Shown: piece after piece, positions 1-62,415 of the stretch
How positions within the stretch are numbered: position 1 is the stretch's first letter
Layout of the letters: every line of letters begins with the position of its first letter
Source: Candidatus Thorarchaeota archaeon
GTDB lineage: Archaea > Asgardarchaeota > Thorarchaeia > Thorarchaeales > Thorarchaeaceae
Direction of reading: 5' to 3'
Assembly: GCA_016839445.1 (NCBI GenBank)
Contig: JAEOUG010000100.1
Coordinates: forward strand, 1 to 62,415
DNA length: 62,415 bases
Made by a program: the position numbers and the translations under genes
The notes under the pieces: generated by a model
What the model was told of the DNA's origin: nothing
What the model saw: the letters and a program-made list of their open reading frames with translations, nothing else
The model's database searches: none

Positions 1-876
1 GTACTCAGTCACATCGTCTGAGTCAATCTCGTCTTCGCCACTCTCTTCGTGAAGCAGGTAGTGATGATCGGAGTCATCAGATGAAACGTCCTCACGGAGA
101 TAGTTGAGTACTGCGACTTTTGAGGTATTGGACTCGAATGGGAAGTTACCAATCTCGATGTCAACCTTGAGTTCTACACCACCTTCGATAGTGTAGTTGG
201 CCTGCACTCCTTGGTCGTCTGTGACGTTACCGGCGAAGTCAGTCCTGTAGATGTGGCCGTAGAACTGGAGCGTCATTGTTTCGAACTTGGAGAAGTCGTA
301 GTCATCTTCGCTGGCGAGAAGTGCTGACTCTTCTTCGTCGTCATGCCCCGGCATCCAATCCTCGAACCAATCATCCTCCCACTCGGAGCTTAGGCCGCCC
401 TTCGTGTAGGAGGCGTAAACCTCGACAACATTGCCTAATCCGTCGGTGATGGATCCAGTCTGCAAAGCCCAGCTGAATGCATCAAGGGGGGCAAAGGCGA
501 TGGTCTCATTTGGTTGATAGACGCCATCGGAGTTGTTGTCCTCGAACTCCACAATCATCAGGTAGCTGACCATGAACCTGGCGTGGCTCCCGTTTGCATC
601 GGAGGTGTACCAGTACTGATAGGAGGGCATGTCAGGGCTGAGAGTCACGGTCATAACGTCGGTTTCTATCCAGACGGTGCTGTCTGAGTCCCGATGGTGT
701 TCGATCTCGTGTTCCTCTTCAGATTCGTGCTCTGTTTCGGTGGTATGATCATCATCCGCATCAGTCGTTGTGTCATGATCATCTCCAGCTGCAAACCCGG
801 TTGCAGGGGAGAATGATGAAACAAGCATGAACAACATTGCTAGAAGCGCTAATCGTGAAAGCATGCGTTTTTTCAA
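1..876 (-). CDS. Secreted His/Asp/Glu-rich protein (partial, runs off the left edge)
   Basis: Hand-translated open frame from TTG 876 (GGTGA SD upstream; alternative ATG 864) to position 1. Signal peptide MKKRMLSRLALLAMLFMLVSSFSPATGFA, then DDHDTTTDADDDHTTETEHESEEEHEIEHH and a DNNSDG Ca-loop-like motif. Absent from the ORF track because there is no stop in the window. Confidence 0.8.
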   Translation of the reverse strand, partial: MKKRMLSRLALLAMLFMLVSSFSPATGFAAGDDHDTTTDADDDHTTETEHESEEEHEIEHHRDSDSTVWIETDVMTVTLSPDMPSYQYWYTSDANGSHARFMVSYLMIVEFEDNNSDGVYQPNETIAFAPLDAFSWALQTGSITDGLGNVVEVYASYTKGGLSSEWEDDWFEDWMPGHDDEEESALLASEDDYDFSKFETMTLQFYGHIYRTDFAGNVTDDQGVQANYTIEGGVELKVDIEIGNFPFESNTSKVAVLNYLREDVSSDDSDHHYLLHEESGEDEIDSDDVTEY

Positions 877-1020
877 AACATTCACCGAGTGTCGCCCCTC
901 GAATCTATATATAATGAAGATGAGAAACGGCGGTCAAAACAGAGGAGAATAAGGAATCATAGAACCGCTTTTCACGAATTAAGGTTCATGAGGGTTCAAA
1001 ACACTTCAAAGAACCAATAT

Positions 1021-1056
1021 GAAAGAAAACGATGGCTGGGCCCTCTCGGACCCAGC
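1021..1056 (-). terminator. Hairpin plus U-rich tract after the TspO-like gene
   Basis: Minus strand GCTGGGTCC-GAGA-GGGCCCAGC (9 bp, GNRA loop), then catcgTTTTCTTT. Confidence 0.6.
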
Positions 1057-1067
1057 TATGTGAATCT

Positions 1068-1880
1068 CTACTGGCTGTCGCGGACCATGTAGAAGTCCAC
1101 TATCTTCTTCTTCATTATCAATGGCAGCAGAAGGATTGCCACGAAGACAATCACTGCAACGCCAGCAGCTGTGAAGAAGAGTAGCGGGATTGCAGTCCAC
1201 TTCCAGGCGATGCCTGTGGTGGCCCAGACTATCACGAGACCGAAGGCGAAGTCCCTTCTCTTGAACAGTGTCAGAAGCGCAATCAGCAGAACCACTGCCA
1301 GTATAACTACGGTCAGTAGATGCTGAGTGGGATCTGGAATGCCAGGAATCAGGAAGTTCAGCGCCGCGGCGATGTTGGCCACGAGGGCTACCGAGAGCCA
1401 CCCGAAGTAGACGCTAACCGGCAGATGCACAGCCAGCTTAACTCCTCGAGATACTTCCTTGACCCCAATGCCTAGGCGTAGGTATGTCCACATCAGTGTC
1501 AAGAAGAACAGCAGAATGGGCACCATGTCCACCACGATTATGAACGGTACAACTGCTGCATAGTGGAACATCACCAACCAGGCAACATTGAATATTGATG
1601 CAAGAAGATAGAGGAATCCAATCTCTTTCAGGTACGATTCGCTTCTCTGACTAGTCCTTGCCTGATAGACCATGAACACGAAGATCAGGGTGTAGATTAC
1701 TCCCCAGATGGCAAACGTGTAGCCTATCGGCGTGAAGTAGTTGAAGAATAGGTCGGACACCTCTCCTGTGGTGACCCCGAAGAATTGAACGATGTTCGCG
1801 AGGCTGTTCACGACTATGCTGAACAGCACAGCTATTATGTTCAGAATTTGAAATAGCCGGAAATTGTCTGTAGAATTCAT
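1068..1880 (-). CDS. TspO/MBR-related tryptophan-rich multi-pass membrane protein
   Basis: About 8 TM helices; FTPIGYTFAIWGVIY, NVAWLVMF and SVYFGWLSVA motifs. Confidence 0.7.
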   Translation of the reverse strand: MNSTDNFRLFQILNIIAVLFSIVVNSLANIVQFFGVTTGEVSDLFFNYFTPIGYTFAIWGVIYTLIFVFMVYQARTSQRSESYLKEIGFLYLLASIFNVAWLVMFHYAAVVPFIIVVDMVPILLFFLTLMWTYLRLGIGVKEVSRGVKLAVHLPVSVYFGWLSVALVANIAAALNFLIPGIPDPTQHLLTVVILAVVLLIALLTLFKRRDFAFGLVIVWATTGIAWKWTAIPLLFFTAAGVAVIVFVAILLLPLIMKKKIVDFYMVRDSQ

Positions 1881-1920
1881 GGTCGCGATTAACTATTGTT
1901 AGTATATAAATCTTGCCACA

Positions 1921-2919
1921 CTACTTGCGCACTCTAACGCCGATTGCTCCAACGACGACCAGAACTGCAAGCACTCCGCCCGTCAAAGCAAGAGTCTGCC
2001 AATCCATTGGATATCCAGTAGTGCCAGTTCCTGTACCGGTTGCCGTGGAGGAAGTCGATGAGGAAGAGGTGTACGGGTTGTCCCACCCTGCAAGTGTGGC
2101 GACCATCCACCAGAAGGCTCTGGCTTTCTGCTCGCAACTTGTGTACGTCGTGTGTCCGGCCTCATCCCCGTTGAAGTCTTCGTGCTCTATGGGCACATCA
2201 TGTACCTGCTCTCCGTCATCGTAGGCGTACGTGCTGTGTTCTCCCCCACTCCAACAGTCTAGGTCCGCGAAGTCGAAGAGGATCTTGTCGTTGTCAAGGC
2301 AGTATTGCCGGACCATCTGGTTGTTGATCCAGCGGTTGTAGCCAGAACTGCCTCCCGCCTGAGCATTGCTGGTCATGTAGATGAAGGTGATGCCTGGATT
2401 CGCATTCTCTAGCATGGTCATTGCATCGAGATACTCCTGCGTACCAGCTGCATCGTAGTAGTCTAGCTGCGTGCACCAGGACCATAGTGAGACCGTCAGT
2501 GTCGGATTGTCGTCGATGGTGGTCTGAGTGAGGGCTCTTGCAGAGGGTCCCTGCCAATAGAGATCGGGAGTTATGTAAGACTCCGGAGGATTCCCGTCCA
2601 GTATACATAGTGCCCCCGAGTCGGTGGGGAGGTATCCTCCGCCTATTGAGCTGTCAAAGGTGGCGTCGCTGGCCTCAATCCTGCCCAACCCAGTGGTAAT
2701 CTGGCTACCGTGACTTGTGTGGGCATAGTGTACTCGAACATCACTCTGGGCTGCATCTATCCATTGAGAAGGTACTGCACCTAGATCTATGCAGGAGTGG
2801 TCTATGATGAGGCCACCGGGCCAAGCGGATGGGGTGTGCGATTCCGCCTGGATGCTCCCCGCCTGCAAGATCAGTGACGCAAAGAGAATAGTGACAAGGA
2901 TGGCACTGCGGTGTGACAC
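1921..2919 (-). CDS. Cell-surface protein, possible SGNH-like hydrolase fold, with S/T linker and C-terminal TM anchor
   Basis: Signal peptide; HYAHTSHGSQI, WSWC and DFADLD motifs; TSSSSTSSTATGTGTGTT linker; TM followed by RVRK. Confidence 0.65.
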   Translation of the reverse strand: MSHRSAILVTILFASLILQAGSIQAESHTPSAWPGGLIIDHSCIDLGAVPSQWIDAAQSDVRVHYAHTSHGSQITTGLGRIEASDATFDSSIGGGYLPTDSGALCILDGNPPESYITPDLYWQGPSARALTQTTIDDNPTLTVSLWSWCTQLDYYDAAGTQEYLDAMTMLENANPGITFIYMTSNAQAGGSSGYNRWINNQMVRQYCLDNDKILFDFADLDCWSGGEHSTYAYDDGEQVHDVPIEHEDFNGDEAGHTTYTSCEQKARAFWWMVATLAGWDNPYTSSSSTSSTATGTGTGTTGYPMDWQTLALTGGVLAVLVVVGAIGVRVRK

Positions 2920-3076
2920 GGCAAACGGCTCCTAACCTTTGGTTCGTCATATTCCATCTACAGAAAGGTGTTTCGTAGATGGATTTGTGCGTTCGTCTGC
3001 AGGCTTGCCCGAGTACAGCCGTTCGTCTATGCAAACCTGTATAAGCCGAGGCAATGGGTCTCCTGTTGGTGACCTC

Positions 3077-3448
3077 ATGTCCGACGTTGGAACGGGGCAA
3101 TTGTCGAGGCAGGAACTCAGAGACCTTCGCCGTCTACGTGCTGTGAGGGCGGCTTTGGACGAACTCAAACGAAAGGGCGTTACAGCTGACATAGCAATCT
3201 GCCCTAACTGCAAGAGTCCAAGGGTCATCGATCTGACTTCCTACCACGACTTGGGGTTCATTGGCTCGTTCCAGCCTGCCTACTACTGTCTTGACTGCGG
3301 CTGGTACGGCCGGACACTGACAATCATGAGCAACAGACCTCAAGATGATGCAATCCTTGAGGACATGAGAGGGGCCTTCCAGCCTCTTCTGGACCCTGAA
3401 GAGGATCCGTACGCAGGTTCCGCCGAGTCCTCAGATGACGAGTTCTAG
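3077..3448 (+). CDS. Zn-ribbon protein with acidic C-terminus
   Basis: CPNC...CLDC; start moved to ATG 3077 (GGTGA SD). Confidence 0.7.
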   Translation: MSDVGTGQLSRQELRDLRRLRAVRAALDELKRKGVTADIAICPNCKSPRVIDLTSYHDLGFIGSFQPAYYCLDCGWYGRTLTIMSNRPQDDAILEDMRGAFQPLLDPEEDPYAGSAESSDDEF

Positions 3449-3449
3449 T

Positions 3450-3743
3450 CTATTCCTTCGGCCTCCTAATGAGCTCAAACATCACGGGATTGAATCCGTC
3501 GGGACAGGCATGAGTGGCGACGCACTGATCTTTCAGCCAAGGAAACCTGGCGTTATACATCATGGCGTAGATCTTTGGTAGCATCGAGTAGTGTGCGCTG
3601 ATGCATATCTTGCCCCTCACCTCATCGCCCGTGAAGAGGACTTCATCTCCAACTTGGTGACCTGCTGCGCATGATCCTTCTTGCTTGATGACTCTGCACA
3701 GGATCTCCCAAGGCTCTTCTCGTATGCAGCCGCGAGTTGTCAT
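3450..3743 (-). CDS. TIGR04076-family protein
   Basis: GSCAAGHQVGD...ICISA...ACPDGFNPVMFEL pattern. Confidence 0.75.
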   Translation of the reverse strand: MTTRGCIREEPWEILCRVIKQEGSCAAGHQVGDEVLFTGDEVRGKICISAHYSMLPKIYAMMYNARFPWLKDQCVATHACPDGFNPVMFELIRRPKE

Positions 3744-3788
3744 GCACCCAACGATGACCTATCGCCTAAAGAATGTGCATAAGGTCTG

Positions 3789-5087
3789 CTAGCCAGGAGG
3801 TTTCTCTTCATTGACTTCTTGCTCTAGGCTCGGCGAGTCTCCATCTTCTGCTCCGGGTTCGCAAAGGTCCTCCGGGAATTCTCCTGCCCTCCGGAGCCCT
3901 TCACTAGCGGCAATGGGCCCGAAGATCTGCAGAATCATGGTCGTGAGTGCCACCACATTGAGGATGAGAACGCCGAAGTACTCCGCCTCGGGGACACCCA
4001 GCGCCATGAAGTTCTGTTCTACGATGAGCGAGAGACCGACAGCCACTCCGGCCTGTGACATCAGACAGAGACCTAGGTACTTGGTAGTCAAGGGCGGAGT
4101 CCCAGTTACTGCGGCCCCTGCTCGGGCACCGAAGTACTTCGCTGCCGTCCGACCGAGTACGTAGGTCCCTGCGAGAAGAACCACGGTGTACTGCACTATG
4201 ACTGAAAGGTCAATTGACGCTCCGACGATGACGAAGAAGATCATGACAATAGGAGACATGACTACCTTCAGTGTATGACTCACCGGGTCTTTGTCAGTGC
4301 TCACGTAGTTGCCTACCATGAACCCAAAGACCATGCTAGAGAGGATTGGGCTCAAGTGCAGCCACGACATTAGACCCACAAGGAGAACAACCATTCCCAG
4401 TTCGAATTCAAGTATCTCTCTCCGATTGTCTTCCCGGTTCACAAAGAAGACCATTACTGCGCCAAGGACAGCTCCAGCGGCGCATGATGCAGCTATCTCA
4501 TAGGCGGTAGTCACTAATGCCATGGTGATGGAGAGAGTTCCGGAGCCAGCGTAGAAGAGCACTGCAATCGAGATTGAGATGTCCGCGAGTAGGATGGCGA
4601 TGATGTCATCCATGGCTAGAATGAACATGAGGGTCTCTGTTAGATTGCCCTTGCATTTCCTCTCCCAAATCACCATGACTGTCGAAGCTGGATCAGTGGC
4701 GCTAGCAACCGCGCCGAATACGATGGCAATGTGCCACTGCCCAATTATCGCCACTGCCAGGAGGGTCACCAAGACAAACGTCAGGATGGACTCTGCAAGG
4801 AGTATGACCGACATTCTTCTTGTTTGCCCGCCGAAGACCTCCTTTCTTATCTCTAGCCCAATATTGTAGCCGATGAGTCCAAGGGCTATGTCTACTAAGG
4901 GTGTGAGACCTAGCCTGGTTGAAGTGTCAAACCACCCTATTACTCCAAGAAAGAGACCTGCAACCATGAAGCCTAGTATCTGTGGAATTCCTACGGCTTT
5001 CATAATCTGTGAACCGAAGTATGCAAGGACCAATGCCAATCCAATCAGAAGCAACGTGTCAGGTGTAAACAGCCCCTGCAACATCAT
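3789..5087 (-). CDS. Cation:proton antiporter (Na+/H+ exchanger family)
   Basis: About 12-13 TM; ATDPAST, ILAMDD and SQAGVAVGL motifs. Confidence 0.85.
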   Translation of the reverse strand: MMLQGLFTPDTLLLIGLALVLAYFGSQIMKAVGIPQILGFMVAGLFLGVIGWFDTSTRLGLTPLVDIALGLIGYNIGLEIRKEVFGGQTRRMSVILLAESILTFVLVTLLAVAIIGQWHIAIVFGAVASATDPASTVMVIWERKCKGNLTETLMFILAMDDIIAILLADISISIAVLFYAGSGTLSITMALVTTAYEIAASCAAGAVLGAVMVFFVNREDNRREILEFELGMVVLLVGLMSWLHLSPILSSMVFGFMVGNYVSTDKDPVSHTLKVVMSPIVMIFFVIVGASIDLSVIVQYTVVLLAGTYVLGRTAAKYFGARAGAAVTGTPPLTTKYLGLCLMSQAGVAVGLSLIVEQNFMALGVPEAEYFGVLILNVVALTTMILQIFGPIAASEGLRRAGEFPEDLCEPGAEDGDSPSLEQEVNEEKPPG

Positions 5088-5206
5088 AGTTCACTCCTCG
5101 GCGAGGTTCAATCGTCGTGCGTCTATGCAAAGGCATGGCACTCTCTCTTTAATGTGATGATATGCATGCCTTCTAAGATGCTGAATATGCCTGTTTAGGG
5201 GAGTCG

Positions 5207-5878
5207 CTACATGGATTCCCTGTAGAAGTCACATAGGCTGTCCAAAAAGCAGGAAGCGCATTGGGGGTTCTGGGCCTTGCATACCTCGCGCCCGTGTTTC
5301 ACCAGGTTGCTGTTCAGTGAGGGAATGCAGCTGGCGTCGATGAGCTCCTGAAGAAGAACTTGGGCCTTCTCTCTGCTAACGCCTTCATCAACGAGACCTA
5401 GGCGTTTTGTCACTCTCCACACATGAGTGTCAACAGGCAGGACTGGGCGCCCAAGAGAAAACAGAAGGACAATGGCTGCAGTCTTAGGTCCAACTCCATA
5501 TAGAGAAGTCAGCCACGACATTGCTTCACGATCTGACATGGACTCCAGCAGTGAGAGATCGAGGTCTCCCACTCGATTCTGAATCTCCTGAAGGGTGGCC
5601 TGAATTCTCTTCGCTTTTATTCTGTACATGCCCGACGCGCGAATCACCTCTCCAAGCTCTTCCTCTGAGGTCTCCAGGACTTCCTCCCAGCTCTCATAGT
5701 TCTCCTGAAGTCCCCTGAAGGCCCTCAGCATGTTCACGTCGTTGGTGTGCTGACTCAGAATGGTCATCACCAGCTCGTCAATGGCAGGGAGTCGTCGAGA
5801 GCTAACATGCGTGCCGTATTCTGCCATGAGTCTGGAGCAGACAGCTTCAGCCTTCTGCTTCAGTGCTGCTTTCTTCAC
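5207..5878 (-). CDS. nth: Endonuclease III family HhH-GPD DNA glycosylase
   Basis: ILSQHTND, LYGVGPKTA, PVDTHVWR, and CxxxxxxCxxCxxxxxC [4Fe-4S] motif; probable start GTG 5878. Confidence 0.85.
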   Translation of the reverse strand: MKKAALKQKAEAVCSRLMAEYGTHVSSRRLPAIDELVMTILSQHTNDVNMLRAFRGLQENYESWEEVLETSEEELGEVIRASGMYRIKAKRIQATLQEIQNRVGDLDLSLLESMSDREAMSWLTSLYGVGPKTAAIVLLFSLGRPVLPVDTHVWRVTKRLGLVDEGVSREKAQVLLQELIDASCIPSLNSNLVKHGREVCKAQNPQCASCFLDSLCDFYRESM

Positions 5879-5964
5879 GCGCTGGCGGTATCTTGTACGC
5901 CTTATGTAGGCGATGGTCCCTGTCGATAGTCTTTTGTTACACATTGCAGAGGCTCAGATGAGCC

Positions 5965-6387
5965 ATGATGAAAGTAGGAGTTGTGTACGAGAGCACTCGC
6001 GGAAGAACCAAGGCAATGGCCGAGGCAATCTGCGAAGGCGCTAGGTCTGCGGGAGCGGACTGCGACCTCGTTGAGGCTGCAGACTTCAAGGAGGTGGACT
6101 CCTACTGCGCGCTTGCCGTTGGTAGCTCTACCCGCATGAAGAGGGTTCTTCCTATGGTCAAGAGGCTCCTGGCCGAGCTATCGTCCCTTGACTCTCTTCC
6201 TGCCGCCGGATTCGGATCGTATGGTTGGAGTGGCGAGGCTCCCGATGAGATTACTAGTAAACTGGAGGAGTTGGGTGCGTCCATGGTCATCGAGGTGCCA
6301 CTGAAAGCGAAGGACTACCCGGGACAGGAAGCCCTCCAGCAGTGCAGAGACCTCGGAGTCCGACTTGCCAAGAGTTGTGAGGTCTGA
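5965..6387 (+). CDS. Flavodoxin-domain protein (FprA C-terminal-like)
   Basis: YESTRGRTKAMA, VGSST, GFGSYGWSGEA. Confidence 0.8.
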   Translation: MMKVGVVYESTRGRTKAMAEAICEGARSAGADCDLVEAADFKEVDSYCALAVGSSTRMKRVLPMVKRLLAELSSLDSLPAAGFGSYGWSGEAPDEITSKLEELGASMVIEVPLKAKDYPGQEALQQCRDLGVRLAKSCEV

Positions 6388-6476
6388 CCTGCGCCTCTAA
6401 TATCGGAGCTGATTGATGTGCAAGTTGCGGAACTCTTATCATCTTCAAGAGTCGGCAATCGGTAGGAGCTGAGTGA

Positions 6477-8399
6477 ATGGGCCACATGCGTCGTCTCTTG
6501 AGTTACTCTCTACGACACAAGGCCCTGTTTTTCGGCTTCTTGGCATGCGCTGGCATAGGGACGGCCTTCAATCTTATGACCCCCGGTGTGCTAGTCAGTG
6601 TCATTGACACAGTCATTCTCTCCGCCGACTTCACTCTCCTTCTTCCATATGTTCTATTCTACGCGGCTCTGATCTTTCTCTATGCGTTGTTCGACATTGC
6701 AGGCCGGTACGGCGCGGCGATATCCTCCCAGAAGGTCATCTACGAACTGCGAGAGGAACTCTATGAAAGCCTCATGGAGAAGGATCTCTCATTCTACGAC
6801 AAGCATGAGACCGGACAGCTTCTGGCCAGAGTGACAACTGACGTGACCACAATGCGGGAGTTCCTCTACTGGGGCTACCGTGTCATCTTCATCGGTTTCG
6901 CCCAGTTGATTGGGACCTACTACGTCATGTGGTCGATCAGTCCACCGTTGACTCTGTACATGCTCCTCCTTCTACCAGTGATAGTATCATTCATCTACAT
7001 GTTCGCAAGGAAGGTGCGCCCGGTCTTCTACGCGGCCCGCAGCCAGTACGGTGTGCTGAGCACGGTCCTTGCAGAGAATGTTGTGGGCCACAAGGTCATC
7101 AGATCATACGCTACCGAAGAACGCGAGGCTCAGAGGGTTGAAGTTGAGAATCGTGGATTCCTGGACCTGAGAGTAGAGGCCAGTCGGCTTCTGGCGTTCT
7201 TCCAACCTATGCTGCCCTCCATCTTCGGGATTATAACGGGGCTGCTGATCTACACTGGCGGTGCATCAGTAATCTCCGGGGCGTTGACGTACGGGGAGTT
7301 CGTTGGCTTCATCAGTCTCGTGGGTATGCTCATGCTTCCGGCCAGATTCCTTAGCTGGGGAGTGGGCATGTATCAGAGAGCCTCGGCGGCGGGCGAGAGG
7401 ACCTTCTATGTGCTCGATGTGAGAGACGACATCATGGACCCTGAGACCCCCGTTGAGCTCGTAGCCTTTGAAGGCAAGGTGGATTTCGACAATGTATACT
7501 TCAGCTACGGCGGTGAGCGGCCAATCCTGAAGAATGTCACACTGCACGTTGAGCCGGGCGATGTTGTCGCCTTGCTAGGAGGAACCGGGTCGGGGAAGAC
7601 GAGTCTGGTCAACCTCATTCCTCGGTTCTACGATGCAGATACGGACCACAAGGTCACAGTTGATGGCAGAGTCCATCGAGTGGATGAGAAGGGTCTAGTG
7701 AGGATTGAAGACGCTGAGTACAGAGTACAAGATGGTCATGTCCTGATAGATGGGTCACTCATTCCGGTTGAAGCCCCCGGGACAATCTGCATAGACGGCA
7801 AGGATGTGCGCCTCTATTCCCTCAACGACCTGCGCAGGCAGATTGGCATGGTCCATCAAGATCCCTTCCTCTTCAGCGCGACCTTGAGGGAGAACATCTC
7901 TTTTGCGCGGCCTGATGCGACCAGCGAGGAAGTGGAGGCTGCTGCGAGAGCAGCAATGATTCATGACTTCATCATGACCCTTGAGAACGGCTATGAGTCT
8001 GAGGTTGGAGAGCGTGGTGTCACACTAAGCGGCGGCCAGAAGCAGAGGATTGCGATTGCGCGAGCTCTCTTGGCTGACCCAAAGATTCTGATTCTGGATG
8101 ACTCCACCAGCTCCGTGGATGCAAGGACAGAGATGCTCATACAGAAAGCGCTTGAGAATCTCATGGAGGGCCGGACCACCTTCATCATCACCCACAGACT
8201 TAGCACAGTCCGGAATGCAGACAAGATCGTCATGATGGAAAGAGGTCAGATTGTAGAATCGGGATCCCATGACCAACTTGTGGAACAGGGAGGTCTCTAC
8301 TCCTCCATTCATTCTACTCTAGTAGAGATGGAACTGGCGGCGCACTTGTCGGGCACCACGGGAGCGGAGATTGAGATTGGTGGGAGGGACTTGCAGTGA
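6477..8399 (+). CDS. ABC exporter, fused TMD-NBD (heterodimer subunit 1)
   Basis: 6 TM; GGTGSGKT, LSGGQKQR, degenerate Walker B ILDDS; insertion in the NBD. Confidence 0.9.
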   Translation: MGHMRRLLSYSLRHKALFFGFLACAGIGTAFNLMTPGVLVSVIDTVILSADFTLLLPYVLFYAALIFLYALFDIAGRYGAAISSQKVIYELREELYESLMEKDLSFYDKHETGQLLARVTTDVTTMREFLYWGYRVIFIGFAQLIGTYYVMWSISPPLTLYMLLLLPVIVSFIYMFARKVRPVFYAARSQYGVLSTVLAENVVGHKVIRSYATEEREAQRVEVENRGFLDLRVEASRLLAFFQPMLPSIFGIITGLLIYTGGASVISGALTYGEFVGFISLVGMLMLPARFLSWGVGMYQRASAAGERTFYVLDVRDDIMDPETPVELVAFEGKVDFDNVYFSYGGERPILKNVTLHVEPGDVVALLGGTGSGKTSLVNLIPRFYDADTDHKVTVDGRVHRVDEKGLVRIEDAEYRVQDGHVLIDGSLIPVEAPGTICIDGKDVRLYSLNDLRRQIGMVHQDPFLFSATLRENISFARPDATSEEVEAAARAAMIHDFIMTLENGYESEVGERGVTLSGGQKQRIAIARALLADPKILILDDSTSSVDARTEMLIQKALENLMEGRTTFIITHRLSTVRNADKIVMMERGQIVESGSHDQLVEQGGLYSSIHSTLVEMELAAHLSGTTGAEIEIGGRDLQ

Positions 8400-10198
8400 G
8401 CCTAGACCGAGAAGACGATCCAGATGCAAGGACCTACGAGTTCGCTGACTTCACTCTACTCAAGCGTATGACTCTATACCTTCTGAAGTACAGGCGCTCG
8501 TTTCTTGGAGTGGTCATCCTCACTGCGGTAAACATCTCTGTCACAATCTATGCTCCGTTCATACTTCAGCACGCAATCGATGTCGACTTTGCAGGTGGCA
8601 ACGTTTCCGCCCTCCTTGTGACCTCTCTCTTCTACGTTGCGTTGCTCAGTGTAACGTGGGTGACGGCCTATGGTCAGGAGTATCTGATGGCAGTCATGGG
8701 GCAGGGGGCAGTCTACGATATCCGACAGGACCTATACGACCAGCTCCAGAGAATGGGAGAGGACTTCTATGATCAGTCGTCTTCAGGACGAGTCATATCG
8801 AGGATAACCAACGATGTGGATAGGATGAGCGAACTCCTAGGTGGAGAACTCATCAGCACCTTCGCCCAGATATTCATAGTATTCGGGATAGGCGTAGTGA
8901 TATTCACGGTGGACTTCACGCTGGCCCTCGCGTCGCTCTCCATTGTGCCCATACTGCTGCTGACCACGGTCTACTTCCGCAAGCGCCTTCGAGAGGCATA
9001 TCGAAGCACGCGAAAGACGATATCGAGTGTGACGGCCAACTACGCAGAGAGCATCTCGGGGGCGAAGGTGACCAAGAGCTTTGCTCGAGAGCGCATCAGT
9101 GCCGAGCGGTTCAGAGAACTCAACAAGGCTGACTACGATGCCAACGTCCAGGCGGGTGGGTCGCAGGCTATGTTCTTCCCAGTGATTCGGTTGATCAGCG
9201 GAATGGGCATAGCTGTGATCCTCTTCGTTGGCGGCATGCTGTATCTCGGCGGGTCGGCCACTCTGGGCACCATAGTGCTCTTTGTCCAATTCAACGACCG
9301 CTTCTTCCGGCCAATCCTCACCATCGCCAACTTCTACACCTCGGTACAGAGCGCCTTTGCCGGTGCGGAGCGAGTATTCACCATCATTGACCAAGAGCCA
9401 GTTGTAGTCGACTCACCAGATGCGAGACCAATCGGCGAGATTGAAGGCCACATTCACTTCGACAATGTCACCTTCGGCTATCGTGAGGGTCCTCTGGTCT
9501 TGGAGGACTTCGATCTGGAAATCCCCGCAGGACAGTCAATAGCTCTCGTAGGTGACACAGGCGCTGGCAAGACCACTGTGGTCAGTCTCCTCAATCGTTT
9601 CTATGATGTCAAGCGAGGGTCCGGGGCCGTAAGAATCGACGGTATAGACATTCGAGACGTCACCCAGAAGTCGCTGCACAGCAACATCGGCTTGGTCCTG
9701 CAGGACCCCTTTCTGTTTCAGGGTACAATCAAAGACAACGTCAAGTACGCTCGGCCTGACGCAACTGACGAGGAAATCCTTCATGCCACTGAGGTAATCG
9801 GTGCACGACGGATCTTTGAGAGCCTGGATGAAGGCTTCGATACTAAGGTTGGAGAGAGGGGTGGTCGCCTCTCTGAGGGTGAGCGACAGCTTGTGAGCTT
9901 CGCTCGGGCTCTCTTGGCTGATCCGAAGATACTAGTCCTTGATGAGGCCACTAGTTCCATCGATGTCTACACAGAGCACGCTATCCAAAAGGGGATGAAG
10001 GCACTCCTCGAAGGGCGAACTTCTATTGTCATTGCACACAGACTCTCAACGATTGTCAATGCTGACCGCATCGTCGTAATCGAGAAAGGCAAGATCGTGG
10101 AGTCTGGCCGACACGCAGACCTGATGGCCAAGGAAGGCAAGTACTTCTCGCTATACGAGCTGCAGATACGGCCCAGGGCTATGCGGTCTGCCACGTAG
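8396..10198 (+). CDS. ABC exporter, fused TMD-NBD (heterodimer subunit 2)
   Basis: GDTGAGKT, degenerate signature LSEGERQ, VLDEAT; GTGA overlap with the upstream gene. Confidence 0.9.
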   Translation: MSLDREDDPDARTYEFADFTLLKRMTLYLLKYRRSFLGVVILTAVNISVTIYAPFILQHAIDVDFAGGNVSALLVTSLFYVALLSVTWVTAYGQEYLMAVMGQGAVYDIRQDLYDQLQRMGEDFYDQSSSGRVISRITNDVDRMSELLGGELISTFAQIFIVFGIGVVIFTVDFTLALASLSIVPILLLTTVYFRKRLREAYRSTRKTISSVTANYAESISGAKVTKSFARERISAERFRELNKADYDANVQAGGSQAMFFPVIRLISGMGIAVILFVGGMLYLGGSATLGTIVLFVQFNDRFFRPILTIANFYTSVQSAFAGAERVFTIIDQEPVVVDSPDARPIGEIEGHIHFDNVTFGYREGPLVLEDFDLEIPAGQSIALVGDTGAGKTTVVSLLNRFYDVKRGSGAVRIDGIDIRDVTQKSLHSNIGLVLQDPFLFQGTIKDNVKYARPDATDEEILHATEVIGARRIFESLDEGFDTKVGERGGRLSEGERQLVSFARALLADPKILVLDEATSSIDVYTEHAIQKGMKALLEGRTSIVIAHRLSTIVNADRIVVIEKGKIVESGRHADLMAKEGKYFSLYELQIRPRAMRSAT

Positions 10199-10213
10199 TG
10201 TCAACGGGAAGTC

Positions 10214-10257
10214 AGAGAAAAGGAGGAGTGAGCCCCCGCGAATTCGGGCGGAGGCTC
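10214..10257 (-). terminator. Hairpin plus U-rich tract
   Basis: Minus strand GAGCCTCCGC-8nt-GCGGGGGCTC, then actcctccTTTTCTCT, between convergent genes. Confidence 0.6.
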
Positions 10258-10291
10258 GGAGTGTACTTACCGAAAGCTAGCAAGCTCTGAA

Positions 10292-11065
10292 TCAGTCATC
10301 CCAGTCGAAGTCGTCTACGTCATCCCAGGAGTATGGCCAACCCTTCATGCCGCGCTTCATGGACTTGAGTGACTTGAGTCCCCTAAGCCCTTTCATGGCC
10401 TCGGTAACTGATCTCGTCACTATGGGGCCTATATCGAGGAAGTTGTCAAGTCCGACAATGCCTCCCTTTCCGACAATCAGGTTCTTCCCATCCCTGTTGG
10501 TGATGGCTACGCCTGACTTGCTAACGGAAACCATGTTGTCCTCGCCCAGAACGAAGACGTTCTTGCCGTGTGTGAAGACGAGACCTCTGTCTTCTCCCAT
10601 CACGAGCACAACCGGTTTGCCATCGGAGTCCTTGCCGAGGAAGATGGAGGACTTCTCCTTCTTGTCCAGCTTCGTCTTCTTGGTGTCCCCATTGAACTGC
10701 TCCACTATGGCGGTCTCGATGGTGCTTACAAGCGCTTCTTCGCTGGCGAATCCTTGACTCTGGAGATCACCAGAAGTCGCCTCCCTGGAGACATTCTCAA
10801 GGGAGTTCGGTCCGATGTAGAACTGGACTCCATCGAGGGTTCCAACAACAGATTCTCCCATGGCGCCAACATCGGTCTCTGCGATAGCATCAACTGCGAA
10901 ACTCGCTGGTCCTATGAAGGCCGCTCCAACTCGAACACCATCGTCGAGGATGTATACCCACAGGCAGCCTGCCTCCATCCTGACATAGGCCTTCTCATGT
11001 GAGAGGATGTCATGATCCTCTGTGGTCGTCATCACGTTCTTGTCTGGTATCAGTCGCTTCATCAT
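10292..11065 (-). CDS. Hypothetical protein with beta-rich repeats and acidic Trp C-terminus
   Basis: 257 aa ORF with GGAG SD, 10 nt after the wHTH gene; ends WDDVDDFDWDD. Confidence 0.7.
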   Translation of the reverse strand: MMKRLIPDKNVMTTTEDHDILSHEKAYVRMEAGCLWVYILDDGVRVGAAFIGPASFAVDAIAETDVGAMGESVVGTLDGVQFYIGPNSLENVSREATSGDLQSQGFASEEALVSTIETAIVEQFNGDTKKTKLDKKEKSSIFLGKDSDGKPVVLVMGEDRGLVFTHGKNVFVLGEDNMVSVSKSGVAITNRDGKNLIVGKGGIVGLDNFLDIGPIVTRSVTEAMKGLRGLKSLKSMKRGMKGWPYSWDDVDDFDWDD

Positions 11066-11075
11066 TCGTATCTCC

Positions 11076-11963
11076 TTAGTCCTTCCAATCTAGATCATCC
11101 AGGTCCTCGCCTTCTCGAGGCTGGGACTCATCGCCCTCGGTCTCGTAGTGGTATGAATAGCTGTTACCTTCTTGCTCTTCGGAGGCTTCATCCTCTTCTG
11201 GTTCGAATTCGACGCCAACCTCGGCCTCGTCGTCATCGACATCCGTCTCGTTGGCACTGCCGTTGCCGCTCTTTCGTTGCTGGCGTTCAACTCTGCTGGT
11301 CAGCCACTGTGCAAGGCGATAGGCCAGGCGTCCTTCTACAGTGACGTAGTAGGTGCCCCTGACCTCTCCCTTGACCACATATCCTGCTTCCACGAGAGGA
11401 TCGAGGTGATGCGTGAGGGAGCTTCCTGTCTTGCCAGTGTGCTGTTCAATCTCGTTGAACTTCTTGCCACCCGTCTTGAGGAGGTCGATTATCCTCAGAC
11501 GCTCCTCGCTTCCCAAGGGGCTCACAATCTTGGCAACGCGTTCAGGAGGAATCTCCTCGAACTTCTTTGCGCGGGACTTGGTCTTGGCTCCTCTTCGTGC
11601 GCTCCTGGCAATGCGGAATCCTGGAATTCGGGTTCCGTCGACGTGCCTGAGGCTCATCTCGATCTGCTCTCCTAAGCCGTCCATCATGTCTTCAAGAGAG
11701 TCAGTCACCTTGGAGAGGTCAATGTCAATCTCCGGCACACGGACGGGTGGCGGAGGACGAGGCCTTGTGATTCGCCTGGCCTTCCTCAGCTGTTCCCTCT
11801 GGTGCCGAAGCTCATCTCTCTCATCCCGGATGTCCCTCTCTTCTCTACGTCTTTCGAGTCTCTCTTTCTCTCGACGGACATCCTCAACTTCTCGGGCCAG
11901 CTCCTCTTTGAGCCGGCGCACATCATCGAGTTCCTTCCGAATCTTGTCAATGTCGTCGCTCAT
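11076..11963 (-). CDS. ArsR-like winged-helix regulator with N-terminal coiled coil and acidic tail
   Basis: LGSEERLRIIDLL...GSSLTHHLDPLVEAGYV...GTYYVTVEG. Confidence 0.8.
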   Translation of the reverse strand: MSDDIDKIRKELDDVRRLKEELAREVEDVRREKERLERRREERDIRDERDELRHQREQLRKARRITRPRPPPPVRVPEIDIDLSKVTDSLEDMMDGLGEQIEMSLRHVDGTRIPGFRIARSARRGAKTKSRAKKFEEIPPERVAKIVSPLGSEERLRIIDLLKTGGKKFNEIEQHTGKTGSSLTHHLDPLVEAGYVVKGEVRGTYYVTVEGRLAYRLAQWLTSRVERQQRKSGNGSANETDVDDDEAEVGVEFEPEEDEASEEQEGNSYSYHYETEGDESQPREGEDLDDLDWKD

Positions 11964-11980
11964 CGTCGTGTCACTTAATT

Positions 11981-12057
11981 CTGTGATATTACAGTTACTG
12001 TATAAACTTACATTTAAACTCTGCGGTCAGAGTACAGTTTTGGAACATGTGTTCCAA
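11981..12057. promoter_or_regulatory. Divergent promoter region with palindromic operator candidates
   Basis: TACAGT-T-ACTGTA (11990-12002) abutting TATAAA 12001-12006; TTGGAACA-TG-TGTTCCAA (12040-12057). Confidence 0.55.
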
Positions 12058-12199
12058 GGAACCAGTGCTTTGCTGACACCAGTGTGGTATTCTTCAAAAA
12101 CCTGTCCTGAAGGCCTAGAAGTCATTTCTACGGGATTTGTTTATTAGTGAAATAGCGGCCGAAGGTTCACTCTTACTTGATGAGGGTGAAATATCAGAA

Positions 12200-12403
12200 A
12201 TGGCAAAGAAGAAGGCTCCGGCCAAACCAAAGTACACCTACTTCGTAAAGAAGGCAATCCAGGACTTCGCCAAGGACAATGGCATGATGGTGGGCAGCGA
12301 TGCCTACGATGCATTCAACGTCGTCATGCATGAGGCCCTCTCCGCCGCAGCTGGTCGCTGCAAGGAGAACAAGCGAAAGACCCTGAAGGCATACGATTTC
12401 TAG
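12200..12403 (+). CDS. Histone-fold protein with Lys-rich N-terminal extension
   Basis: MAKKKAPAKPK...VKKAIQDFAK-DNGMMVGSDA...AAAGRCKENKRKTLKAYDF with the L2/alpha3 RKTxxxxD histone motif; GGTGA SD. Confidence 0.8.
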   Translation: MAKKKAPAKPKYTYFVKKAIQDFAKDNGMMVGSDAYDAFNVVMHEALSAAAGRCKENKRKTLKAYDF

Positions 12404-12440
12404 AAGCCTACTAGTATAAGGAGGGTGGGTGGCTTCCCGG

Positions 12441-13118
12441 CTACCCAGCCTCACTCTCTAATTCTGCCACCGAGCTCTTGGCTTTGCGTGAAGAAGGCAA
12501 CAGCAGAGCTATGAGGAAGAGCCCAAGCCCTATGTACAGTCCCGAGAACGCTGCTATGAATACTATATGGCGTGTCCAATATGGGATTGCCAGATCAAAC
12601 AGGTAGAAGAACGCAGAAACGGCAAACAACAGGAGGGCTCCCATAAGGAGGCCAATCCGTCTATCATTACGTTTCTCGTCCTCGACAGCAGCTCTCTTTT
12701 TCCCTGGCTCGAAACGGATCAGACCTGCGACAGTGAAGGGAACGCTTACCAACATGTAGAGCCCTAGAATCACCATCATTCCGAAGTGAGTCCAATGTAT
12801 GAACTCGCTCTGGTCATCAGTAGCGACCGTGCGGAAGATCTGGATGCCGTCAGGCCACCCAATGACGATTCTGTAGTAGAACTGGTTGGTGTCATAGTCT
12901 CGGTGTTGCTGAATCGTAAACGGAAAGGCCGTTGGAGGCATTACTCTGAGTTCCTGTTCTGGCCCGATGGGGATTTCTATGATGGGTATACTGGTAGCAG
13001 TGAACGCAGTCATGCCCGCCATTAGCACTCCAACAAAGAGAGTCTCGTATGCTCTCTTCGTCCTACTTCCACCCAATCTGGACCATGCACCAAGGCAAGC
13101 CAGAACAACAAGCATCAT
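12441..13118 (-). CDS. Hypothetical membrane protein
   Basis: 4-5 hydrophobic segments; start uncertain. Confidence 0.6.
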   Translation of the reverse strand: MMLVVLACLGAWSRLGGSRTKRAYETLFVGVLMAGMTAFTATSIPIIEIPIGPEQELRVMPPTAFPFTIQQHRDYDTNQFYYRIVIGWPDGIQIFRTVATDDQSEFIHWTHFGMMVILGLYMLVSVPFTVAGLIRFEPGKKRAAVEDEKRNDRRIGLLMGALLLFAVSAFFYLFDLAIPYWTRHIVFIAAFSGLYIGLGLFLIALLLPSSRKAKSSVAELESEAG

Positions 13119-13284
13119 CGGAACTTGCTCCGTACGTGCCTGCCCAACACTATGGTTGTCTACACCGATATGCCTTCCGTTGGTTGACCTTCTGCACTAC
13201 CCCAGGTCGGAGGAATCACTGAGAGCAGCTAGGGCTTCTCGAGCGTCCTTCTCTGGCAGCCAATGATTGGCAGATGTCTGGTCT

Positions 13285-14484
13285 CTATCTCGCTTCCTGA
13301 ATCTTCTTGACTTCAGCAATGATCTCAGGCAGTACCTGGAAGATGTCACCAACGATGCCGAAGTCTGCAATCTCAAAGATGGGCGCCTCGGGGTCCTTGT
13401 TGACAGCCACGATGATGTCAGCACTGCTCATGCCGGCTATATGTTGAATTGCGCCTGATATCCCGAGAGCGAAGTAGAGCTTTGGACAGACAGTCCTGCC
13501 TGACTGGCCGACCTGCTGGCTCGGAGGGAGCCATCCAAGATCCACGATAGGTCGTGAACCGCCTACTGCAGCATCAAGAAGGTCCGCAAGTTGCTTCGGT
13601 AGCTCGAGATTGGCAGGGTCCTTGATGCCACGTCCGCTGCAGACAATCACATCAGCTTCCTCTACGCTCTTCATGCCCTCGACGCCTTCCTTCACCTTCT
13701 CCAGTACCCTGGTTCGCACTTGAACCGGACTGATGTTCATCTCGACCTTCTCTATCTTGCCAGTTCGTGATTTGTCTGGCTCACCAGGCTTGAAGACGTT
13801 GGGTCGAACGGTTGACATCTGGGGTCTCTTGTACGGCGAGAGAATCTCGGCCATGATGTTCCCGCCAAAGGCGGGCCTGGTCTGAACCAGCTGTCCTTCA
13901 CTGTCTATCTCCAGGCCTGTGCAGTCTGCTGTAAGACCTAGACCCATTCGTGCCGCAACTCGAGGCGCGAGGTCTCTTCCGTTGGTCGTGGCTCCGTAAA
14001 GCACGACGTTTGGCTTTCGTTGGGCTATCAATGAGGAGACCGCTATAGTGAATGCGTCGGTGGTGTAGTCTTGGAAGATCTTGTCGTCAACCACAAGCAC
14101 ATGATCTGCGCCCTGATGGACCAAGGACTCAGCAAGACCCTCAATCTCGTGTCCGATGAGCACAGCAGTGAGGGGCTCTTCCAGCTTATCCGCTAGTTCA
14201 CGGCCCTTGGAGGTCAGTTCGAAGGCAACGCTCCTGAGCCTCCCATCATTCGTTTCAGCAACTATCCATACTCCCTTGTGGTCCGCAATGGCACCCTTGT
14301 CAACTGCTTTGCGCTCGATAGTGATGGCGTCCACGGGACAGACTTCTTCGCAGGAGCCGCAGAGGACACACTTGTCGAGGTCGAACTTGACCTTGTCTCC
14401 GTCCCTCTCGATTGCACCGAAACTGCAGACCTTTGGACAGAGCATGCATCCGTTGCAGGTTTCTCTGTCGAAGATTAGACCCAT
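13285..14484 (-). CDS. etfA: Electron transfer flavoprotein alpha subunit with N-terminal 2x[4Fe-4S] ferredoxin
   Basis: CNGCMLCPKVC and CVLCGSCEEVCP; GLTADCT; QQVGQSG; GISGAIQH. Confidence 0.95.
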   Translation of the reverse strand: MGLIFDRETCNGCMLCPKVCSFGAIERDGDKVKFDLDKCVLCGSCEEVCPVDAITIERKAVDKGAIADHKGVWIVAETNDGRLRSVAFELTSKGRELADKLEEPLTAVLIGHEIEGLAESLVHQGADHVLVVDDKIFQDYTTDAFTIAVSSLIAQRKPNVVLYGATTNGRDLAPRVAARMGLGLTADCTGLEIDSEGQLVQTRPAFGGNIMAEILSPYKRPQMSTVRPNVFKPGEPDKSRTGKIEKVEMNISPVQVRTRVLEKVKEGVEGMKSVEEADVIVCSGRGIKDPANLELPKQLADLLDAAVGGSRPIVDLGWLPPSQQVGQSGRTVCPKLYFALGISGAIQHIAGMSSADIIVAVNKDPEAPIFEIADFGIVGDIFQVLPEIIAEVKKIQEAR

Positions 14485-14486
14485 CT

Positions 14487-15278
14487 TTAGATCGCCCCCT
14501 TCTGCGCCAAGAATTCCACAAGTTGCTTGGCTGCCGCCTTCGGGTCATCCGCCTCTATCTTGATACCGCCCTTCTTCTTCTCAGGCGCGAAGACTTTCCT
14601 CACCTGAGTTGGCGAACCCTTCAGTCCTAGGTCGTCAAGATTAGAGCCGAGTGTCTCAGCATTGACCTCCTCGTACGGCTTGCTCTTGGATTTCATCACG
14701 CTCATGATGCTGGGTAGACGGGGTTCATTGAGTCCCTTTGTCGCGGTGAGGAGTACTGGCAGTTTGACCCTCACAACCTCGTATCCCTCATCTGTCTCAC
14801 GGTGGCAAGTTGCATGCTTGGCATCTTCGCTCAGTTCGATCTTGCGAACGTAGCATATCTGAGGAATACCCAGGAGTTCTGCCAGTTCCGGACCGACCTG
14901 AGCAGTGTCTCCGTCAATGGCTTGCTTGCCGCAGATGATGATGTCAAACTCCATCTTCTTGATTTGCCCGGAGAGCGTGAGTGCAGTGGCCCAAGTATCA
15001 GCCCCTGCAAAGGCTATGTCAGTCATGTGGACCGCCTTGTCGCCTCCCATGGCAAGGGCCTTCAAGAGCGCCTCTCTTGCCTGAGGTGGGCCCATTGTGA
15101 TGATGGTGACTTCTCCCTCATGCTTCTCCTTCAGCTGAACGGCGGCCTCCACTGCAAACTCATCGAAGGGATTGAGAATGCTCTGGACGCCCTCTCTGAT
15201 CAACGTGCCAGTCTCTTTGTTGATTTTGACTTCAGCGACTTCAGGAACCTGTTTTACGGGTACAATGATCTTGACCAA
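14487..15278 (-). CDS. etfB: Electron transfer flavoprotein beta subunit
   Basis: VKQVP, NPFDEFAVE, FAGADTWAT, GKQAIDGDTAQVGP. Confidence 0.95.
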   Translation of the reverse strand: MVKIIVPVKQVPEVAEVKINKETGTLIREGVQSILNPFDEFAVEAAVQLKEKHEGEVTIITMGPPQAREALLKALAMGGDKAVHMTDIAFAGADTWATALTLSGQIKKMEFDIIICGKQAIDGDTAQVGPELAELLGIPQICYVRKIELSEDAKHATCHRETDEGYEVVRVKLPVLLTATKGLNEPRLPSIMSVMKSKSKPYEEVNAETLGSNLDDLGLKGSPTQVRKVFAPEKKKGGIKIEADDPKAAAKQLVEFLAQKGAI

Positions 15279-15456
15279 CGTTACACCCCGCTGATTGTGT
15301 TCACTGAGGCCTGCGGAGTGCGACGCCCCATTATAAGCAATACGCAGTAGGAATTATTGAGAATGCGAGGTCTGCTCATCCTCGGAGAACTTCTCGTTGT
15401 GACTACGTAATCCTTTTATGAGTGCGGAATCGTCAACCCACCTAGTTCCTTAAGCA

Positions 15457-15792
15457 ATGATAAGGAGGATGCCGAAAATAGGCAGAGAAAAGGCCTTTGG
15501 TGCCATACTATTCATCTTAGCGTTCCTCGTACTGGTATACTACCTCTGGGGTCTAGTCATTCTGAACATCCCCGGTGTACGTGAGTGGGTTGAGGCAAAC
15601 GCTGGGCTTCTATTACCGCTCTTGAATCCTAGTTTCCAGGTACTGGTCGGAGTTCCAATACTCATCGGAGTACTCCTGATCATGGTCATTGCCATGTGGA
15701 TTGGCTACACCATGATTACCACCCCGGCACCTGAGCCACTCGAGGATTTCGATTTCGACGAGACCGAGATCTCTGAGAACAAGGAAGAGTAA
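15457..15792 (+). CDS. Small two-TM membrane protein with acidic tail
   Basis: 2 TM, WIGYTMITTPAPEP motif; start may be ATG 15469 (GGAGG SD). Confidence 0.7.
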   Translation: MIRRMPKIGREKAFGAILFILAFLVLVYYLWGLVILNIPGVREWVEANAGLLLPLLNPSFQVLVGVPILIGVLLIMVIAMWIGYTMITTPAPEPLEDFDFDETEISENKEE

Positions 15793-15793
15793 A

Positions 15794-15843
15794 GGCCCAC
15801 TGGGCCGAAATGGGGCCTGCAGGCCCCGCTATCTCATTTTTCT
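15794..15843 (+). terminator. Tandem inverted repeats plus U-tract
   Basis: GGCCCA-C-TGGGCC and GGGGCCT-GC-AGGCCCC, then gctatctcaTTTTTCT. Confidence 0.55.
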
Positions 15844-15908
15844 ATTCCATAAGGAGTAAGAGTCTTGTTCGTAGGTCATGATTTAAGAGATTCCACACTG
15901 ACCTCTCG

Positions 15909-16475
15909 ATGGTGCATACAATGCCTCTCCTAGGACGCTCGAAAGACAAGGACTACAGGAATGCTGCTCGCCTGCTTGCGGATGGCCATACCATTGAGGC
16001 AGTCGAAGAGCTGCGTAGGATAGTGGCCTTGAATCCGGCCCACAGCAATGCCCGGGTCAGCCTTGCAGTGGGCCTCATGCAGATGCAGGAAGAACCTGAC
16101 ATCAAGAGCGATCTGACCAAGGAAGCCTTGGAGCATCTTGACATCGCCACGCAGAATGCGCCAGACGATCCGATTCCCTATTTCAACAGGGGCGTCACTC
16201 TGAGGCACCTCGGTCAGAGAGAGGAGGCCCTAAAGAGTTTCGAGGCCGTCTTGGAGCGCGAGGACCGCAACGCCTTGGCCGTTCTTCACATGGCCGAGAT
16301 CAACTTCGAACTGGAGAGATGGGATGAAGCTCTTGAGTTCGCCCGTGTTGCTCTGGTGAGGGACCCCAGTCTGGAGCCGAACCTCGGTTGGGTTCGTGTG
16401 GCCCTCCGGAAGGCTGGAAAACTTGAGGATCCCACAGCCGTTCCGAAAGACGAGCAACAAGAGGATAAGGCCTGA
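15909..16475 (+). CDS. TPR repeat protein
   Basis: LNPAHSNARVSLA and APDDPIPYFNRGVTL repeats. Confidence 0.8.
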   Translation: MVHTMPLLGRSKDKDYRNAARLLADGHTIEAVEELRRIVALNPAHSNARVSLAVGLMQMQEEPDIKSDLTKEALEHLDIATQNAPDDPIPYFNRGVTLRHLGQREEALKSFEAVLEREDRNALAVLHMAEINFELERWDEALEFARVALVRDPSLEPNLGWVRVALRKAGKLEDPTAVPKDEQQEDKA

Positions 16476-16572
16476 CCAATGGACAGTGCGCAAGGCTTAA
16501 ATTGGAACCTCTCGGGTTTTCGACTGTTGTGCCCAGTCACGACCATCTTCGCTTGTCATATCAGGTGATTGC

Positions 16573-16983
16573 ATGTCACAGAAAGCAGAACCAATGTACC
16601 GTGGGTATCCCCTCTCAGAGCTAGTCAAGATGAATATGGACTCGCTCATCGAACTTCTTCCAACAAGGAGACGAAGGACTCTCAAGCGTGGCCTTCCTCC
16701 AAGACAGAAGAAGCTCCTCGTGAAGATTAGGGCTGCAAGGAAGCAGGCCAAGAAGGGGAAGGATGTTGTTGTCAAGACCCACTGCCGTGATATGGTCATT
16801 CTCCCCGAGATGGTTGACCTCACTATTGCTGTTCACACAGGCAAGGAGTTCCAGCGAATCAAGATCATCCCACAAATGATTGGGCATGTGTTGGGTGAGT
16901 TCGCATTGACCACCAAGCAGGTCAAACATGGCAACCCCGGTATCGGAGCCACAAAGAGCAGTGCTTACGTGCCTCTGAAGTAA
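16573..16983 (+). CDS. rps19: 30S ribosomal protein uS19 (archaeal S19)
   Basis: YRGY, RRTLKRG, KTHCRDMVILPEMV, MIGHVLGEFALT, GIGATKSSAYVPLK. Confidence 0.97.
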   Translation: MSQKAEPMYRGYPLSELVKMNMDSLIELLPTRRRRTLKRGLPPRQKKLLVKIRAARKQAKKGKDVVVKTHCRDMVILPEMVDLTIAVHTGKEFQRIKIIPQMIGHVLGEFALTTKQVKHGNPGIGATKSSAYVPLK

Positions 16984-17266
16984 GGGTTCCTCATTCTCCA
17001 ACAGGGGCAAAGCCCCTCAGCAGATGCACAGGTGAGATGAGACTCCGTTGTGCCAACATTCACTTTGCCAGACTGCTCAAGTGCGAAAGCACAGGCAGAG
17101 TGATTAACATGCTCGCGGTGGCGGCAGCCCAAGAGAACTCGCCACTCTATGAAGAATGCATTCTCCTGCCACTTCAGAAGGTATCAGGAAGGCCTGGGTC
17201 CATCGACATAGGACCTCTCTCTGGGGCAAACACCCTAATAGCTGAGTAGCTGTCTGTCCTGCTCTG

Positions 17267-17596
17267 ATGACAGAGCGGGAACTGGCGTCCGTGATACTGG
17301 ACCACATCCATGAGGTGACAGGTTGGGGCAACCCACTGCGGCCATACTGTGAAGACGAGTTCCTGAAGCTTGTTGAAGTGGTCGAGCATCCAGATGGCTT
17401 GAGAGAGGTTTTGGTGCGATACACCTTCAACGAGGATGGATTCTCGCAGTATGACAAGAGCCACCAGTTGGAGGGCAGGTTCATGATTTCCCCCAATCTT
17501 GAGATTGTGAGTGCCAAACTTGAGGAGACCTACACGGGGCCCGCTACAACGAATGATCCCTACAGGCAGGCAACGGACCCGGGGACCGATGCATAA
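17267..17596 (+). CDS. Hypothetical protein
   Basis: 109 aa with natural composition (YTFNEDGFSQYDKSH). Confidence 0.6.
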   Translation: MTERELASVILDHIHEVTGWGNPLRPYCEDEFLKLVEVVEHPDGLREVLVRYTFNEDGFSQYDKSHQLEGRFMISPNLEIVSAKLEETYTGPATTNDPYRQATDPGTDA

Positions 17597-17610
17597 GCGA
17601 CAAGGTGCTA

Positions 17611-18417
17611 CTACTTGCGCGCCTTCAGGAGAAAGTACCTGCCGGGGAGGTCAAACTCGTCAAGGACCTTGATTCCAAAGGGCTTGAGCCGTTGTTCTAT
17701 CGGATTGAGATTCTGCAAGTGCTCTATGGTGAAGCCCGCCTCGAGGAACTTGCTGGCTATCTCTTCCGCAGTGAATGGTGTGTGAGTCTCATTCATCTCT
17801 TCTTCCTCGAGGTCGGTACCGAATGACCAGATCTTGGTCACGAAGTCATAGAGGTCTCTGAGTGACATCTCCAGATCTCCACCTGGCATGTCGGTATACT
17901 GAATTCTCCTCGGCTGAAAGCGGTCCCTGAAGTAGGTGAGCTTCTCCAGTGACTTCTCCGACATCTTAACGCGCGCGAGGCCTTCTCCTGGATTCTGATG
18001 GTCCATTGCGACGAACACACCTCCCTCGCGTAGAAGCGAATGTGCGACATCCAGGGTCTGCTTCAGCTGACTGCTGCCCATGAAATGGAAGACCTCGTGA
18101 AGTGCCTGCACGGCAACTATGGCATCAATTGAGTTCGTCTGGATTGGAATCTCCGGCATCCGGCCCTGAAGCGTTTCCACATTACTGCCAGGGTTTCGTG
18201 TTCGCATCTCTCCGAGAAGGAACTGAGACATGTCGAGGCCGACGATATTCGCCTGCGGTGCTCGAGACCTGAGAAGCGGTGCCAGCATCCCCACTCCACA
18301 GCCGAGATCGAGTATTGTGGATGACCTACGGTCCACCTGGTTGGCCACGTGCTTCATGTACTTCACGCGCCCCCTGTGTGAAAGCACCTTCGCCATCTGT
18401 ATCCTGTCTGCGGACAT
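17611..18417 (-). CDS. Class I SAM-dependent methyltransferase
   Basis: ILDLGCGVG, GLDMS, QALHE, LREGG. Confidence 0.85.
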   Translation of the reverse strand: MSADRIQMAKVLSHRGRVKYMKHVANQVDRRSSTILDLGCGVGMLAPLLRSRAPQANIVGLDMSQFLLGEMRTRNPGSNVETLQGRMPEIPIQTNSIDAIVAVQALHEVFHFMGSSQLKQTLDVAHSLLREGGVFVAMDHQNPGEGLARVKMSEKSLEKLTYFRDRFQPRRIQYTDMPGGDLEMSLRDLYDFVTKIWSFGTDLEEEEMNETHTPFTAEEIASKFLEAGFTIEHLQNLNPIEQRLKPFGIKVLDEFDLPGRYFLLKARK

Positions 18418-18555
18418 CGTTAGGGGCTAGTCTAGCATTCGCTATTAATCTTGGTCACCCTAGCAAGGAGTCCACCATGTTTCGCCCCGACTGGAATCGA
18501 ATGTCCCGCGAAATGGAAAGGTTTCTCTCCTACCTTCTGTGCACTGTCCGATTGG

Positions 18556-18921
18556 TCATTTGTCGAGCATCGTGGCAACGACGTCAATCACAACACCGTA
18601 CGCAAATCCAGCAAACAGACTCATGAGATCCTGATATGCATCTGAAAGGTAGATTGCACTTGATATCAGGATGCCGAGGATGAGTCCCCTGAGCGCAGCA
18701 TTGACCAGGCTCCTCGGGTTGTTTCTCTGAACTATGAGTATGCCACCTGCTAGACCGATGACTAGACCCATCGTGACACGGTTGTACCACATGCCCATCA
18801 GATAGAACAGGTTCTCGAAGTATGCTCCGGCAAAGAGCCTGCTACCCACGCCAATGATGCAGAGCACACCCAGCATTGCGCCAAGAACGATACTAATCCC
18901 GAGTCTTCTGTAAACAGTCAT
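18556..18921 (-). CDS. Small 4-TM membrane protein
   Basis: LGVLCIIG, WYNRVTMGLVIG, YGVVID; start moved to ATG 18921. Confidence 0.7.
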   Translation of the reverse strand: MTVYRRLGISIVLGAMLGVLCIIGVGSRLFAGAYFENLFYLMGMWYNRVTMGLVIGLAGGILIVQRNNPRSLVNAALRGLILGILISSAIYLSDAYQDLMSLFAGFAYGVVIDVVATMLDK

Positions 18922-19028
18922 AGTCTTCACAAACGTTGGATGTACCGAAGTGCCTGATATATCCCATTGTACGTTGTTCGGTATCTCTATGTGGACGTTT
19001 GCGCAGAAACGAATGAGGAGAGCTGCAG

Positions 19029-20465
19029 ATGAGCAAGAACACCGCACTTGACTGGATCTCGAAGAACGAGGAGCAGATAATTGACGTCAGTCAGAAGGTC
19101 TGGGAGTGGGCCGAACTCGGGCTTGTGGAATACAAGTCATCGGAGTTGATTGCCAAGACCCTGGAGGAATACGGCTTCTCAGTAGAGAGAGGGGTGGCAG
19201 GAATGCCAACGGCCTTTATCGCAACGTATGGTGACTCTGGCCCGGTCATCGGAGTAATGGGCGAGTATGACGCGCTTCCAGGAATCTCGCAGAAGGCGAC
19301 AACTGAGAAGGAGCCTCTAGTGGATGGAGCCCCCGGGCACGGCTGTGGACACAACATTCACGGGGCCTCAGGTATGGCGGGGGCCATAGCAGCACGCATG
19401 GCTCTAGAGAAGCATGGGCTTCCTGGGACTATCAAGTTCTTCGGCTGCCCGGCAGAGGAGAACTACAGTGGCAAGGTGTTCATGGTTCGAGATGGGTACT
19501 TCGAAGGTGTCGATGTTGCCCTGAGTCACCACCCGTATTGGATGAACTCAGCCGGGCTAACCAGTTCTCTCGCTGTCAACTCCGTGAAGTTCCACTTCCA
19601 TGGAGTTTCCTCCCACGCAGCAGCATCTCCGGACAGAGGGAGGAGTGCACTTGATGCTGTCGAGCTAATGAACACCGGTGTGAACTTCATGAGGGAACAC
19701 ATCGTGCAAGAGGCTCGGATTCACTACGTGGTCGAGAGGGGCGGTGAGCAGCCGAACGTAGTGCCTCCTTATGCAAGAAGCTGGTACTACATACGAGCTC
19801 CTGAACGCAGTCAGGTTGACCAGATCTATGAGTGGGTCCTTAAGATTGCAGACGGGGCAGATCTCATGGCGAGGACTACTCACGAGATTGAGTTCCTTGA
19901 GGGGGCCTACAACCTGCTTCCCAACAAACGTCTCAGCGAGCTGGTGACGGCCAACATGCGAGAGATAGGCGCACCAGAGTACGATAAGAAGGAGATGGAC
20001 TTCGCAAAGAAGATTGCAGGCACAATCACAGCAGATGACAAGGCAGCAGGTCTCAGGCAGACCAAGCGGCCTCAATGGGAAAAGCTGATGGATACTATCA
20101 TGGACAGATCCGTCCCAGATGCTTGGGACGACGGAGAGGTGATGCCCGGCTCCACTGATGTTGCCGATGTCAGTTGGGTCACACCGACAATGGAGTTCAA
20201 CACAGCAACCTGCGCCCTGGGAATCCCGTTCCATTCCTGGCAGATGGTGGCCATGAGCGGCATGAGCATAGGACACAAGTCGCTCATCTTCGCGGCTAAG
20301 GCGCTCGCAGCTTCGGCACTGGACCTCCTGACCAAGCCGGAGCTACTCAAGTCAGTGAAAGACGAATTCGTTGAACGTAAGGCTGGCAGAGAGTACAAGT
20401 GTGCAGTTCCAAAGGACATCAAGCCTCCTCTTGAGGTGGCAAGGGAGGCTGCAGGGCTCACATAG
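19029..20465 (+). CDS. M20 amidohydrolase, AbgB-like
   Basis: GEYDALPG, HGCGHN, GCPAEE, GSTDVADVSW, HSWQ. Confidence 0.9.
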   Translation: MSKNTALDWISKNEEQIIDVSQKVWEWAELGLVEYKSSELIAKTLEEYGFSVERGVAGMPTAFIATYGDSGPVIGVMGEYDALPGISQKATTEKEPLVDGAPGHGCGHNIHGASGMAGAIAARMALEKHGLPGTIKFFGCPAEENYSGKVFMVRDGYFEGVDVALSHHPYWMNSAGLTSSLAVNSVKFHFHGVSSHAAASPDRGRSALDAVELMNTGVNFMREHIVQEARIHYVVERGGEQPNVVPPYARSWYYIRAPERSQVDQIYEWVLKIADGADLMARTTHEIEFLEGAYNLLPNKRLSELVTANMREIGAPEYDKKEMDFAKKIAGTITADDKAAGLRQTKRPQWEKLMDTIMDRSVPDAWDDGEVMPGSTDVADVSWVTPTMEFNTATCALGIPFHSWQMVAMSGMSIGHKSLIFAAKALAASALDLLTKPELLKSVKDEFVERKAGREYKCAVPKDIKPPLEVAREAAGLT

Positions 20466-20808
20466 ATTCATCGAGTCTCATCATTTCTGCAGAGGACAGC
20501 TTCAGGACCTTACCACAGTTCTGGCACCGGACGGTCATGTTCTTGGAGATCTTCCTTCTACCATAGCTGTAGGTCGCATCACACTTCGGGCATTTGATTC
20601 GAATGCCTTCTGCCACGTCTTCTGTATCTCCCATGAGCTCAGTGTGCCCACATACCCTGCAGAAGACCGCAGAGAGTTGCACAGAATGAGGCGAGTCTGT
20701 TGATATGAATGTCAGTCGTTCGTGTCCCCCATATCTCATGTCGTAGATGACTCCTCTGAGCGTACTATCACTACCGCATCTCATGCATCTGTACCTTATC
20801 TCGGACAT
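20458..20808 (-). CDS. Double Zn-ribbon protein
   Basis: CMRC, CRVC, CPKC, CQNC; GAGG SD before ATG 20808. Confidence 0.7.
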   Translation of the reverse strand: MSEIRYRCMRCGSDSTLRGVIYDMRYGGHERLTFISTDSPHSVQLSAVFCRVCGHTELMGDTEDVAEGIRIKCPKCDATYSYGRRKISKNMTVRCQNCGKVLKLSSAEMMRLDESM

Positions 20809-20914
20809 CCTCTCGCCCGTGGTCACTGAGTGAACGAGAGCAATTAACTTCTTCCCACTCTGGTGTATCAAGGGTTAAATCCTGTCACGAGAAGACGGGC
20901 GCAACTGTACTAGG

Positions 20915-21157
20915 ATGGGAGTATCGATGACACAATCACGAAGACGAAGTCTAACTGGTCCCCTCGCGGTCGCCATCGGCGGATGTACTGCTGGATTCCC
21001 TGTGTTTGGTTTCTTCTACCTGCTCTATAACGATAGGTTCGCAGGCTCAGACGCAACCTTCCAGGCATTCTTGCTGTTTGCCATGTTCATGCTCTTTGCC
21101 GGCCTCTTTGTGGCCTCAGTTGGAGTGCAGATGATTCTAGAAGACAGCCAGAAGTAG
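20915..21157 (+). CDS. Small two-TM membrane protein
   Basis: 2 hydrophobic helices; TATA-like TTAAAT upstream. Confidence 0.6.
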   Translation: MGVSMTQSRRRSLTGPLAVAIGGCTAGFPVFGFFYLLYNDRFAGSDATFQAFLLFAMFMLFAGLFVASVGVQMILEDSQK

Positions 21158-21244
21158 TTTTGACTCATGCATCCGGATCTCTAGTTACCTCTGCAGCTAG
21201 AGACACTCAGGGTTTTTCTCTAGCCGTGTTTCTCATCAATCAGG

Positions 21245-22012
21245 ATGCCAGCAAGAGAGGGAAGCGACAGGGCTCGTACAATTGACTATGACAGCGTCGC
21301 GGCGGCGTACGACTGCCTTCGAGCTGGAGATCCAGAGATGGTTGAGCATATTCTGCGTCGCGTCGAACTGAGAAGCGAATCTCTTGTGCTAGATGTCGGA
21401 TGCGGGACTACAAACAACACTCTACTCCTCGCTTCCGCCACACGGAGTCTTGTTGTTGGTCTCGATCTCTCGCTTGGAATGCTTAGAACCGCCATCCTGA
21501 AGACGAGATCCGTCCCAGTCCTGCAGGCGACCGCCGAGCTCATGCCTTTCACAAGCCACAGCTTTGATCTTGTCTATATGACCGAAGTCCTCCATCATCT
21601 CTCTGATTACGCTTCAGCTCTCACCGAGGCTCATCGGATCCTGAAGAACAGGGCGTCCTTGTGCATTGTCACCCAATCCCATGATCAGATAGCTGAGCGG
21701 ATGACCTCTCGGTTCTTCCCCTCAACTGTGCGAATCGACCAGAGCCGCTACCCGAGAATCAGTGAGATCGAAGGAGTGCTATCCACCATCGGGTTTACCC
21801 AAGTGAGGACAACAGAGCAACACTTCTCCACAGCAATTCTGGGCCAAGAGTACCTTCGAACTGTGGAACAGAAGGGTTACTCTATGCTTCACAAAGTCTC
21901 AGAAGATGAGTATTCCAGTGGACTTCATGAACTGAAGGCCGCACTAGATGAAGGCGAGGCGCTTCAATACGCGGCGGGATACACGTTTGTTGTGGCTAAG
22001 AGAGAAGTCTAG
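21245..22012 (+). CDS. Class I SAM-dependent methyltransferase
   Basis: VLDVGCGT, GLDLSLGML, SFDLV, VLHHL. Confidence 0.85.
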   Translation: MPAREGSDRARTIDYDSVAAAYDCLRAGDPEMVEHILRRVELRSESLVLDVGCGTTNNTLLLASATRSLVVGLDLSLGMLRTAILKTRSVPVLQATAELMPFTSHSFDLVYMTEVLHHLSDYASALTEAHRILKNRASLCIVTQSHDQIAERMTSRFFPSTVRIDQSRYPRISEIEGVLSTIGFTQVRTTEQHFSTAILGQEYLRTVEQKGYSMLHKVSEDEYSSGLHELKAALDEGEALQYAAGYTFVVAKREV

Positions 22013-22365
22013 TCCACTATCAGTCTGAGCGTGCACGTGCTCTCAACCTCAAACCTGAACAGAATCCTCACAGTGAGATAGGTAGTACCCCTCGCCTGTG
22101 TTCTGAAGTACCACCGTCCACGCTCCGCATCCCCACCTGTCCATCCCGGCTTCATGCGCTCGGGATGCAGATACTCGGTCTCTGTTCGAAGGTGCGTGAC
22201 CACCTCTTCGTCGTCAATCTCGAATTCAGCGTCTTCGCCAACTGAGCCATGACGATGGAACTGAACATAGAACTCCTCTCCAACAGTGAGGTGCTCCTCC
22301 TGGCTGTCCCCTCTGCATTCGAGGCGCCTGAGAGTGTCTTCCGGGGGCTTCACAGTACGCTTCAC
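22009..22365 (-). CDS. Chagasin/I42 protease-inhibitor-like beta-sandwich protein
   Basis: LTVGEEFYVQF...PGWTGGD...RWYFRTQARGTTYLTV; GTG start overlaps the upstream stop. Confidence 0.5.
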   Translation of the reverse strand: MKRTVKPPEDTLRRLECRGDSQEEHLTVGEEFYVQFHRHGSVGEDAEFEIDDEEVVTHLRTETEYLHPERMKPGWTGGDAERGRWYFRTQARGTTYLTVRILFRFEVESTCTLRLIVD

Positions 22366-23117
22366 TCTCCAAGCCTCTGGGCCAGGGACTTCCTGCCCCT
22401 GAAGAATCGGAAGCTGAGGACTGCCACAATGACGCCGACCACTCCGATCAGCGCGATGATGAGGATGGTTGTAATCTGGATTCCTCCACCGATGATGGTC
22501 GGCATCCCTGGATACCAATGTACGAATATCACATCGATGAGGTCTGAGCCGAGAGTAGTGTAGTGGTACCTGAGATAACTGAGCGTGCCATTCGTCTTCT
22601 CATATCTGATCTCAATGTAGGCATTCACCACCGCGCCGCCTGGGGCCTGATAGGAGCCTCTTCCAATTGTGCCCCACTCGGTGGTGGTGTCAACAAGGGT
22701 GAGACCCTCCGTACCCGTGATGTTGCCTAGCTCCGTCAAGAAGTCCCAGTCTCCAATTGGTATGAGGAGGTTCGTGAGCTGTGACCCTATCTGGGCTGAG
22801 TCGTTCTCTCGAAGGAGCCTAGATCTCCCAACCGGCATCTCGTAAGTCGAGTTGATCACGGATGCGATGGTATCGAGTTGAGTGACCTCTAGTATGGCCT
22901 TCTGCCCGGGTTCGATATACTGGAGCCATGGCAGTTCCATTTCCATTGCTGCGCGCTGATAGGGGTCTGCGAAATACGCGCGTTGGAGCGCGTAGGTGAA
23001 TTGCTCTCCCACCTCGACACCCCATTCAAGGGTGTTGTTCGATTGGGCCGAGACCGGCAAGGTCGTACACCATAGCAATGTGAGCAATGTGAAGGCAAAG
23101 AGTGTCCTGCTTCTCAT
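22362..23117 (-). CDS. Secreted protein with C-terminal TM anchor
   Basis: Signal peptide, LEWGVEVGEQFTY, YEKTNGTL, NxT sequons, C-terminal TM and basic tail. Confidence 0.75.
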   Translation of the reverse strand: MRSRTLFAFTLLTLLWCTTLPVSAQSNNTLEWGVEVGEQFTYALQRAYFADPYQRAAMEMELPWLQYIEPGQKAILEVTQLDTIASVINSTYEMPVGRSRLLRENDSAQIGSQLTNLLIPIGDWDFLTELGNITGTEGLTLVDTTTEWGTIGRGSYQAPGGAVVNAYIEIRYEKTNGTLSYLRYHYTTLGSDLIDVIFVHWYPGMPTIIGGGIQITTILIIALIGVVGVIVAVLSFRFFRGRKSLAQRLGE

Positions 23118-23186
23118 CCAGATTCACCCACGGCGAAGGTTGGAGGGTCTTCCATAGGGAGTCTTCTAATGAAGATATCCTTTCCA

Positions 23187-23930
23187 TCAACCGGTCTCAA
23201 CAAGATCAAGCAATCCGTCAATGTGATTCATGACTACGGTCTCACCGGGAGCCTTCTCCTCCTCCTCAGGGTCGCACCATGTGAGCAGAACTGGAAGCAT
23301 CCCCGCCCTCTGAGCGGCCACAACATCATACTTGACGATGTTTCCTACATATGCACATCGCGCTGGGTTCTCTCTCAGAGCATCTGAGACCCTAAACAGC
23401 ATGTAGGGCGATGGCTTGCAGTACCCTGGGACTCTCGAGTACTCAACGGCCCCAACTCGTTCAAGGAGGCCGTCATCAGCTAGGATTGGACGAGGGTCAT
23501 CAAACCTGTTTGAGGCAAGTCCCAGCTTGATATTGCTCTCTAGGAGTCTGTCAAACGTTTCAACTACGCCCTCAATCAGCTGGGTCTGGAGATTGCCAAG
23601 GAAGTCATCCCATGCGCTCTGGTATATCTGCGAGGCTCCCTCCAAATCCTCGGAGATGCCAAGTTCTCTGAGGAGGATTCTATCGTACTGCAGCCACTGC
23701 TCGGGTTCCGGATACCAATACGGACCTACATCGTTGCTCATCATGTATCCTTCGAGCCACTTGTTGGGCTCCTCCAAGGCCTCAAGTATGGTGGTATCAT
23801 CATAGATTCTGCCTGATGTCTGCTCCAGTTTGCTGAGGAACTCACGGGTCAGTCCGCAGAGGTCCAGAGCAGGCCGGTAGAGCGTTCCACCCATATCAAA
23901 GATCAGACATTTGACATCTCTTTTCGCCAT
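23187..23930 (-). CDS. HAD-family hydrolase
   Basis: FDMGGTL, ASN, KPSP, YVGN...D; start uncertain. Confidence 0.85.
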   Translation of the reverse strand: MAKRDVKCLIFDMGGTLYRPALDLCGLTREFLSKLEQTSGRIYDDTTILEALEEPNKWLEGYMMSNDVGPYWYPEPEQWLQYDRILLRELGISEDLEGASQIYQSAWDDFLGNLQTQLIEGVVETFDRLLESNIKLGLASNRFDDPRPILADDGLLERVGAVEYSRVPGYCKPSPYMLFRVSDALRENPARCAYVGNIVKYDVVAAQRAGMLPVLLTWCDPEEEEKAPGETVVMNHIDGLLDLVETG

Positions 23931-24022
23931 TGTAGCGATTTCGGATGCCACTGGTGTACTTGTATCCATCGACTGACACAAACTGAACCCTTTTGTGTAG
24001 GGTCATCCGTTGAATATATGCA

Positions 24023-25168
24023 ATGGAGTCCCATGACGAGTCGTTGAAACAGGTGGAGAAGCATCTAGCTGACCATCCGGATGACGCCTCTGCATGGAAC
24101 GCCAAGGCCGTTCTTCAGGCAGAGCAGGAGAAGTTTGGACCCGCATTGAGAAGTCTTGACAGGGCGATTGGCATCGATCCAGAGTTTGCCGCTGCTCATT
24201 CGAACCGAGGTCGTGTTCTTCTCGCACTTGGTCCGGAGAAGGCCGGGGAGGCTATTCTGTCAATCGAGAAGGCCATTGAGCTCAATCCAACAGACCTGAC
24301 ACTTGTGCGGGACAGGGCCGCCTGCCTTAGACATCTGGGCAGGCCTGAGGAAGAGCTGGCATGCTACAAGAAGATCTCAGAAGAGATGCCCAACGAATGG
24401 GGTGTCTGGTTCCGAATGGGTGATATCGAGCTTGAGTTGGGCCGTTTCAGATCTGCTATTCAGTGGTACGACAGGGCCCTCGAGCTTGAGAAGAATCTCG
24501 CTGCGGCCTACATTCACCGCGCGATCGCACTTGCCATGCTCGACCGTTTCAAAGAGGCTGTCAAGTCTGGAACGACCGCAACAAAGCTGGAGCCAAAGAG
24601 TGTCCAAGCGTGGTTGATACTTGGAGATGTGAACATACGAGCCAAGAGATTCAAGTCAGCAATGAAGGCTCTGGAGAGGGCTTCTGAGCTTGACCCGACC
24701 GACTCCTCCATTGACAACACCATGGGAATGGTCTGCTACAACGAGGGACGACTGGAGGATGCAATCAGGTTTCTACGCCGTGCAGTAACAAAAGAGCGAA
24801 ACAATGCGACTGCGCTTCGGAATCTAGGCCTGATCTTGATGGAGCTGGAAGAGTGGCATGATGCCAGCAGAGCCTTTGAGCAGCTGACATCCTTTCTGAA
24901 GGATGACCCTGATGTCTTTGATGCCAAGGCCACTGCGTCGGCCCATCTAGACGACTACTGCTCAGCGCATTCAGATTGGGAGAAGGCCCGGAAGCTCTAC
25001 AAGAACAGCGGTGATGAACGTGAAGCAGAGAGAGTCACACTTCTAGGTCGTGCGGCCAGAATCAACTGCGCACGTCAGAAAAAGGCCGTCAAGGCTGAGA
25101 AAGAAAGAGAAAAGGCAACACGGCGCTTCTCTGACCGGCACGAGTTGCGTCGCAAGAAATCATCCTAG
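24023..25168 (+). CDS. TPR repeat protein
   Basis: About 9 TPR repeats and a basic C-terminus. Confidence 0.85.
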   Translation: MESHDESLKQVEKHLADHPDDASAWNAKAVLQAEQEKFGPALRSLDRAIGIDPEFAAAHSNRGRVLLALGPEKAGEAILSIEKAIELNPTDLTLVRDRAACLRHLGRPEEELACYKKISEEMPNEWGVWFRMGDIELELGRFRSAIQWYDRALELEKNLAAAYIHRAIALAMLDRFKEAVKSGTTATKLEPKSVQAWLILGDVNIRAKRFKSAMKALERASELDPTDSSIDNTMGMVCYNEGRLEDAIRFLRRAVTKERNNATALRNLGLILMELEEWHDASRAFEQLTSFLKDDPDVFDAKATASAHLDDYCSAHSDWEKARKLYKNSGDEREAERVTLLGRAARINCARQKKAVKAEKEREKATRRFSDRHELRRKKSS

Positions 25169-25178
25169 CAAGAGCACA

Positions 25179-25484
25179 TCATTCCATGAACCTATAGGCC
25201 TCTGCTGCACCCTCGAAGTCACCCATTCTCTCAAGAAGACCTGCAAGTTTTCCCCAGCATTCAGTGTACGTTGGATTGAGTTGGAGCGCAGTCCTGTATG
25301 CCCTTACTGCAGCTGTCTGATTTCCTGTCCTGTCCAAGAGACTGCCGTAATAGCACCATCCCTCCACATCATCCGGACGCGCAGCAAGAAGGTGCCCGAT
25401 GATGCTGACCAACATCGTCGGCATAGCAATCGCTGAGCCAGCAAGGAAGACAATGAAGACTGCAGCAAGGATCAATGGAAGCAA
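25179..25484 (-). CDS. Membrane-anchored small TPR protein
   Basis: N-terminal TM; AYRTALQLNPTYTECWGKLA. Confidence 0.7.
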   Translation of the reverse strand: MLPLILAAVFIVFLAGSAIAMPTMLVSIIGHLLAARPDDVEGWCYYGSLLDRTGNQTAAVRAYRTALQLNPTYTECWGKLAGLLERMGDFEGAAEAYRFME

Positions 25485-25492
25485 TGGTCAGA

Positions 25493-26302
25493 CTATCCTT
25501 CTGGACTGTCAAAGACAAGAGACCTCAAGAGTATGTCGATGCCAAACCTGTTCTCGGTCATTTCCATATACCAGGGACCCTCCAACTCAAGTCTCTCCTG
25601 AATCTCGCTAATGGACATCCCCGCCTCGTGAAGAGATATCGCCTTCTCCTGCAAGTCCTTCAGATAGTCGATTCGCGTCATCGTGTGGGATTCGACATCA
25701 GTGATGGGCCCACGGTGACCATCAAAGAGCACATCGACATCCATCTCCAAGATTCTCTCCATTGTCGCAATCATCTGAGGCATGTTCTCCTCTGGCATGC
25801 CAATCTTCTTCTTGGATGGTAGAGGCACAGCGTCGGCCGAGAACAGCCATCTCTTGTCCGGTTCAAAGAAGCCCACCATGCTTGGCCAGTGGCCCGGCAA
25901 CCCTACGGTCTCTAACCGAAGGCCTGCCACATCGATTGCTTCTGGCATGGAATGCACCTCCGCAACAGGTCCCGGCTGCCCCCAGACCGTCCGGAAGAGC
26001 TCGCCATACTGCGGAGGGTTTCTAATGATATCATGATCCTGTTCGACTGCATAGACCTTGGCGGTCTTCTCAAGCACATAGCAGCAACCGTAGTGGTCCT
26101 CGTGGGCATGCGATACCAGGACCCTTGCTATCGGGTGCCCGGCTGCAAAGGTGACCATGTCGCTGGCGGCATTGGCACAGCCTGCATCGATTAGAGTATC
26201 TCCCACGAGATAGGAGTAGACCCAGAAGAATGCCTCTCCTCCCTGCTCTGATGAGGTCTTCACGCATGTGACAACATCATCAAAGGGCACCACTTCAATC
26301 AT
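25493..26302 (-). CDS. Metallo-beta-lactamase-fold hydrolase
   Basis: LIDAG, SHAHEDHYG, PGH, FSAD, GH. Confidence 0.9.
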   Translation of the reverse strand: MIEVVPFDDVVTCVKTSSEQGGEAFFWVYSYLVGDTLIDAGCANAASDMVTFAAGHPIARVLVSHAHEDHYGCCYVLEKTAKVYAVEQDHDIIRNPPQYGELFRTVWGQPGPVAEVHSMPEAIDVAGLRLETVGLPGHWPSMVGFFEPDKRWLFSADAVPLPSKKKIGMPEENMPQMIATMERILEMDVDVLFDGHRGPITDVESHTMTRIDYLKDLQEKAISLHEAGMSISEIQERLELEGPWYMEMTENRFGIDILLRSLVFDSPEG

Positions 26303-26345
26303 GATTCCTGCTTGTGCGAGCCGGCGTATTGCTTCTTCGGTTAGG

Positions 26346-27476
26346 TCATGCAGAGATAGGCCGAGGCCGTAGAACAGGGGGCGCGAACTGGCGCAGCCGC
26401 TTGAGTCCCTGAACCTTCTCTCTTCTTCCCATCTTCGCGTCGTTCAGGGCCTGTTCTAGGAAGGAGATGGCCTGATCGTATGCTCGACGGGGTACTGGGA
26501 ACGGCACTCCGTCCTTCCCTCCAAAGGCAAAGCACATTCTCACAGGATCTGACCATGACGGTGGAGCGCCATAGATCATGTCTGCAACGAGCGAGAGCCC
26601 TCTCACTGTGGCGGGTCCAATCCCGTCCATCAGGAGGAGTTGCTCATATCCCGTAGGCTGTGTTTCGTACGCACTCTGCACCGCTTTCCAGTCCATTCGT
26701 GTGGGCAGAACCTTGTAGGACGGTAGATGGTCCCTGACCTCCTCCCCCTCCATCCAGGGCAAGAGAGTAGACTCGCCATATGACTTGATGTCCTCAAAGA
26801 ATCGCCTGACACGCCTTGGGCCCTCATTGACAATGTCGACACTGGTCCTCCTGCATTGCTCGGAATCTCTTGATGTCATATCCATCGTGTGCTCGTTCAC
26901 CTGTCCGGAGATGAGACCAGTGTGGGGCTCGTTGATGTAGCTCGTCGTTTCCTCAGAGGTCCAGTGGTATCTTCTGGCGTCGCTGGTCCTCGAGTTCATT
27001 CCCTGTTGGACAACAGTCCAGTTGCTCTCATCATCGACAAAGAAGACATGTTGATAGAGCTGATAGCCGTCTTGCACTCCGGCGTTGTCCACCTTAGCTA
27101 CCGCCTTTGATATTCCTGCAAGGCCAGCTCCGTCAAGGTCATAGTCCTCAAGCATCCGCAGCCGCTCTGGAACACGAAGCGCTGCTGCGCCCTTGCCTCC
27201 GACACCAACCACTCCGTGCCTTTCAAAAGTCAGTGCGGACTTCAGGACTCCACACGTGACAGTGGTCGAGCCTGAGCTGTCCCAATCGTAGCCAAGTACA
27301 TTGGCGAGTGCTTGGAAGTATACTGGATCAGATAGCCTTCGGAGCAGCTCATGTGTGCCATACTCATCTACTACGAACTCACAGAGTGCGCCGGCCATGG
27401 GAATCATTCTCTTAACTAGCCAGTGCGGCGCACGTCCTGGGTGAAGCCTGAGATCAGCAACGCCGGCCCGTTTCAT
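26346..27476 (-). CDS. DUF763 family protein
   Basis: ADLRLHPGRAP, DWDSSGSTT, VVQQGMN, ARRYHW, FAFGGKDGVPFPV. Confidence 0.9.
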   Translation of the reverse strand: MKRAGVADLRLHPGRAPHWLVKRMIPMAGALCEFVVDEYGTHELLRRLSDPVYFQALANVLGYDWDSSGSTTVTCGVLKSALTFERHGVVGVGGKGAAALRVPERLRMLEDYDLDGAGLAGISKAVAKVDNAGVQDGYQLYQHVFFVDDESNWTVVQQGMNSRTSDARRYHWTSEETTSYINEPHTGLISGQVNEHTMDMTSRDSEQCRRTSVDIVNEGPRRVRRFFEDIKSYGESTLLPWMEGEEVRDHLPSYKVLPTRMDWKAVQSAYETQPTGYEQLLLMDGIGPATVRGLSLVADMIYGAPPSWSDPVRMCFAFGGKDGVPFPVPRRAYDQAISFLEQALNDAKMGRREKVQGLKRLRQFAPPVLRPRPISA

Positions 27477-27502
27477 TCAGACGCCTCACATATGTGTGTT
27501 CT

Positions 27503-27850
27503 TCACAGGAGTCCAGACTTGATCATGTCCAAGGTCTTTCTGGCCTCTTCTCCTGCTTGCGCAAGCCACATCTCTAATTTGTCACAGACATAGTCACCGC
27601 AATGGGCGCACGTCTCCACATTCCTCGATGACGCACAAGATCTAAGGGCACACTGTTCGCACCATTTGAAGCGAGGCCCGTCCTGTTTACAGCCAAGGCA
27701 GTTGATGTCATCCACTGTGACTGCGTATTGAGGAGTGCTCCATTTCTCAGCGATAGCTTTCCTTTTCTCGTCGTCGTTCTCCTTTGTGGCGGCATAGGCG
27801 GGACAAGCTTGGCAATCAAGACCGCAGAAGGCAGTCATCTCTTGTCTCAT
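27503..27850 (-). CDS. DUF3795 Cys-rich protein
   Basis: AFCGLDCQACP, CLGC, CAHCGDYVC. Confidence 0.85.
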   Translation of the reverse strand: MRQEMTAFCGLDCQACPAYAATKENDDEKRKAIAEKWSTPQYAVTVDDINCLGCKQDGPRFKWCEQCALRSCASSRNVETCAHCGDYVCDKLEMWLAQAGEEARKTLDMIKSGLL

Positions 27851-27992
27851 GCGGCATTGAAGGTCATTGTATCTATAAAAGCTGAACAGGTGGCCGAAAG
27901 TACTCCTTTGCAGTTCGAGATATGCTTTTATTTCCAGACTACGAAGATACCGTGTTGGCATAGCCCGACAGAGTTCTTGAACACCTATTGAG

Positions 27993-28541
27993 ATGATACG
28001 CATGTCTGAGAACAGTAAATGGGATGAAGGAGTCACCTACAAGCAGTTCCTTAGTAATGCAAGAGAGAACGTCGAGATGATCAAGGCTCGATTCAAGGAC
28101 TTCCTTCTCAGTGAAGAAGACCTGGAGGACGTTAAGAGCCTGAAGAACGAGATCCGGATTCTCGTCATTGGAACGGAGCGCTGCAATGACACAGCTGGCA
28201 ACCTCCCGATTCTCGCCAAGATTGCTGAGGTCTCCCCCAAGGTCGATCTGCGAATTCTTGATAGTGACAAGCATGCCCAGTATCATCAGCTGTTCAAAGT
28301 CAATGGGAAGAGAAAGACGCCAGTTGTGCTGTTTCTCAACTCACAGAATGAAGAGCTCTGCAGGTGGGTGGAGCGCCCAAATGCAGCCTACAAGATTATC
28401 AACGAGGCAAGCAGCCCCTCTCTTGAGGACCGCCGGAAGGCTCTCAAGCAGTTGTACAGCGACCCAGAGATTCAGCGCCAGAGCTTCTACGAATTCATGG
28501 GGCTCATACTGCGGTCAGACTTCATCCTTGGAAGAGCCTGA
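27993..28541 (+). CDS. Thioredoxin-like protein (CxD type)
   Basis: GTERCNDT...PIL, KTPVV, RWVERP. Confidence 0.75.
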   Translation: MIRMSENSKWDEGVTYKQFLSNARENVEMIKARFKDFLLSEEDLEDVKSLKNEIRILVIGTERCNDTAGNLPILAKIAEVSPKVDLRILDSDKHAQYHQLFKVNGKRKTPVVLFLNSQNEELCRWVERPNAAYKIINEASSPSLEDRRKALKQLYSDPEIQRQSFYEFMGLILRSDFILGRA

Positions 28542-28542
28542 T

Positions 28543-29196
28543 ATGACACACTTGGGAAAAGCTGACTGGACCGATCCTGAGCGAGTCAGAAGAATGGCTG
28601 ATAGCTACAAGTTGAGATATGACACTGCCTTCTGGCAGGCGTTTGAGGAACTCGTGGGAACAGATCCCCGCGAAGTCGTGGCAGATTTCGGGTGTGGTCC
28701 GGGTCTCTTGCTGGCTGATCTGGTCAAGCGACTAGCCTCCACCGTAGCTCGTGGTGTCGACGAGAGTCCCGAGATGCTAGGCTACGCCGAGACTGCACTG
28801 ACTGATGTCGATGGCATTGAATCGCACTCTTTGCAGCAGGCGAACTTCGACGAAGATGGTATTCCCCTTGACTCAGAATCGGTTGACCTAGGTTTCTGCG
28901 GCTTCATGCTCCATGAGGTCTCCTCGCCGTCAGCCTTCTTGGCGGAGGCCTTCAGGGTAGTCAGGAGAGAAGGGGTCTACGTTGTCTACGATTACGTGTC
29001 CGGGAACAGAGATGCCTTCATTCGGATAATGAGTTCCGGTGGAATGGACCCTTCCCGCGCGGCAAAGCGCTATCCACACATGTGCAAGCATTCGGTGGAT
29101 GACATTGAGGGCCTTCTCAGAAGCAGCGGATTCCAAGATGTGCAATCCATAGTGTTGGACGGTATCAGGGTGGTCGCAGCTGGGTTAAAGTATTGA
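28543..29196 (+). CDS. Class I SAM-dependent methyltransferase
   Basis: ADFGCGPG, GVDES, FMLHEV; start moved to ATG 28543. Confidence 0.85.
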   Translation: MTHLGKADWTDPERVRRMADSYKLRYDTAFWQAFEELVGTDPREVVADFGCGPGLLLADLVKRLASTVARGVDESPEMLGYAETALTDVDGIESHSLQQANFDEDGIPLDSESVDLGFCGFMLHEVSSPSAFLAEAFRVVRREGVYVVYDYVSGNRDAFIRIMSSGGMDPSRAAKRYPHMCKHSVDDIEGLLRSSGFQDVQSIVLDGIRVVAAGLKY

Positions 29197-29220
29197 TTTG
29201 GAGAACACTGACTAGAAGGT

Positions 29221-29424
29221 ATGACGGCAATGCATGACAACAGGAAGGAGTCCCCGTGGGCGTACGATGACTCAGGACTCCGCTGTCCGCGTTGTCAGAG
29301 CAACCGAATATCAAGAATCCTCGATTCATGGGCACTGCAGCGCGGCATCCAGATGTTCAAATGTAATGCGTGTGGAAAGAAGTTCTATCACAAAGGTTTT
29401 GATGACTATCACCCCACCTACTGA
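29221..29424 (+). CDS. Small Zn-ribbon protein
   Basis: CPRCQS...QMFKCNACGKKF. Confidence 0.7.
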   Translation: MTAMHDNRKESPWAYDDSGLRCPRCQSNRISRILDSWALQRGIQMFKCNACGKKFYHKGFDDYHPTY

Positions 29425-29456
29425 CTTCGCGGGAGGACCTGGCCCTGTACGGCAGA

Positions 29457-30581
29457 ATGAACCAGCTCAAGTATCCCTTCTCCACTGAGGCCAGAGAGAC
29501 TTCCCTGAAACTTGCTCGGGATCTGGGCGATCTTGTCGAGTTCGTGAGCAGACCAAGCAACGAGTACATAGTCAGGGAGGCGGAGGAGCGAGTTCTAGCA
29601 GCACTTACCAAGTCAGAGATACGGTATCCTTCTATGCAGGACGAGCGTGATGTGCTAGTCTATTCGACCTCCAGGCTGATTGTGGAGTCCATTGGCAACC
29701 CACGGCTCCGCGCGCTTCAGGCTGTGGCCGAAGAGAAGGCGGCAAACAAGGCATTGGACAAGGAGGACCCGGAATCCCTCAGAGAGCTCTGCTCGACCTC
29801 CTTCCGCTGGTCGATTGAGTCGATGGGCGATGTTGGAGAGAGAGCCTCCCTCCCTCTCCAGATGAGGACGTACGAATTCAAGATTCGATTCGAGAACTTC
29901 CTTGAAGTTGCCCCTATGATTCGAGCTCCAGAGTGGAATCTCATAAACAGGTTTCTCGATCGAGGATGGGTGCCAATCAGGAGGTCTGAGCTGGTTCGAC
30001 TTGCATCAGGCAAGTTTCATCAGATAATCAAGGCTGGGCGGCTAGACTTGCCACCCTTGTCTGAGCGTCTCGCCGCAGCAGTTGAGCGATTAGGCGCGGA
30101 AATGCCGTCCCACCTCAGACAGCTTGAGCCGCTCAAGTTTGAAGACGTAGAGCAGTCCGCCTTTCCTCCATGCATGGCTCTCCTGTACGCCAAACAGAAG
30201 AGTGGTGAGGAGAACCTGCCTCACTTCGCACGATTCGCCCTCGCAGCCTTTCTCAATCGAATTAACCTGGATCGCGATGAGATTCTGAAGTTGTTTGAGC
30301 AGGCACCGGACCGCCACAAGCGGGTCATCGAGTATCAGGTGGATCATATTTCTCGCAAGAGAACCTCTGATGACGATGAAACCGGATATGTCCCTCCCAA
30401 TTGCAGCAAAATCATCTCTCAGCGACTCTGCCCCGTTGACAACCAGGAAACGTTTGACCCGCTTTGCGAATACATTCTCAACCCGTTGTCCTTCTATTCC
30501 ACTAGGTACTGGGAGGAGTCAAAGAACGTTACGAACCACTCATGGTATGCAAACAAGTGGGAGAAGAAGCAGACATTCTAG
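29457..30581 (+). CDS. priL: DNA primase large subunit
   Basis: KYPF, FPPCM, LPHFARFALAAFL, YQVDHI, YVPPNC, LCP, NPLSFY. Confidence 0.9.
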   Translation: MNQLKYPFSTEARETSLKLARDLGDLVEFVSRPSNEYIVREAEERVLAALTKSEIRYPSMQDERDVLVYSTSRLIVESIGNPRLRALQAVAEEKAANKALDKEDPESLRELCSTSFRWSIESMGDVGERASLPLQMRTYEFKIRFENFLEVAPMIRAPEWNLINRFLDRGWVPIRRSELVRLASGKFHQIIKAGRLDLPPLSERLAAAVERLGAEMPSHLRQLEPLKFEDVEQSAFPPCMALLYAKQKSGEENLPHFARFALAAFLNRINLDRDEILKLFEQAPDRHKRVIEYQVDHISRKRTSDDDETGYVPPNCSKIISQRLCPVDNQETFDPLCEYILNPLSFYSTRYWEESKNVTNHSWYANKWEKKQTF

Positions 30582-31429
30582 GTCGGACAGGGAGTTCGTC
30601 CCCGACTCCTGGTGTAGTGGAAGAGGTACTCTTGCGCATACCCAGCGAAGCGGCCGAAGTGCGCTCGAGCGGCAGCTGATTTCCTCGCATAGGTCTTGCC
30701 AGAAGCCGTGAATATTCCGTAGTGTTCTTGGATGACTCGTTCAATCCAGACGTCAATCGGAAAGGCCTCAAGGAATCCTAGGGAGAAGAGGCATACGCAA
30801 TCTGCCACCTTGTCACCCACCCCATGCAGGGTCTTGAGTTCACTTCTTGCCTCCTCGTACGTCTGCCCTTTGAGTGACTCGTGTGTTGCATGTCCCTCTG
30901 TAATTGCTTCTGAAGTCCTCTTGATGTATTTCGCTCGGAAGCCTAGGCCGAGACCTCTGAGCTCAGTAATGGTGGACCTAGCGAGAACATCAGGACCTGG
31001 CATTCCGAAGTATGTGTTACCGCGAAAGCGGTACTGGGGTCCCCAAGTCTCCCTAATCCGTTTCATCGATAACTGAATGGCGGGAATGTTCTTCCAGATG
31101 GAGCAGATGAATGATATGAGACAGGAGAAGAAGGGGTCTCTCACGATTCTGAGTCCCGGGGCGAACTCAATGCTTTCCCTCATGATTCCATCTCTGGCCA
31201 ATTCCGTCTTTATCTTGTCAATCGGGTCGCGGAGTCCAAGCAGTGTTTTGAGATCGATATCATTGTCCTGAGAGGCTTCATAGAAGATTTCCCTCCCTCT
31301 CTGTTCGATGTATACCACCTGCCCCACGTCTGCATTGACGTATCCTCTTCCCTCCTTTATCCAAGAGAAGCTCTGTCCACAGTTCAGGGTATCTTCCAGA
31401 CTGAATTCGGTGGTTGAGAGGGAGTCCAT
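30578..31429 (-). CDS. 8-oxoguanine DNA glycosylase (OGG1-like)
   Basis: TLNCGQSFSW, LISFICS, GLGFRAKYI, GVGDKVADCVCLFSL, FPIDVW, AGYAQEYLF. Confidence 0.9.
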   Translation of the reverse strand: MDSLSTTEFSLEDTLNCGQSFSWIKEGRGYVNADVGQVVYIEQRGREIFYEASQDNDIDLKTLLGLRDPIDKIKTELARDGIMRESIEFAPGLRIVRDPFFSCLISFICSIWKNIPAIQLSMKRIRETWGPQYRFRGNTYFGMPGPDVLARSTITELRGLGLGFRAKYIKRTSEAITEGHATHESLKGQTYEEARSELKTLHGVGDKVADCVCLFSLGFLEAFPIDVWIERVIQEHYGIFTASGKTYARKSAAARAHFGRFAGYAQEYLFHYTRSRGRTPCPT

Positions 31430-31520
31430 TATCGAATTCACTCGGTTTGGCAGAATTGAGTCTTCCGCTGTGGGTCCTCGGGAAAGGTAAGTACTAAAAG
31501 CGCTAAGAACTCCTCCTCCA

Positions 31521-31587
31521 TGCGGCAGTGATGAGCTCCCTTTGTGATTGTGAACAGATGATCGGTCTGGTGAGCATCTGAGCCGCA
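31521..31587 (+). ncRNA. Box C/D methylation-guide sRNA candidate
   Basis: TGCGGC-A-GTGATGA (C box 31528-34); degenerate D' GTGA and C' ATGATCG; D box CTGA 31578-81; then GCCGCA, a perfect 6-bp K-turn closing stem; pyrimidine tract after; intergenic. Confidence 0.8.
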
Positions 31588-31594
31588 CTTCTTC

Positions 31595-32077
31595 TCAGAT
31601 ATCAGTGGCCTCACGCATGACCAGGTCAAGAATTAGATTGAGCTGCCCTGTGTGAAAAACTGGAACGCTAGGCCTCTCTACTTCGTTGCTCTTCTTCCAT
31701 GTGACTACAGCCATTGTGTTTGTAGGCAGGTCCTCGAGGTCATCGCTGTCGCCCAGACACCACACCTTTGGGAATGGACTGCTCTTCATTCCTTCAATGA
31801 TGAGGAAATCTACATCTCCTCCCTCGGCATCCTTCAGGAGCCTCGCCAGGTCCGCACTGCTATCCGCTGGCTTCGATTGGTCGATGAAGATGGTGAAGGA
31901 TGAGCCGGCTTGTCGATGACGCCAAGTGTCTGACCCCTCCTCCTCGCCCTTCGCATGCATTGAGCTCTTCAGGGTCGCTACTCTGTATCCACTTCCCACA
32001 AGTGCGCCGACAATCCGCTCAACAAGGGTTGTCTTTCCGCTACCGGAGTACCCAGACACTGCGAAGACTCTTGTCAC
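31595..32077 (-). CDS. mobB: Molybdopterin-guanine dinucleotide biosynthesis protein B
   Basis: SGYSGSGKTTL, VATLK, SDTWRHRQAG, IIEGMK. Confidence 0.85.
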   Translation of the reverse strand: MTRVFAVSGYSGSGKTTLVERIVGALVGSGYRVATLKSSMHAKGEEEGSDTWRHRQAGSSFTIFIDQSKPADSSADLARLLKDAEGGDVDFLIIEGMKSSPFPKVWCLGDSDDLEDLPTNTMAVVTWKKSNEVERPSVPVFHTGQLNLILDLVMREATDI

Positions 32078-32201
32078 AGTGAAGATGGCTGCCCTGCAGC
32101 ATAAGGCAGTTTCTGTCTTTCTTGGAAGAAAACAACAGACTGCTCAAAGCATTTCCCTTAAAACGGGGTCATGCTCTTTTCGGAACCCGGTGATATCGCC
32201 A

Positions 32202-32975
32202 TTGGCAACTGACAAGCACGCGGCAGTAGAGTGTATAGATGTCCGCCGCGATTTCCAAGATGGTACTAGAGTTATCAAGGTCCTACAGGGCACCAATCTC
32301 ACCGTATACCGCGGTGAGTTCGTGGCTATCGTAGGAGCTAGTGGGTCCGGCAAGACCACGCTTCTCAATCTGATAGGAGGTCTCGACACACCCACCTCCG
32401 GCCAGATCCTCGTGGACGGAAAGGACATTACGAAGCTCAATGACGAGCAGATGTCAGAGGTTCGCAGACACAAGATAGGCGTGCTCTTCCAAGACCAACA
32501 CCTGTTGCCAATCTTCACCGCTCTTGAGAATGTGGAGGTCCCGATGCTCCTTGATGAGATCAAGACCGAGGAGCGCAGGAAGCGAGCCATGAAGCTTCTG
32601 GAAATGATGCAGGTCGACCATCGTGCTCAGCACATGCCCCACGAGCTCTCGGGCGGGATGCGCTCACGAGTCGCTCTTGCTAGGGCTCTTGCTATGGACC
32701 CCGCTGTCCTTCTATGCGACGAGCCCACTGGCGATCTAGACCATGCCACGGGCGCAGAGATTATCCAGCTGATGCGAAATCTGGCTAAGAAGCAGAATCG
32801 AGCTGTTCTTGCAGCAACACATGATCCAGAGACCGCCAGGATGGCGGACAGAATACTTCTACTCCGTGACGGAGTCTTGGTGGACGAGCTGGTTGGAGAC
32901 TACTTCAAGCCCAGCCGGGTTGAAGTTCGGGCCCGGGGGTCTGACCCCTCGGCGGCTGAGGAATCGTCAAGCTAG
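32202..32975 (+). CDS. ABC ATPase, LolD/MacB type
   Basis: GASGSGKTT, LSGGMRSR, LCDEPTGDLD; TTG start with GGTGA SD. Confidence 0.9.
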   Translation: MATDKHAAVECIDVRRDFQDGTRVIKVLQGTNLTVYRGEFVAIVGASGSGKTTLLNLIGGLDTPTSGQILVDGKDITKLNDEQMSEVRRHKIGVLFQDQHLLPIFTALENVEVPMLLDEIKTEERRKRAMKLLEMMQVDHRAQHMPHELSGGMRSRVALARALAMDPAVLLCDEPTGDLDHATGAEIIQLMRNLAKKQNRAVLAATHDPETARMADRILLLRDGVLVDELVGDYFKPSRVEVRARGSDPSAAEESSS

Positions 32976-32986
32976 GAGTGATCTGA

Positions 32987-35911
32987 GTGGCCACTGGAAG
33001 AAAGACGAAGAAACTCATCACTCGCGGCAACAGAGGCTACGGACTCTCGTATGCCCTTAGCGCCATCAGGGCGAATCCGTTTAGGGCAATCACGCTAGCT
33101 CTGACACTAAGCCTGGGTATCAGCCTGTTTGCATCCACAATGGTATGGGGTGATACCGGGGTCTACGTCAGCATCTATGAGTATCTGGGCGACAATGCCT
33201 ACCAAGTTCAGATGACAGCCGCAGATGAGGTGGCTCCTTCTCTCAGACATGAGGCTCTTGCTGAGGCCGAAGAACATCTCCTCGACAGTCCCTTTGTGGA
33301 GAGCGTCTATCGAGTCAATTCGACGATAGGGTTAGTGAACGCTACTAGTCTGCCAGACTCTACTGTGTATGACTTCACAGGACATGTCTATAGTGATGGC
33401 ATGAAGGACTGTCAGGTCATCTTCGTTGATAATGAGTTTCTCAACATAACCCGGAACGAGTTCTGGGTGTCAGGAGACTTCCAGCTGGGAACAGGTGACG
33501 TCATCGTTTCAGCGGCGTGGACCTACTATGTCTACGTTCTGTTCGGCGTTCAGGTTGAAGTGGGCGACATCGTGGATATCGACCTCCTTACCGGAGACGT
33601 CGCGCGTGACCCATATGGGGACCCGGAGGCCGCACAGATTGGCGACCTTGGAAGGATCTCACTGACTTCTCTTCGTGTGGTCGGCATCTTCGACCCTCTG
33701 ACGCGTGACTCTATCATTGAGCGTGCACTTCCCTCCATCCCAAGAGAGAACTATCAGCAGGCAAACCTGAGATACCAGGTTCTAGGTATCCGTGACTCTG
33801 TACTGATTCTCAAGGACTCCATTCCTCCCGATACACTGTCTGATACTGGCTTCTTTGAGCCGACAACTCTGGTCCGTGTAGATGCAGCAGGACTTCGCGC
33901 TGGCGGTCCAGAAAACGTTGCAGGCAATCTGTTCGGCCTCTTTGTGGCTACCGGCGACACATACGACATCAACTGGTTTGGGATAGATCAGGTCTGGGAG
34001 TTGCAGGGCGCGGTCAACACCTATCTCTCTACTCTGGAGCTATCGATACTTGCCCTGCCTGTGATTCTTCTTGCATTATTCTTCTCGGTCTTTGCAGCGG
34101 ACACCTTCATGGCACCCAGGAAGTTGGAGATCGGAGTCATCAGGTCCAAGGGCGCGAGCTACTCGCAGGTGTCTAGTGTCTTCCTGTGGGAGTCGGCAAT
34201 TATCGCCTTGGTATCAGTCCTTCTCGGAATCATATTCAGCATCCTGTTCGCCCCACTGATTGCGTCATCGACAGGCTTCATGACCTTTGACTGGGACGTC
34301 TACATGTTCTACCTCTCCAATACTGTGCTCACTCTGTCCACGGTAGTGAGAGCTGTAGGGCTTACTGTGCTTCCAAGTCTGCTATTCATCCTCTATCAGG
34401 CCCGAAAGGTCGCCCAGACAGAGATTGGTCTCACCCTCATGGAAGTCACTGAAGATATGACGGAGCAACAGGAGTCCCACGGCTTCACCATAGGTGCGTC
34501 AATCACAATCCTCGTGCTGGCGCTAGTGAGCCTCTACTACCTTCCGAGGGATCCAATTGTCTTCGCGATGGGACTTGGCCTCTCTACGGCTGCTTGGTTC
34601 TTCATTGCCTACAATGGCTCACGAATTGCGAGGGTATCTCTGGCCAAGCTCTCTGCGAGACTCTCGTTCGCTCTTGGACAGAAGAATGTCATCTCAGCTG
34701 GTTATCTCAAGATGAGGAAGGGCCGCATCATCCCACTGATGGTCGTGTTGGTCCTCACAATCTCATCCACTATCGCCTTTGCTGTTCAGTCAGAGAGCCT
34801 GAGGGTTGATTTGGAGAGAGAAGTCAGCTATGCAATCGGCGCTGACCTCAGAGTAGAGACAACCCTTCGCGAATTCAGCTTCAACGGCACCATTGAATCG
34901 TACGAAGGCGTCATTGAAGCAACACCTGTGCTTGAAGCGTGGGGTCGGTACGGCATTGATGATATTACAATCGAATCGCTGAATGTGACCGCCTACGCCC
35001 GAATTGGGGCCTTCGCAGGATCGAGCTTCCCTGGCCAAGATACTAGCACAGTGCTGGCGGCATTGGCGTCTACCGAGAACGCCATCATCATCAGCGAGTA
35101 TCACTCACATCGCTGGAACAAGACAGTCGGCTCCACGATCGAGTTCACGATGAGCGGTATAGGGTCCACCCAGTCTGTCGACTTCGTTGTTGTGGGGATA
35201 GTCCACAGCGCTCCTGGGTTTGGATACGCCTCTCTCACAGACATGCCATACGCTCCCTTGGGCTCCGGCTTTGGCTTCCAAGCTCCCCTCTCAGGCTTTG
35301 CCCTGGCGAATCTCGGGTTCGTGGCCGATACAATCTCAGAGCAACGGACCGACCTATTCCTCGCCAGTCTGACAGACTCGGCCAATCGGACTGCACTTGC
35401 TGAGGACCTCCAGGCTCTCGCAGGGGTCTATCCCTACATTCCTGAGCTATTCGACCTGAAGGAGAACTCCCTACAGACAGCGCTCTTCCTGAACACCGTC
35501 GAGGGGCTCTTCTCGCTCGGATTCGCAATGTCCCTCGTTCTGAGCATCTTTGCGCTGACCATCTCGCTTGGCTCTGTAGTACGAGAGAGAAGGAAGGAGT
35601 ACGCCATCATGAGAGCGGTAGGTGGCTCAAAAAGACAGGTTGTGAGCATGGTGTTCTCAGAGTTCTCCGGAGTGGTGCTGGCATCGCTTGCACTCAGCCT
35701 GCTTCTTGGGGCCCTCTTTGGATTCGCCATGGGACTTCTCGTCAATGTCATGGCCCCATTCTCGAGGGTTCTAGCGGCCACGATATCCTTCCCCGTGTTC
35801 TTCCTTAGTGTCGTGCTTGCCGTGGAAATTGTGACGATGATAATAGGAGCCTACCTCCCCGCGAGGGAGGCGGCGAACACTGAACCTGCGGTGGTTCTGA
35901 GGAATCTATGA
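32987..35911 (+). CDS. Large FtsX/MacB-like ABC permease
   Basis: Two FtsX units (EIGVIRSKGAS; ERRKEYAIMRAVG) with large extracellular domains. Confidence 0.9.
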   Translation: MATGRKTKKLITRGNRGYGLSYALSAIRANPFRAITLALTLSLGISLFASTMVWGDTGVYVSIYEYLGDNAYQVQMTAADEVAPSLRHEALAEAEEHLLDSPFVESVYRVNSTIGLVNATSLPDSTVYDFTGHVYSDGMKDCQVIFVDNEFLNITRNEFWVSGDFQLGTGDVIVSAAWTYYVYVLFGVQVEVGDIVDIDLLTGDVARDPYGDPEAAQIGDLGRISLTSLRVVGIFDPLTRDSIIERALPSIPRENYQQANLRYQVLGIRDSVLILKDSIPPDTLSDTGFFEPTTLVRVDAAGLRAGGPENVAGNLFGLFVATGDTYDINWFGIDQVWELQGAVNTYLSTLELSILALPVILLALFFSVFAADTFMAPRKLEIGVIRSKGASYSQVSSVFLWESAIIALVSVLLGIIFSILFAPLIASSTGFMTFDWDVYMFYLSNTVLTLSTVVRAVGLTVLPSLLFILYQARKVAQTEIGLTLMEVTEDMTEQQESHGFTIGASITILVLALVSLYYLPRDPIVFAMGLGLSTAAWFFIAYNGSRIARVSLAKLSARLSFALGQKNVISAGYLKMRKGRIIPLMVVLVLTISSTIAFAVQSESLRVDLEREVSYAIGADLRVETTLREFSFNGTIESYEGVIEATPVLEAWGRYGIDDITIESLNVTAYARIGAFAGSSFPGQDTSTVLAALASTENAIIISEYHSHRWNKTVGSTIEFTMSGIGSTQSVDFVVVGIVHSAPGFGYASLTDMPYAPLGSGFGFQAPLSGFALANLGFVADTISEQRTDLFLASLTDSANRTALAEDLQALAGVYPYIPELFDLKENSLQTALFLNTVEGLFSLGFAMSLVLSIFALTISLGSVVRERRKEYAIMRAVGGSKRQVVSMVFSEFSGVVLASLALSLLLGALFGFAMGLLVNVMAPFSRVLAATISFPVFFLSVVLAVEIVTMIIGAYLPAREAANTEPAVVLRNL

Positions 35912-35920
35912 GGTGATCAT

Positions 35921-38830
35921 GTGGCGAAGAAAAACAAGAAGGGTGTCTTAAAGGGCAGCCGCCTCTGGTCACTGACATATGCCTTGTCGTCGCTTAGGAC
36001 ACACAAGGTCCGCAATACTGGCATAGCTCTTATCCTAGCTATCAGTATTGCTGTTCCCACCACAGTCTTTGCCTGGACAGAGACCGGTATGCAGCTAGCT
36101 GTTCGCGAGTACTTCGATGACAACGCATACCAGTTCAGCCTTAGCAACGACCCCGGCAACCATGACTATGCCGCGTTGTTTGCGGCACAGGACCAAGCTC
36201 TGGCCAGTCCGTTTACAGAATACGCGCAAGTGACTCCTAGCACGGTAGGGCTACTTCGGCTTGATGGAATCACGCCTGAGTGGGAGGACTACTACATGTC
36301 CGGGCTGAACTACTTGCTGGGCAAGAAGGATGCTCGAATTATTGTGGTTGATCAAGAGATACTGAGTGTTTGGAGGAATGAACTCGAATATGAGGGGAAC
36401 TTCTCACTCAATGTGGGCAAGGTCTTGGTTTCCCAGCGTTTCGTGGACACCGCATACCAGGTGACTGGGGTTGAGCTCGGTATCGGCGACGTGATTAGCA
36501 TCGACGTGCTACGGCACTACTACAGTCCACCAGTAGGACGTCCGTTCGATCCACTCCTCTTGAACCGCCAGATTGTGTACAATGTCACTATTGGTGCCAT
36601 CTTCCGAGTGGTTCGGCCTTCTATTGTGTCCAATTCCTATCCTCCAATACTTCGAGCCAATTGGGACCCACTTGATCCTCCTGAGTCAGTGCTGGGAATC
36701 AGCGACTCCATCATCATGCTGGATGACCAACTGGGCCCGGCTTCTGTGGAGGAAATCACGAACCACGGATTCTTTTCTCCTGTAGGATTCATTCGTGGCT
36801 CCTCTGATGGCCTCATTTCTGCAGGGTCCGAGAACGCCGCTGAGAATCTGCTCTTGTTGAAGATTCAGATAGAAGAGGAGAACGAAGTGGTTGCAGTAAG
36901 GGGCCTTGACAACGTCGAGGAGTTGCAGACCCACCTCACCACCTACCTCCAGAGTCAGGTTCTTGTCATTCTAGCACTACCAATCATGATAATGAGCCTG
37001 ATGCTGACCATCTTCACATCAGAGAGCTCTGTTGCGAACCGTCGTGGAGAAATCAGTGCGCTTCGATCTAAGGGGGCCTCGTTCGGGCAGGTATTCGCAG
37101 GCTTTGTGTGGGAAGCCACGATTCTGGCTGTCGTAGGTCTGACGTTTGGCATCCTGTTCAGCGCCTTTATGGCCCCACTCATGGGTTCATCCACAGGACT
37201 CCTTACCTTCGATCCGTTCAAGTATGCTGTATTCCTCGGTGAGCTCGACTTCCCGCTGGAGTCCCTTGGCATCGCAGCTGCTATCGCATTCTTCCTTCCA
37301 GCTTCCTATCTCGTACATGTCCAACGGAGGATTGATGTGAGCGAGATTGGGCAGCCCACTATTCGAGCGACCTTCGAGATACCTGAGGAGGTCAATGTCT
37401 GGGTCTACATCATCGCCTTGGCTGGCACTCTCTCGCTATTGCTGGCCATGCCGGTGCTTATGACCCCTACCGGGGCAAACGCGCTCCTTCAGATTGTGGC
37501 TGCCACAGGCATTCTGTTCCTCGCCTCCTACCTGGGTTCGCGGGCAATGAGACTCATCACAGCCGATGCATCAGAGCGCTCCGGTCGAGTTCTCGGAGAA
37601 AAGAAGCTCTATCTCACTCAGAGCCTTAGAAAGAGGAAGGGTCAATTCATACCGCTTCTGGTCATTCTGACGCTCACACTGACAACAACTAGCATGATGC
37701 TCATACAGACGGCTAGCTTCGAGAATACGGTCGCAAATGAGATGACCTATGCACTTGGAGCTGATGTCAGAGTCGAGACCTATGACAAGAACCTCGATTG
37801 GATCTCGACCCTGGAGTCATATGAGAACGTCACGGCCTACACGCCCATCATCACGAGCCTCTCCTCGAGAGATGCCGAGTCCTTTTATGTCAAGGGCATT
37901 GATGCAGATGACTATCTGAGCCTAGGGCGATTCAAACCGTCGAGCTTTGTGAGCGGTACCGCTAGCCAAGTGCTTAGTGCTCTGAATTCCACCGATGATG
38001 GCATCATCATAAGTCAGTTCTACGCAGAGCTCTGGAATGTGACGGTGGGATCTCTCTTCACGTTTCAGCTCACGACAAGTACAGGCTCCAAGATTCCCAT
38101 CTCATGCGAGATCGTTGGCATCATGAGGAGTGCTCCAGGCTTTGGGATGGCATCCACAAGGGATTTGGAAGGCGTGCCCTTTGGCGCATACTTCGGCTTC
38201 CAGCCTGGCCTCGGAGGCTTCGCCCTCAGTAACGTCAATTGGCTCTCTTGGGCTACTGGCATCAACGAGACAGACACATTCCTAGTTGGCACGAATTCGC
38301 CTGAGGCATCTCAAGCACTAGTCGATGAGGTCCTGGCTGACGAATGGAACGAGGTCTTCACTCCCGACACAATTGACCTCGGCTCGGATTCGGTTGCCGG
38401 GCTCTTCCTGGCTGGAATCGAAGGGCTGACCATGATAAGCTTCGTACTCTGCGCAGCAATGGGTCTGACTTCCATAATCCTGTTCCTTGGGGCTGCAGTG
38501 GCTGAGAGAGAGCCAGAGTACGCCCTCTTCAGAGCCATTGGCGGGACTAAGAGACAGATTGTCGCCCTTGTCTTCGGCGAGTTCGCCGGCAGCGTGTTCG
38601 CGGCCGTGCTTATCAGCTTCGGACTCGGTCTGCTGTTTGGATACACCATGACACTGCTTACGTTTGGCATATCCACGATATCTCCAATACTCCCGAAGGT
38701 TCTGACGTTCCCGGTCTTCGTGATGCTGCTGACAATAGCCTTCGAGGCTGTTGCTCTTACGCTGACATGCTACATACCCGCGCGCAGGGCGGGTAACACA
38801 GACCCTGCGGAAGTTCTGAGAAACCTATGA
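35921..38830 (+). CDS. Large FtsX/MacB-like ABC permease (paralog)
   Basis: EISALRSKGAS; EREPEYALFRAIG; both permeases end VLRNL. Confidence 0.9.
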   Translation: MAKKNKKGVLKGSRLWSLTYALSSLRTHKVRNTGIALILAISIAVPTTVFAWTETGMQLAVREYFDDNAYQFSLSNDPGNHDYAALFAAQDQALASPFTEYAQVTPSTVGLLRLDGITPEWEDYYMSGLNYLLGKKDARIIVVDQEILSVWRNELEYEGNFSLNVGKVLVSQRFVDTAYQVTGVELGIGDVISIDVLRHYYSPPVGRPFDPLLLNRQIVYNVTIGAIFRVVRPSIVSNSYPPILRANWDPLDPPESVLGISDSIIMLDDQLGPASVEEITNHGFFSPVGFIRGSSDGLISAGSENAAENLLLLKIQIEEENEVVAVRGLDNVEELQTHLTTYLQSQVLVILALPIMIMSLMLTIFTSESSVANRRGEISALRSKGASFGQVFAGFVWEATILAVVGLTFGILFSAFMAPLMGSSTGLLTFDPFKYAVFLGELDFPLESLGIAAAIAFFLPASYLVHVQRRIDVSEIGQPTIRATFEIPEEVNVWVYIIALAGTLSLLLAMPVLMTPTGANALLQIVAATGILFLASYLGSRAMRLITADASERSGRVLGEKKLYLTQSLRKRKGQFIPLLVILTLTLTTTSMMLIQTASFENTVANEMTYALGADVRVETYDKNLDWISTLESYENVTAYTPIITSLSSRDAESFYVKGIDADDYLSLGRFKPSSFVSGTASQVLSALNSTDDGIIISQFYAELWNVTVGSLFTFQLTTSTGSKIPISCEIVGIMRSAPGFGMASTRDLEGVPFGAYFGFQPGLGGFALSNVNWLSWATGINETDTFLVGTNSPEASQALVDEVLADEWNEVFTPDTIDLGSDSVAGLFLAGIEGLTMISFVLCAAMGLTSIILFLGAAVAEREPEYALFRAIGGTKRQIVALVFGEFAGSVFAAVLISFGLGLLFGYTMTLLTFGISTISPILPKVLTFPVFVMLLTIAFEAVALTLTCYIPARRAGNTDPAEVLRNL

Positions 38831-38833
38831 GGT

Positions 38834-39868
38834 ATGATAATGACTACGATTGAAGTTGAAGAAGAACTAGACCTGTACGGCGACCTGCCCGACGATGTTG
38901 TCGTCAGCGTCAACGACTGCTACAAGATCTACAAGGCCCAAGAGCTGGAAGTGGTCGCCCTCAGCGGTGTATCGCTACAGATTCTAGAAGGCAAGATCAT
39001 GGCGGTAGTTGGTCCTAGCGGATCGGGCAAGACAACCCTGATCAACGTCATAGGCGGTATCACCAAGGCCACTGTCGGCAAAGTCTACTGGGCTAATCTC
39101 AGGACCGATATCACGAAACTCAGTGAGCGCGTACTCACTGAGGCACGACGGAACTTCATAGGTTTCCACTTCCAAGTGAACAATCTGCTTCCCCACCTCA
39201 ACGCATGGCAGAACGTGGAGCTGGCGGCTCGAATCGCAGGAGTGCCACGGAAGCTTCGAAAGGACAGAGTGGATCGGCTCATCAAGCTTGTCGGGCTGGA
39301 GGAGCGGAGGAGAAACAAGGCCACAACCCTGAGCGGTGGTGAGAAGTCACGCGTCGCCATAGCGAGTGCTCTTGTGAACCTCATCGATACTGAAGGGAAA
39401 GGACTGGTCTTATGTGACGAGCCTACAGGCGACTTGGATCCTGAGACCGGTGAGAGAATTCTGGACTTGTTTCAGGAGCTGAACGAGACCATTGGCACCT
39501 CGTTCTTCATTGTCACACACAGCCAACAGGTTGCTTCAAAGGCAGATGTCACAGTGGAGCTTCGTGATGGTGTGATCTCTGGATTCCATCAGGCTGGCAT
39601 CGATCTTGACATGCTTGATACGACCCGCATTGTCCGTCTTGATGACAAGCATCGCCTGCCCATGCCAACGGACCTGCTAGACCTGGCAGGAAATCCGCGT
39701 GAGTTCAGGCTGACCTACGCTGATGACAGGTTCATTCTTGTGCCTCAGACAGGTGAGGTTGTAGACTCCATGCGAATCAAGAAGTCAAGGACCTGCCGTG
39801 TCTGCGCATATGAGATACCACCCGGGAAGTTCATCTGCCCCAATTGTGGTAGCCAAGTATCAGCATAG
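38834..39868 (+). CDS. ABC ATPase with C-terminal AbrB/MraZ-like domain and Zn ribbon
   Basis: GPSGSGKT, LSGGEK, CDEPTG; VRLDDKHRLPMP; CRVC...CPNCG. Confidence 0.85.
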   Translation: MIMTTIEVEEELDLYGDLPDDVVVSVNDCYKIYKAQELEVVALSGVSLQILEGKIMAVVGPSGSGKTTLINVIGGITKATVGKVYWANLRTDITKLSERVLTEARRNFIGFHFQVNNLLPHLNAWQNVELAARIAGVPRKLRKDRVDRLIKLVGLEERRRNKATTLSGGEKSRVAIASALVNLIDTEGKGLVLCDEPTGDLDPETGERILDLFQELNETIGTSFFIVTHSQQVASKADVTVELRDGVISGFHQAGIDLDMLDTTRIVRLDDKHRLPMPTDLLDLAGNPREFRLTYADDRFILVPQTGEVVDSMRIKKSRTCRVCAYEIPPGKFICPNCGSQVSA

Positions 39869-39879
39869 TCTCGAGATGG

Positions 39880-40365
39880 CTAGCGACTTGCCTCTGGTGA
39901 GTCGCGCCTCTTGAACAGGGCAACCAGCTGTTCTATAGTGGTCCAAGTATCCATGTACTTCCGAATCAGACGACGCTCTCGCTTCAGAATCTTCACTCTA
40001 AGAAGCTCGAGTTCCTTCTCGATGAACCTGTGGATTTCTTTGCCCTCTTTGTCGAAATCCGTGAGAATCAGAACCTGTCCGCTATCCCCCGCCGCCGAAG
40101 CTATCTTCTGCACTAGGTCCGCTCTTCTGAGTTTCGTCTGAGTCTTGATGATTGGGGCCCTGAGCCCCAGGTCTCTCAGAATCCGTACATCTCGTTTGCC
40201 CTCTACGACGACTACTAGCTGGGGATAGCTTCCATCAAGGGCCTGAATGAAGTCGACGAGTTCTCGCTCGTTCTCCTTCAGCCTCATATTGCGCTTTGTG
40301 GCAAGCGTTCTCTCTCTGAACGCAGCTCTCTTCTCTCTTGCCGCTTTGTTCTTTTCTTCTTCCAA
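39880..40365 (-). CDS. Small TOPRIM-domain protein
   Basis: VVVEGKRD, ILTDFDKEG. Confidence 0.85.
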   Translation of the reverse strand: MEEEKNKAAREKRAAFRERTLATKRNMRLKENERELVDFIQALDGSYPQLVVVVEGKRDVRILRDLGLRAPIIKTQTKLRRADLVQKIASAAGDSGQVLILTDFDKEGKEIHRFIEKELELLRVKILKRERRLIRKYMDTWTTIEQLVALFKRRDSPEASR

Positions 40366-40383
40366 AGGCTACACCACGCCCGT

Positions 40384-41427
40384 CTAGGGGAATACTGCAA
40401 CCTTCATGGTCTTGCCCTCACTCATCTGCTCAAGAGCCTGATTGATATCCTTCAAGGGCATCTCATGAGAGATCAGGAGGTCAGGTTCTACATCTCTGGC
40501 GATGATCAGTCTAAGGGCCTGCTCGACGTGCCTAGGTTTGAGGTGGAATACTCCCTTGATTGTCAACTGTCCATAGTGGAACCTACCTGTATCCAGCTCG
40601 AACTTGGTTCCCGAAGCCGCACCCCCAAACAGAACGGTCGTCCCAGCGTCGCGAGTCATGTCCACTGCTTGTTCCCAGGTCTGGCGGACTCCAACCGCCT
40701 CGATGACCACGTCAGCTCCCCGACCCGAGGTCTCTTCCCTTACTCTCTCAACGGGGTTCTCAACGGCAGGATCCACAACAATGTCTGCCCCTGCCTTCAG
40801 AGCAGTGTCTCTTCGCAGTTGGGCCAGATCTGAGGCTATCACGGTGGATGCGCCATTCTTCTTCGCTAACATGATGAGCATCTGCCCGATGGGCCCTGCA
40901 CCGATGACTACCACAGTGTCTCCCATCTGGATGTTAGATTCCTCGATTCCGTGCACCACGCAGGCCAGTGGCTCGGTCAGAGCAGCGTGTTTGAATGAGA
41001 GCGAGTCTGGAATCGGATGCGTATTCCACCTGACAACGCTAGCGGGCACTCTGATATACTCTGCAAATGCGCCGTTTACCAAGTTCTCTTTCAGGTGTGA
41101 GCATAGATTGGGCATGTCTCTCTTGCAGTAGAAGCAGTCGCCGCATGGTGCTGAATTGGTGGCAACGACTCGCATACCAGTCTCAAAGCCTTCCACACCA
41201 ACGCCTGTCTCTTCTATCGTTCCAGCGTATTCGTGGCCGAAGAGTGCCGGCGTCTGGCGAATCAGAAGAGGATGACCTCTCTTGTAGGTCTTCACGTCTG
41301 TTCCACATGTGAGTGCGGTTCCCACCTTTACGAGGAGTTCCCCAGGGCCTATCTCTGGAATGTCTGTCTCCTCGTATTTGACGTCGCCTACTCCGTAATA
41401 CATCGCGGCTTTCATTCTGCGAGTCAT
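40384..41427 (-). CDS. Zn-dependent MDR dehydrogenase (iditol/threonine DH-like)
   Basis: CGTD, GHEYAG, CGDCFYC, EPLAC, GAGPIG; start moved to ATG 41427. Confidence 0.9.
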   Translation of the reverse strand: MTRRMKAAMYYGVGDVKYEETDIPEIGPGELLVKVGTALTCGTDVKTYKRGHPLLIRQTPALFGHEYAGTIEETGVGVEGFETGMRVVATNSAPCGDCFYCKRDMPNLCSHLKENLVNGAFAEYIRVPASVVRWNTHPIPDSLSFKHAALTEPLACVVHGIEESNIQMGDTVVVIGAGPIGQMLIMLAKKNGASTVIASDLAQLRRDTALKAGADIVVDPAVENPVERVREETSGRGADVVIEAVGVRQTWEQAVDMTRDAGTTVLFGGAASGTKFELDTGRFHYGQLTIKGVFHLKPRHVEQALRLIIARDVEPDLLISHEMPLKDINQALEQMSEGKTMKVAVFP

Positions 41428-41524
41428 TGGAATCTCATCAGGTGTCCGCTTGGTCTGCATAAATGGGTTACTGACCGCAATCCTTAATGTGCCGCTGAGG
41501 CGTTCGAACGATGGCCGTGAGACT

Positions 41525-41977
41525 ATGCGAGTCAAGTCAAGATATCCGGAGCGACTGGAGTACCACGCATCAAGCAAGTGGGACGGGAAGACGGGTGGAC
41601 AAGTGACCACGAGCGAAGATCGCAAGATTGTCTTTGATACACCGAAGAGCTTCGGAGGTAATGGCGAGGGCATTTGCCCTGACGAGATGTTTGTTGGTGC
41701 TGTCCTCGGGTGTCTGAACAACACATTCATGGATTTCCAGCGTCGCTTCGAGATGGTTGTCAAGAGCTTTGAGCTGAGGGGTGTTGCTACTGCCGAGTTC
41801 GATGGGACTGGGTACAAGATCATAGGCCTCAAGATTGATGGAAGAGTGATAGTAGGGGAGGACGAGAAAGAGGTGGGCGAACGCTGCGTGGAGCTGATGA
41901 AGGAGTACTGTCATCTGACACGCACGATAAGGGATTGCCTCCCTACCGAATACCACGTCGAGGTCCTTGAGGAGTAG
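41525..41977 (+). CDS. OsmC/Ohr family protein
   Basis: DTPKSFGG, PDEMFVGAVLGC, EYCHLT. Confidence 0.85.
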   Translation: MRVKSRYPERLEYHASSKWDGKTGGQVTTSEDRKIVFDTPKSFGGNGEGICPDEMFVGAVLGCLNNTFMDFQRRFEMVVKSFELRGVATAEFDGTGYKIIGLKIDGRVIVGEDEKEVGERCVELMKEYCHLTRTIRDCLPTEYHVEVLEE

Positions 41978-41989
41978 TTGCCCCAAATC

Positions 41990-42469
41990 CTACGTCATTA
42001 GGTCTGCAATACGTGCCATGTATTTCTCGATGTTCTTCCATTGGCCTCCTCTGAAGAAGACACTACTGCAATACTCACAGAGCCAGAACTCGTCATAGTG
42101 ATTGAAGGTCTGGTCGAAGACAAGGCCCTTGATCCTATCCTTCTCATCGGCAAAGATGTGGACTAATGCACCATTGCACTTCGTGCATCTTGATAGAGCA
42201 GGATCCGCCACGGCCTCTATACCGAACCTCATGAAGACCGAGGCAACACGCTCGTCAACGGTTCCGCGCACGAGCATGCACTCAGTCCCATCATCTGCCG
42301 CCCTTCTGCTCAGCTCCTCATCGGCAGTGAGAAGCACTCGGCTGTCGTCACGAGCTATTCTAAGCAAATCGTCATCGTCTGTCTTTGGTGAGTAGTACGT
42401 ATCACACCCAACAAGACGTAGCCAAGTGGCTAGCCTGCCCAACATAGCATCGACCACGAAACGGTTCAT
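41990..42469 (-). CDS. Mut7-C RNase domain protein
   Basis: FVVDAMLGRLATWLR, RCTKCNG, CEYC. Confidence 0.9.
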   Translation of the reverse strand: MNRFVVDAMLGRLATWLRLVGCDTYYSPKTDDDDLLRIARDDSRVLLTADEELSRRAADDGTECMLVRGTVDERVASVFMRFGIEAVADPALSRCTKCNGALVHIFADEKDRIKGLVFDQTFNHYDEFWLCEYCSSVFFRGGQWKNIEKYMARIADLMT

Positions 42470-43365
42470 TCTCTCTCACCGAAGTACAACCTTGCCGCAT
42501 TTTTCCACATGACTGCTTCAATCTCCTCATCAGTCACCTGTCGATAGCCCTCTGCAATCAGACGCTCCGGCAATCTCAGGTTGGAGAAGAAGTGTACCCA
42601 TCTCTTCAGTGGCATTGCGTGTTCGAAGAGCGGATAATCACTCCCGAAGATCATCCTGTTTGGGAAGACCTTCCAGAGCTTGGCTTCTGCAATCATCTCG
42701 TAGACCCTCGAAGTGGCTGATGCTGCGAAGTGCTGCCAACCGGACACGTCCACTGAAACGTTAGGGTTCTTCGAGGCAACCATGATAGCTTCCTCGTGCC
42801 AAGGTGTTCCCACATGTGCCAGTACAATCTTCAAGGCAGGGAAGTCGGCAGCCACCTTGTCCATGTATACTGGCTTGGCGTATTTGACATGCTTGAATCG
42901 CGAGGTGAATCCGGTGTGAACGACAACGGGCACCTCGAGGTCGACACATAGCTGATAGAATGGGTAGAACTCATCGCTGTCAGGATAGAATCCATTGGGC
43001 GGGTATATCTTCCATCCACTGCACCCCTTCTTTGTTATGGCACGCTCAAGTTCTCTCAGTCCTTCTTCGCCCCTCCTCGGGTCCAGACCCACGAACGTAA
43101 TCAGCTTCGACTTCTCTGACACTTCGTCAGCGTGCCAGTCAGTCTTCTCTATCAAGCTCAGAGGCATGTCCTGGTTGAGGCCGCTGTCTATAGGCAGAAT
43201 GACGGCACGTTCTACTCCACTATCGTCCATGGCCGCTTCGAGGGCACCTATGGGAGAGTCAAGTCTTGGCTCTACTCCAGCTCGCTCCGCAGCGATTCTC
43301 CGTGCCTCAAGGTCTGACTCGGCAATCATGTTTCTAGTCCATGTGTGGACGTGTGCATCAATCAC
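42466..43365 (-). CDS. Amidohydrolase_2 family protein
   Basis: IDAHVH, KIYP, VHTG, LAHVG, FGSDYP. Confidence 0.9.
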   Translation of the reverse strand: MIDAHVHTWTRNMIAESDLEARRIAAERAGVEPRLDSPIGALEAAMDDSGVERAVILPIDSGLNQDMPLSLIEKTDWHADEVSEKSKLITFVGLDPRRGEEGLRELERAITKKGCSGWKIYPPNGFYPDSDEFYPFYQLCVDLEVPVVVHTGFTSRFKHVKYAKPVYMDKVAADFPALKIVLAHVGTPWHEEAIMVASKNPNVSVDVSGWQHFAASATSRVYEMIAEAKLWKVFPNRMIFGSDYPLFEHAMPLKRWVHFFSNLRLPERLIAEGYRQVTDEEIEAVMWKNAARLYFGERE

Positions 43366-43389
43366 TCTCAGCTCTTTCCTCTCCTGCCC

Positions 43390-44241
43390 TCATGGTTTTC
43401 TCAGCCTCTCGTGCACCTTCCGGAGGAGGTCGATTCTCTGCGCAGGAACCGTTACCTCTCCCATTTGAGCATGTGATGGGTCTCCATGATAGTCACTGCC
43501 CCCAGTCTCGATAAGTCCTAGCTTCTCTGCTGCGGAGCGCAGCGATTCAAGTGATCCATGTGTAGCCACATTACCATAGTCGTATTCCACCTCGACCCCC
43601 TCAAGTCCGTGAGCACGGAGACCTGAGAGGAGCTCGAAGTGATCCGCCTCCGCGATCATGAGGGGGTGGGCTATTACCGGGACCGCTGCCATATCCATGA
43701 GGAGACGTATCGCCTCCACCGTGTCAATCCTCTCCTTGGGAACGTAGGCAGGTCTTCCTCTGGCAAGGAATCTATCAAACGCCTCTTGCGTATCTTCAAC
43801 AACACCCTTGTCCACTAGGATTCTGGCCAGATGAGGTCTTCCGGGCGACTTCACACCCCGCAGTTCTTCGTCAATGTCGGATTCTGCGATTTCGATTCCC
43901 ATGGTGTTCAGTCTTCTGACCATTCTTGGGAATCTCTCCCTCCGTATCTTCCCCACTCCACGCAGACGGTTTCTGAGTGAGGAGGGCCCCCAGCTGACGA
44001 AATAGCCTAAGAGATGAATCTCAAGTCCTCTGTATTCGGTGCTGATCTCAACTCCTGGCACTCGCTGGAGTGGTTCTGGCGCATCGCAGCTGAGGAATTC
44101 CTCATTCCCGTCGAGGACATCATGATCGGTAAGGGCTATCCCTCCCAGCCCCATCCCCGCTGCGCGCTTTACGAGCCTTTCCGGAGATTCGAGGCCATCA
44201 GAGACGTTAGAGTGAAGATGCAGGTCAGCACGGTCCTTCAC
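43390..44241 (-). CDS. PHP-domain phosphoesterase (YciV/TrpH-like)
   Basis: DLHLHSNVSDG, TDHD, GRPHLA, AHP, GGSDYHG. Confidence 0.9.
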   Translation of the reverse strand: MKDRADLHLHSNVSDGLESPERLVKRAAGMGLGGIALTDHDVLDGNEEFLSCDAPEPLQRVPGVEISTEYRGLEIHLLGYFVSWGPSSLRNRLRGVGKIRRERFPRMVRRLNTMGIEIAESDIDEELRGVKSPGRPHLARILVDKGVVEDTQEAFDRFLARGRPAYVPKERIDTVEAIRLLMDMAAVPVIAHPLMIAEADHFELLSGLRAHGLEGVEVEYDYGNVATHGSLESLRSAAEKLGLIETGGSDYHGDPSHAQMGEVTVPAQRIDLLRKVHERLRKP

Positions 44242-44641
44242 GAGTTGCAGCCTCCTGTTGTAGTTTCTCTATGAGTCTTCTGACCCTGTGACAGACGCCT
44301 CTAATCTCGTCTCTACTCACCGTGCTTCTTGAAGGGCAGTCCCCATCAGTCACGCATTTTCTCTTCTTGGCGTGATAGACGATTGGGTAGTATCTGCACC
44401 CCTCTGGACGATGCTCGTATATCCTGCAAAGTTTGGATTCAGTGTCATAGAAATAGCAGAATCCATCCACGTTCCTCAGCTCACAGAACCCATCCTCCTC
44501 CCGCACAAGGTACTCACTTCGGGAGTATCCCAATGAGTCAATGCGCTCTGCATCTTCTCTCGTCAGGGTCATTTCGGTCTCTGCGCAGCAGAGTCTAACA
44601 TCATCGCAGGAGCCGTCATGGTTGCAGATGAACGGGGTCAA
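44225..44641 (-). CDS. YkgJ family cysteine-cluster protein
   Basis: CC...CYFYD..SKLCRIYEHRPEGCRYYP. Confidence 0.85.
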   Translation of the reverse strand: MTPFICNHDGSCDDVRLCCAETEMTLTREDAERIDSLGYSRSEYLVREEDGFCELRNVDGFCYFYDTESKLCRIYEHRPEGCRYYPIVYHAKKRKCVTDGDCPSRSTVSRDEIRGVCHRVRRLIEKLQQEAATREGPC

Positions 44642-44675
44642 GATTCAGCGTATCCTTCGTATCCTATCAGAATGA

Positions 44676-44751
44676 ATCGGTCAGATTGCGGTTTATTGGG
44701 TCATCACGATGATGAGTCGCTCTCCATCCCTGCTGTCATCATCATCCCGAT
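44676..44751 (-). ncRNA. Box C/D methylation-guide sRNA candidate
   Basis: Minus strand ATCGG-G-ATGATGA (C), GTGATGA (C'), 16-nt guide, CTGA (D), then CCGAT; perfect 5-bp K-turn stem; TATATA about 25 nt upstream (44775-80). Confidence 0.8.
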
Positions 44752-44845
44752 GCTCCGCATTGGCCGCTGACCGCTATATACCGTTTGTTGTACACTCTCT
44801 ACGATTTTCGCATGTTATTATAGTAAGTTGCGACCTTCTCTGCTC

Positions 44846-45163
44846 ATGTCATCTCCAAGAATGGAAATAGAAAAGGCGCGAGACACTGTGTCAAGGAACA
44901 TCTTGACAATCCTGGCGACTCTCAAGTGCGATGAGTCTGTGAAGGGAGAGTCAATGAAGCTACTGGAGGCGTCCGCTGAAGCCGGCCTTCTCACAGCAAC
45001 GGGGCCAGAAGGACAGGCAGCAGGTATTGTCTATGTTTCGTGTATTCTGGCCAGGAAACGTTTGAGTCAAGCAGTGATAGGAAGGGCTGCTGGGGTGTCT
45101 TCAGGCGTTGTGGGCAAGAACTACATCAGAATTGCCCGTGGCCTAGGCTATGGTGAGCGCTAG
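44846..45163 (+). CDS. Stand-alone TFB/TFIIB cyclin-repeat protein
   Basis: PEGQAAGIVYVSC...SQAVIGRAAGVSSGVVGKNY resembles the TFB C-terminal repeat; no Zn ribbon. Confidence 0.65.
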   Translation: MSSPRMEIEKARDTVSRNILTILATLKCDESVKGESMKLLEASAEAGLLTATGPEGQAAGIVYVSCILARKRLSQAVIGRAAGVSSGVVGKNYIRIARGLGYGER

Positions 45164-45408
45164 TCACTTCTCCTAGAGAGGCGGCGGGAGGGAGAGAGGT
45201 TCTTCTTCAGATCTTGTGATTCCTCGGTCTGGATAGACGGCGCACTCACTGGAAGGCTCTTCCCAGTGATTCGCTGAAATGCGCGGCCACGAGCCTTGTT
45301 GATATAATCCATGAGATTGGTTGGCTGTGCCATAGCTCCCAGCATCAGCTGTCGACGCCTGTTGAACAGATTGAGGAATCTCTCGACTATGTTCATCGCT
45401 CTTTCCAC
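45160..45408 (-). CDS. Hypothetical small basic protein
   Basis: 82 aa ORF filling the gap; amphipathic N-terminus. Confidence 0.5.
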   Translation of the reverse strand: MERAMNIVERFLNLFNRRRQLMLGAMAQPTNLMDYINKARGRAFQRITGKSLPVSAPSIQTEESQDLKKNLSPSRRLSRRSD

Positions 45409-45506
45409 CCTCTGATTCAGTCAGATTGCACAAAAGCCTTTGGAAACATCACTGAGCCAAAGCGCTAAATAGTATCCTCAAGCATCCCCGCCTAGTTTTT
45501 CCTGAG

Positions 45507-47345
45507 GTGTCGACGGACAAGATGCGAATCGCCATTGTTGACCAATACAGATGCAGGCCAAAGGACTGCACCCACGAGTGCAGAAGGTTCTGTCCCCGGG
45601 TCAGAACCGGGGATGAAACAGTGGTGTTTCCGGAAGGCCCCGACAAGCCACCAGTCATCGTCGAAGCGCTCTGTTCTGGAGAAGCAATCTGTGTCAAGAA
45701 ATGCCCCTACGGGGTCATCAGCATCGTCAACCTACCTGAGGAATTGGAGAGCGACACCAGTCACAGGTTCAGCGTCAATGGCTTCAAGCTGTTCAGATTG
45801 CCTATACCCAAGGATGGCCAAGTGCTAGGTCTCATTGGGCCGAATGGTGTCGGAAAGACGACGGCCATCCGCGTCCTCGCAGGGGAACTGAAGCCCAATC
45901 TGGGTCGGTTCGACAACCCTCCAGAGTGGGATGAGATCATCAGGGAGTATCGCGGCTCCGAGCTTCAGCCCTTCTTTGAGAAGGTTCAGAGCGGTGACAT
46001 CGTGCCCATTCACAAGCCACAGAACATCACTGACCTTCCCAAGGTGAAGTCCCTTGCAGACAAGCCGATTAGCGACCTGTTGGAGTCTTCAGACTCCTCG
46101 GGACGCCTCAAGGAACTGAAGCACGATATGGGCCTGACCGAGATATGGGACCGCCCCATCAAGTTCCTGAGCGGCGGAGAGCTACAGCGCGTGGCTATTA
46201 CTGCAGCCATTGTTCGTGAAGGCGACTTCTACTTCTTCGATGAACCCACTGCCTACCTTGACGTCAGGGAACGCCTGAGAATGGCGAGGGCGATACGACA
46301 GCTTTCGGAACAGGGCAAGACAGTGGTGGTGGTCGAGCACGACCTCTCTATTCTTGACTACGTTTCCGATCTCGTCTGCATGTTCTATGGAGACCCCGGT
46401 GTCTATGGTATTGTGTCTCATCCACATGGAACGCGAGTGGGCGTCAACATCTTTCTTGATGGATACATCCCTGACGAGAACATGAGGTTCCGTGATACTT
46501 CCATCTCCTTCAAGGGGATGACTGCAGAGGATGAGGTCTTCTCCGCCGGAGAGACCCTCGTAGAGTACGGGAACATGACGAAGAACTTCGAAGACTTCAC
46601 TCTGAAGGTAGATGGAGGCAGGGTCTCGAAGGGCCAGATTGTTGGCATTCTGGGAGCAAACGGAATCGGGAAGACGACCTTCGTCAGAATGCTGGCCGGT
46701 GAGATTGAGCCTGATGAGGGGGAGGCCCCGAAGAAGACCGTCAGCGGGCTGGATCTCAAGATAAGCTACAAGCCTCAATACATCCCTTCAGACTTCGATG
46801 GCAATGTCCGAATGTACCTCAGGTCAGCTGGCGGGAGCACAATTGACTCCCCTGACTTCCGCACCTCTGTCCTGAAGCGCCTAGGCCTAGAGCATCTTCT
46901 CGATCACAATGTCCAAGATCTCAGTGGCGGAGAGCTTCAGCGCGCGGCTATAGCGGCCTGCCTTGTCCGCGAGGCTGACATCTACCTGCTGGACGAGCCA
47001 TCGGCCTTTCTGGACATCGAGCAAAGGCTTGCTAGCTCGCACGCAATCAGGAGGACCATAAGGAACGGCATGAAGACCGCCTTTGTGGTGGAGCACTCCA
47101 TATTGATGGCCGACTATCTCAGCGACAGCCTAGTGGTGTTCAAAGGCAATCCCGGGAAGAGCGGCGTCGCATCTTCAGTAAGGACACTTCGGAATGGCAT
47201 GAACACATTCCTGAAAGAGATGGGAGTGACATTCAGGCGCGACCCGCAGACAGGCAGACCAAGGGTCAACAAGGAAGGCAGTCAACTCGACACGCAACAG
47301 AAGGCATCTGGCGACTACTACTACATCGGCAAGGGTAAGCAGTAG
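45507..47345 (+). CDS. rli1: Ribosome recycling ATPase ABCE1/Rli1
   Basis: N-terminal Fe-S domain, two NBDs with LSGGELQR, TFRRDP..GRPRVNK. Confidence 0.97.
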   Translation: MSTDKMRIAIVDQYRCRPKDCTHECRRFCPRVRTGDETVVFPEGPDKPPVIVEALCSGEAICVKKCPYGVISIVNLPEELESDTSHRFSVNGFKLFRLPIPKDGQVLGLIGPNGVGKTTAIRVLAGELKPNLGRFDNPPEWDEIIREYRGSELQPFFEKVQSGDIVPIHKPQNITDLPKVKSLADKPISDLLESSDSSGRLKELKHDMGLTEIWDRPIKFLSGGELQRVAITAAIVREGDFYFFDEPTAYLDVRERLRMARAIRQLSEQGKTVVVVEHDLSILDYVSDLVCMFYGDPGVYGIVSHPHGTRVGVNIFLDGYIPDENMRFRDTSISFKGMTAEDEVFSAGETLVEYGNMTKNFEDFTLKVDGGRVSKGQIVGILGANGIGKTTFVRMLAGEIEPDEGEAPKKTVSGLDLKISYKPQYIPSDFDGNVRMYLRSAGGSTIDSPDFRTSVLKRLGLEHLLDHNVQDLSGGELQRAAIAACLVREADIYLLDEPSAFLDIEQRLASSHAIRRTIRNGMKTAFVVEHSILMADYLSDSLVVFKGNPGKSGVASSVRTLRNGMNTFLKEMGVTFRRDPQTGRPRVNKEGSQLDTQQKASGDYYYIGKGKQ

Positions 47346-48173
47346 CTAGAGGCCTCGGTACCAGTATGTCTTCTTTCTTTTGGCTTTTTCTTCATCAAGC
47401 TCGGCGAGGATTCTGACTGCTTCGTTTCCGCACCGGATTACGTCCATCTCTCCCTTGACGGCAAACTCGTCTCTGACTCTGTTTGCATATACTGCGCAGA
47501 CCGCCCCAGTTCTGAAGCCGTAGATGTTCCCTAGAGTGAAGAGGGTCGCTGCCTCCATCTCGAAGTTGGCGACATTTGCTCTTGTAAGGTCCTCGATCAG
47601 GGTTCTGCTGAAGCTCTGAGTGTAATCACGGAACCCTGGTCTTGACTGCCCGAGATAGAAGGAGTCTGTTGACGCAGAGATACCAAGGTGGTAGGTCAAT
47701 CCCAGTGTATCGGCAGCCTCAATCAATGCAAGCACCGCTTCGTGGTCCGCTGCTGCAGGATACTCGGGTCGCACGTACTGCCTACTTGTGCCATCCAGTC
47801 GTACCGCCGCAGTTGAGATAATGAGGTCGCCTATCTCAATATCCTCTTTGAGCGTAGCACATGAGCCCACTCGAAGGAATGAATCCACTCCTACGTTGGC
47901 CAGCTCCTCGATTACTATGGCTGTCCCAGGACCACCGATTCCAGTAGAGCAAGCAGAGATGGGTTTTCCCTTATACTCCCCCGTGTGAGTGACAAACTGC
48001 CGGTGAACCGCCACTTCACGAGAGGAATCCCACAAGGAGCTTATCCTCTCCACGCGCTGGGGGTCTCCTGGAATCAAGACTGTCTTTGCGACATCGCCTG
48101 GCTTGACCTCCAGATGATACTGCTTCCTGTCCTGTGTGACTGGCCGCTTGGCAGAAACCTTCCTGTCCTTCAT
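47346..48173 (-). CDS. udp: Uridine (nucleoside) phosphorylase
   Basis: QYHL, PGDPQR, STGIGGP, RVGS, SFYLGQ, NFEMEAA. Confidence 0.9.
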   Translation of the reverse strand: MKDRKVSAKRPVTQDRKQYHLEVKPGDVAKTVLIPGDPQRVERISSLWDSSREVAVHRQFVTHTGEYKGKPISACSTGIGGPGTAIVIEELANVGVDSFLRVGSCATLKEDIEIGDLIISTAAVRLDGTSRQYVRPEYPAAADHEAVLALIEAADTLGLTYHLGISASTDSFYLGQSRPGFRDYTQSFSRTLIEDLTRANVANFEMEAATLFTLGNIYGFRTGAVCAVYANRVRDEFAVKGEMDVIRCGNEAVRILAELDEEKAKRKKTYWYRGL

Positions 48174-48285
48174 GGGAATCAACACGATAGGACAAGCACG
48201 GCCTGATTTGTTCCTTTCGACGGGCACTGCGCTAAGCATATAGGAAGAAGGCGACAACCCTGAGGGAGCAGACGAGGTAGTATAC

Positions 48286-49167
48286 ATGAGTGTCCTAGAT
48301 AACCTTCAGCATCTCAGCCTGGGGAAGCGCGTACGTTTGCACAGGCTCCTCTATGAACATGGTCCAGGCAACGGCAAGATGATGATTCTCCCTATTGATC
48401 AGGGCCTTGAGCACGGTCCTGTCGATTTCTTCGCACACGACGAATGCGGTAATCCGGAATACCAGTTCCGCCTAGCCATTGAAGGCGGATATTCAGGTAT
48501 AGCCCTCCATCTTGGTCTCGCTGAGAAGTATGCCCCAAAATACGCTGGGAAGATACCGATTGTGCTGAAGATCAACGGCAAGACACGGATCCCAGACGCC
48601 TCGAAACCAGTGTCACCGATGACAGGCTCTGTCGAAGATGCTGTGCGAATCGGGGCGGATGCCGTAGGCTACACACTCTACGTAGGAAGTCCGAATCAAG
48701 TCATGGACTTCACGCAGTTCAGGAAACTGAAGGAAGACGCGGAACGCTTCGGCATGCCGATCATCATGTGGGCATACCCTCGTGGGGAGGACATTGACAA
48801 GAAGGGAGGAAGGGACTCCCTCTACGCCATTGATTACGCGGCGAGGGTCGCTGACGAACTCGGCGCTGACGTTGTGAAACTGAATATCCCAGAAGTGCAC
48901 CCGAAGTCAGGGTCCAAGCAACCCAGTCCCTATGACGGGTTGGACCTCAGTCTTGAGGAGCGTGTCAAGAAAGTAGTGAAGACCGCCGGGAAAACCCTAG
49001 TTCTGTTCTCTGGTGGCAGCAAGACGAGCGAAGAAGATCTGCTCCTTAGGGCAAAGGCGTGCATCGACGCTGGAGCTACAGGCCTCATCTTTGGCAGGAA
49101 CATCTGGCAGAGAGAGTGGGATGATGCTCTGGCCATCACCAGGAAGCTTAGGGCGCTAATGGGCTAG
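48286..49167 (+). CDS. fba: Class I (DhnA-type) fructose-bisphosphate aldolase
   Basis: LPIDQGLEHGP, WAYPRG, GADVVK, SGG, IFGRNIWQ. Confidence 0.92.
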   Translation: MSVLDNLQHLSLGKRVRLHRLLYEHGPGNGKMMILPIDQGLEHGPVDFFAHDECGNPEYQFRLAIEGGYSGIALHLGLAEKYAPKYAGKIPIVLKINGKTRIPDASKPVSPMTGSVEDAVRIGADAVGYTLYVGSPNQVMDFTQFRKLKEDAERFGMPIIMWAYPRGEDIDKKGGRDSLYAIDYAARVADELGADVVKLNIPEVHPKSGSKQPSPYDGLDLSLEERVKKVVKTAGKTLVLFSGGSKTSEEDLLLRAKACIDAGATGLIFGRNIWQREWDDALAITRKLRALMG

Positions 49168-49275
49168 CAGTGTGTGGGTCACAACTATTATATACGCAGA
49201 GAATAGTTCGGGAATGCAGTGGAAGCCGGGTTTCCGGAGACCAGAGTTTGAGAATTAGAACGGAGCGCGTTTCAA

Positions 49276-50424
49276 ATGGTTGAAACCACTATCAGCGTTA
49301 TCAAGGCCGACATCGGTTCCCTTGCAGGTCATGTGATTGTGCCTGACTTCTTGTTCGAGCTCGCAAGGAAAGAACTGAAGGCCGCTGTGGAAAAGAAGAT
49401 CATTCAAGACTTCCATGTCACCAATGCTGGTGATGATCTTGAATTCATCATGACACACAACAAGGGGGAGAACAACGAGGAAGTTCACCGCCTTGCATGG
49501 GAGACCTTCATGAAGGGCACTGAGCTTGCTCGCGAGAAGAAGATCTACGCGGCAGGACAGGACATGTTGGCGGACACCTTCAGTGGCAACGTGAAGGGCA
49601 TGGGTCCTGGCTCCGCAGAGATGACCTTCGAGGAGAGAAGGTCAGAGCCAATCGCCGTATTCATGGCTGACAAGACCGAGCCCGGTGCGTTCAATCTCCC
49701 GCTCTACAAAGTCTACGCAGATCCCTTCAATACTGCAGGACTCGTGATTGATCCGAATCTTCACGACGGCTTCCGATTCGTCATTCAAGACATTATGAAG
49801 GACGTTCCTTGCTTCATCGAGATGAAGTGCCCAGAGGAATCCTATGATGTTCTTGCGCTCCTTGGTAGCACTGGAAAATACACAATCAAGAAGGTATACA
49901 GAAACGATGGGATGATTACTGCTTCTGTGAGCACAGATAAGCTGCACGCAGTAGCAGGCAAGTACGTCGGCAAAGACGACCCTGTAGCTATTGTCAGGGC
50001 GCACTCAGGACTACCCGCCATGGGAGAGGTCCTTGAGGCCTTCACCACTCCTCATCTCGTATCAGGCTGGATGAGAGGCTCTCATGCAGGTCCACTACTT
50101 CCAGTTTCTCTGAAAGACTCCAGATGCACTCGTTTCGACGGTCCTCCCAGAGTAGTGGCTCTGGGCTTCCAGGTCTCAAATGGCAAGCTTGTGGGGCCTG
50201 TGGATCTATTCGACGACGTTGCATTTGACATTAGCAGACAGAGAGGGATGGAGGTCGCCGACTACCTTAGGAGGCATGGTCCATTCCAGCCTCACAGATT
50301 GTCTGATGATCAGATGGAGTACACAACTCTACCGAAGGTACTGACTCGCTGCAAGAGCAGATTCATCGAGGAAGAGATTGTGCCTAAGGGCAAATCAAAA
50401 GACCACTCAGACTCAGCTGAGTAG
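49276..50424 (+). CDS. fbp: Bifunctional FBP aldolase/phosphatase (class V FBPase)
   Basis: IKADIG, YAAGQD, DKTEPGAFN, GKYVGKDDP, GWMRGSH, RFDGPP. Confidence 0.95.
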   Translation: MVETTISVIKADIGSLAGHVIVPDFLFELARKELKAAVEKKIIQDFHVTNAGDDLEFIMTHNKGENNEEVHRLAWETFMKGTELAREKKIYAAGQDMLADTFSGNVKGMGPGSAEMTFEERRSEPIAVFMADKTEPGAFNLPLYKVYADPFNTAGLVIDPNLHDGFRFVIQDIMKDVPCFIEMKCPEESYDVLALLGSTGKYTIKKVYRNDGMITASVSTDKLHAVAGKYVGKDDPVAIVRAHSGLPAMGEVLEAFTTPHLVSGWMRGSHAGPLLPVSLKDSRCTRFDGPPRVVALGFQVSNGKLVGPVDLFDDVAFDISRQRGMEVADYLRRHGPFQPHRLSDDQMEYTTLPKVLTRCKSRFIEEEIVPKGKSKDHSDSAE

Positions 50425-50431
50425 CACTTGA

Positions 50432-50466
50432 AGCGGGACATGGTCCCGCTCCTCATCTCTTTGTTT
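50432..50466 (+). terminator. Hairpin plus spaced U-tract after fbp
   Basis: AGCGGGAC-ATG-GTCCCGCT then cctcatctcTTTGTTT. Confidence 0.6.
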
Positions 50467-50470
50467 CAGA

Positions 50471-50761
50471 CTAGCCGGTGCGCTTTATGACGTGATATCC
50501 GAACTTCGTCTTGACGGGCTCATTTGTCATGGCGCCAACGCTCAGAGAGAACGCGGCTCTCTCGAACTCGGCGACCATCTCGCCTTTCCCGAAGTACCCT
50601 AGGTCACCTCCCCTCTTCTTTGAGGGGCAGCTGCTATACGCCCCCGCCGCTTTGCCGAAATCCTCTCCCTCTTGGATCTTCCTGATCACTTCGAGAGCTT
50701 TGCTATGCTTCTCAACAAGAATGTGACTTGCTCGGACCTTGCCGGCTTTGGCCTTACTCAT
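50471..50761 (-). CDS. Parvulin-type peptidyl-prolyl isomerase
   Basis: RASHILV, SSCPS..RGGDLG, FERAAF, KTKFGYHVI. Confidence 0.92.
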   Translation of the reverse strand: MSKAKAGKVRASHILVEKHSKALEVIRKIQEGEDFGKAAGAYSSCPSKKRGGDLGYFGKGEMVAEFERAAFSLSVGAMTNEPVKTKFGYHVIKRTG

Positions 50762-50895
50762 GATTGACACCTGCTTGTGGTGATGAGTGCTCAGGCATGA
50801 AATCTGTCTTAAGTCTGTCCTAGCTTCAGCAAGTCCTGCATCACAGGCTTTATGTCGGAAGCTCGGCATGTGACTGCATTCAGGAGGTCCATTGA

Positions 50896-51936
50896 GTGAA
50901 GGCTACTGTATTCCATGAGCACGGGGGTCCAGAGGTTCTCTCGTACGAAGACATCCCCACCCCTGAGGTGAATGCTAGAGATGTTCTCGTTGAGGTGAAA
51001 GCTGTTGCTCTCAACCACCTAGACCTCTTTGTAAGGAGTGGGATCCCGGGATTGCATCTAGAGATGCCACACATCCTGGGCAGTGACATCGCTGGCATCG
51101 TGTCGAGAATCGGTGACAAGGTGCCCGAAGACATACGGGTCGGGGATAGAGTCATTGTTGATCCTGGTCTATCGTGCGGAACGTGCGAGTTCTGCAAGAT
51201 GGGTGAGGAGTCTTTGTGTCCTTCCTACGGGATTCTAGGAGAACACCATCGAGGTGGCTATGCTGAGAACCTCTCTGTTGATTACGCAAACATCATCAAG
51301 ATACCGAATGAGAGTCGGCTGGACTTCGCACATGCGGCGGCAATACCACTGACGCTCATGACTGCGTGGCGTATGTTGATGTCTAAGGCGAAGATACGGA
51401 AGGGAGAGGATGTCCTGATTATCGGCATAGGCGGCGGAGTCGCTGTGGCTGCTCTCCAGATTGCGAAGGCTGTCGGAGCTAGGGTTCTTGTTACGAGTTC
51501 ATCTGACCAGAAGCTAGAGAAGGCGAGGGATCTAGGAGCTGACATCACTCTGAACCATGATGCGACGCCAGATTACCATAAGGCCATCCGGAAGGAGACC
51601 GGAGGACGAGGAGTAGATGTTGTTGTCGATTCGGTCGGAGCTGCGACTTGGGACCGGAGCCTGAAGAGCCTGCGAAAGGGAGGTAGGTTAGTCACCTGCG
51701 GGGCAACCTCGGGCCCCAAGGCAGAAACGAATGTCAACCTCGTCTTCTGGAATCAGCTCGAGATACTAGGCTCCACAATGGCAAGCAGGTCTGAACTGAG
51801 AGAGGCACTCAAGCTGGTCTGGGATGGCAGAGTGAAGCCAATCATAGATCGAACATACCCACTATCTGAGGCACGGGAGGCACACGAGCTTCTGGAACGC
51901 GGTGGCCAGTTCGGCAAGATTGTACTCCAACCTTGA
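50896..51936 (+). CDS. Zn-binding MDR / quinone oxidoreductase-like dehydrogenase
   Basis: HGGPEVL, LNHLD, PHILGSD, CGTCEFC, TCGATSG. Confidence 0.9.
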   Translation: MKATVFHEHGGPEVLSYEDIPTPEVNARDVLVEVKAVALNHLDLFVRSGIPGLHLEMPHILGSDIAGIVSRIGDKVPEDIRVGDRVIVDPGLSCGTCEFCKMGEESLCPSYGILGEHHRGGYAENLSVDYANIIKIPNESRLDFAHAAAIPLTLMTAWRMLMSKAKIRKGEDVLIIGIGGGVAVAALQIAKAVGARVLVTSSSDQKLEKARDLGADITLNHDATPDYHKAIRKETGGRGVDVVVDSVGAATWDRSLKSLRKGGRLVTCGATSGPKAETNVNLVFWNQLEILGSTMASRSELREALKLVWDGRVKPIIDRTYPLSEAREAHELLERGGQFGKIVLQP

Positions 51937-52026
51937 GACTTCTCCCCGACCTAGTATTATCCTGATACGCACCTGAATCAGACACTGTTTCATTATGCCA
52001 TGTAGTGTACAACGAACCGGTGCAGA

Positions 52027-52257
52027 ATGAGAGTAGTCACGATATGCGTTCCGGATGAATACCTGAAGGGCGTCGAGGAACTCATTGAACAGAACAAGTA
52101 TCCCAACAGATCGGAAGTCATCCGTATCGCTATTCGCGATCTCTTGGTGGACGAACTCTGGGGCGAACGGAAGATTGGTGGCGGTGTTCCCCTTGTTGCA
52201 CATCTTCAGAATCTTGCTATGGAGACTCCTCTCCCACCCCCCAAACCCTCTCCGTAG
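52027..52257 (+). CDS. Ribbon-helix-helix regulator (CdrS-like)
   Basis: VVTICVP...YPNRSEVIRIAIRDLL. Confidence 0.85.
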   Translation: MRVVTICVPDEYLKGVEELIEQNKYPNRSEVIRIAIRDLLVDELWGERKIGGGVPLVAHLQNLAMETPLPPPKPSP

Positions 52258-52374
52258 TAGATACAACTGAGCTATCTTTTTCTACATTCTAGTGTCCTCA
52301 TGGGCTGAGCCAGATAGTACTGCAGAATCCGACCCACGGAGCCAGTGCTCATCTCTCTAGGAGCGACTCTGAAA

Positions 52375-52953
52375 ATGTCACGATTCATTCGACGTATCAT
52401 GGGAAAAGACGAAGAAGAGGAAGAGACCGCCGAAGAACCAGCTGCACCTAAGACAGAAGCGCCCGCCGCAGTTGAGGCGCCTGCTGAGGTTGAAGCACCC
52501 GCCGAGGACTCATCTGAGGCAGCGGCTGAAGCACCTTCTGAAGGACGCGGCGATACACTCCCCTATCACAACACAATCCAGGACAGACTGATCTACCTGT
52601 TTGGTCATGAGAAGACCGGCGCTGGATTGGAGGGCACAGACGAGTTCGTGCTCGAGTTCATGGCTATGGGTGAGAGATTCTCGATCAGCAAGGCTCAGCT
52701 CGGTGAAGTACAATTGAAGAGTGGCTCTGCGACAGACCACGATGCGCACGTCAGGATTGCCAACGAACTGGTACCTGACCTGCTCTCTGCGTCGACCTTC
52801 TCTGAGTTCTCATCGTTGTTCCTGAATTACTACAAGAAGGCCGAGGCGGGTAAGTTCGTGAAGATCGAAGTCCGCAAACCTATGACAGACCTGAATCGAC
52901 GCGGGTACGCTCGCGTGCCCATCATGAAGCTTCTTGTGGGCGCAGCTCGCTAG
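52375..52953 (+). CDS. Hypothetical protein with Ala/Glu/Pro linker and possible SCP2-like domain
   Basis: Amphipathic MSRFIRRIMG, EAPA repeats, globular C-terminus. Confidence 0.65.
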   Translation: MSRFIRRIMGKDEEEEETAEEPAAPKTEAPAAVEAPAEVEAPAEDSSEAAAEAPSEGRGDTLPYHNTIQDRLIYLFGHEKTGAGLEGTDEFVLEFMAMGERFSISKAQLGEVQLKSGSATDHDAHVRIANELVPDLLSASTFSEFSSLFLNYYKKAEAGKFVKIEVRKPMTDLNRRGYARVPIMKLLVGAAR

Positions 52954-53028
52954 TCTGCACATCAGGCGGCTTCCAGCAAGAGTTATAATCTCACCTCGGT
53001 CCAAGCCAGTATCTCAGGTGGGATTAGC

Positions 53029-53712
53029 TTGGCTAGTATTGAAACACCGGTTGTTATACTCAATCTCAAGACCTATCCTCAGGCAACAGGGGAGAAGGCT
53101 GTGCTTCTGGCCCAGACGTGTGAGAGGGTGTCAAACAAGTACGATGTAGAGATCATAGTCGCCCCTCAGATTCCGGACATCTACAGAGTGGCCAAGGCGG
53201 TAGAGATACCAGTCTTCTCTCAACATATGGATCCTGGTGAGCCTGGCCGATTCACTGGCCATGTTCTTGGCGAGACCCTCGTGGAGGCAGGCTGCGCAGG
53301 AACCCTGCTCAACCATTCTGAGAAGAGGATGCTTCTCGCAGACATAGAGTCATCAGTGGAGAAGGCCAACAAACTGAATCTTCACACCGTAGTCTGCACC
53401 AACAACCCTGCTGTGAGCGTAGCAGCAGCATCCGTGCATCCGACTGCTGTAGCAGTGGAGCCCCCTGAGCTGATTGGATCTGGAATCTCGGTCTCTCAGG
53501 CGAAGCCGGAAGTGATCAGTGGCACCGTTGATATGATTCGTGCAGTGAACAAGGATGTCATCATTCTGTGCGGTGCAGGTATCGGTACAGGCGATGATGT
53601 TGCCTCCGCCATCAAGCTGGGAGCTCAGGGAGTCCTTCTGGCGTCGGCTGTCGCCAAGTCCAACAAGCCAGAAGATGTCCTTGTGGACCTGATCACCCCA
53701 ATAGCAAAATAG
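53029..53712 (+). CDS. tpiA: Triosephosphate isomerase (archaeal type)
   Basis: NLKTY, LNHSE, AVEPPELIG, CGAGI, GVLLAS. Confidence 0.95.
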   Translation: MASIETPVVILNLKTYPQATGEKAVLLAQTCERVSNKYDVEIIVAPQIPDIYRVAKAVEIPVFSQHMDPGEPGRFTGHVLGETLVEAGCAGTLLNHSEKRMLLADIESSVEKANKLNLHTVVCTNNPAVSVAAASVHPTAVAVEPPELIGSGISVSQAKPEVISGTVDMIRAVNKDVIILCGAGIGTGDDVASAIKLGAQGVLLASAVAKSNKPEDVLVDLITPIAK

Positions 53713-53766
53713 CAGGATTCGTAGCCTTTTTGAGTTCCTCGAGTTTGCCGGAGAGCGGCGATAGAC

Positions 53767-54663
53767 TTGAAGGTGACTCTTGAGTGCGCTCACTGTCTTC
53801 TTGAACGAGCAGTGAATCAGGTCAAGCTGGCAACAGATGACCCCGAACTTCAGATGAAGACCATCCAAGCGATGACTGCCTTCCTGGGTGAGAGATTCAC
53901 TAGCGAGTCAGTGCCAAGTCACATCGGCACTGACAGGGACCTTCTGGTTCAGAAGATGACCGGAAAGGACCCCTATGCGTCACTCAAGACAATGTCCAAC
54001 CAGATGGCTCTCGGCATCCTGCCAGAGCTCCAGCAGCTGGTGGATGAGAAGCGCACTCCCGAGGAGCGTTTCCGTACAGCAGCTCTCGTTGCAGCTGCAG
54101 CGAACGCCATAGAGTTCGATGTGTCTGGCAGAGAATTCAGCCTAGATGAACTCCGGAGGATTCTCGATAACGTCGAGTCTGATCTGGCTCTCGATCAAGT
54201 TGACACCTTCAGGAACCTCCTAGGGGACGTTGAGGAGGTTCTTTATCTCATGGACAACGCCGGTGAAGTAGTCTTGGACATGATTCTCATCAGGGAGATA
54301 CGACGTCTGGGGCCCAGAGTAGTGGCAGTGGTAAAGGGAGGCCCAATCCTTAATGATGCGACAATGGCTGACGCTGAGGAAGTGGGGCTTCATGAGTGCT
54401 CAGATGAGGTAATCGATACTGGCGCACCTGCAATCGGTGTGAACCTAGAGCGCAACTCCCCTTCATTCGTCAAGGTCTTCAAGTCTGCACAGCTCATTGT
54501 AGCCAAGGGAATGGGCAACTTCGAGGCTATGACAGAATTTGATCCGACTTGTCCAGTCGTTCACATTCTTCGAACGAAGTGCAACCCAGTGGCGCAGCAC
54601 GTGGGTGTGCCAAGGGACAAGAATGTAGTCATGATCAGGATGCCGCTTGGCCAGCGCAGCTAA
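53767..54663 (+). CDS. DUF89/ARMT1-like damage-control phosphatase
   Basis: ECAHC, DNAGE, ILNDAT, KGMGNFE, KC. Confidence 0.9.
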   Translation: MKVTLECAHCLLERAVNQVKLATDDPELQMKTIQAMTAFLGERFTSESVPSHIGTDRDLLVQKMTGKDPYASLKTMSNQMALGILPELQQLVDEKRTPEERFRTAALVAAAANAIEFDVSGREFSLDELRRILDNVESDLALDQVDTFRNLLGDVEEVLYLMDNAGEVVLDMILIREIRRLGPRVVAVVKGGPILNDATMADAEEVGLHECSDEVIDTGAPAIGVNLERNSPSFVKVFKSAQLIVAKGMGNFEAMTEFDPTCPVVHILRTKCNPVAQHVGVPRDKNVVMIRMPLGQRS

Positions 54664-55490
54664 GCCATGCTGTCCTTGTAGGGCTTCAAGGTCTGTGTAA
54701 GGAGTCCTGACTCCAAGAAGTCAATTGTCAGATCTGGAAACTCCAGGCTCAGTACGTCTCTGAGTCTCTTCATGCCCGGGTCTTCTGTGACAAATGCACC
54801 CAATTCAAAGGTGTTGACGCCCTCCTCACATGCCAGTAGTCGAATCTCTGGAGCAAGCTCTCCAGTGACCAGTGTGGAGATACCTTCTCGCTTTGCCCTG
54901 ATAATCTCCGGCATGTCAAGGTGGGAACCTCCGACAACGAGGGTCTCGTTTACGTCCTCATCGAGATCTCCCACGAAGAGCACTGATGGAAGGCTCATCC
55001 TTCCTGCAAGGTAGTTGGCGAAGCCCGATTGATTCTTCACGCTTGGAGGAAGACAGATCCGACCTACTGGTGTCCACTCCCCATGGTCACTCTCCGTTTC
55101 GAAGTCACCCGTCTTCTTGAGTCCAAGCGCTTCAACAAGAGCATCATTCAGTCCATCCCTTGTTGAGAGCCACCCCGACCCTACAACATAGGAGGAGATG
55201 TAGTTCTTGGCGAGAAGCCTCACTCGAACGAGGTCTAGACCCGAAAGCCGATCCACCGCGAAAGGGAAGATGGGACGGTATGTGACAAGTAGGTTAGATT
55301 TGTCCTGTGACGCCTTGGTCACGGCTCTCGCGGAAGCATAGGCAGTGACGAGGATCCTTTTGATGGTGGTTCCCGATTGCTCCGATGGCGTCTGTGGCCC
55401 AATTTCCACTCTTGGCTCTAGGCCCTGAATCGTGCTCTCAATCGGCGAGAGCTCCTGGAGGCGCTTCGTGACTTCAAGTAGAGTAGTCAT
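54660..55490 (-). CDS. Nif3-like protein (degenerate metal site)
   Basis: GLNDALVEALG, VGRI, LVTGE, TEDPG; YRP where the family has HHP. Confidence 0.7.
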   Translation of the reverse strand: MTTLLEVTKRLQELSPIESTIQGLEPRVEIGPQTPSEQSGTTIKRILVTAYASARAVTKASQDKSNLLVTYRPIFPFAVDRLSGLDLVRVRLLAKNYISSYVVGSGWLSTRDGLNDALVEALGLKKTGDFETESDHGEWTPVGRICLPPSVKNQSGFANYLAGRMSLPSVLFVGDLDEDVNETLVVGGSHLDMPEIIRAKREGISTLVTGELAPEIRLLACEEGVNTFELGAFVTEDPGMKRLRDVLSLEFPDLTIDFLESGLLTQTLKPYKDSMA

Positions 55491-55579
55491 CCTTCCTCTC
55501 TCTCCTCTGTTAGTGATGGTATCAGACAGCGAGTCCGGGCAAACCTCTGCGGTTTGTCAGTCTTATCCTTTTCCCAAGA

Positions 55580-55933
55580 CTAGTCAGAGTCTTCATCGAC
55601 GTCCTCATCGCTGAGGTCTTCGTCATAGGAGTAGAGGTCTTCTAGGTCGTCACCAATCTCTTCAATCTCAGGTTCAGCATCCTCAACGACCTCAAGCTCG
55701 GGCTTCTTCTCCTTCTTGGGCTTCTTCTTCTCCTTCTCGTCCGAAGGCTTGCTCACCTTCTTCTCCTTCTCGAGCTTCTCCGGACGTGATGGCGCGACTC
55801 TCTTACTCAGCTTCTTGTACTGGGTTCGAGCTGTCCTCTGCTTCCTGATTCTCCTGAAGTCAATCTGCTCAGGGTTCTGAGCCTTCCTGAGCCGAGTCAG
55901 TTCGCGCTTGAGAGCCTTCTCCTTGTTCACCAT
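55580..55933 (-). CDS. Charge-segregated disordered protein (basic N-terminus, acidic C-terminus)
   Basis: GGTGA SD; K/R-rich first 75 aa, D/E-rich last 40 aa. Confidence 0.7.
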   Translation of the reverse strand: MVNKEKALKRELTRLRKAQNPEQIDFRRIRKQRTARTQYKKLSKRVAPSRPEKLEKEKKVSKPSDEKEKKKPKKEKKPELEVVEDAEPEIEEIGDDLEDLYSYDEDLSDEDVDEDSD

Positions 55934-56017
55934 ATGGAATCACCGCGGTGTTCTCTGCGACCACTCCTCGGTCGTTTTATAACTGTGTCGGGAGATGTCA
56001 TTGGCTGAGGAGCGATT

Positions 56018-56536
56018 GTGCCAATGAGTCCGGGAGAACGAGACAAGATGGTGAACATCCGTCTCCGACTAGAAGAAGAGACCCTTGAGCGTATCGATAG
56101 ATTGGTCGGTGAAAGAGGCCGCCAGGACTTCATTCGAAACGCAGTCCTGTCACAGCTTGACCAAGACCTGCCGCCGCTTCTTCTCGATGCCATCAAGGAA
56201 TTGGACGAACTCAAGAAGCGTGTTACCCGGCTCGAGGACGTGCAGTCTGCATCCGTCTTCTTCGAGCAAATTCCCGACGTGGTGAGGGATCAGATTTGCC
56301 TGGATGACATGGACCGGGAACTGGTAGCATTCTTCGCGAGGATGGAGGGCGCAACAACCCCGGAGATTGCAGGTGCACTTGTCGGTGACGACACGAAGCG
56401 GCGTGCCATACTTGACAGAATAGACAGGATCAACTCAAGGTCCGCAAAGGTGTTGGGGCGGCCTATTCTCAGATACAGAAAGGGAATCTGGAAGGGGAAG
56501 AGGAGTGCCTGGTGGCTTGATCTGACCGAACCCTAG
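56018..56536 (+). CDS. RHH plus coiled-coil plus wHTH-like DNA-binding protein
   Basis: IRLRLEEETLERIDRLVG..RQDFIRNAV; LDDMDRELV...TTPEIA. Confidence 0.7.
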   Translation: MPMSPGERDKMVNIRLRLEEETLERIDRLVGERGRQDFIRNAVLSQLDQDLPPLLLDAIKELDELKKRVTRLEDVQSASVFFEQIPDVVRDQICLDDMDRELVAFFARMEGATTPEIAGALVGDDTKRRAILDRIDRINSRSAKVLGRPILRYRKGIWKGKRSAWWLDLTEP

Positions 56537-56544
56537 CTCCTTGG

Positions 56545-56558
56545 CGAAAGTTTATAGA
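56545..56558 (+). promoter_or_regulatory. BRE plus TATA promoter of tRNA-Arg(CCG)
   Basis: CGAAAG-TTTATAGA ending 21 nt before the tRNA. Confidence 0.7.
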
Positions 56559-56579
56559 ATTGAGGAAGGTCGGAGTAGT

Positions 56580-56657
56580 GGGGCCGTAGTCTAGCCTGGA
56601 TAAGGCACCAGCCTCCGGAGTTGGTTATCCCCGGTTCAAATCCGGGCGGTCCCGCCA
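56580..56657 (+). tRNA. tRNA-Arg(CCG), intronless, encoded CCA
   Basis: Acceptor GGGGCCG/CGGTCCC; anticodon arm CCAGC-CT-CCG-GA-GTTGG; T loop TTCAAAT. Confidence 0.95.
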
Positions 56658-56729
56658 CTCTTTGCGTCCACTAGTTTCTTGGACTTTATAAGCCACAGAC
56701 AGGGAAGAGGGGTGATGTGAGGTATACAG

Positions 56730-56933
56730 ATGCAGACGCGTAGCCTCGAGACCCCCATTGAAAAGGTTGTAGCACGCTTTGAGAAGTATCTGAATGGCCC
56801 AATGGGAAAGTCAGTTCTAGTCAACCTCGATGAGGGTGAGAGTTTCATTCTACAGACCTCTGAGCACACACTGCGTGTCACAAAGCGTCGCGGGCGAGCT
56901 GTAGTTACTCCCCTCCAAGTCTCACTCGCATAG
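56730..56933 (+). CDS. Small hypothetical protein between the tRNAs
   Basis: 67 aa; TTTATAA and GAGGT SD upstream. Confidence 0.65.
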   Translation: MQTRSLETPIEKVVARFEKYLNGPMGKSVLVNLDEGESFILQTSEHTLRVTKRRGRAVVTPLQVSLA

Positions 56934-57022
56934 CGCAGATTGGTGTCAGGACTATCCTTAGAGGACAACAGATCGTAGCTTCACAGCGAAGACTCTATAA
57001 GTCGAGCCAAGACCCCACGAAT

Positions 57023-57100
57023 GGGGCCGTAGTCTAGCCTGGATAAGGCACCAGCCTGCGGAGTTGGTAATCCCCGGTTCGAATCCGGGCGGTCCCGCCA
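57023..57100 (+). tRNA. tRNA-Arg(GCG), intronless, encoded CCA
   Basis: Same cloverleaf with anticodon GCG and T loop TTCGAAT; CTATAA 56995-57000 upstream. Confidence 0.95.
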
Positions 57101-57209
57101 CTCGTTCTCCAAACGCCGTCGACGCGATGCTTAAATGTCATTGGAAGTTCGGCAGTTGCGTATTTGGACAGGATACTGCCCTGACATAACAAGGTGAGAT
57201 GCCGACAAC

Positions 57210-58337
57210 ATGCAGTTCACACCGCAACGTCTTGATCGTGTGCATAGGTCCATGGCGAGAGAGCAGGTAGATGCGATTGTTGTCACAAGACGACAGGATG
57301 TCCAGTATCTGACAGGATATCACTCGAGAGCCAGCAATGTTCCGATTGGATGTGTTCTTGCTCAAGATTCTCCACCTCATCTCATAATATCGGATATGCA
57401 GGCTGAGGAGATTCCCTCAGAATCTATAATGGGCAGGCTATCCGAGTTCACGCTAGAGGCAGAGGAGGGCTGGTTCCGCGCTCAGGGCACTGCATTCTGG
57501 GAACAGCTCGTTGGTGTTCTCAAACATGCCGGTCTTGAGAGAGGAATGATTGGTATCCAGCATGACTGGATCTCTGTCCGCGGATTTGACCGCCTGAAGA
57601 CACTGCTTCCACAGGCCGGGTTCAAGGACTTCACTCAGTCTCTCTGGAGGCTGAGGCACTTCAAGGACGCTGCAGAAATCGATGCAATCCGTCAAGCAGT
57701 GAACATCGCCGAGATTGGAGTGAGGACCGCACTTGAGATTGTGGCGGCAGGGAAGTCTGAGGAAGAGGCCTCCCTCCAGATAGAGTCGGCTATGAGAGGA
57801 GCCGGCGGTCAACTCCGAGGGATTAGGGCTGCTGTCCTAACTGGCGGACATGCTAGACGTCCTTTTGCTCAACCTGGGCCAAAACGCATAGGTGCTGAAG
57901 ATCTTGCCGTGCTCGATATTACGGTCAGTCAGAATGGCTACTTCGCAGAGGTGACCCGAACGATCCATATGGGGAAGCCTACGGAGCGCCAGAAGAAGAT
58001 GTTCGATTCAGTTCTGAGGATAAGAAGCCTCATTGAGAAGAACCTGAAGCCTGATGCGCAGCTGTCTGATGTCGCAGCCAATGTGATCAAGAAGATTGGC
58101 AAGCGAGTTCCACCGGGTTCGTTGGTCCAGCCCATGGGCAGCTCGATCGGTCTTGATCTTCGAGAGCCTCCGTACCTCTCCCTAGATAGTCAGTATGCCC
58201 TGCGTGAAGGAATGGTATTGACTCTCCATCCTACCCTGTATATTCCTGAGACTGGGTGTGCAAAGGTGGCAGATGCTGTTGTCATCACTGAGCATGGTAT
58301 TAAGGGTCTTGGCTCCCTCTCAAGGGAGACCCTGTAG
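57210..58337 (+). CDS. M24/creatinase-fold protein (Xaa-Pro peptidase-like) with degenerate metal ligands
   Basis: YLTGY, LRHFKDAAEI, GYFAEVTRT, GSSIGL..RE.P, LREGMVLTLHP. Confidence 0.85.
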   Translation: MQFTPQRLDRVHRSMAREQVDAIVVTRRQDVQYLTGYHSRASNVPIGCVLAQDSPPHLIISDMQAEEIPSESIMGRLSEFTLEAEEGWFRAQGTAFWEQLVGVLKHAGLERGMIGIQHDWISVRGFDRLKTLLPQAGFKDFTQSLWRLRHFKDAAEIDAIRQAVNIAEIGVRTALEIVAAGKSEEEASLQIESAMRGAGGQLRGIRAAVLTGGHARRPFAQPGPKRIGAEDLAVLDITVSQNGYFAEVTRTIHMGKPTERQKKMFDSVLRIRSLIEKNLKPDAQLSDVAANVIKKIGKRVPPGSLVQPMGSSIGLDLREPPYLSLDSQYALREGMVLTLHPTLYIPETGCAKVADAVVITEHGIKGLGSLSRETL

Positions 58338-58341
58338 GACT

Positions 58342-58866
58342 CTACGTTGTATTCTGCCAGAGTTTCAGTTTCTGAAACACCAAGGCGATTGCTGCGGCCT
58401 TGGCAGAGTGCTTCTCAACCTCTTCTCGGGATAGCTCCCTGATTTGCGCTGCAGGTGCTCCTGAGTTGAGGCTTCTCGGCGGGATAACCACGTTGGCTGG
58501 TACTATGCTTCCTGGCGCAAGCATTACTCCTTCACCAAGTGTCGCTCCATCGAAGACAACGCAGCCGTCTCCAATGTTTGCATTGTCGCCGACATAGACC
58601 CCGTGGACTACAGCGGCAGTCCCAATGATTGTGTTGTTCCCGATGATTGTCGGATTCTCCTCACTGTGCGCGTGGACAACTGCGCTATCCATGACACAGC
58701 TTCCTTCTCCAATCCTGACCGAGGCGAAATCTCCTCTCACTACTGCACCCGGCCAAACGCTCACCTTTGGACCAACCTCAACGTCTCCCACAAGTGTTGC
58801 CTGCGGGCTGATGTAGGCCTTTGGGTCTACCTTTGGGCTCTTATCTCCGAAAGGAAGTATTGGCAT
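58342..58866 (-). CDS. Gamma-carbonic anhydrase-like hexapeptide repeat protein
   Basis: ATLVGDV, VVRGDF, hexapeptide repeats, GAPA; AGGAGG SD before ATG 58866. Confidence 0.85.
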   Translation of the reverse strand: MPILPFGDKSPKVDPKAYISPQATLVGDVEVGPKVSVWPGAVVRGDFASVRIGEGSCVMDSAVVHAHSEENPTIIGNNTIIGTAAVVHGVYVGDNANIGDGCVVFDGATLGEGVMLAPGSIVPANVVIPPRSLNSGAPAAQIRELSREEVEKHSAKAAAIALVFQKLKLWQNTT

Positions 58867-58924
58867 AGATTCATCCTCCTGCCTGTCAAGCATGTCCTAC
58901 ATTTCTAATAAAACATGATGGGGC

Positions 58925-59308
58925 TTAGTCCTGGTTGCTCCCGAGAACTTGGTTGATGACGAACTCGTAGTGTTGAGCTGGCCTTAGGCCAACAAGCCTG
59001 TCGATTACGACCGGGTCATCCGAGCCATCTGTAGGAATCTCTATCCTTGCCGGCTCTCCGTCGACGAAGATCAGAACACAGGGAATTCCTGTGATATTGT
59101 TGTCAATGGCGTACCTTGTATGAATCTGGGTGTTCACCTTCAGAAAGGCAACATCCTCGTCTTGCGAGTACTTCTCGTCCAGCTCGTCAAGAACGGGGGC
59201 GAGAGCCAGACAAGGATTGCACCAAGGTGCCCAGCAGTCAACAAACAGGATTTTCCTCTTCTGTTGGAGCTCTGCTGCCACATCATCAGGGGACACGTCT
59301 CTAACCAT
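58925..59308 (-). CDS. Thioredoxin (WCNPC)
   Basis: DCWAPWCNPC, ITGIP. Confidence 0.9.
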   Translation of the reverse strand: MVRDVSPDDVAAELQQKRKILFVDCWAPWCNPCLALAPVLDELDEKYSQDEDVAFLKVNTQIHTRYAIDNNITGIPCVLIFVDGEPARIEIPTDGSDDPVVIDRLVGLRPAQHYEFVINQVLGSNQD

Positions 59309-59358
59309 GCGCGGTAACACCTGACCGAACCCTGACTTGGGGCCCTATGAATGTTTTC

Positions 59359-59397
59359 AGAAAGAGTGATGGTGCAGGGAGGGGAGAAAGCCCCCCT
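59359..59397 (-). terminator. Hairpin between the tandem thioredoxin genes
   Basis: Minus strand AGGGGGG-CTTT-CTCCCCT followed by a pyrimidine-rich tract. Confidence 0.45.
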
Positions 59398-59407
59398 TCG
59401 CTACCAT

Positions 59408-59770
59408 CTATGCTGCTTCTGCAGCCAGGAGGTTCTCAGCAATCTGCTCATAGACCTCTGGTGGCATCACGCCAACCAGCTTGTCCATCTTCTTACCATA
59501 GCCGTCATCAAAGACGACCCTCTTGCCGTCGGCGAATACGAGCACACTGGGCACTCCTGTAATCTGATTCTTAGCACTGAATTCTCTGTTGTGGTCAACG
59601 TCAATCTTGACAACCTTGAGACCCCTTCCGGAGTACTTCTGGTCGATCTCTTCCAGTATTGGGCCTAGAGTTCTGCATGGTCCGCACCAGACTGCGTGAC
59701 AATCCACGAATACTACCTTGTTGCCTTCAATGACACTGTCCAATTCTTGGGAACTGATGTCTTCTACCAT
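59408..59770 (-). CDS. trxA: Thioredoxin (WCGPC)
   Basis: WCGPC, KIDVD, ITGVP; start moved to ATG 59770. Confidence 0.92.
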   Translation of the reverse strand: MVEDISSQELDSVIEGNKVVFVDCHAVWCGPCRTLGPILEEIDQKYSGRGLKVVKIDVDHNREFSAKNQITGVPSVLVFADGKRVVFDDGYGKKMDKLVGVMPPEVYEQIAENLLAAEAA

Positions 59771-59800
59771 AGTCAAACTCTCCGCGGGTGCGGTTTCGTC

Positions 59801-59830
59801 TGTGCAAGCCTTTTGCACAACCGTTATAAG
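59801..59830 (-). promoter_or_regulatory. trx promoter with inverted-repeat operator candidate
   Basis: TGTGCAA-N5-TTGCACA (59801-19) immediately downstream of TTATAA. Confidence 0.5.
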
Positions 59831-59966
59831 GATTGCGTTAACGGAGTTAATGTTTTGCCCTCTCAGGAGCAGTCTCAGGGTTGACGTAGGTGCTCTAGAG
59901 TTGAAGCCTAACGTAACCACTGCCAAAGTTTGATAAGACCAGTCTGGAGGCCTTCAGAGGAACACG

Positions 59967-62415
59967 ATGCCTGTCCTTCACTGTGCCAAATGTGGGTCTC
60001 GCCTTGACATCAAGAAGGCCGGAGGCATTTGGACAGTCAGATGCACAGGGTGCGGTGCTGAAATTCTGGTCGACGGAAAAAGCAGCGACCTCTTCGACGC
60101 ATACGATGAATACTCCAAGGCTGTGAAGGCTGGGACTCTTACTGGAGGCAAGATTCCATATGCCGGCCCGAGAAGTCGACCGACCGACACGAGGTCTGAT
60201 CGGGAACCCACATCCAGGGCCAGGATGGGGGACCGCAGGGTCCAGTCTGACTCCCTTGTCGAGCAGCTAATCGCGGAGGGTGGCTCGTCACTTGGAGAAT
60301 TGCCACCTGCTCTACGCGGTCTTGTCAATAGCGGGCGTGACTACCTCGTGAACTACAGGTTCCTACCTTCCACTGAGGCTGATTATGGTTCGTCGGTGGA
60401 CGACCTAGCACTCCCTGTTCGCCTCAAGGAATTCCTCAAGGCCCGTGGAATCCAAGACCTCTATCGTTTCCAAGAACTTGCCTATGATTCCATATCGGAA
60501 GGAAAGGATGTTGTCATCGCGGCGCCTACAGCGCAGGGCAAGACAGAGGCATTCATTCTCCCCATCATCCGCAGTCTGCTCTTGACCCTTGAAGAGGCCT
60601 TCATGGAACAGGGCGTACGCGCGCTCCTTGTCTATCCAACGAAAGCGCTCGCTCGTGACCAATACGACAAGGTGCGAGCAATGGCTCAAACCGCGAATCT
60701 CACAGTGGCTGTGTTTGATGGCGACGTATCACAGGATGCTCGGGCAAAGATCTACGACAGGCCTCCAGACATCCTCTTGACGAACCCGGATGTTCTGCAC
60801 TATCATCTGGGCTGGAACCAGTCCCAGCTTCTGCCCCTCCTGCGAACGGTGAAGTTCGTTGTGCTGGATGAGATCCACCTCTACACCGGGTCCATGGGAT
60901 CCAATGTCTACTACATTCTGAAAAGGCTGGGCATGGAGTGTGGCGAGTTTCAGAAGATTGGGGCATCTGCAACGGTGGCGAATCCGAAGGAATTCGCTGA
61001 CATGCTCTTCGATGATGATGTTCATCTCATAGAGACGGCGACCGCAAAGAGGGGGCCAATTCACTTCTTAATGTACTACCCAGGTGACAGAAGCAAGTAC
61101 AGCATGATTGTGGATCAAGTATCTCATCTTCAACGCGGCGACTTCAAGACACTTGTCTTTGGAAACACTCACTCTGAGGCCGAAGTGCTGAACATACTGC
61201 TTGGCGACTTGGGCGTGAAGTCCATGGTCCATCGAGCTGGGCTCTCAAAGAAGTACAGAAGCGATGTCGAAGATCGGTTCCGAAATGGCGAGATACCTGT
61301 CATTGTGTCTACTCCGACTCTAGAACTCGGTATCGACATTGGCGATCTCAACAGCGTAGTGAGTATGATAGTGTCCATAACCAGACTGACTCAGAGAATA
61401 GGAAGGGCTGGACGGAAGGGGCAAGAGAGTGTCGCGATTCTTGCGCTACGAGAGAATGACCCAATATCCTCCTTCTACAAACACGAACCGGGGAAGTACT
61501 TCACCGACATTGATGCAGCTTACATGGAGCCAGACAATGAGGTTGTAGGCTACTACCAGCTACTTGCCGCGGCACTCAGCGGAAAGATGAAGGTTTCCGG
61601 CTTCTCGCGACACCAAAAAATCATCGAGCGCCTTGAAGGCGAGGGCCTGATCAGAGTAGAAGATGATGGAAGTGTCAGGGTAGTTGATGCCGATGCCGCC
61701 CGCAGAGGATGGCGCAACTACAGCATTCGAGGGATTGGAGACACGGTTGAGATAAAGATAGGCCGGAAGAACCTAGGGCAGAGGTCGATGCCAATGGCAG
61801 CTCAGGAACTACACCCTGGCGCCCTGTATCTTCATGGAGGCAAGAACTACCTCTCTATTGACTTCAAGTACACACATGGACTTGGAAGGGCGACCGTTGT
61901 GCCATACGAGGACCGAAGCATTCACACGAAGCCTCTCTACTACACCATGCCGAAGATACTGGATGTAATCGAGAGGAAGAGGGCGCTTGGCCTTGATGTC
62001 ATCTACTGCAACTTGGAGATGACACAGACAGTCTACGGTTTCGTGAAGAAGGAAACACGGTCCGGGCGAATAGTCGAACGGAACGAGCTCAGTGCTCCTC
62101 TTGTCTACAGCTATGCAACTCGTGGGTTTGCATTCACTGCGCCAGAACCGGTTTCGGCTGTCAATGACTACTTCAGCGGGAATCTCGGTCCCTTAGAAGG
62201 CAAGCGACTTGACCCCGCAGATCTCTACGGGGGAGCTTTTCACGCACTAGAGCATGTTCTCATCGAATCCAGCGACATGCTCACAGGGGGTGGAAACCGT
62301 GAGATTGGAGGCGTCTCAATGGGTGACTCCGGCATCATTTTCGTGTATGATGGAAGCCCTGGAGGAAACGGTGCATCGAAGCTGCTGTTCTCTCGGCTGG
62401 GTGAAGCTTTCAATA
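59967..62415 (+). CDS. DEAH-box SF2 helicase with DUF1998 (Hrq1/MrfA-like), partial
   Basis: Hand-translated: N-terminal CAKC/CTGC, APTAQGKT, YPTKALARDQ, LDEIH, SAT, LELGIDIG, QRIGRAGR, FHALEHVL, VYDGSPGGNG; runs off the right edge. Confidence 0.92.
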   Translation, partial: MPVLHCAKCGSRLDIKKAGGIWTVRCTGCGAEILVDGKSSDLFDAYDEYSKAVKAGTLTGGKIPYAGPRSRPTDTRSDREPTSRARMGDRRVQSDSLVEQLIAEGGSSLGELPPALRGLVNSGRDYLVNYRFLPSTEADYGSSVDDLALPVRLKEFLKARGIQDLYRFQELAYDSISEGKDVVIAAPTAQGKTEAFILPIIRSLLLTLEEAFMEQGVRALLVYPTKALARDQYDKVRAMAQTANLTVAVFDGDVSQDARAKIYDRPPDILLTNPDVLHYHLGWNQSQLLPLLRTVKFVVLDEIHLYTGSMGSNVYYILKRLGMECGEFQKIGASATVANPKEFADMLFDDDVHLIETATAKRGPIHFLMYYPGDRSKYSMIVDQVSHLQRGDFKTLVFGNTHSEAEVLNILLGDLGVKSMVHRAGLSKKYRSDVEDRFRNGEIPVIVSTPTLELGIDIGDLNSVVSMIVSITRLTQRIGRAGRKGQESVAILALRENDPISSFYKHEPGKYFTDIDAAYMEPDNEVVGYYQLLAAALSGKMKVSGFSRHQKIIERLEGEGLIRVEDDGSVRVVDADAARRGWRNYSIRGIGDTVEIKIGRKNLGQRSMPMAAQELHPGALYLHGGKNYLSIDFKYTHGLGRATVVPYEDRSIHTKPLYYTMPKILDVIERKRALGLDVIYCNLEMTQTVYGFVKKETRSGRIVERNELSAPLVYSYATRGFAFTAPEPVSAVNDYFSGNLGPLEGKRLDPADLYGGAFHALEHVLIESSDMLTGGGNREIGGVSMGDSGIIFVYDGSPGGNGASKLLFSRLGEAFN

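Follow-up and report, generated by a model that had tools for sequence, protein, structure and literature searches.

The histone gene and its start site

The window, which is the whole 62,415-nucleotide stretch of Candidatus Thorarchaeota DNA analyzed herein, contains a gene for a small histone with a basic N-terminal tail, and the features of this locus are summarized in Table 1. The histone gene lies in a 236-bp spacer that is AT-richer than its surroundings (GC 0.45 vs ~0.54). The spacer is flanked by an ArsR-type gene, transcribed divergently from the histone, and a convergent membrane-protein ORF. The N-terminus of the ArsR-family protein is a coiled coil, and its C-terminus is acidic. 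Metatranscriptome run X17 gave a single contig over 11557-11817; this interval belongs to the ArsR-like gene and is outside the histone.

Table 1. Features of the histone locus in the window
Feature	Position	Strand	Remarks
ArsR-family winged-helix protein	11076..11963	-	295 aa; Pfam HTH_5, E 4e-08
CTACG...TTTATTAG element, putative promoter	12128..12147	+	TATA-like box at 12140-12147
False N-terminal extension	12137..12199	+	TTG start, 21 codons; program-made and public ORF calls
Shine-Dalgarno-like GAGGGTGA	12182..12189	+	ends 10 nt before ATG
Tailed alpha3/FtF-type histone CDS	12200..12403	+	67 aa, ATG to TAG stop
Lys/Ala/Pro-rich N-terminal tail MAKKKAPAKPK	12200..12232	+	codons 1-11, predicted disordered
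Histone fold	12233..12400	+	alpha1, L1, alpha2, L2 with R59-K60-T61, 3-residue alpha3
Membrane-protein ORF	12441..13118	-	convergent with the histone gene

The histone CDS translates into a product that begins with MAKKKAPAKPK and ends with RKTLKAYDF, directly before the stop codon. When 140 candidates from a collection of 5.8 billion proteins were scored, 136 matched at E <= 0.001, and the strongest homolog match had an E value of 1e-27 or lower. These matches and the family-wide presence of the gene (see below) are far beyond chance, and we concluded that the histone gene is real.

The program-made ORF list gives only 12137..12403, an 88-aa form with 21 upstream residues, and the public gene call for the contig (P0002) is likewise the 88-aa form. 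The results obtained support the conclusion that this ORF is an over-extension and that translation starts at ATG 12200. ATG 12200 is favored because of the MAK/MSK starts and short frames of related genes, the Shine-Dalgarno-like motif, and the position of the TTATTA box, and because no in-frame start is present in the window sequence between this ATG and the histone fold. MSK (64 sequences) or MAK (41) stood at the Met nearest to the fold in 105 of the 121 sequences compared (the query and the 120 homologs listed), and the stop-to-stop frame comprised just 67-73 codons in 17 of 29 orthologous loci taken from whole genomes; these counts are drawn from related sequences and are not independent trials. 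An upstream extension is, therefore, impossible at those 17 loci. Residues upstream of the fold-nearest Met were present in 14 of the same 121 sequences; 13 were over-extended gene calls, and the 14th (P0086) was an artefact of the rule by which the Met was chosen.

A permissive regular expression detected a GAGG/GGGG-type motif in 27 of the 29 sequences, at a distance of 11-18 nt before the MAK/MSK start. TTATTA was found upstream in 26 of the 29 orthologous sequences, at positions -94 to -120 in the relatives and -59 in the window, mostly inside a longer block that has been kept; CTACGACATAT(A/C)CTTATTA was present in 11 of the 29. The window form of this box is TTTATTAG, and TTG 12137 directly adjoins it. 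We speculate that the TATA-like box serves as a promoter. If so, TTG 12137 is not part of the mRNA. An Rfam scan of 11900-12500 gave just a chance-level snoRNA match (E 0.92), and a scan for sigma-70 promoters and terminators gave chance-level matches to models that are irrelevant to an archaeon.

These results agree with an earlier note on this DNA, which had described a 67-aa histone with this tail and a fold that stops right after RKTLKAYDF, hidden behind a false extension in the ORF track. The chain indeed ends one residue past an RKTxxxxD motif. The extension proved false and the tail real on the basis of ortholog starts, short frames, the Shine-Dalgarno-like motif, and the TATA-like box. 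Automatic gene calls over-extend the tailed histone, and spurious N-termini conceal the tail in about 13/121 homologs, among them the public call for the window.

Fold and histone class

With a 46-sequence alignment as the input, AlphaFold2 returned a histone fold (mean pLDDT of 88) with alpha1 at residues 17-26, alpha2 at 33-56, and alpha3 at 64-66 (DSSP), while residues 1-10 were of low confidence (pLDDT of 58). Alpha3 histones are defined by an alpha3 of 3-4 residues and an alpha2 shortened by 4-5 residues relative to that of nucleosomal histones (Schwab 2024, PMC11390915). In the present protein, alpha3 comprises just 3 residues and the chain ends at residue 67, which places it in this alpha3-truncated superfamily. 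Alpha2 spans 24 residues in the model. In the profile alignment, profile positions 18-63 (46) corresponded to residues 10-60 of HMfA (51), a 5-residue surplus in HMfA over the whole aligned span.

Structural and sequence comparisons gave the same order of relatives. In a Foldseek search of the PDB, all top matches were histones, led by HLp (9qt0/9qt1; TM of 0.86-0.88 on the target, rmsd of 1.3-1.4 Å) and followed by HTkC (9f2c) and the HBb entries (TM of 0.81-0.86 on the target), with nucleosomal and NF-Y histones trailing (TM <= 0.55). The two solved structures of face-to-face (FtF) histones are those of HLp and HTkC, and HBb is of the bacterial dimer type. A phmmer search matched HLp with an E value of 2e-4 and HTkC with an E value of 0.88. 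The family profile matched HLp at 1.8e-17, HTkC at 3.4e-14, and HBb at 1.4e-08, with NF-YB, the Asgard HHoB, and HMfA at about 2e-3 to 1e-2.

A nucleosomal HMf-type histone was considered and rejected. The Pfam histone model PF00808 was sub-threshold (15.3 bits vs a cut-off of 21.4, residues 42-66), the NCBIfam model NF043032 gave no match, and alpha3 has 3 residues vs approximately 10. The NCBIfam search assigned no family to the tailed protein or to its tailless paralog described below.

FtF histones are defined by a predicted torus-shaped tetramer (Schwab 2024, PMC11390915), and the most conserved residues in the FtF profile are R48, N52, R54, T56, and D61 (PMC11390915). R48 forms a salt bridge with the carboxyl of the residue after the D, while N52 bonds with R54 of the opposing dimer (PMC11390915). 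With a uniform offset of +5, these residues map to R53, N57, R59, T61, and D66 in the present protein, of which F67 is the C-terminus. A50, R53, N57, R59, and D66 were invariant in the 46-sequence alignment, in which V16, K17, D34, K60, and T61 were at least 90% conserved. Among the query and the 120 homologs listed, 120 of 121 had the R, the N, and exactly one residue after the D; the lone exception (P0106) has a divergent C-terminus. In profile alignments, the R and N are common to HLp and the R is present in HTkC, whereas HBb has S and D instead. Bacterial dimer histones are described as lacking R48 and N52 and as a category exclusive to bacteria (PMC11390915). The FtF class is preferred over the Bd0055/HBb class because the R and N are present and an interface of the tetramer type is predicted. 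The evidence from sequence, fold, and predicted interface supports the assignment of the 67-aa protein as an FtF-type alpha3 histone and not as a member of the Bd0055/HBb class.

Predicted tetramer

The four-copy model scored 0.89, whereas the highest-scoring of 3 controls reached 0.19. In the calibration set, 20 of 30 proteins with a solved pair structure and 1 of 23 with a solved single-chain structure passed the mark used. A four-copy job with a custom alignment differs from this set; moreover, the program may have memorized the tetramers of HLp and HTkC, which have been solved and are ~30% identical. Three runs shared at least 77% of contacts, with a partner pLDDT of at least 88. The scored copy formed a full handshake interface with one copy, and touched a further copy through residues 52-53, 56-57, 59, 63, and 65-67, which is the FtF dimer-dimer region. 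In the contacts of this copy, interface residues begin at 11, and the tail is outside every predicted interface. A dimer of dimers held together by alpha3 and the last part of alpha2 is, thus, confidently predicted by the model, with contacts read from one copy.

The earlier note had placed the protein among truncated-alpha3 histones, with the face-to-face and Bd0055-like classes as candidates, and had proposed predicted oligomers as a check. The AlphaFold2 model, Foldseek, and profile searches are in accord on the truncated alpha3, and the class may now be narrowed to FtF, the interface of which appeared when the oligomer check was run.

In studies on HTkC, R45A abolished the tetramer and resulted in HBb-like behavior, and the truncated alpha3 was argued to be necessary for the Arg-carboxylate bridge (10.64898/2025.12.06.692711). 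HTkC (10.64898/2025.12.06.692711) and HLp (PMC12701072) have both been reported to wrap DNA.

Distribution, paralogs, and neighborhood

The nearest public contigs comprised 23 archaeal loci (Candidatus Thorarchaeota/Promethearchaeota archaeon) and 3 from Planctomycetota. The Asgard origin proposed in the earlier note is supported by these nearest relatives, Thorarchaeota/Promethearchaeota, which have a gene order in common with the window. The query matched 115 of 400 genomes of the phylum at E <= 1e-5, including 79 of 85 in the family of the window and 27 of 27 in its genus. Outside the family, matches were found in 35 of 314 genomes, and all were weaker (E values of 1e-6 to 1e-9). The tailed histone gene is near-universal in its Thorarchaeota family (79/85 genomes).

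The genome to which the window belongs (2.9 Mb in 190 contigs, 90% complete, and 6.5% contaminated) contains three histone-fold genes: the tailed FtF histone, a tailless FtF histone on contig C68, and a nucleosomal histone on contig C25 (NF043032, 92 bits). The tailless paralog (1501..1671 of its region) is 56 aa from its ATG and 49% identical to the tailed protein. At least two query matches were found in 23 of the 27 other genomes of the genus, and exactly one nucleosomal histone in 23 of the 28 genomes (this one and the 27 others). In place of a K/A/P tail, the nucleosomal histone of the genus has a short PRS(R/K)K(E/D)R N-terminus. Tailed and tailless copies co-occur in the MAGs TM1S.149, TM1S.264, LCG1B.62, and LCG1B.475.

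In a tree of the fold only (55 columns, 47 rows), the tailless sequences formed a clade at 100/98. The tailed sequences did not form one clade in the same tree, and long-branched outgroups nested among them. The tailed and tailless histones appear from these sequences to represent two lineages, and no claim of monophyly is made for the tailed one. Their neighborhoods are also distinct. An ArsR-type gene, a 257-aa gene without a Pfam match, and an ABC-transporter pair were present in 7 of 8 tailed loci, and in no locus of the tailless paralog among the 27 loci searched.

Tail composition and charge

Met removal is expected with Ala or Ser at position 2. The tail without Met is AKKKAPAKPK, with 5 Lys in 10 residues. 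Among the query and the 120 homologs listed, tails are composed of K (46%), A (27%), P (12%), and S (6%); 108 of the 121 have at least three K/R, while just 9 have D or E, and their lengths cluster at 8-12 and 16-21 residues. Tails in one genus vary between MAKPK and a K/A/P run of 22 residues. The composition of the tail appears to have been kept while its length drifted, as in low-complexity basic tails.

The mean net charge of the tailed group (n=9) was +2.8 on the fold (last 55 residues) and +3.3 on the tail, and that of the tailless group (n=15) was +6.1 on the fold and 0 on the tail; the totals were both +6.1, a pattern rather than a statistic because the sequences are related and not independent. 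In the protein encoded in the window, the fold carries +2 and the tail +5 of a total of +7. Sequence comparisons revealed that basic residues are more abundant in the tailless fold, in L1 and near where alpha1 ends. The tail, thus, looks like positive charge that has been relocated rather than added. In view of this relocation, we propose that the tail may dominate, and possibly tune, DNA affinity. The tailed fold is short of basic residues at alpha1/L1 relative to the tailless fold, and its own DNA binding may be weaker or different. The tailless paralog, the charge relocation, and the family-wide conservation were not foreseen in the earlier note.

Comparison with known histones

HLp of Leptospira perolatii (PDB 9QT0-2, PMC12701072) was the best match in sequence and structure and belongs to the same length class. 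It shares the R/N/RxT/D positions and a ...DF end one residue after the D. HLp also has an N-terminal extension before alpha1, the first six residues of which are invisible in DNA-bound crystals (PMC12701072). However, HLp is bacterial and ~30% identical, and its N-terminal residues are not Lys-rich, whereas the tail described here has 5 Lys in 10 residues; loop L2 carries T-T in HLp and K-T in the Thorarchaeota histone.

HTkC of Thermococcus kodakarensis (PDB 9F2C; PMC11390915) is an archaeal alpha3 histone that exists alongside nucleosomal histones. It shares the tetramer arginine and the RKT loop with the Thorarchaeota histone, but is tailless, has E at the N57 position, and is 29-31% identical. 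In HTkC, the aspartate of RxTxxxxD is replaced by histidine (10.64898/2025.12.06.692711). HBb (Bd0055) resembles the Thorarchaeota histone in its alpha3-truncated fold and RKT motif; however, S and D replace the tetramer R and N, and HBb is a DNA-bending dimer (PMC11390915).

The Asgard nucleosomal histones HLoB and HMpB have a Lys-rich disordered tail that reads Ala-Lys-Lys-Lys after Met removal, as it does here. Their tails, of approximately 16-32 aa, are carried on a full-length fold of the hypernucleosome type (10.64898/2026.07.02.735847), in contrast to the Thorarchaeota tail of 10 aa on an alpha3-truncated FtF-type fold. The tailless paralog on C68 has the same R/N/RKT/D/C-terminus pattern as the tailed histone and a net charge of about +6 vs +7, but its charge is carried by the fold, its neighbors are different, and it belongs to a separate clade.

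Archaeal FtF histones are stated to 'generally lack tails', while bacterial ones are commonly positive-tailed (Schwab 2024, PMC11390915). The texts covered by our literature search described no Lys-tailed Thorarchaeota FtF histone, tailless twin, or charge relation between them, although these may have been partly covered earlier. In the same texts, the only characterized archaeal FtF histone, HTkC, is tailless, in contrast to the conserved Lys-rich tail described here. New in the present analysis are the family-wide tailed gene and a tailless paralog of equal net charge (~+6), with half of the charge of the tailed protein on its tail.

Discussion

We propose, with a probability of approximately 70%, that the 67-aa protein is a small FtF chromatin protein that would assemble into a closed DNA-wrapping tetramer, the tail of which would act as a flexible electrostatic DNA clamp. 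By analogy with HLp and HTkC, contacts between two homodimers would be made by the last part of alpha2, by loop L2, and by the short alpha3. At this junction, R53 of one dimer would bind the free carboxylate at the C-terminus of the other, and the partner of N57 would be R59. The sequence, fold, and predicted interface suggest that the tetramer would be closed, with DNA wrapped on its outer rim.

The positions of the DNA contacts were mapped on HLp, with the query residue equal to the native HLp residue plus 4 (phmmer alignment). The DNA-contact residues listed for HLp are A13/S14/K15, K17, K21, T27/G29, and T56/T57 (PMC12701072). These correspond to K17/K18/A19 at the N-terminal end of alpha1, Q21 and K25 in alpha1, V31/S33 in L1, and K60/T61 in L2, respectively. 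DNA would, by this mapping, be contacted by the N-terminal end of alpha1 (K17, K18), K25, the L1 backbone, and L2 (K60, T61), and wrapping by the tailed histone is expected by analogy. The tail directly precedes the 'paired ends of helices' site of alpha1, on the DNA-binding rim. The 10-residue Lys/Ala/Pro tail would, thus, exit the fold near the N-terminus of alpha1, beside the DNA path, and may run along the DNA. Since the tail accounts for +5 of the +7 of the monomer, we interpret it as a flexible clamp that would hold DNA electrostatically. With this large a share of the charge on the tail, DNA affinity may also be tunable, by acetylation or methylation of the tail lysines.

The tetramer has to be weighed against two other oligomeric states. 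The tailed histone may exist solely as a homodimer that bends DNA in the manner of HBb (Bd0055), with no tetramer in the cell. The fold of HBb is only slightly less similar than those of the FtF histones (TM of 0.81-0.86 on the target and a profile E value of 1.4e-08), an RKT motif with its Lys is common to HBb-type histones (PMC11390915), and the four-copy score could be a memory of solved tetramers. However, R53 and N57, which are absent from bacterial dimers, are invariant here, profile E values are 6-9 orders of magnitude better for HLp and HTkC, and the predicted dimer-dimer interface is at the FtF position. Moreover, the HBb-like category is exclusive to bacteria (PMC11390915), whereas the relatives of the present protein are archaeal. 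We regard a dimer-only histone as quite improbable. A histone that mainly forms hetero-oligomers with the tailless C68 paralog, giving mixed dimers or tetramers with tails on some subunits, is unlikely, but accounts for several of the present results: both paralogs occur in this genome, in 23 of the 27 other genomes of the genus (as at least two matches), and in the four MAGs named above, both keep the R/N/C-terminus interface residues, and their total net charges are equal. On the other hand, the model of the homotetramer is already confident, the genes of the paralogs are on different contigs with unrelated neighbors, and the solved FtF histones are homotetramers (PMC11390915; 10.64898/2025.12.06.692711).

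Two further explanations concern the tail and the function of the protein. The tail would be absent from the protein made if translation started at TTG 12137, which adds an acidic extension of 21 residues, or if the tail were removed. The frame is open from 12137, the public call P0002 uses this TTG, and the closest relative (P0003; 95% identical) has also been called with a similar in-frame upstream extension. Nevertheless, the MSK/MAK starts of 105 of 121 homologs, the lack of room upstream at 17 of 29 loci, the Shine-Dalgarno-like motif before the ATG, and the conserved TATA-like box that the TTG adjoins all argue against this start; furthermore, the sequence from the ATG to the fold contains no other in-frame start. 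A tailless product is, thus, highly improbable. We consider it equally far-fetched that the gene encodes a non-DNA-binding 'DUF1931' histone-fold protein. This name has been given to several homologs and to the deposited HLp chain ('DUF1931 domain-containing protein'), but the HLp chain so named binds and wraps DNA (PMC12701072), and the Pfam DUF1931 model did not match the present protein at E <= 1. DUF1931 proteins are described in the literature as pseudodimers without DNA-binding residues, whereas the present protein is a single fold of 67 aa with a net charge of +7 and conserved K17, K60, and T61. The NCBI name 'DUF1931 domain-containing protein' for its homologs is misleading.

The FtF tetramer with a basic tail is, therefore, the reading that we prefer, and the tail may be modifiable, as the earlier note suggested. 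Two SIR2-family and six PF00850-family deacetylase genes were found in the genome of the window, with one of the six matching in two pieces; such genes were also common among the 14 control genomes, 10 and 9 of which gave hits, respectively. Lys-rich tails are carried by Loki and Hod nucleosomal histones, and an acetyltransferase acts on them (10.64898/2026.07.02.735847). The HLoB.2 tail peptide AKKKTPAKK carries K9me1 (10.64898/2026.07.02.735847, figure legend), and the present tail, AKKKAPAKPK, is very like this modified Loki peptide. The deacetylase genes and the resemblance to the Loki tail are permissive evidence for a Thorarchaeota tail that may be modified.

Eukaryotic chromatin depends centrally on histone tails and on the modifications that these carry. 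Asgard tails have so far been studied on nucleosome-type histones, and a tailed FtF histone beside a tailless twin of equal charge provides a natural experiment on the role of the tail in a non-nucleosomal histone. We speculate, although we consider it rather doubtful, that two FtF paralogs of equal charge package Thorarchaeota DNA, and that the tail, which resembles the methylated and acetylated tails of Loki nucleosomal histones, regulates, if reversibly modified, a toroidal non-nucleosomal tetramer. If true, tail-based chromatin regulation in Asgard archaea would not be tied to the nucleosomal fold, and mixed tailed and tailless assemblies may be formed. A second, independent platform for histone-tail signaling would also have existed near the origin of eukaryotes.

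Abundant alpha3-truncated histones have been described in a Heimdallarchaeia MAG, in a study that set aside 'HLoC' histones, which are labelled face-to-face in one of its figure legends (10.64898/2026.07.02.735847). In the present study, FtF-like genes with MAKK... tails were also found in other Asgard families, in 7 of the 14 regions examined (L061-L067).

Upstream region and neighboring genes of the tailed histone

A conserved upstream block (CTACGACATATCCTTATTA-like) precedes the tailed histone gene. In the upstream regions of its orthologues (L032-L060), this block is located approximately 95-120 nt 5' of the start, and only 59 nt from it in the window. The longer leader of the relatives has a common G-rich block (…CCTGC…AGGGGGA…), which is missing from the window. 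This 5' leader may fold into a structure or serve a regulatory role, and the window would then have lost it.

Synteny of the ArsR-type and 257-aa genes with the tailed histone was found in 7 of the 8 loci. The ArsR-type protein begins with a highly charged coiled coil and has an acidic C-terminus, and it could be a regulator of the tailed histone or a chromatin partner. No Pfam match was obtained for the 257-aa protein. The acidic-aromatic C-termini of the two proteins (DLDWKD and DFDWDD, respectively) are alike, and their pairing with the tailed histone is fixed. On the other side of the histone gene, the EtfA/EtfB pair recurred only at locus L006 among the relatives searched.

Locations of the features discussed
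Feature	Location	Strand	Remark
257-aa gene	window 10292..11065	-	next after ArsR-type gene
ArsR-type winged-helix protein, 295 aa	window 11076..11963	-	divergent neighbor of tailed histone
Conserved upstream block	window 12128..12147		
EtfA (N-terminal ferredoxin domain) + EtfB	window 13285..15278	-	downstream of tailed histone
Nucleosomal histone	G000 contig C25 (L001 1474..1710)	-	also L075-L096

FtF histones and longer relatives

Three Planctomycetota FtF histones (contigs L029, L030, and L031; match at 3001-3111) fell within the clade of the Thorarchaeota tailless paralogue (97/84, then 100/100) in a tree of just 55 columns with long branches. These sequences bear tails of their own (MAAKKK/MAARRK), which hints at an archaea-to-bacteria transfer and a later, separate gain of the tail.

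FtF-like histones of other Asgard families (L061-L067, from genomes G188, G174, G046, G184, G208, G206, and G164) also have short basic tails at their N-termini, including MAKKAAKAEP, MAKKKGGAKAEA, and MAKKKVVKKAKKTVE; that of L066 reads MKKGPRPPPV. These proteins carry an insertion (…SSGVLDGD…) in L1/alpha2. The representative search also returned longer relatives, namely, P0124 (260 aa), P0126 (198 aa), and P0134 (207 aa), together with P0132-P0139, P0147, P0150, P0154, and P0155. In some, an N-terminal region of 130-200 residues stands before one alpha3 fold or two; others present the alpha3 fold as a tandem doublet of 119-150 aa.

Nucleosomal histone and deacetylase genes

The nucleosomal histone is single in the genus. 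Ahead of the fold, which starts with IIPVAP, its N-terminus is short and basic and reads PRS(R/K)K(E/D)R. Because the reading frames show V or L ahead of PRS, a non-ATG start appears to be often used for this histone.

In the window's own genome, G000, six genes belong to the PF00850 deacetylase family (contigs C20, C53, C6, C72, C61, and C56) and two to SIR2 (C188 and C131), a large set given the genome size of 2.9 Mb.

Follow-up and report, generated by a model that had tools for sequence, protein, structure and literature searches.

A predicted dual-guide box C/D sRNA gene, restricted to one archaeal family, upstream of a ykgJ-like gene in Candidatus Thorarchaeota

The intergenic space in front of a ykgJ-like gene in a Candidatus Thorarchaeota archaeon contains a segment with the look of a box C/D guide RNA (44751-44676, minus strand), which raises the questions of whether this is a genuine RNA gene and at which RNA its guides are aimed. 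The window, that is, the whole stretch of DNA analysed here, comprises 62,415 nucleotides (contig JAEOUG010000100.1). A sequence-only reading of the window had placed a minus-strand box C/D guide RNA here, and its terminal stem and boxes C, C', and D were all found there. At the level of sequence, we found a box C of the RUGAUGA type near the 5' end, a CUGA near the 3' end, a terminal stem, complementarity to rRNA, and, elsewhere in the genome, the protein genes of the class. The motifs, their conservation, the covariation of the stem, the complementarity, and the presence of the protein genes are direct observations. We consider it highly probable (roughly 0.85) that the element is a genuine, uncatalogued, and family-restricted gene of ~76 nt for a dual-guide archaeal box C/D sRNA, its transcription being predicted, and the RNA is most likely to direct sugar methylation of 16S rRNA, as predicted from its guides. 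It is a further example of a well-known RNA class and represents no new system or mechanism.

Read 5' to 3' on the minus strand, the element begins with AUCGG (44751-44747), the 5' strand of the terminal stem, whose partner CCGAU (44680-44676) closes the RNA. After one G at 44746 follows box C, AUGAUGA (44745-44739), which stands in the same register in all 43 aligned sequences; a second, overlapping AUGAUGA register is missing from several relatives. The D' guide spacer UGACAGCAGGGAUG (44738-44725), with its conserved core AGCAGGGAUG at 44734-44725, is followed by a degenerate box D', GAGA (44724-44721; columns 31-34 of alignment A1), and by the D'-C' linker GCGACUCAUCAUC (44720-44708), which includes an "anti-box" UCAUCAUC at 44715-44708. 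Box C' was originally read as GUGAUGA (44707-44701), and the comparative data favor an alternative, 3'-shifted register, AUGACCC (44704-44698). The D guide spacer CCCAAUAAACCGCAAU (44700-44685) holds the invariant core UAAACCGCAA (44695-44686) and runs into box D, CUGA (44684-44681). The two guide complements written out in the sequence-only reading are the correct reverse complements of both spacers; that description makes no mention of the degeneracy of box D'.

Alignment A1 and the covariance model R1 were made from 43 distinct copies of the element. The 5-bp terminal stem covaries: 89.3% of its cells are paired in the 43 sequences, vs. 7-39% when the partner strand is slid, and 16 double-sided changes were counted, vs. 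5.1 +/- 1.8 in shuffled alignments, none of 500 shuffles reaching 16. RNAalifold, run on the alignment, returned only the terminal stem and one C/D contact. Boxes C and D, which had been called perfect together with C', are indeed found in 43/43 sequences, and a C' motif is present, but conservation favors a C' register 3 nt downstream of the one first chosen; the second GA of C' survives in 41 of the 43 sequences, compared with only 33 for the first. The spacer between C and D' is 13 nt long in 25/43 sequences (range 10-16), and that between C' and D is 16 nt long in 33/43 in the GUGAUGA register and 13 nt in the shifted register, the canonical length being 12; with the shifted register both spacers are thus ~13 nt and near canonical. 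Box D', GAGA in the window, is GUGA in most relatives (22/43). The two sequences that lack the GA of D' (GUUA) are the same two in which the otherwise invariant GA of C' has become GG, and this correlated change further supports the assignment of D'. The D'-C' linker measures 13-16 nt, which is long relative to typical kink-loop linkers.

A strict regular expression for the order C...C'...D gave 3 matches in the 2.9-Mb genome and 0, 0, and 0 in block-shuffled genomes; two of the three matches are overlapping registers of the sRNA itself, and the third lies at another place. A looser scan with a required terminal stem gave 5 matches vs. 0, 1, and 0 in the shuffles. An Rfam search of the window at gathering score returned two tRNAs and no C/D family, the best sub-threshold scores being those of snoZ105 (20.8 bits, cut-off 45) and sR34 (16.4 bits, cut-off 40).

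The distribution of the element was searched with a 131-nt query centered on it against 36 other genomes of the same family, 28 of which gave matches with E <= 3e-9. The matched span always ran from query position 38-48 to 112-120, which is the RNA proper, and the flanks were unconserved; in the other 8 family genomes and in 24 genomes belonging to 17 other families, all matches were short, with E >= 0.007. This sharp-edged conservation spans at least 10 genera, and one-base insertions and deletions inside the conserved block of the aligned relatives exclude a coding reading. A second draw from the family contained the element in 22 of 40 genomes. With R1, whose search filters were stricter than those of the 131-nt query, 15 of the 26 family genomes searched yielded one copy each, and 124 genomes from 26 further families of the phylum yielded none, absence from draft genomes being no proof in such counts. 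Some of the 11 family genomes in which the sRNA was not found are near-complete and have kept ykgJ, which argues that the sRNA is dispensable. At a same-genus genome locus where the sRNA is missing (L210 of G001, ~60-120 nt 5' of ykgJ), the DNA faintly resembles the 3' half of the sRNA (...AUCAUC...AAACCGUAAAAUAACGGAU). As a decayed copy of the sRNA, L210 was rejected, because its local alignment score of 28 is not significant against 20.2 +/- 3.5 in shuffles (maximum 33). Among the matches listed in sequence collections, the same RNA is present on at least 10 named contigs (6 Candidatus Thorarchaeota, 2 Promethearchaeota, and 2 "archaeon"). A scan of the collections with a 16-letter pattern found a correctly spaced box C in 15 of 121 loci among the matches listed, and since the pattern is too short and only these matches enter the count, the scan is uninformative on the total distribution. 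The public sequencing runs that contain the element number 14, all of them DNA metagenomes.

The D spacer bears a clear conservation footprint: its columns 64-71 are identical in 43/43 sequences and columns 63-73 are kept at 38-43/43, five columns on its 5' side vary (kept at 19-40/43), and the conserved tract starts exactly where the duplex with 16S rRNA starts. The spacer core UAAACCGCAA, which occupies positions 2-11 counted from box D, forms 10/10 Watson-Crick pairs with UUGCGGUUUA of 16S rRNA, which is E. coli 949-958 by alignment to E. coli rrsH. Under the fifth-nucleotide rule, the predicted site of 2'-O-methylation is the C that corresponds to E. coli 952. The site is the single best one for the D guide in the 16S and 23S rRNAs of three relatives, and it is identical in 10/10 relatives, two belonging to the same genus, for which the sRNA and a 16S rRNA sequence could both be obtained; 9 of 300 shuffled D guides equaled the match. 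The organism's own 16S gene is split between contigs C6:11-780 (minus strand; model positions 4-825) and C119:1-237 (plus strand; the last ~237 nt), and because the middle is missing from the assembly, the D target was read from relatives. A guide search against the organism's own rRNAs, which the sequence-only reading had named as a check, succeeded in so far as the D' site and a site near 600 were located in its own 16S rRNA, but the part with the D target is unassembled and no 23S gene was found in its own genome assembly.

Two side observations concern the 16S genes of relatives. In several of them, the 16S match is interrupted at model position 828 or extends over 2.3-2.4 kb, pointing to large insertions or introns at that place. 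Among 7 family genomes that have a 16S gene and in which the sRNA was not found, two are altered in the D-target tract (L046 in G070 and L047 in G063, reading UUGCGGCUCA and UUGCGGUUCA); the tract is unchanged in all 10 sRNA-bearing genomes, and these numbers are too small for a conclusion.

The core of the D' guide, AG[U/C]AGGGA, is retained in 34/43 sequences, and its U/C variation faces a G of the target, so that pairing is kept either way. In the window, AGCAGGGAUG pairs with CGUCCCUGCU of the organism's own 16S rRNA (contig C119 from base 83; E. coli 1378-1387) over 10 bp with one G-U, a match that is within chance (70/300 shuffled guides reach it). The consensus D' guide forms 12 bp (2 G-U) with 16S 1378-1389, which 7/300 shuffles reach. 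The D' guide most likely pairs here and would predict methylation of C1382, plus or minus 1 by D' register, the window's own match being weak alone. A second D' site at E. coli 597-605, in the organism's own C6 fragment, involves the same 8-nt core and is one bp shorter, and it ties with the 1380 site in one genus; we favor the 1380 site over that near 600 as the putative D' target at about even odds. The D' core has been swapped for unrelated sequence at five loci (L032, L192, L153, L154, and L195), genome G014 has a D' mismatch beside the predicted target nucleotide, and a search with the D' spacer of the G028 type yielded no target of more than 8 bp.

The 16S genes of two relatives carry 30-nt, hairpin-forming insertions between the nucleotides that correspond to E. 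coli 1386 and 1387 (L044 in G030, roughly at base 1359 of the gene; L052 in G029), and these insertions fall inside the predicted D' target. A different 30-nt insertion is located near the 3' end of the 16S gene of G078 (L040). Possibly, the 30-nt insertions are rRNA mini-introns, in which case the D' guide of those species would reach across the splice junction.

A TATATA sequence at promoter distance from the element had been pointed out beforehand and was confirmed (44780-44775, minus strand), 24 nt 5' of the first stem nucleotide. Among 29 sequences, counting that of the window, 28 have a TATA-like A/T-rich hexamer that begins 26-31 nt 5' of the stem, by a motif list that was picked after the sequences had been inspected, and a purine-rich GAAAG precedes the hexamer in most relatives. 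From this distance, transcription would be expected to start near the first stem base, and the box is the probable promoter of the sRNA and perhaps also that of the downstream operon. The ykgJ-like gene (44225-44641, minus strand), recognized by Pfam matches to a CxxCxxCC domain, heads a ykgJ-PHP-amidohydrolase-Mut7-C run. In 40 of 41 loci of relatives, ykgJ follows the sRNA on the same strand at a distance of 23-134 nt, and the PHP gene comes next; the gap to ykgJ is often ~25 nt with an AGGAG-like motif between. With only ~25 nt between RNA and start codon in many genomes, the sRNA and ykgJ probably share one promoter, and co-transcription with the YkgJ-PHP-amidohydrolase-Mut7-C run is plausible from this gene arrangement. 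On the other side, the ABCE1 gene diverges upstream and starts ~450-540 nt upstream of the sRNA in many relatives. In the window, a 111-aa open reading frame (44828-45163, plus strand) diverges from the promoter region of the sRNA and matches the TFIIB repeat at 20.7 bits, below the cut-off of 23.6.

The host genome (190 contigs, 89.8% complete) encodes the proteins of a box C/D RNP: fibrillarin (C29:5564-6229, 302 bits), its neighbor Nop5 (C29:4752-5426, 216 bits), and an L7Ae-family protein (C7:5713-5991, 94 bits). The window holds a second box C/D candidate at 31528-31581 (plus strand), presumably the "guide RNA 1" of the sequence-only reading, with a 6-bp stem (GCGGCA/GCCGC), a box C GUGAUGA, and a box D CUGA; it shows 76-81% identity in 15 of 18 same-genus genomes, and its C-proximal spacer forms 12 bp (2 G-U) with a same-genus 23S rRNA near 2094.

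The linker contains UCAUC in 29/43 sequences and AUCA in 37/43. In the minimum-free-energy fold of the naked RNA, the anti-box UCAUCAUC pairs with box C and buries it in a helix, and the energy of this fold (-16.1 kcal/mol) is no better than that of shuffles (z = 0.20). It had been suggested that an internal UCAUCAU can pair with either C or C'; the pairing with box C does appear in the minimum-free-energy fold, but covariation supports pairing with neither box. There are zero double-sided changes between the anti-box and box C across the 43 sequences, since box C is invariant, and the 4 cells counted between the anti-box and C' are reached by 47 of 500 shuffles. The anti-box may perhaps represent an alternative fold that L7Ae must open.

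Other explanations of the locus have to be weighed against a dual-guide sRNA gene. We give next to no credence to a chance coincidence of motifs in an intergenic spacer that holds no functional RNA: the lacking Rfam match and the unremarkable fold energy would agree with it, whereas the absence of the strict pattern from shuffled genomes, the sharp-edged conservation, the covariation of the stem, and the coincidence of the guide footprint with the 16S duplex all speak against it. It is also very improbable that the two targets named in the sequence-only reading, 16S near 560 and 23S near 2515 close to the peptidyl transferase center, are those of the guides. All that favors the former is a 6-nt identity, UUAUUG, but the organism's own 16S rRNA near 560 reads CAAUUAUUGAGCUUAAAGCG and has only these six letters in common with the variable part of the spacer; with the organism's own 5' 16S fragment, the D spacer pairs at best over 7 bp including a G-U, and the complement UUAUUGGG derives from spacer positions that drift among relatives. 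All that favors the latter is a CAUCC-like string in the complement of the D' spacer, but the sole CAUCCUG of a same-genus 23S rRNA is located at ~1034, where it pairs poorly with the guide of the window and draws on bases that relatives have changed or lost, and in the 23S rRNAs of three relatives no site equals the 16S sites. Pairing of the D' region together with box D' to UCACCAUCCU of 23S rRNA near 1030 (10 bp with the consensus, a mismatch in the window) was rejected as well, because it relies on those variable or deleted bases. No complementarity longer than 7 bp was found to the 19 tRNAs predicted by aragorn, a set that is probably incomplete.

The remaining explanations accept the RNA and differ in what it does. 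We are inclined to doubt, while granting it some likelihood, that the RNP is an rRNA-folding chaperone only, or that the RNA is a single guide in which D works and D' is decaying or aimed elsewhere, so that one site, or none, would be methylated via D'. The D' core is less well conserved than the D core (34/43 vs. 43/43), it is replaced at the five loci and mismatched in G014, box D' is degenerate, the window's D' match is within chance, and chaperone roles have been proposed for long-range dual guides (PMC4644070). On the other hand, the 12-bp match of the consensus D' guide is of canonical length and seldom reached by shuffles, the U/C variation opposite a target G preserves pairing, and the correlated change of D' and C' suggests selection on the internal kink-loop. 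More improbable to our mind is a mainly cis-acting role as a 5' leader in the ykgJ-PHP-amidohydrolase-Mut7-C mRNA, with which a guide role would be compatible; here, L7Ae or the whole sRNP on the kink-turn, or a hairpin of box C with the anti-box, would control translation or stability of the downstream message. The short distance to ykgJ in nearly all loci leaves scant room for a separate promoter where the gap is ~25 nt, the conserved UCAUC pairs with box C in the predicted fold of the free RNA, archaeal mRNA leaders are reported to be bound by L7Ae (PMC5539422), and sRNA genes adjoining or 5' of ORFs are known in archaea and lower downstream expression (PMC7994747). Yet a purely cis-acting role leaves unexplained why an invariant 11-nt tract with exact complementarity to 16S rRNA stands beside drifting spacer bases; five family genomes that lack the sRNA retain ykgJ, and the operon is thus independent of the sRNA; the anti-box pairing shows no covariation; and synteny inside one family may be mere inheritance. 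The stricter proposal, that the RNA is an obligatory 5' leader of this operon in which the naked leader hides box C through the UCAUC hairpin and assembly of L7Ae, Nop5, and fibrillarin switches the fold, strikes us as decidedly improbable. If it were true, ribosome-biogenesis capacity would be coupled to the expression of the downstream genes, and the nuclease-like products (Mut7-C RNase, PHP phosphoesterase) might in return trim the 3' end of the sRNA.

For the dual-guide sRNA, which remains the reading we prefer, we propose the following course of events, modeled on the known members of the class. A BRE/TATA promoter would drive the sRNA from a start at or next to the first terminal-stem nucleotide. 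L7Ae would bind the kink-turn made of box C, box D, and the 5-bp stem, as well as the internal C'/D' kink-loop, and a Nop5 dimer with two fibrillarins would complete the RNP. Lying on UUGCGGUUUA of 16S rRNA, the D guide would set the equivalent of C952 in the active site of fibrillarin for 2'-O-methylation; the D' core AGCAGGGAUG, lying on 16S 1378-1387, would in the same way have C1382, plus or minus 1, methylated. It is possible that both guides together bridge distant strands of the 16S 3' domain, one in helix 30 (5' strand) and one in helix 28 (3' strand); these helix assignments follow Dennis et al., 2015 (PMC4644070). The RNP would then join strands of two 16S helices (h30 and h28), and in two relatives it would do so across the site of a 30-nt rRNA insertion.

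Two concrete positions in the head and neck of 16S rRNA (the equivalents of E. coli 952 and 1382) are predicted as methylation sites, and neither appears in the accessible part of the supplement to the pan-archaeal catalog (PMC4644070). R1 is usable for annotating this sRNA in Thorarchaeota genomes. The family also displays guide turnover: the D guide stays fixed, the D' guide drifts, and many related genomes lack the RNA.

The closest parallels are the archaeal dual-guide C/D sRNAs, such as the sR families of Sulfolobus, Pyrococcus, and Pyrobaculum (PMC7994747; PMC4644070). Shared with these are boxes C and D with a short stem, putative internal C' and D' boxes, two spacers that would measure ~13 nt (with the shifted C'), an rRNA match of 10-12 bp with the target at the fifth position, the presence of the core protein genes, and a gene that abuts a protein-coding gene. 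The Thorarchaeal RNA differs in that it has no relative in Rfam, is confined to part of one family in a mesophilic Asgard lineage, and combines a long 13-16-nt linker bearing the UCAUC anti-box with a degenerate D'. A full-text search of the literature returned no description of C/D sRNAs in Asgard archaea.

Both predicted targets lie in or beside 16S stretches to which guides of other archaea are predicted to be directed (PMC4644070). In the 1380 stretch, sR17 and sR19 of Nanoarchaeum equitans and sR56 of Ignicoccus hospitalis have predicted targets, with guides of the GCAGGGAC or GAGCAGGAAC type against the same 16S stretch ACGUCCCUGCUCC, and N. equitans sR17 is a long-range dual guide that was proposed to be a folding chaperone of helix 28 (PMC4644070). 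The nucleotides predicted to be methylated in their case are U1367 and U1371 in the numbering of that study, in which the Thorarchaeal target would be C1369 by our conversion, and the accessible part of the supplement has no entry at C1368-1370; their partner guide is aimed elsewhere, and outside the guide they share no sequence homology with the Thorarchaeal RNA. Similarly, sR15 of N. equitans, sR56 and sR57 of Pyrobaculum calidifontis, and sR46 of Thermoproteus tenax are directed to helix 30, on its 5' strand and the flank 5' of it (G923-G930; PMC4644070), 5-12 nt upstream of the predicted Thorarchaeal C, with different guides and different nucleotides; at C934-936, a numbering conversion that is possibly off by one, the accessible supplement has no entry.

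Eukaryotic box C/D snoRNAs have in common with the Thorarchaeal RNA the box architecture, the fifth-nucleotide rule, and the homologs of fibrillarin, Nop56-58, and Snu13. Yeast and human 18S rRNAs are not known to carry a 2'-O-methyl group at the nucleotides that correspond to E. coli 952 or 1382. In contrast to the eukaryotic snoRNAs, the Thorarchaeal RNA is of archaeal size and symmetry and has a predicted archaeal promoter, and its host is an Asgard archaeon.
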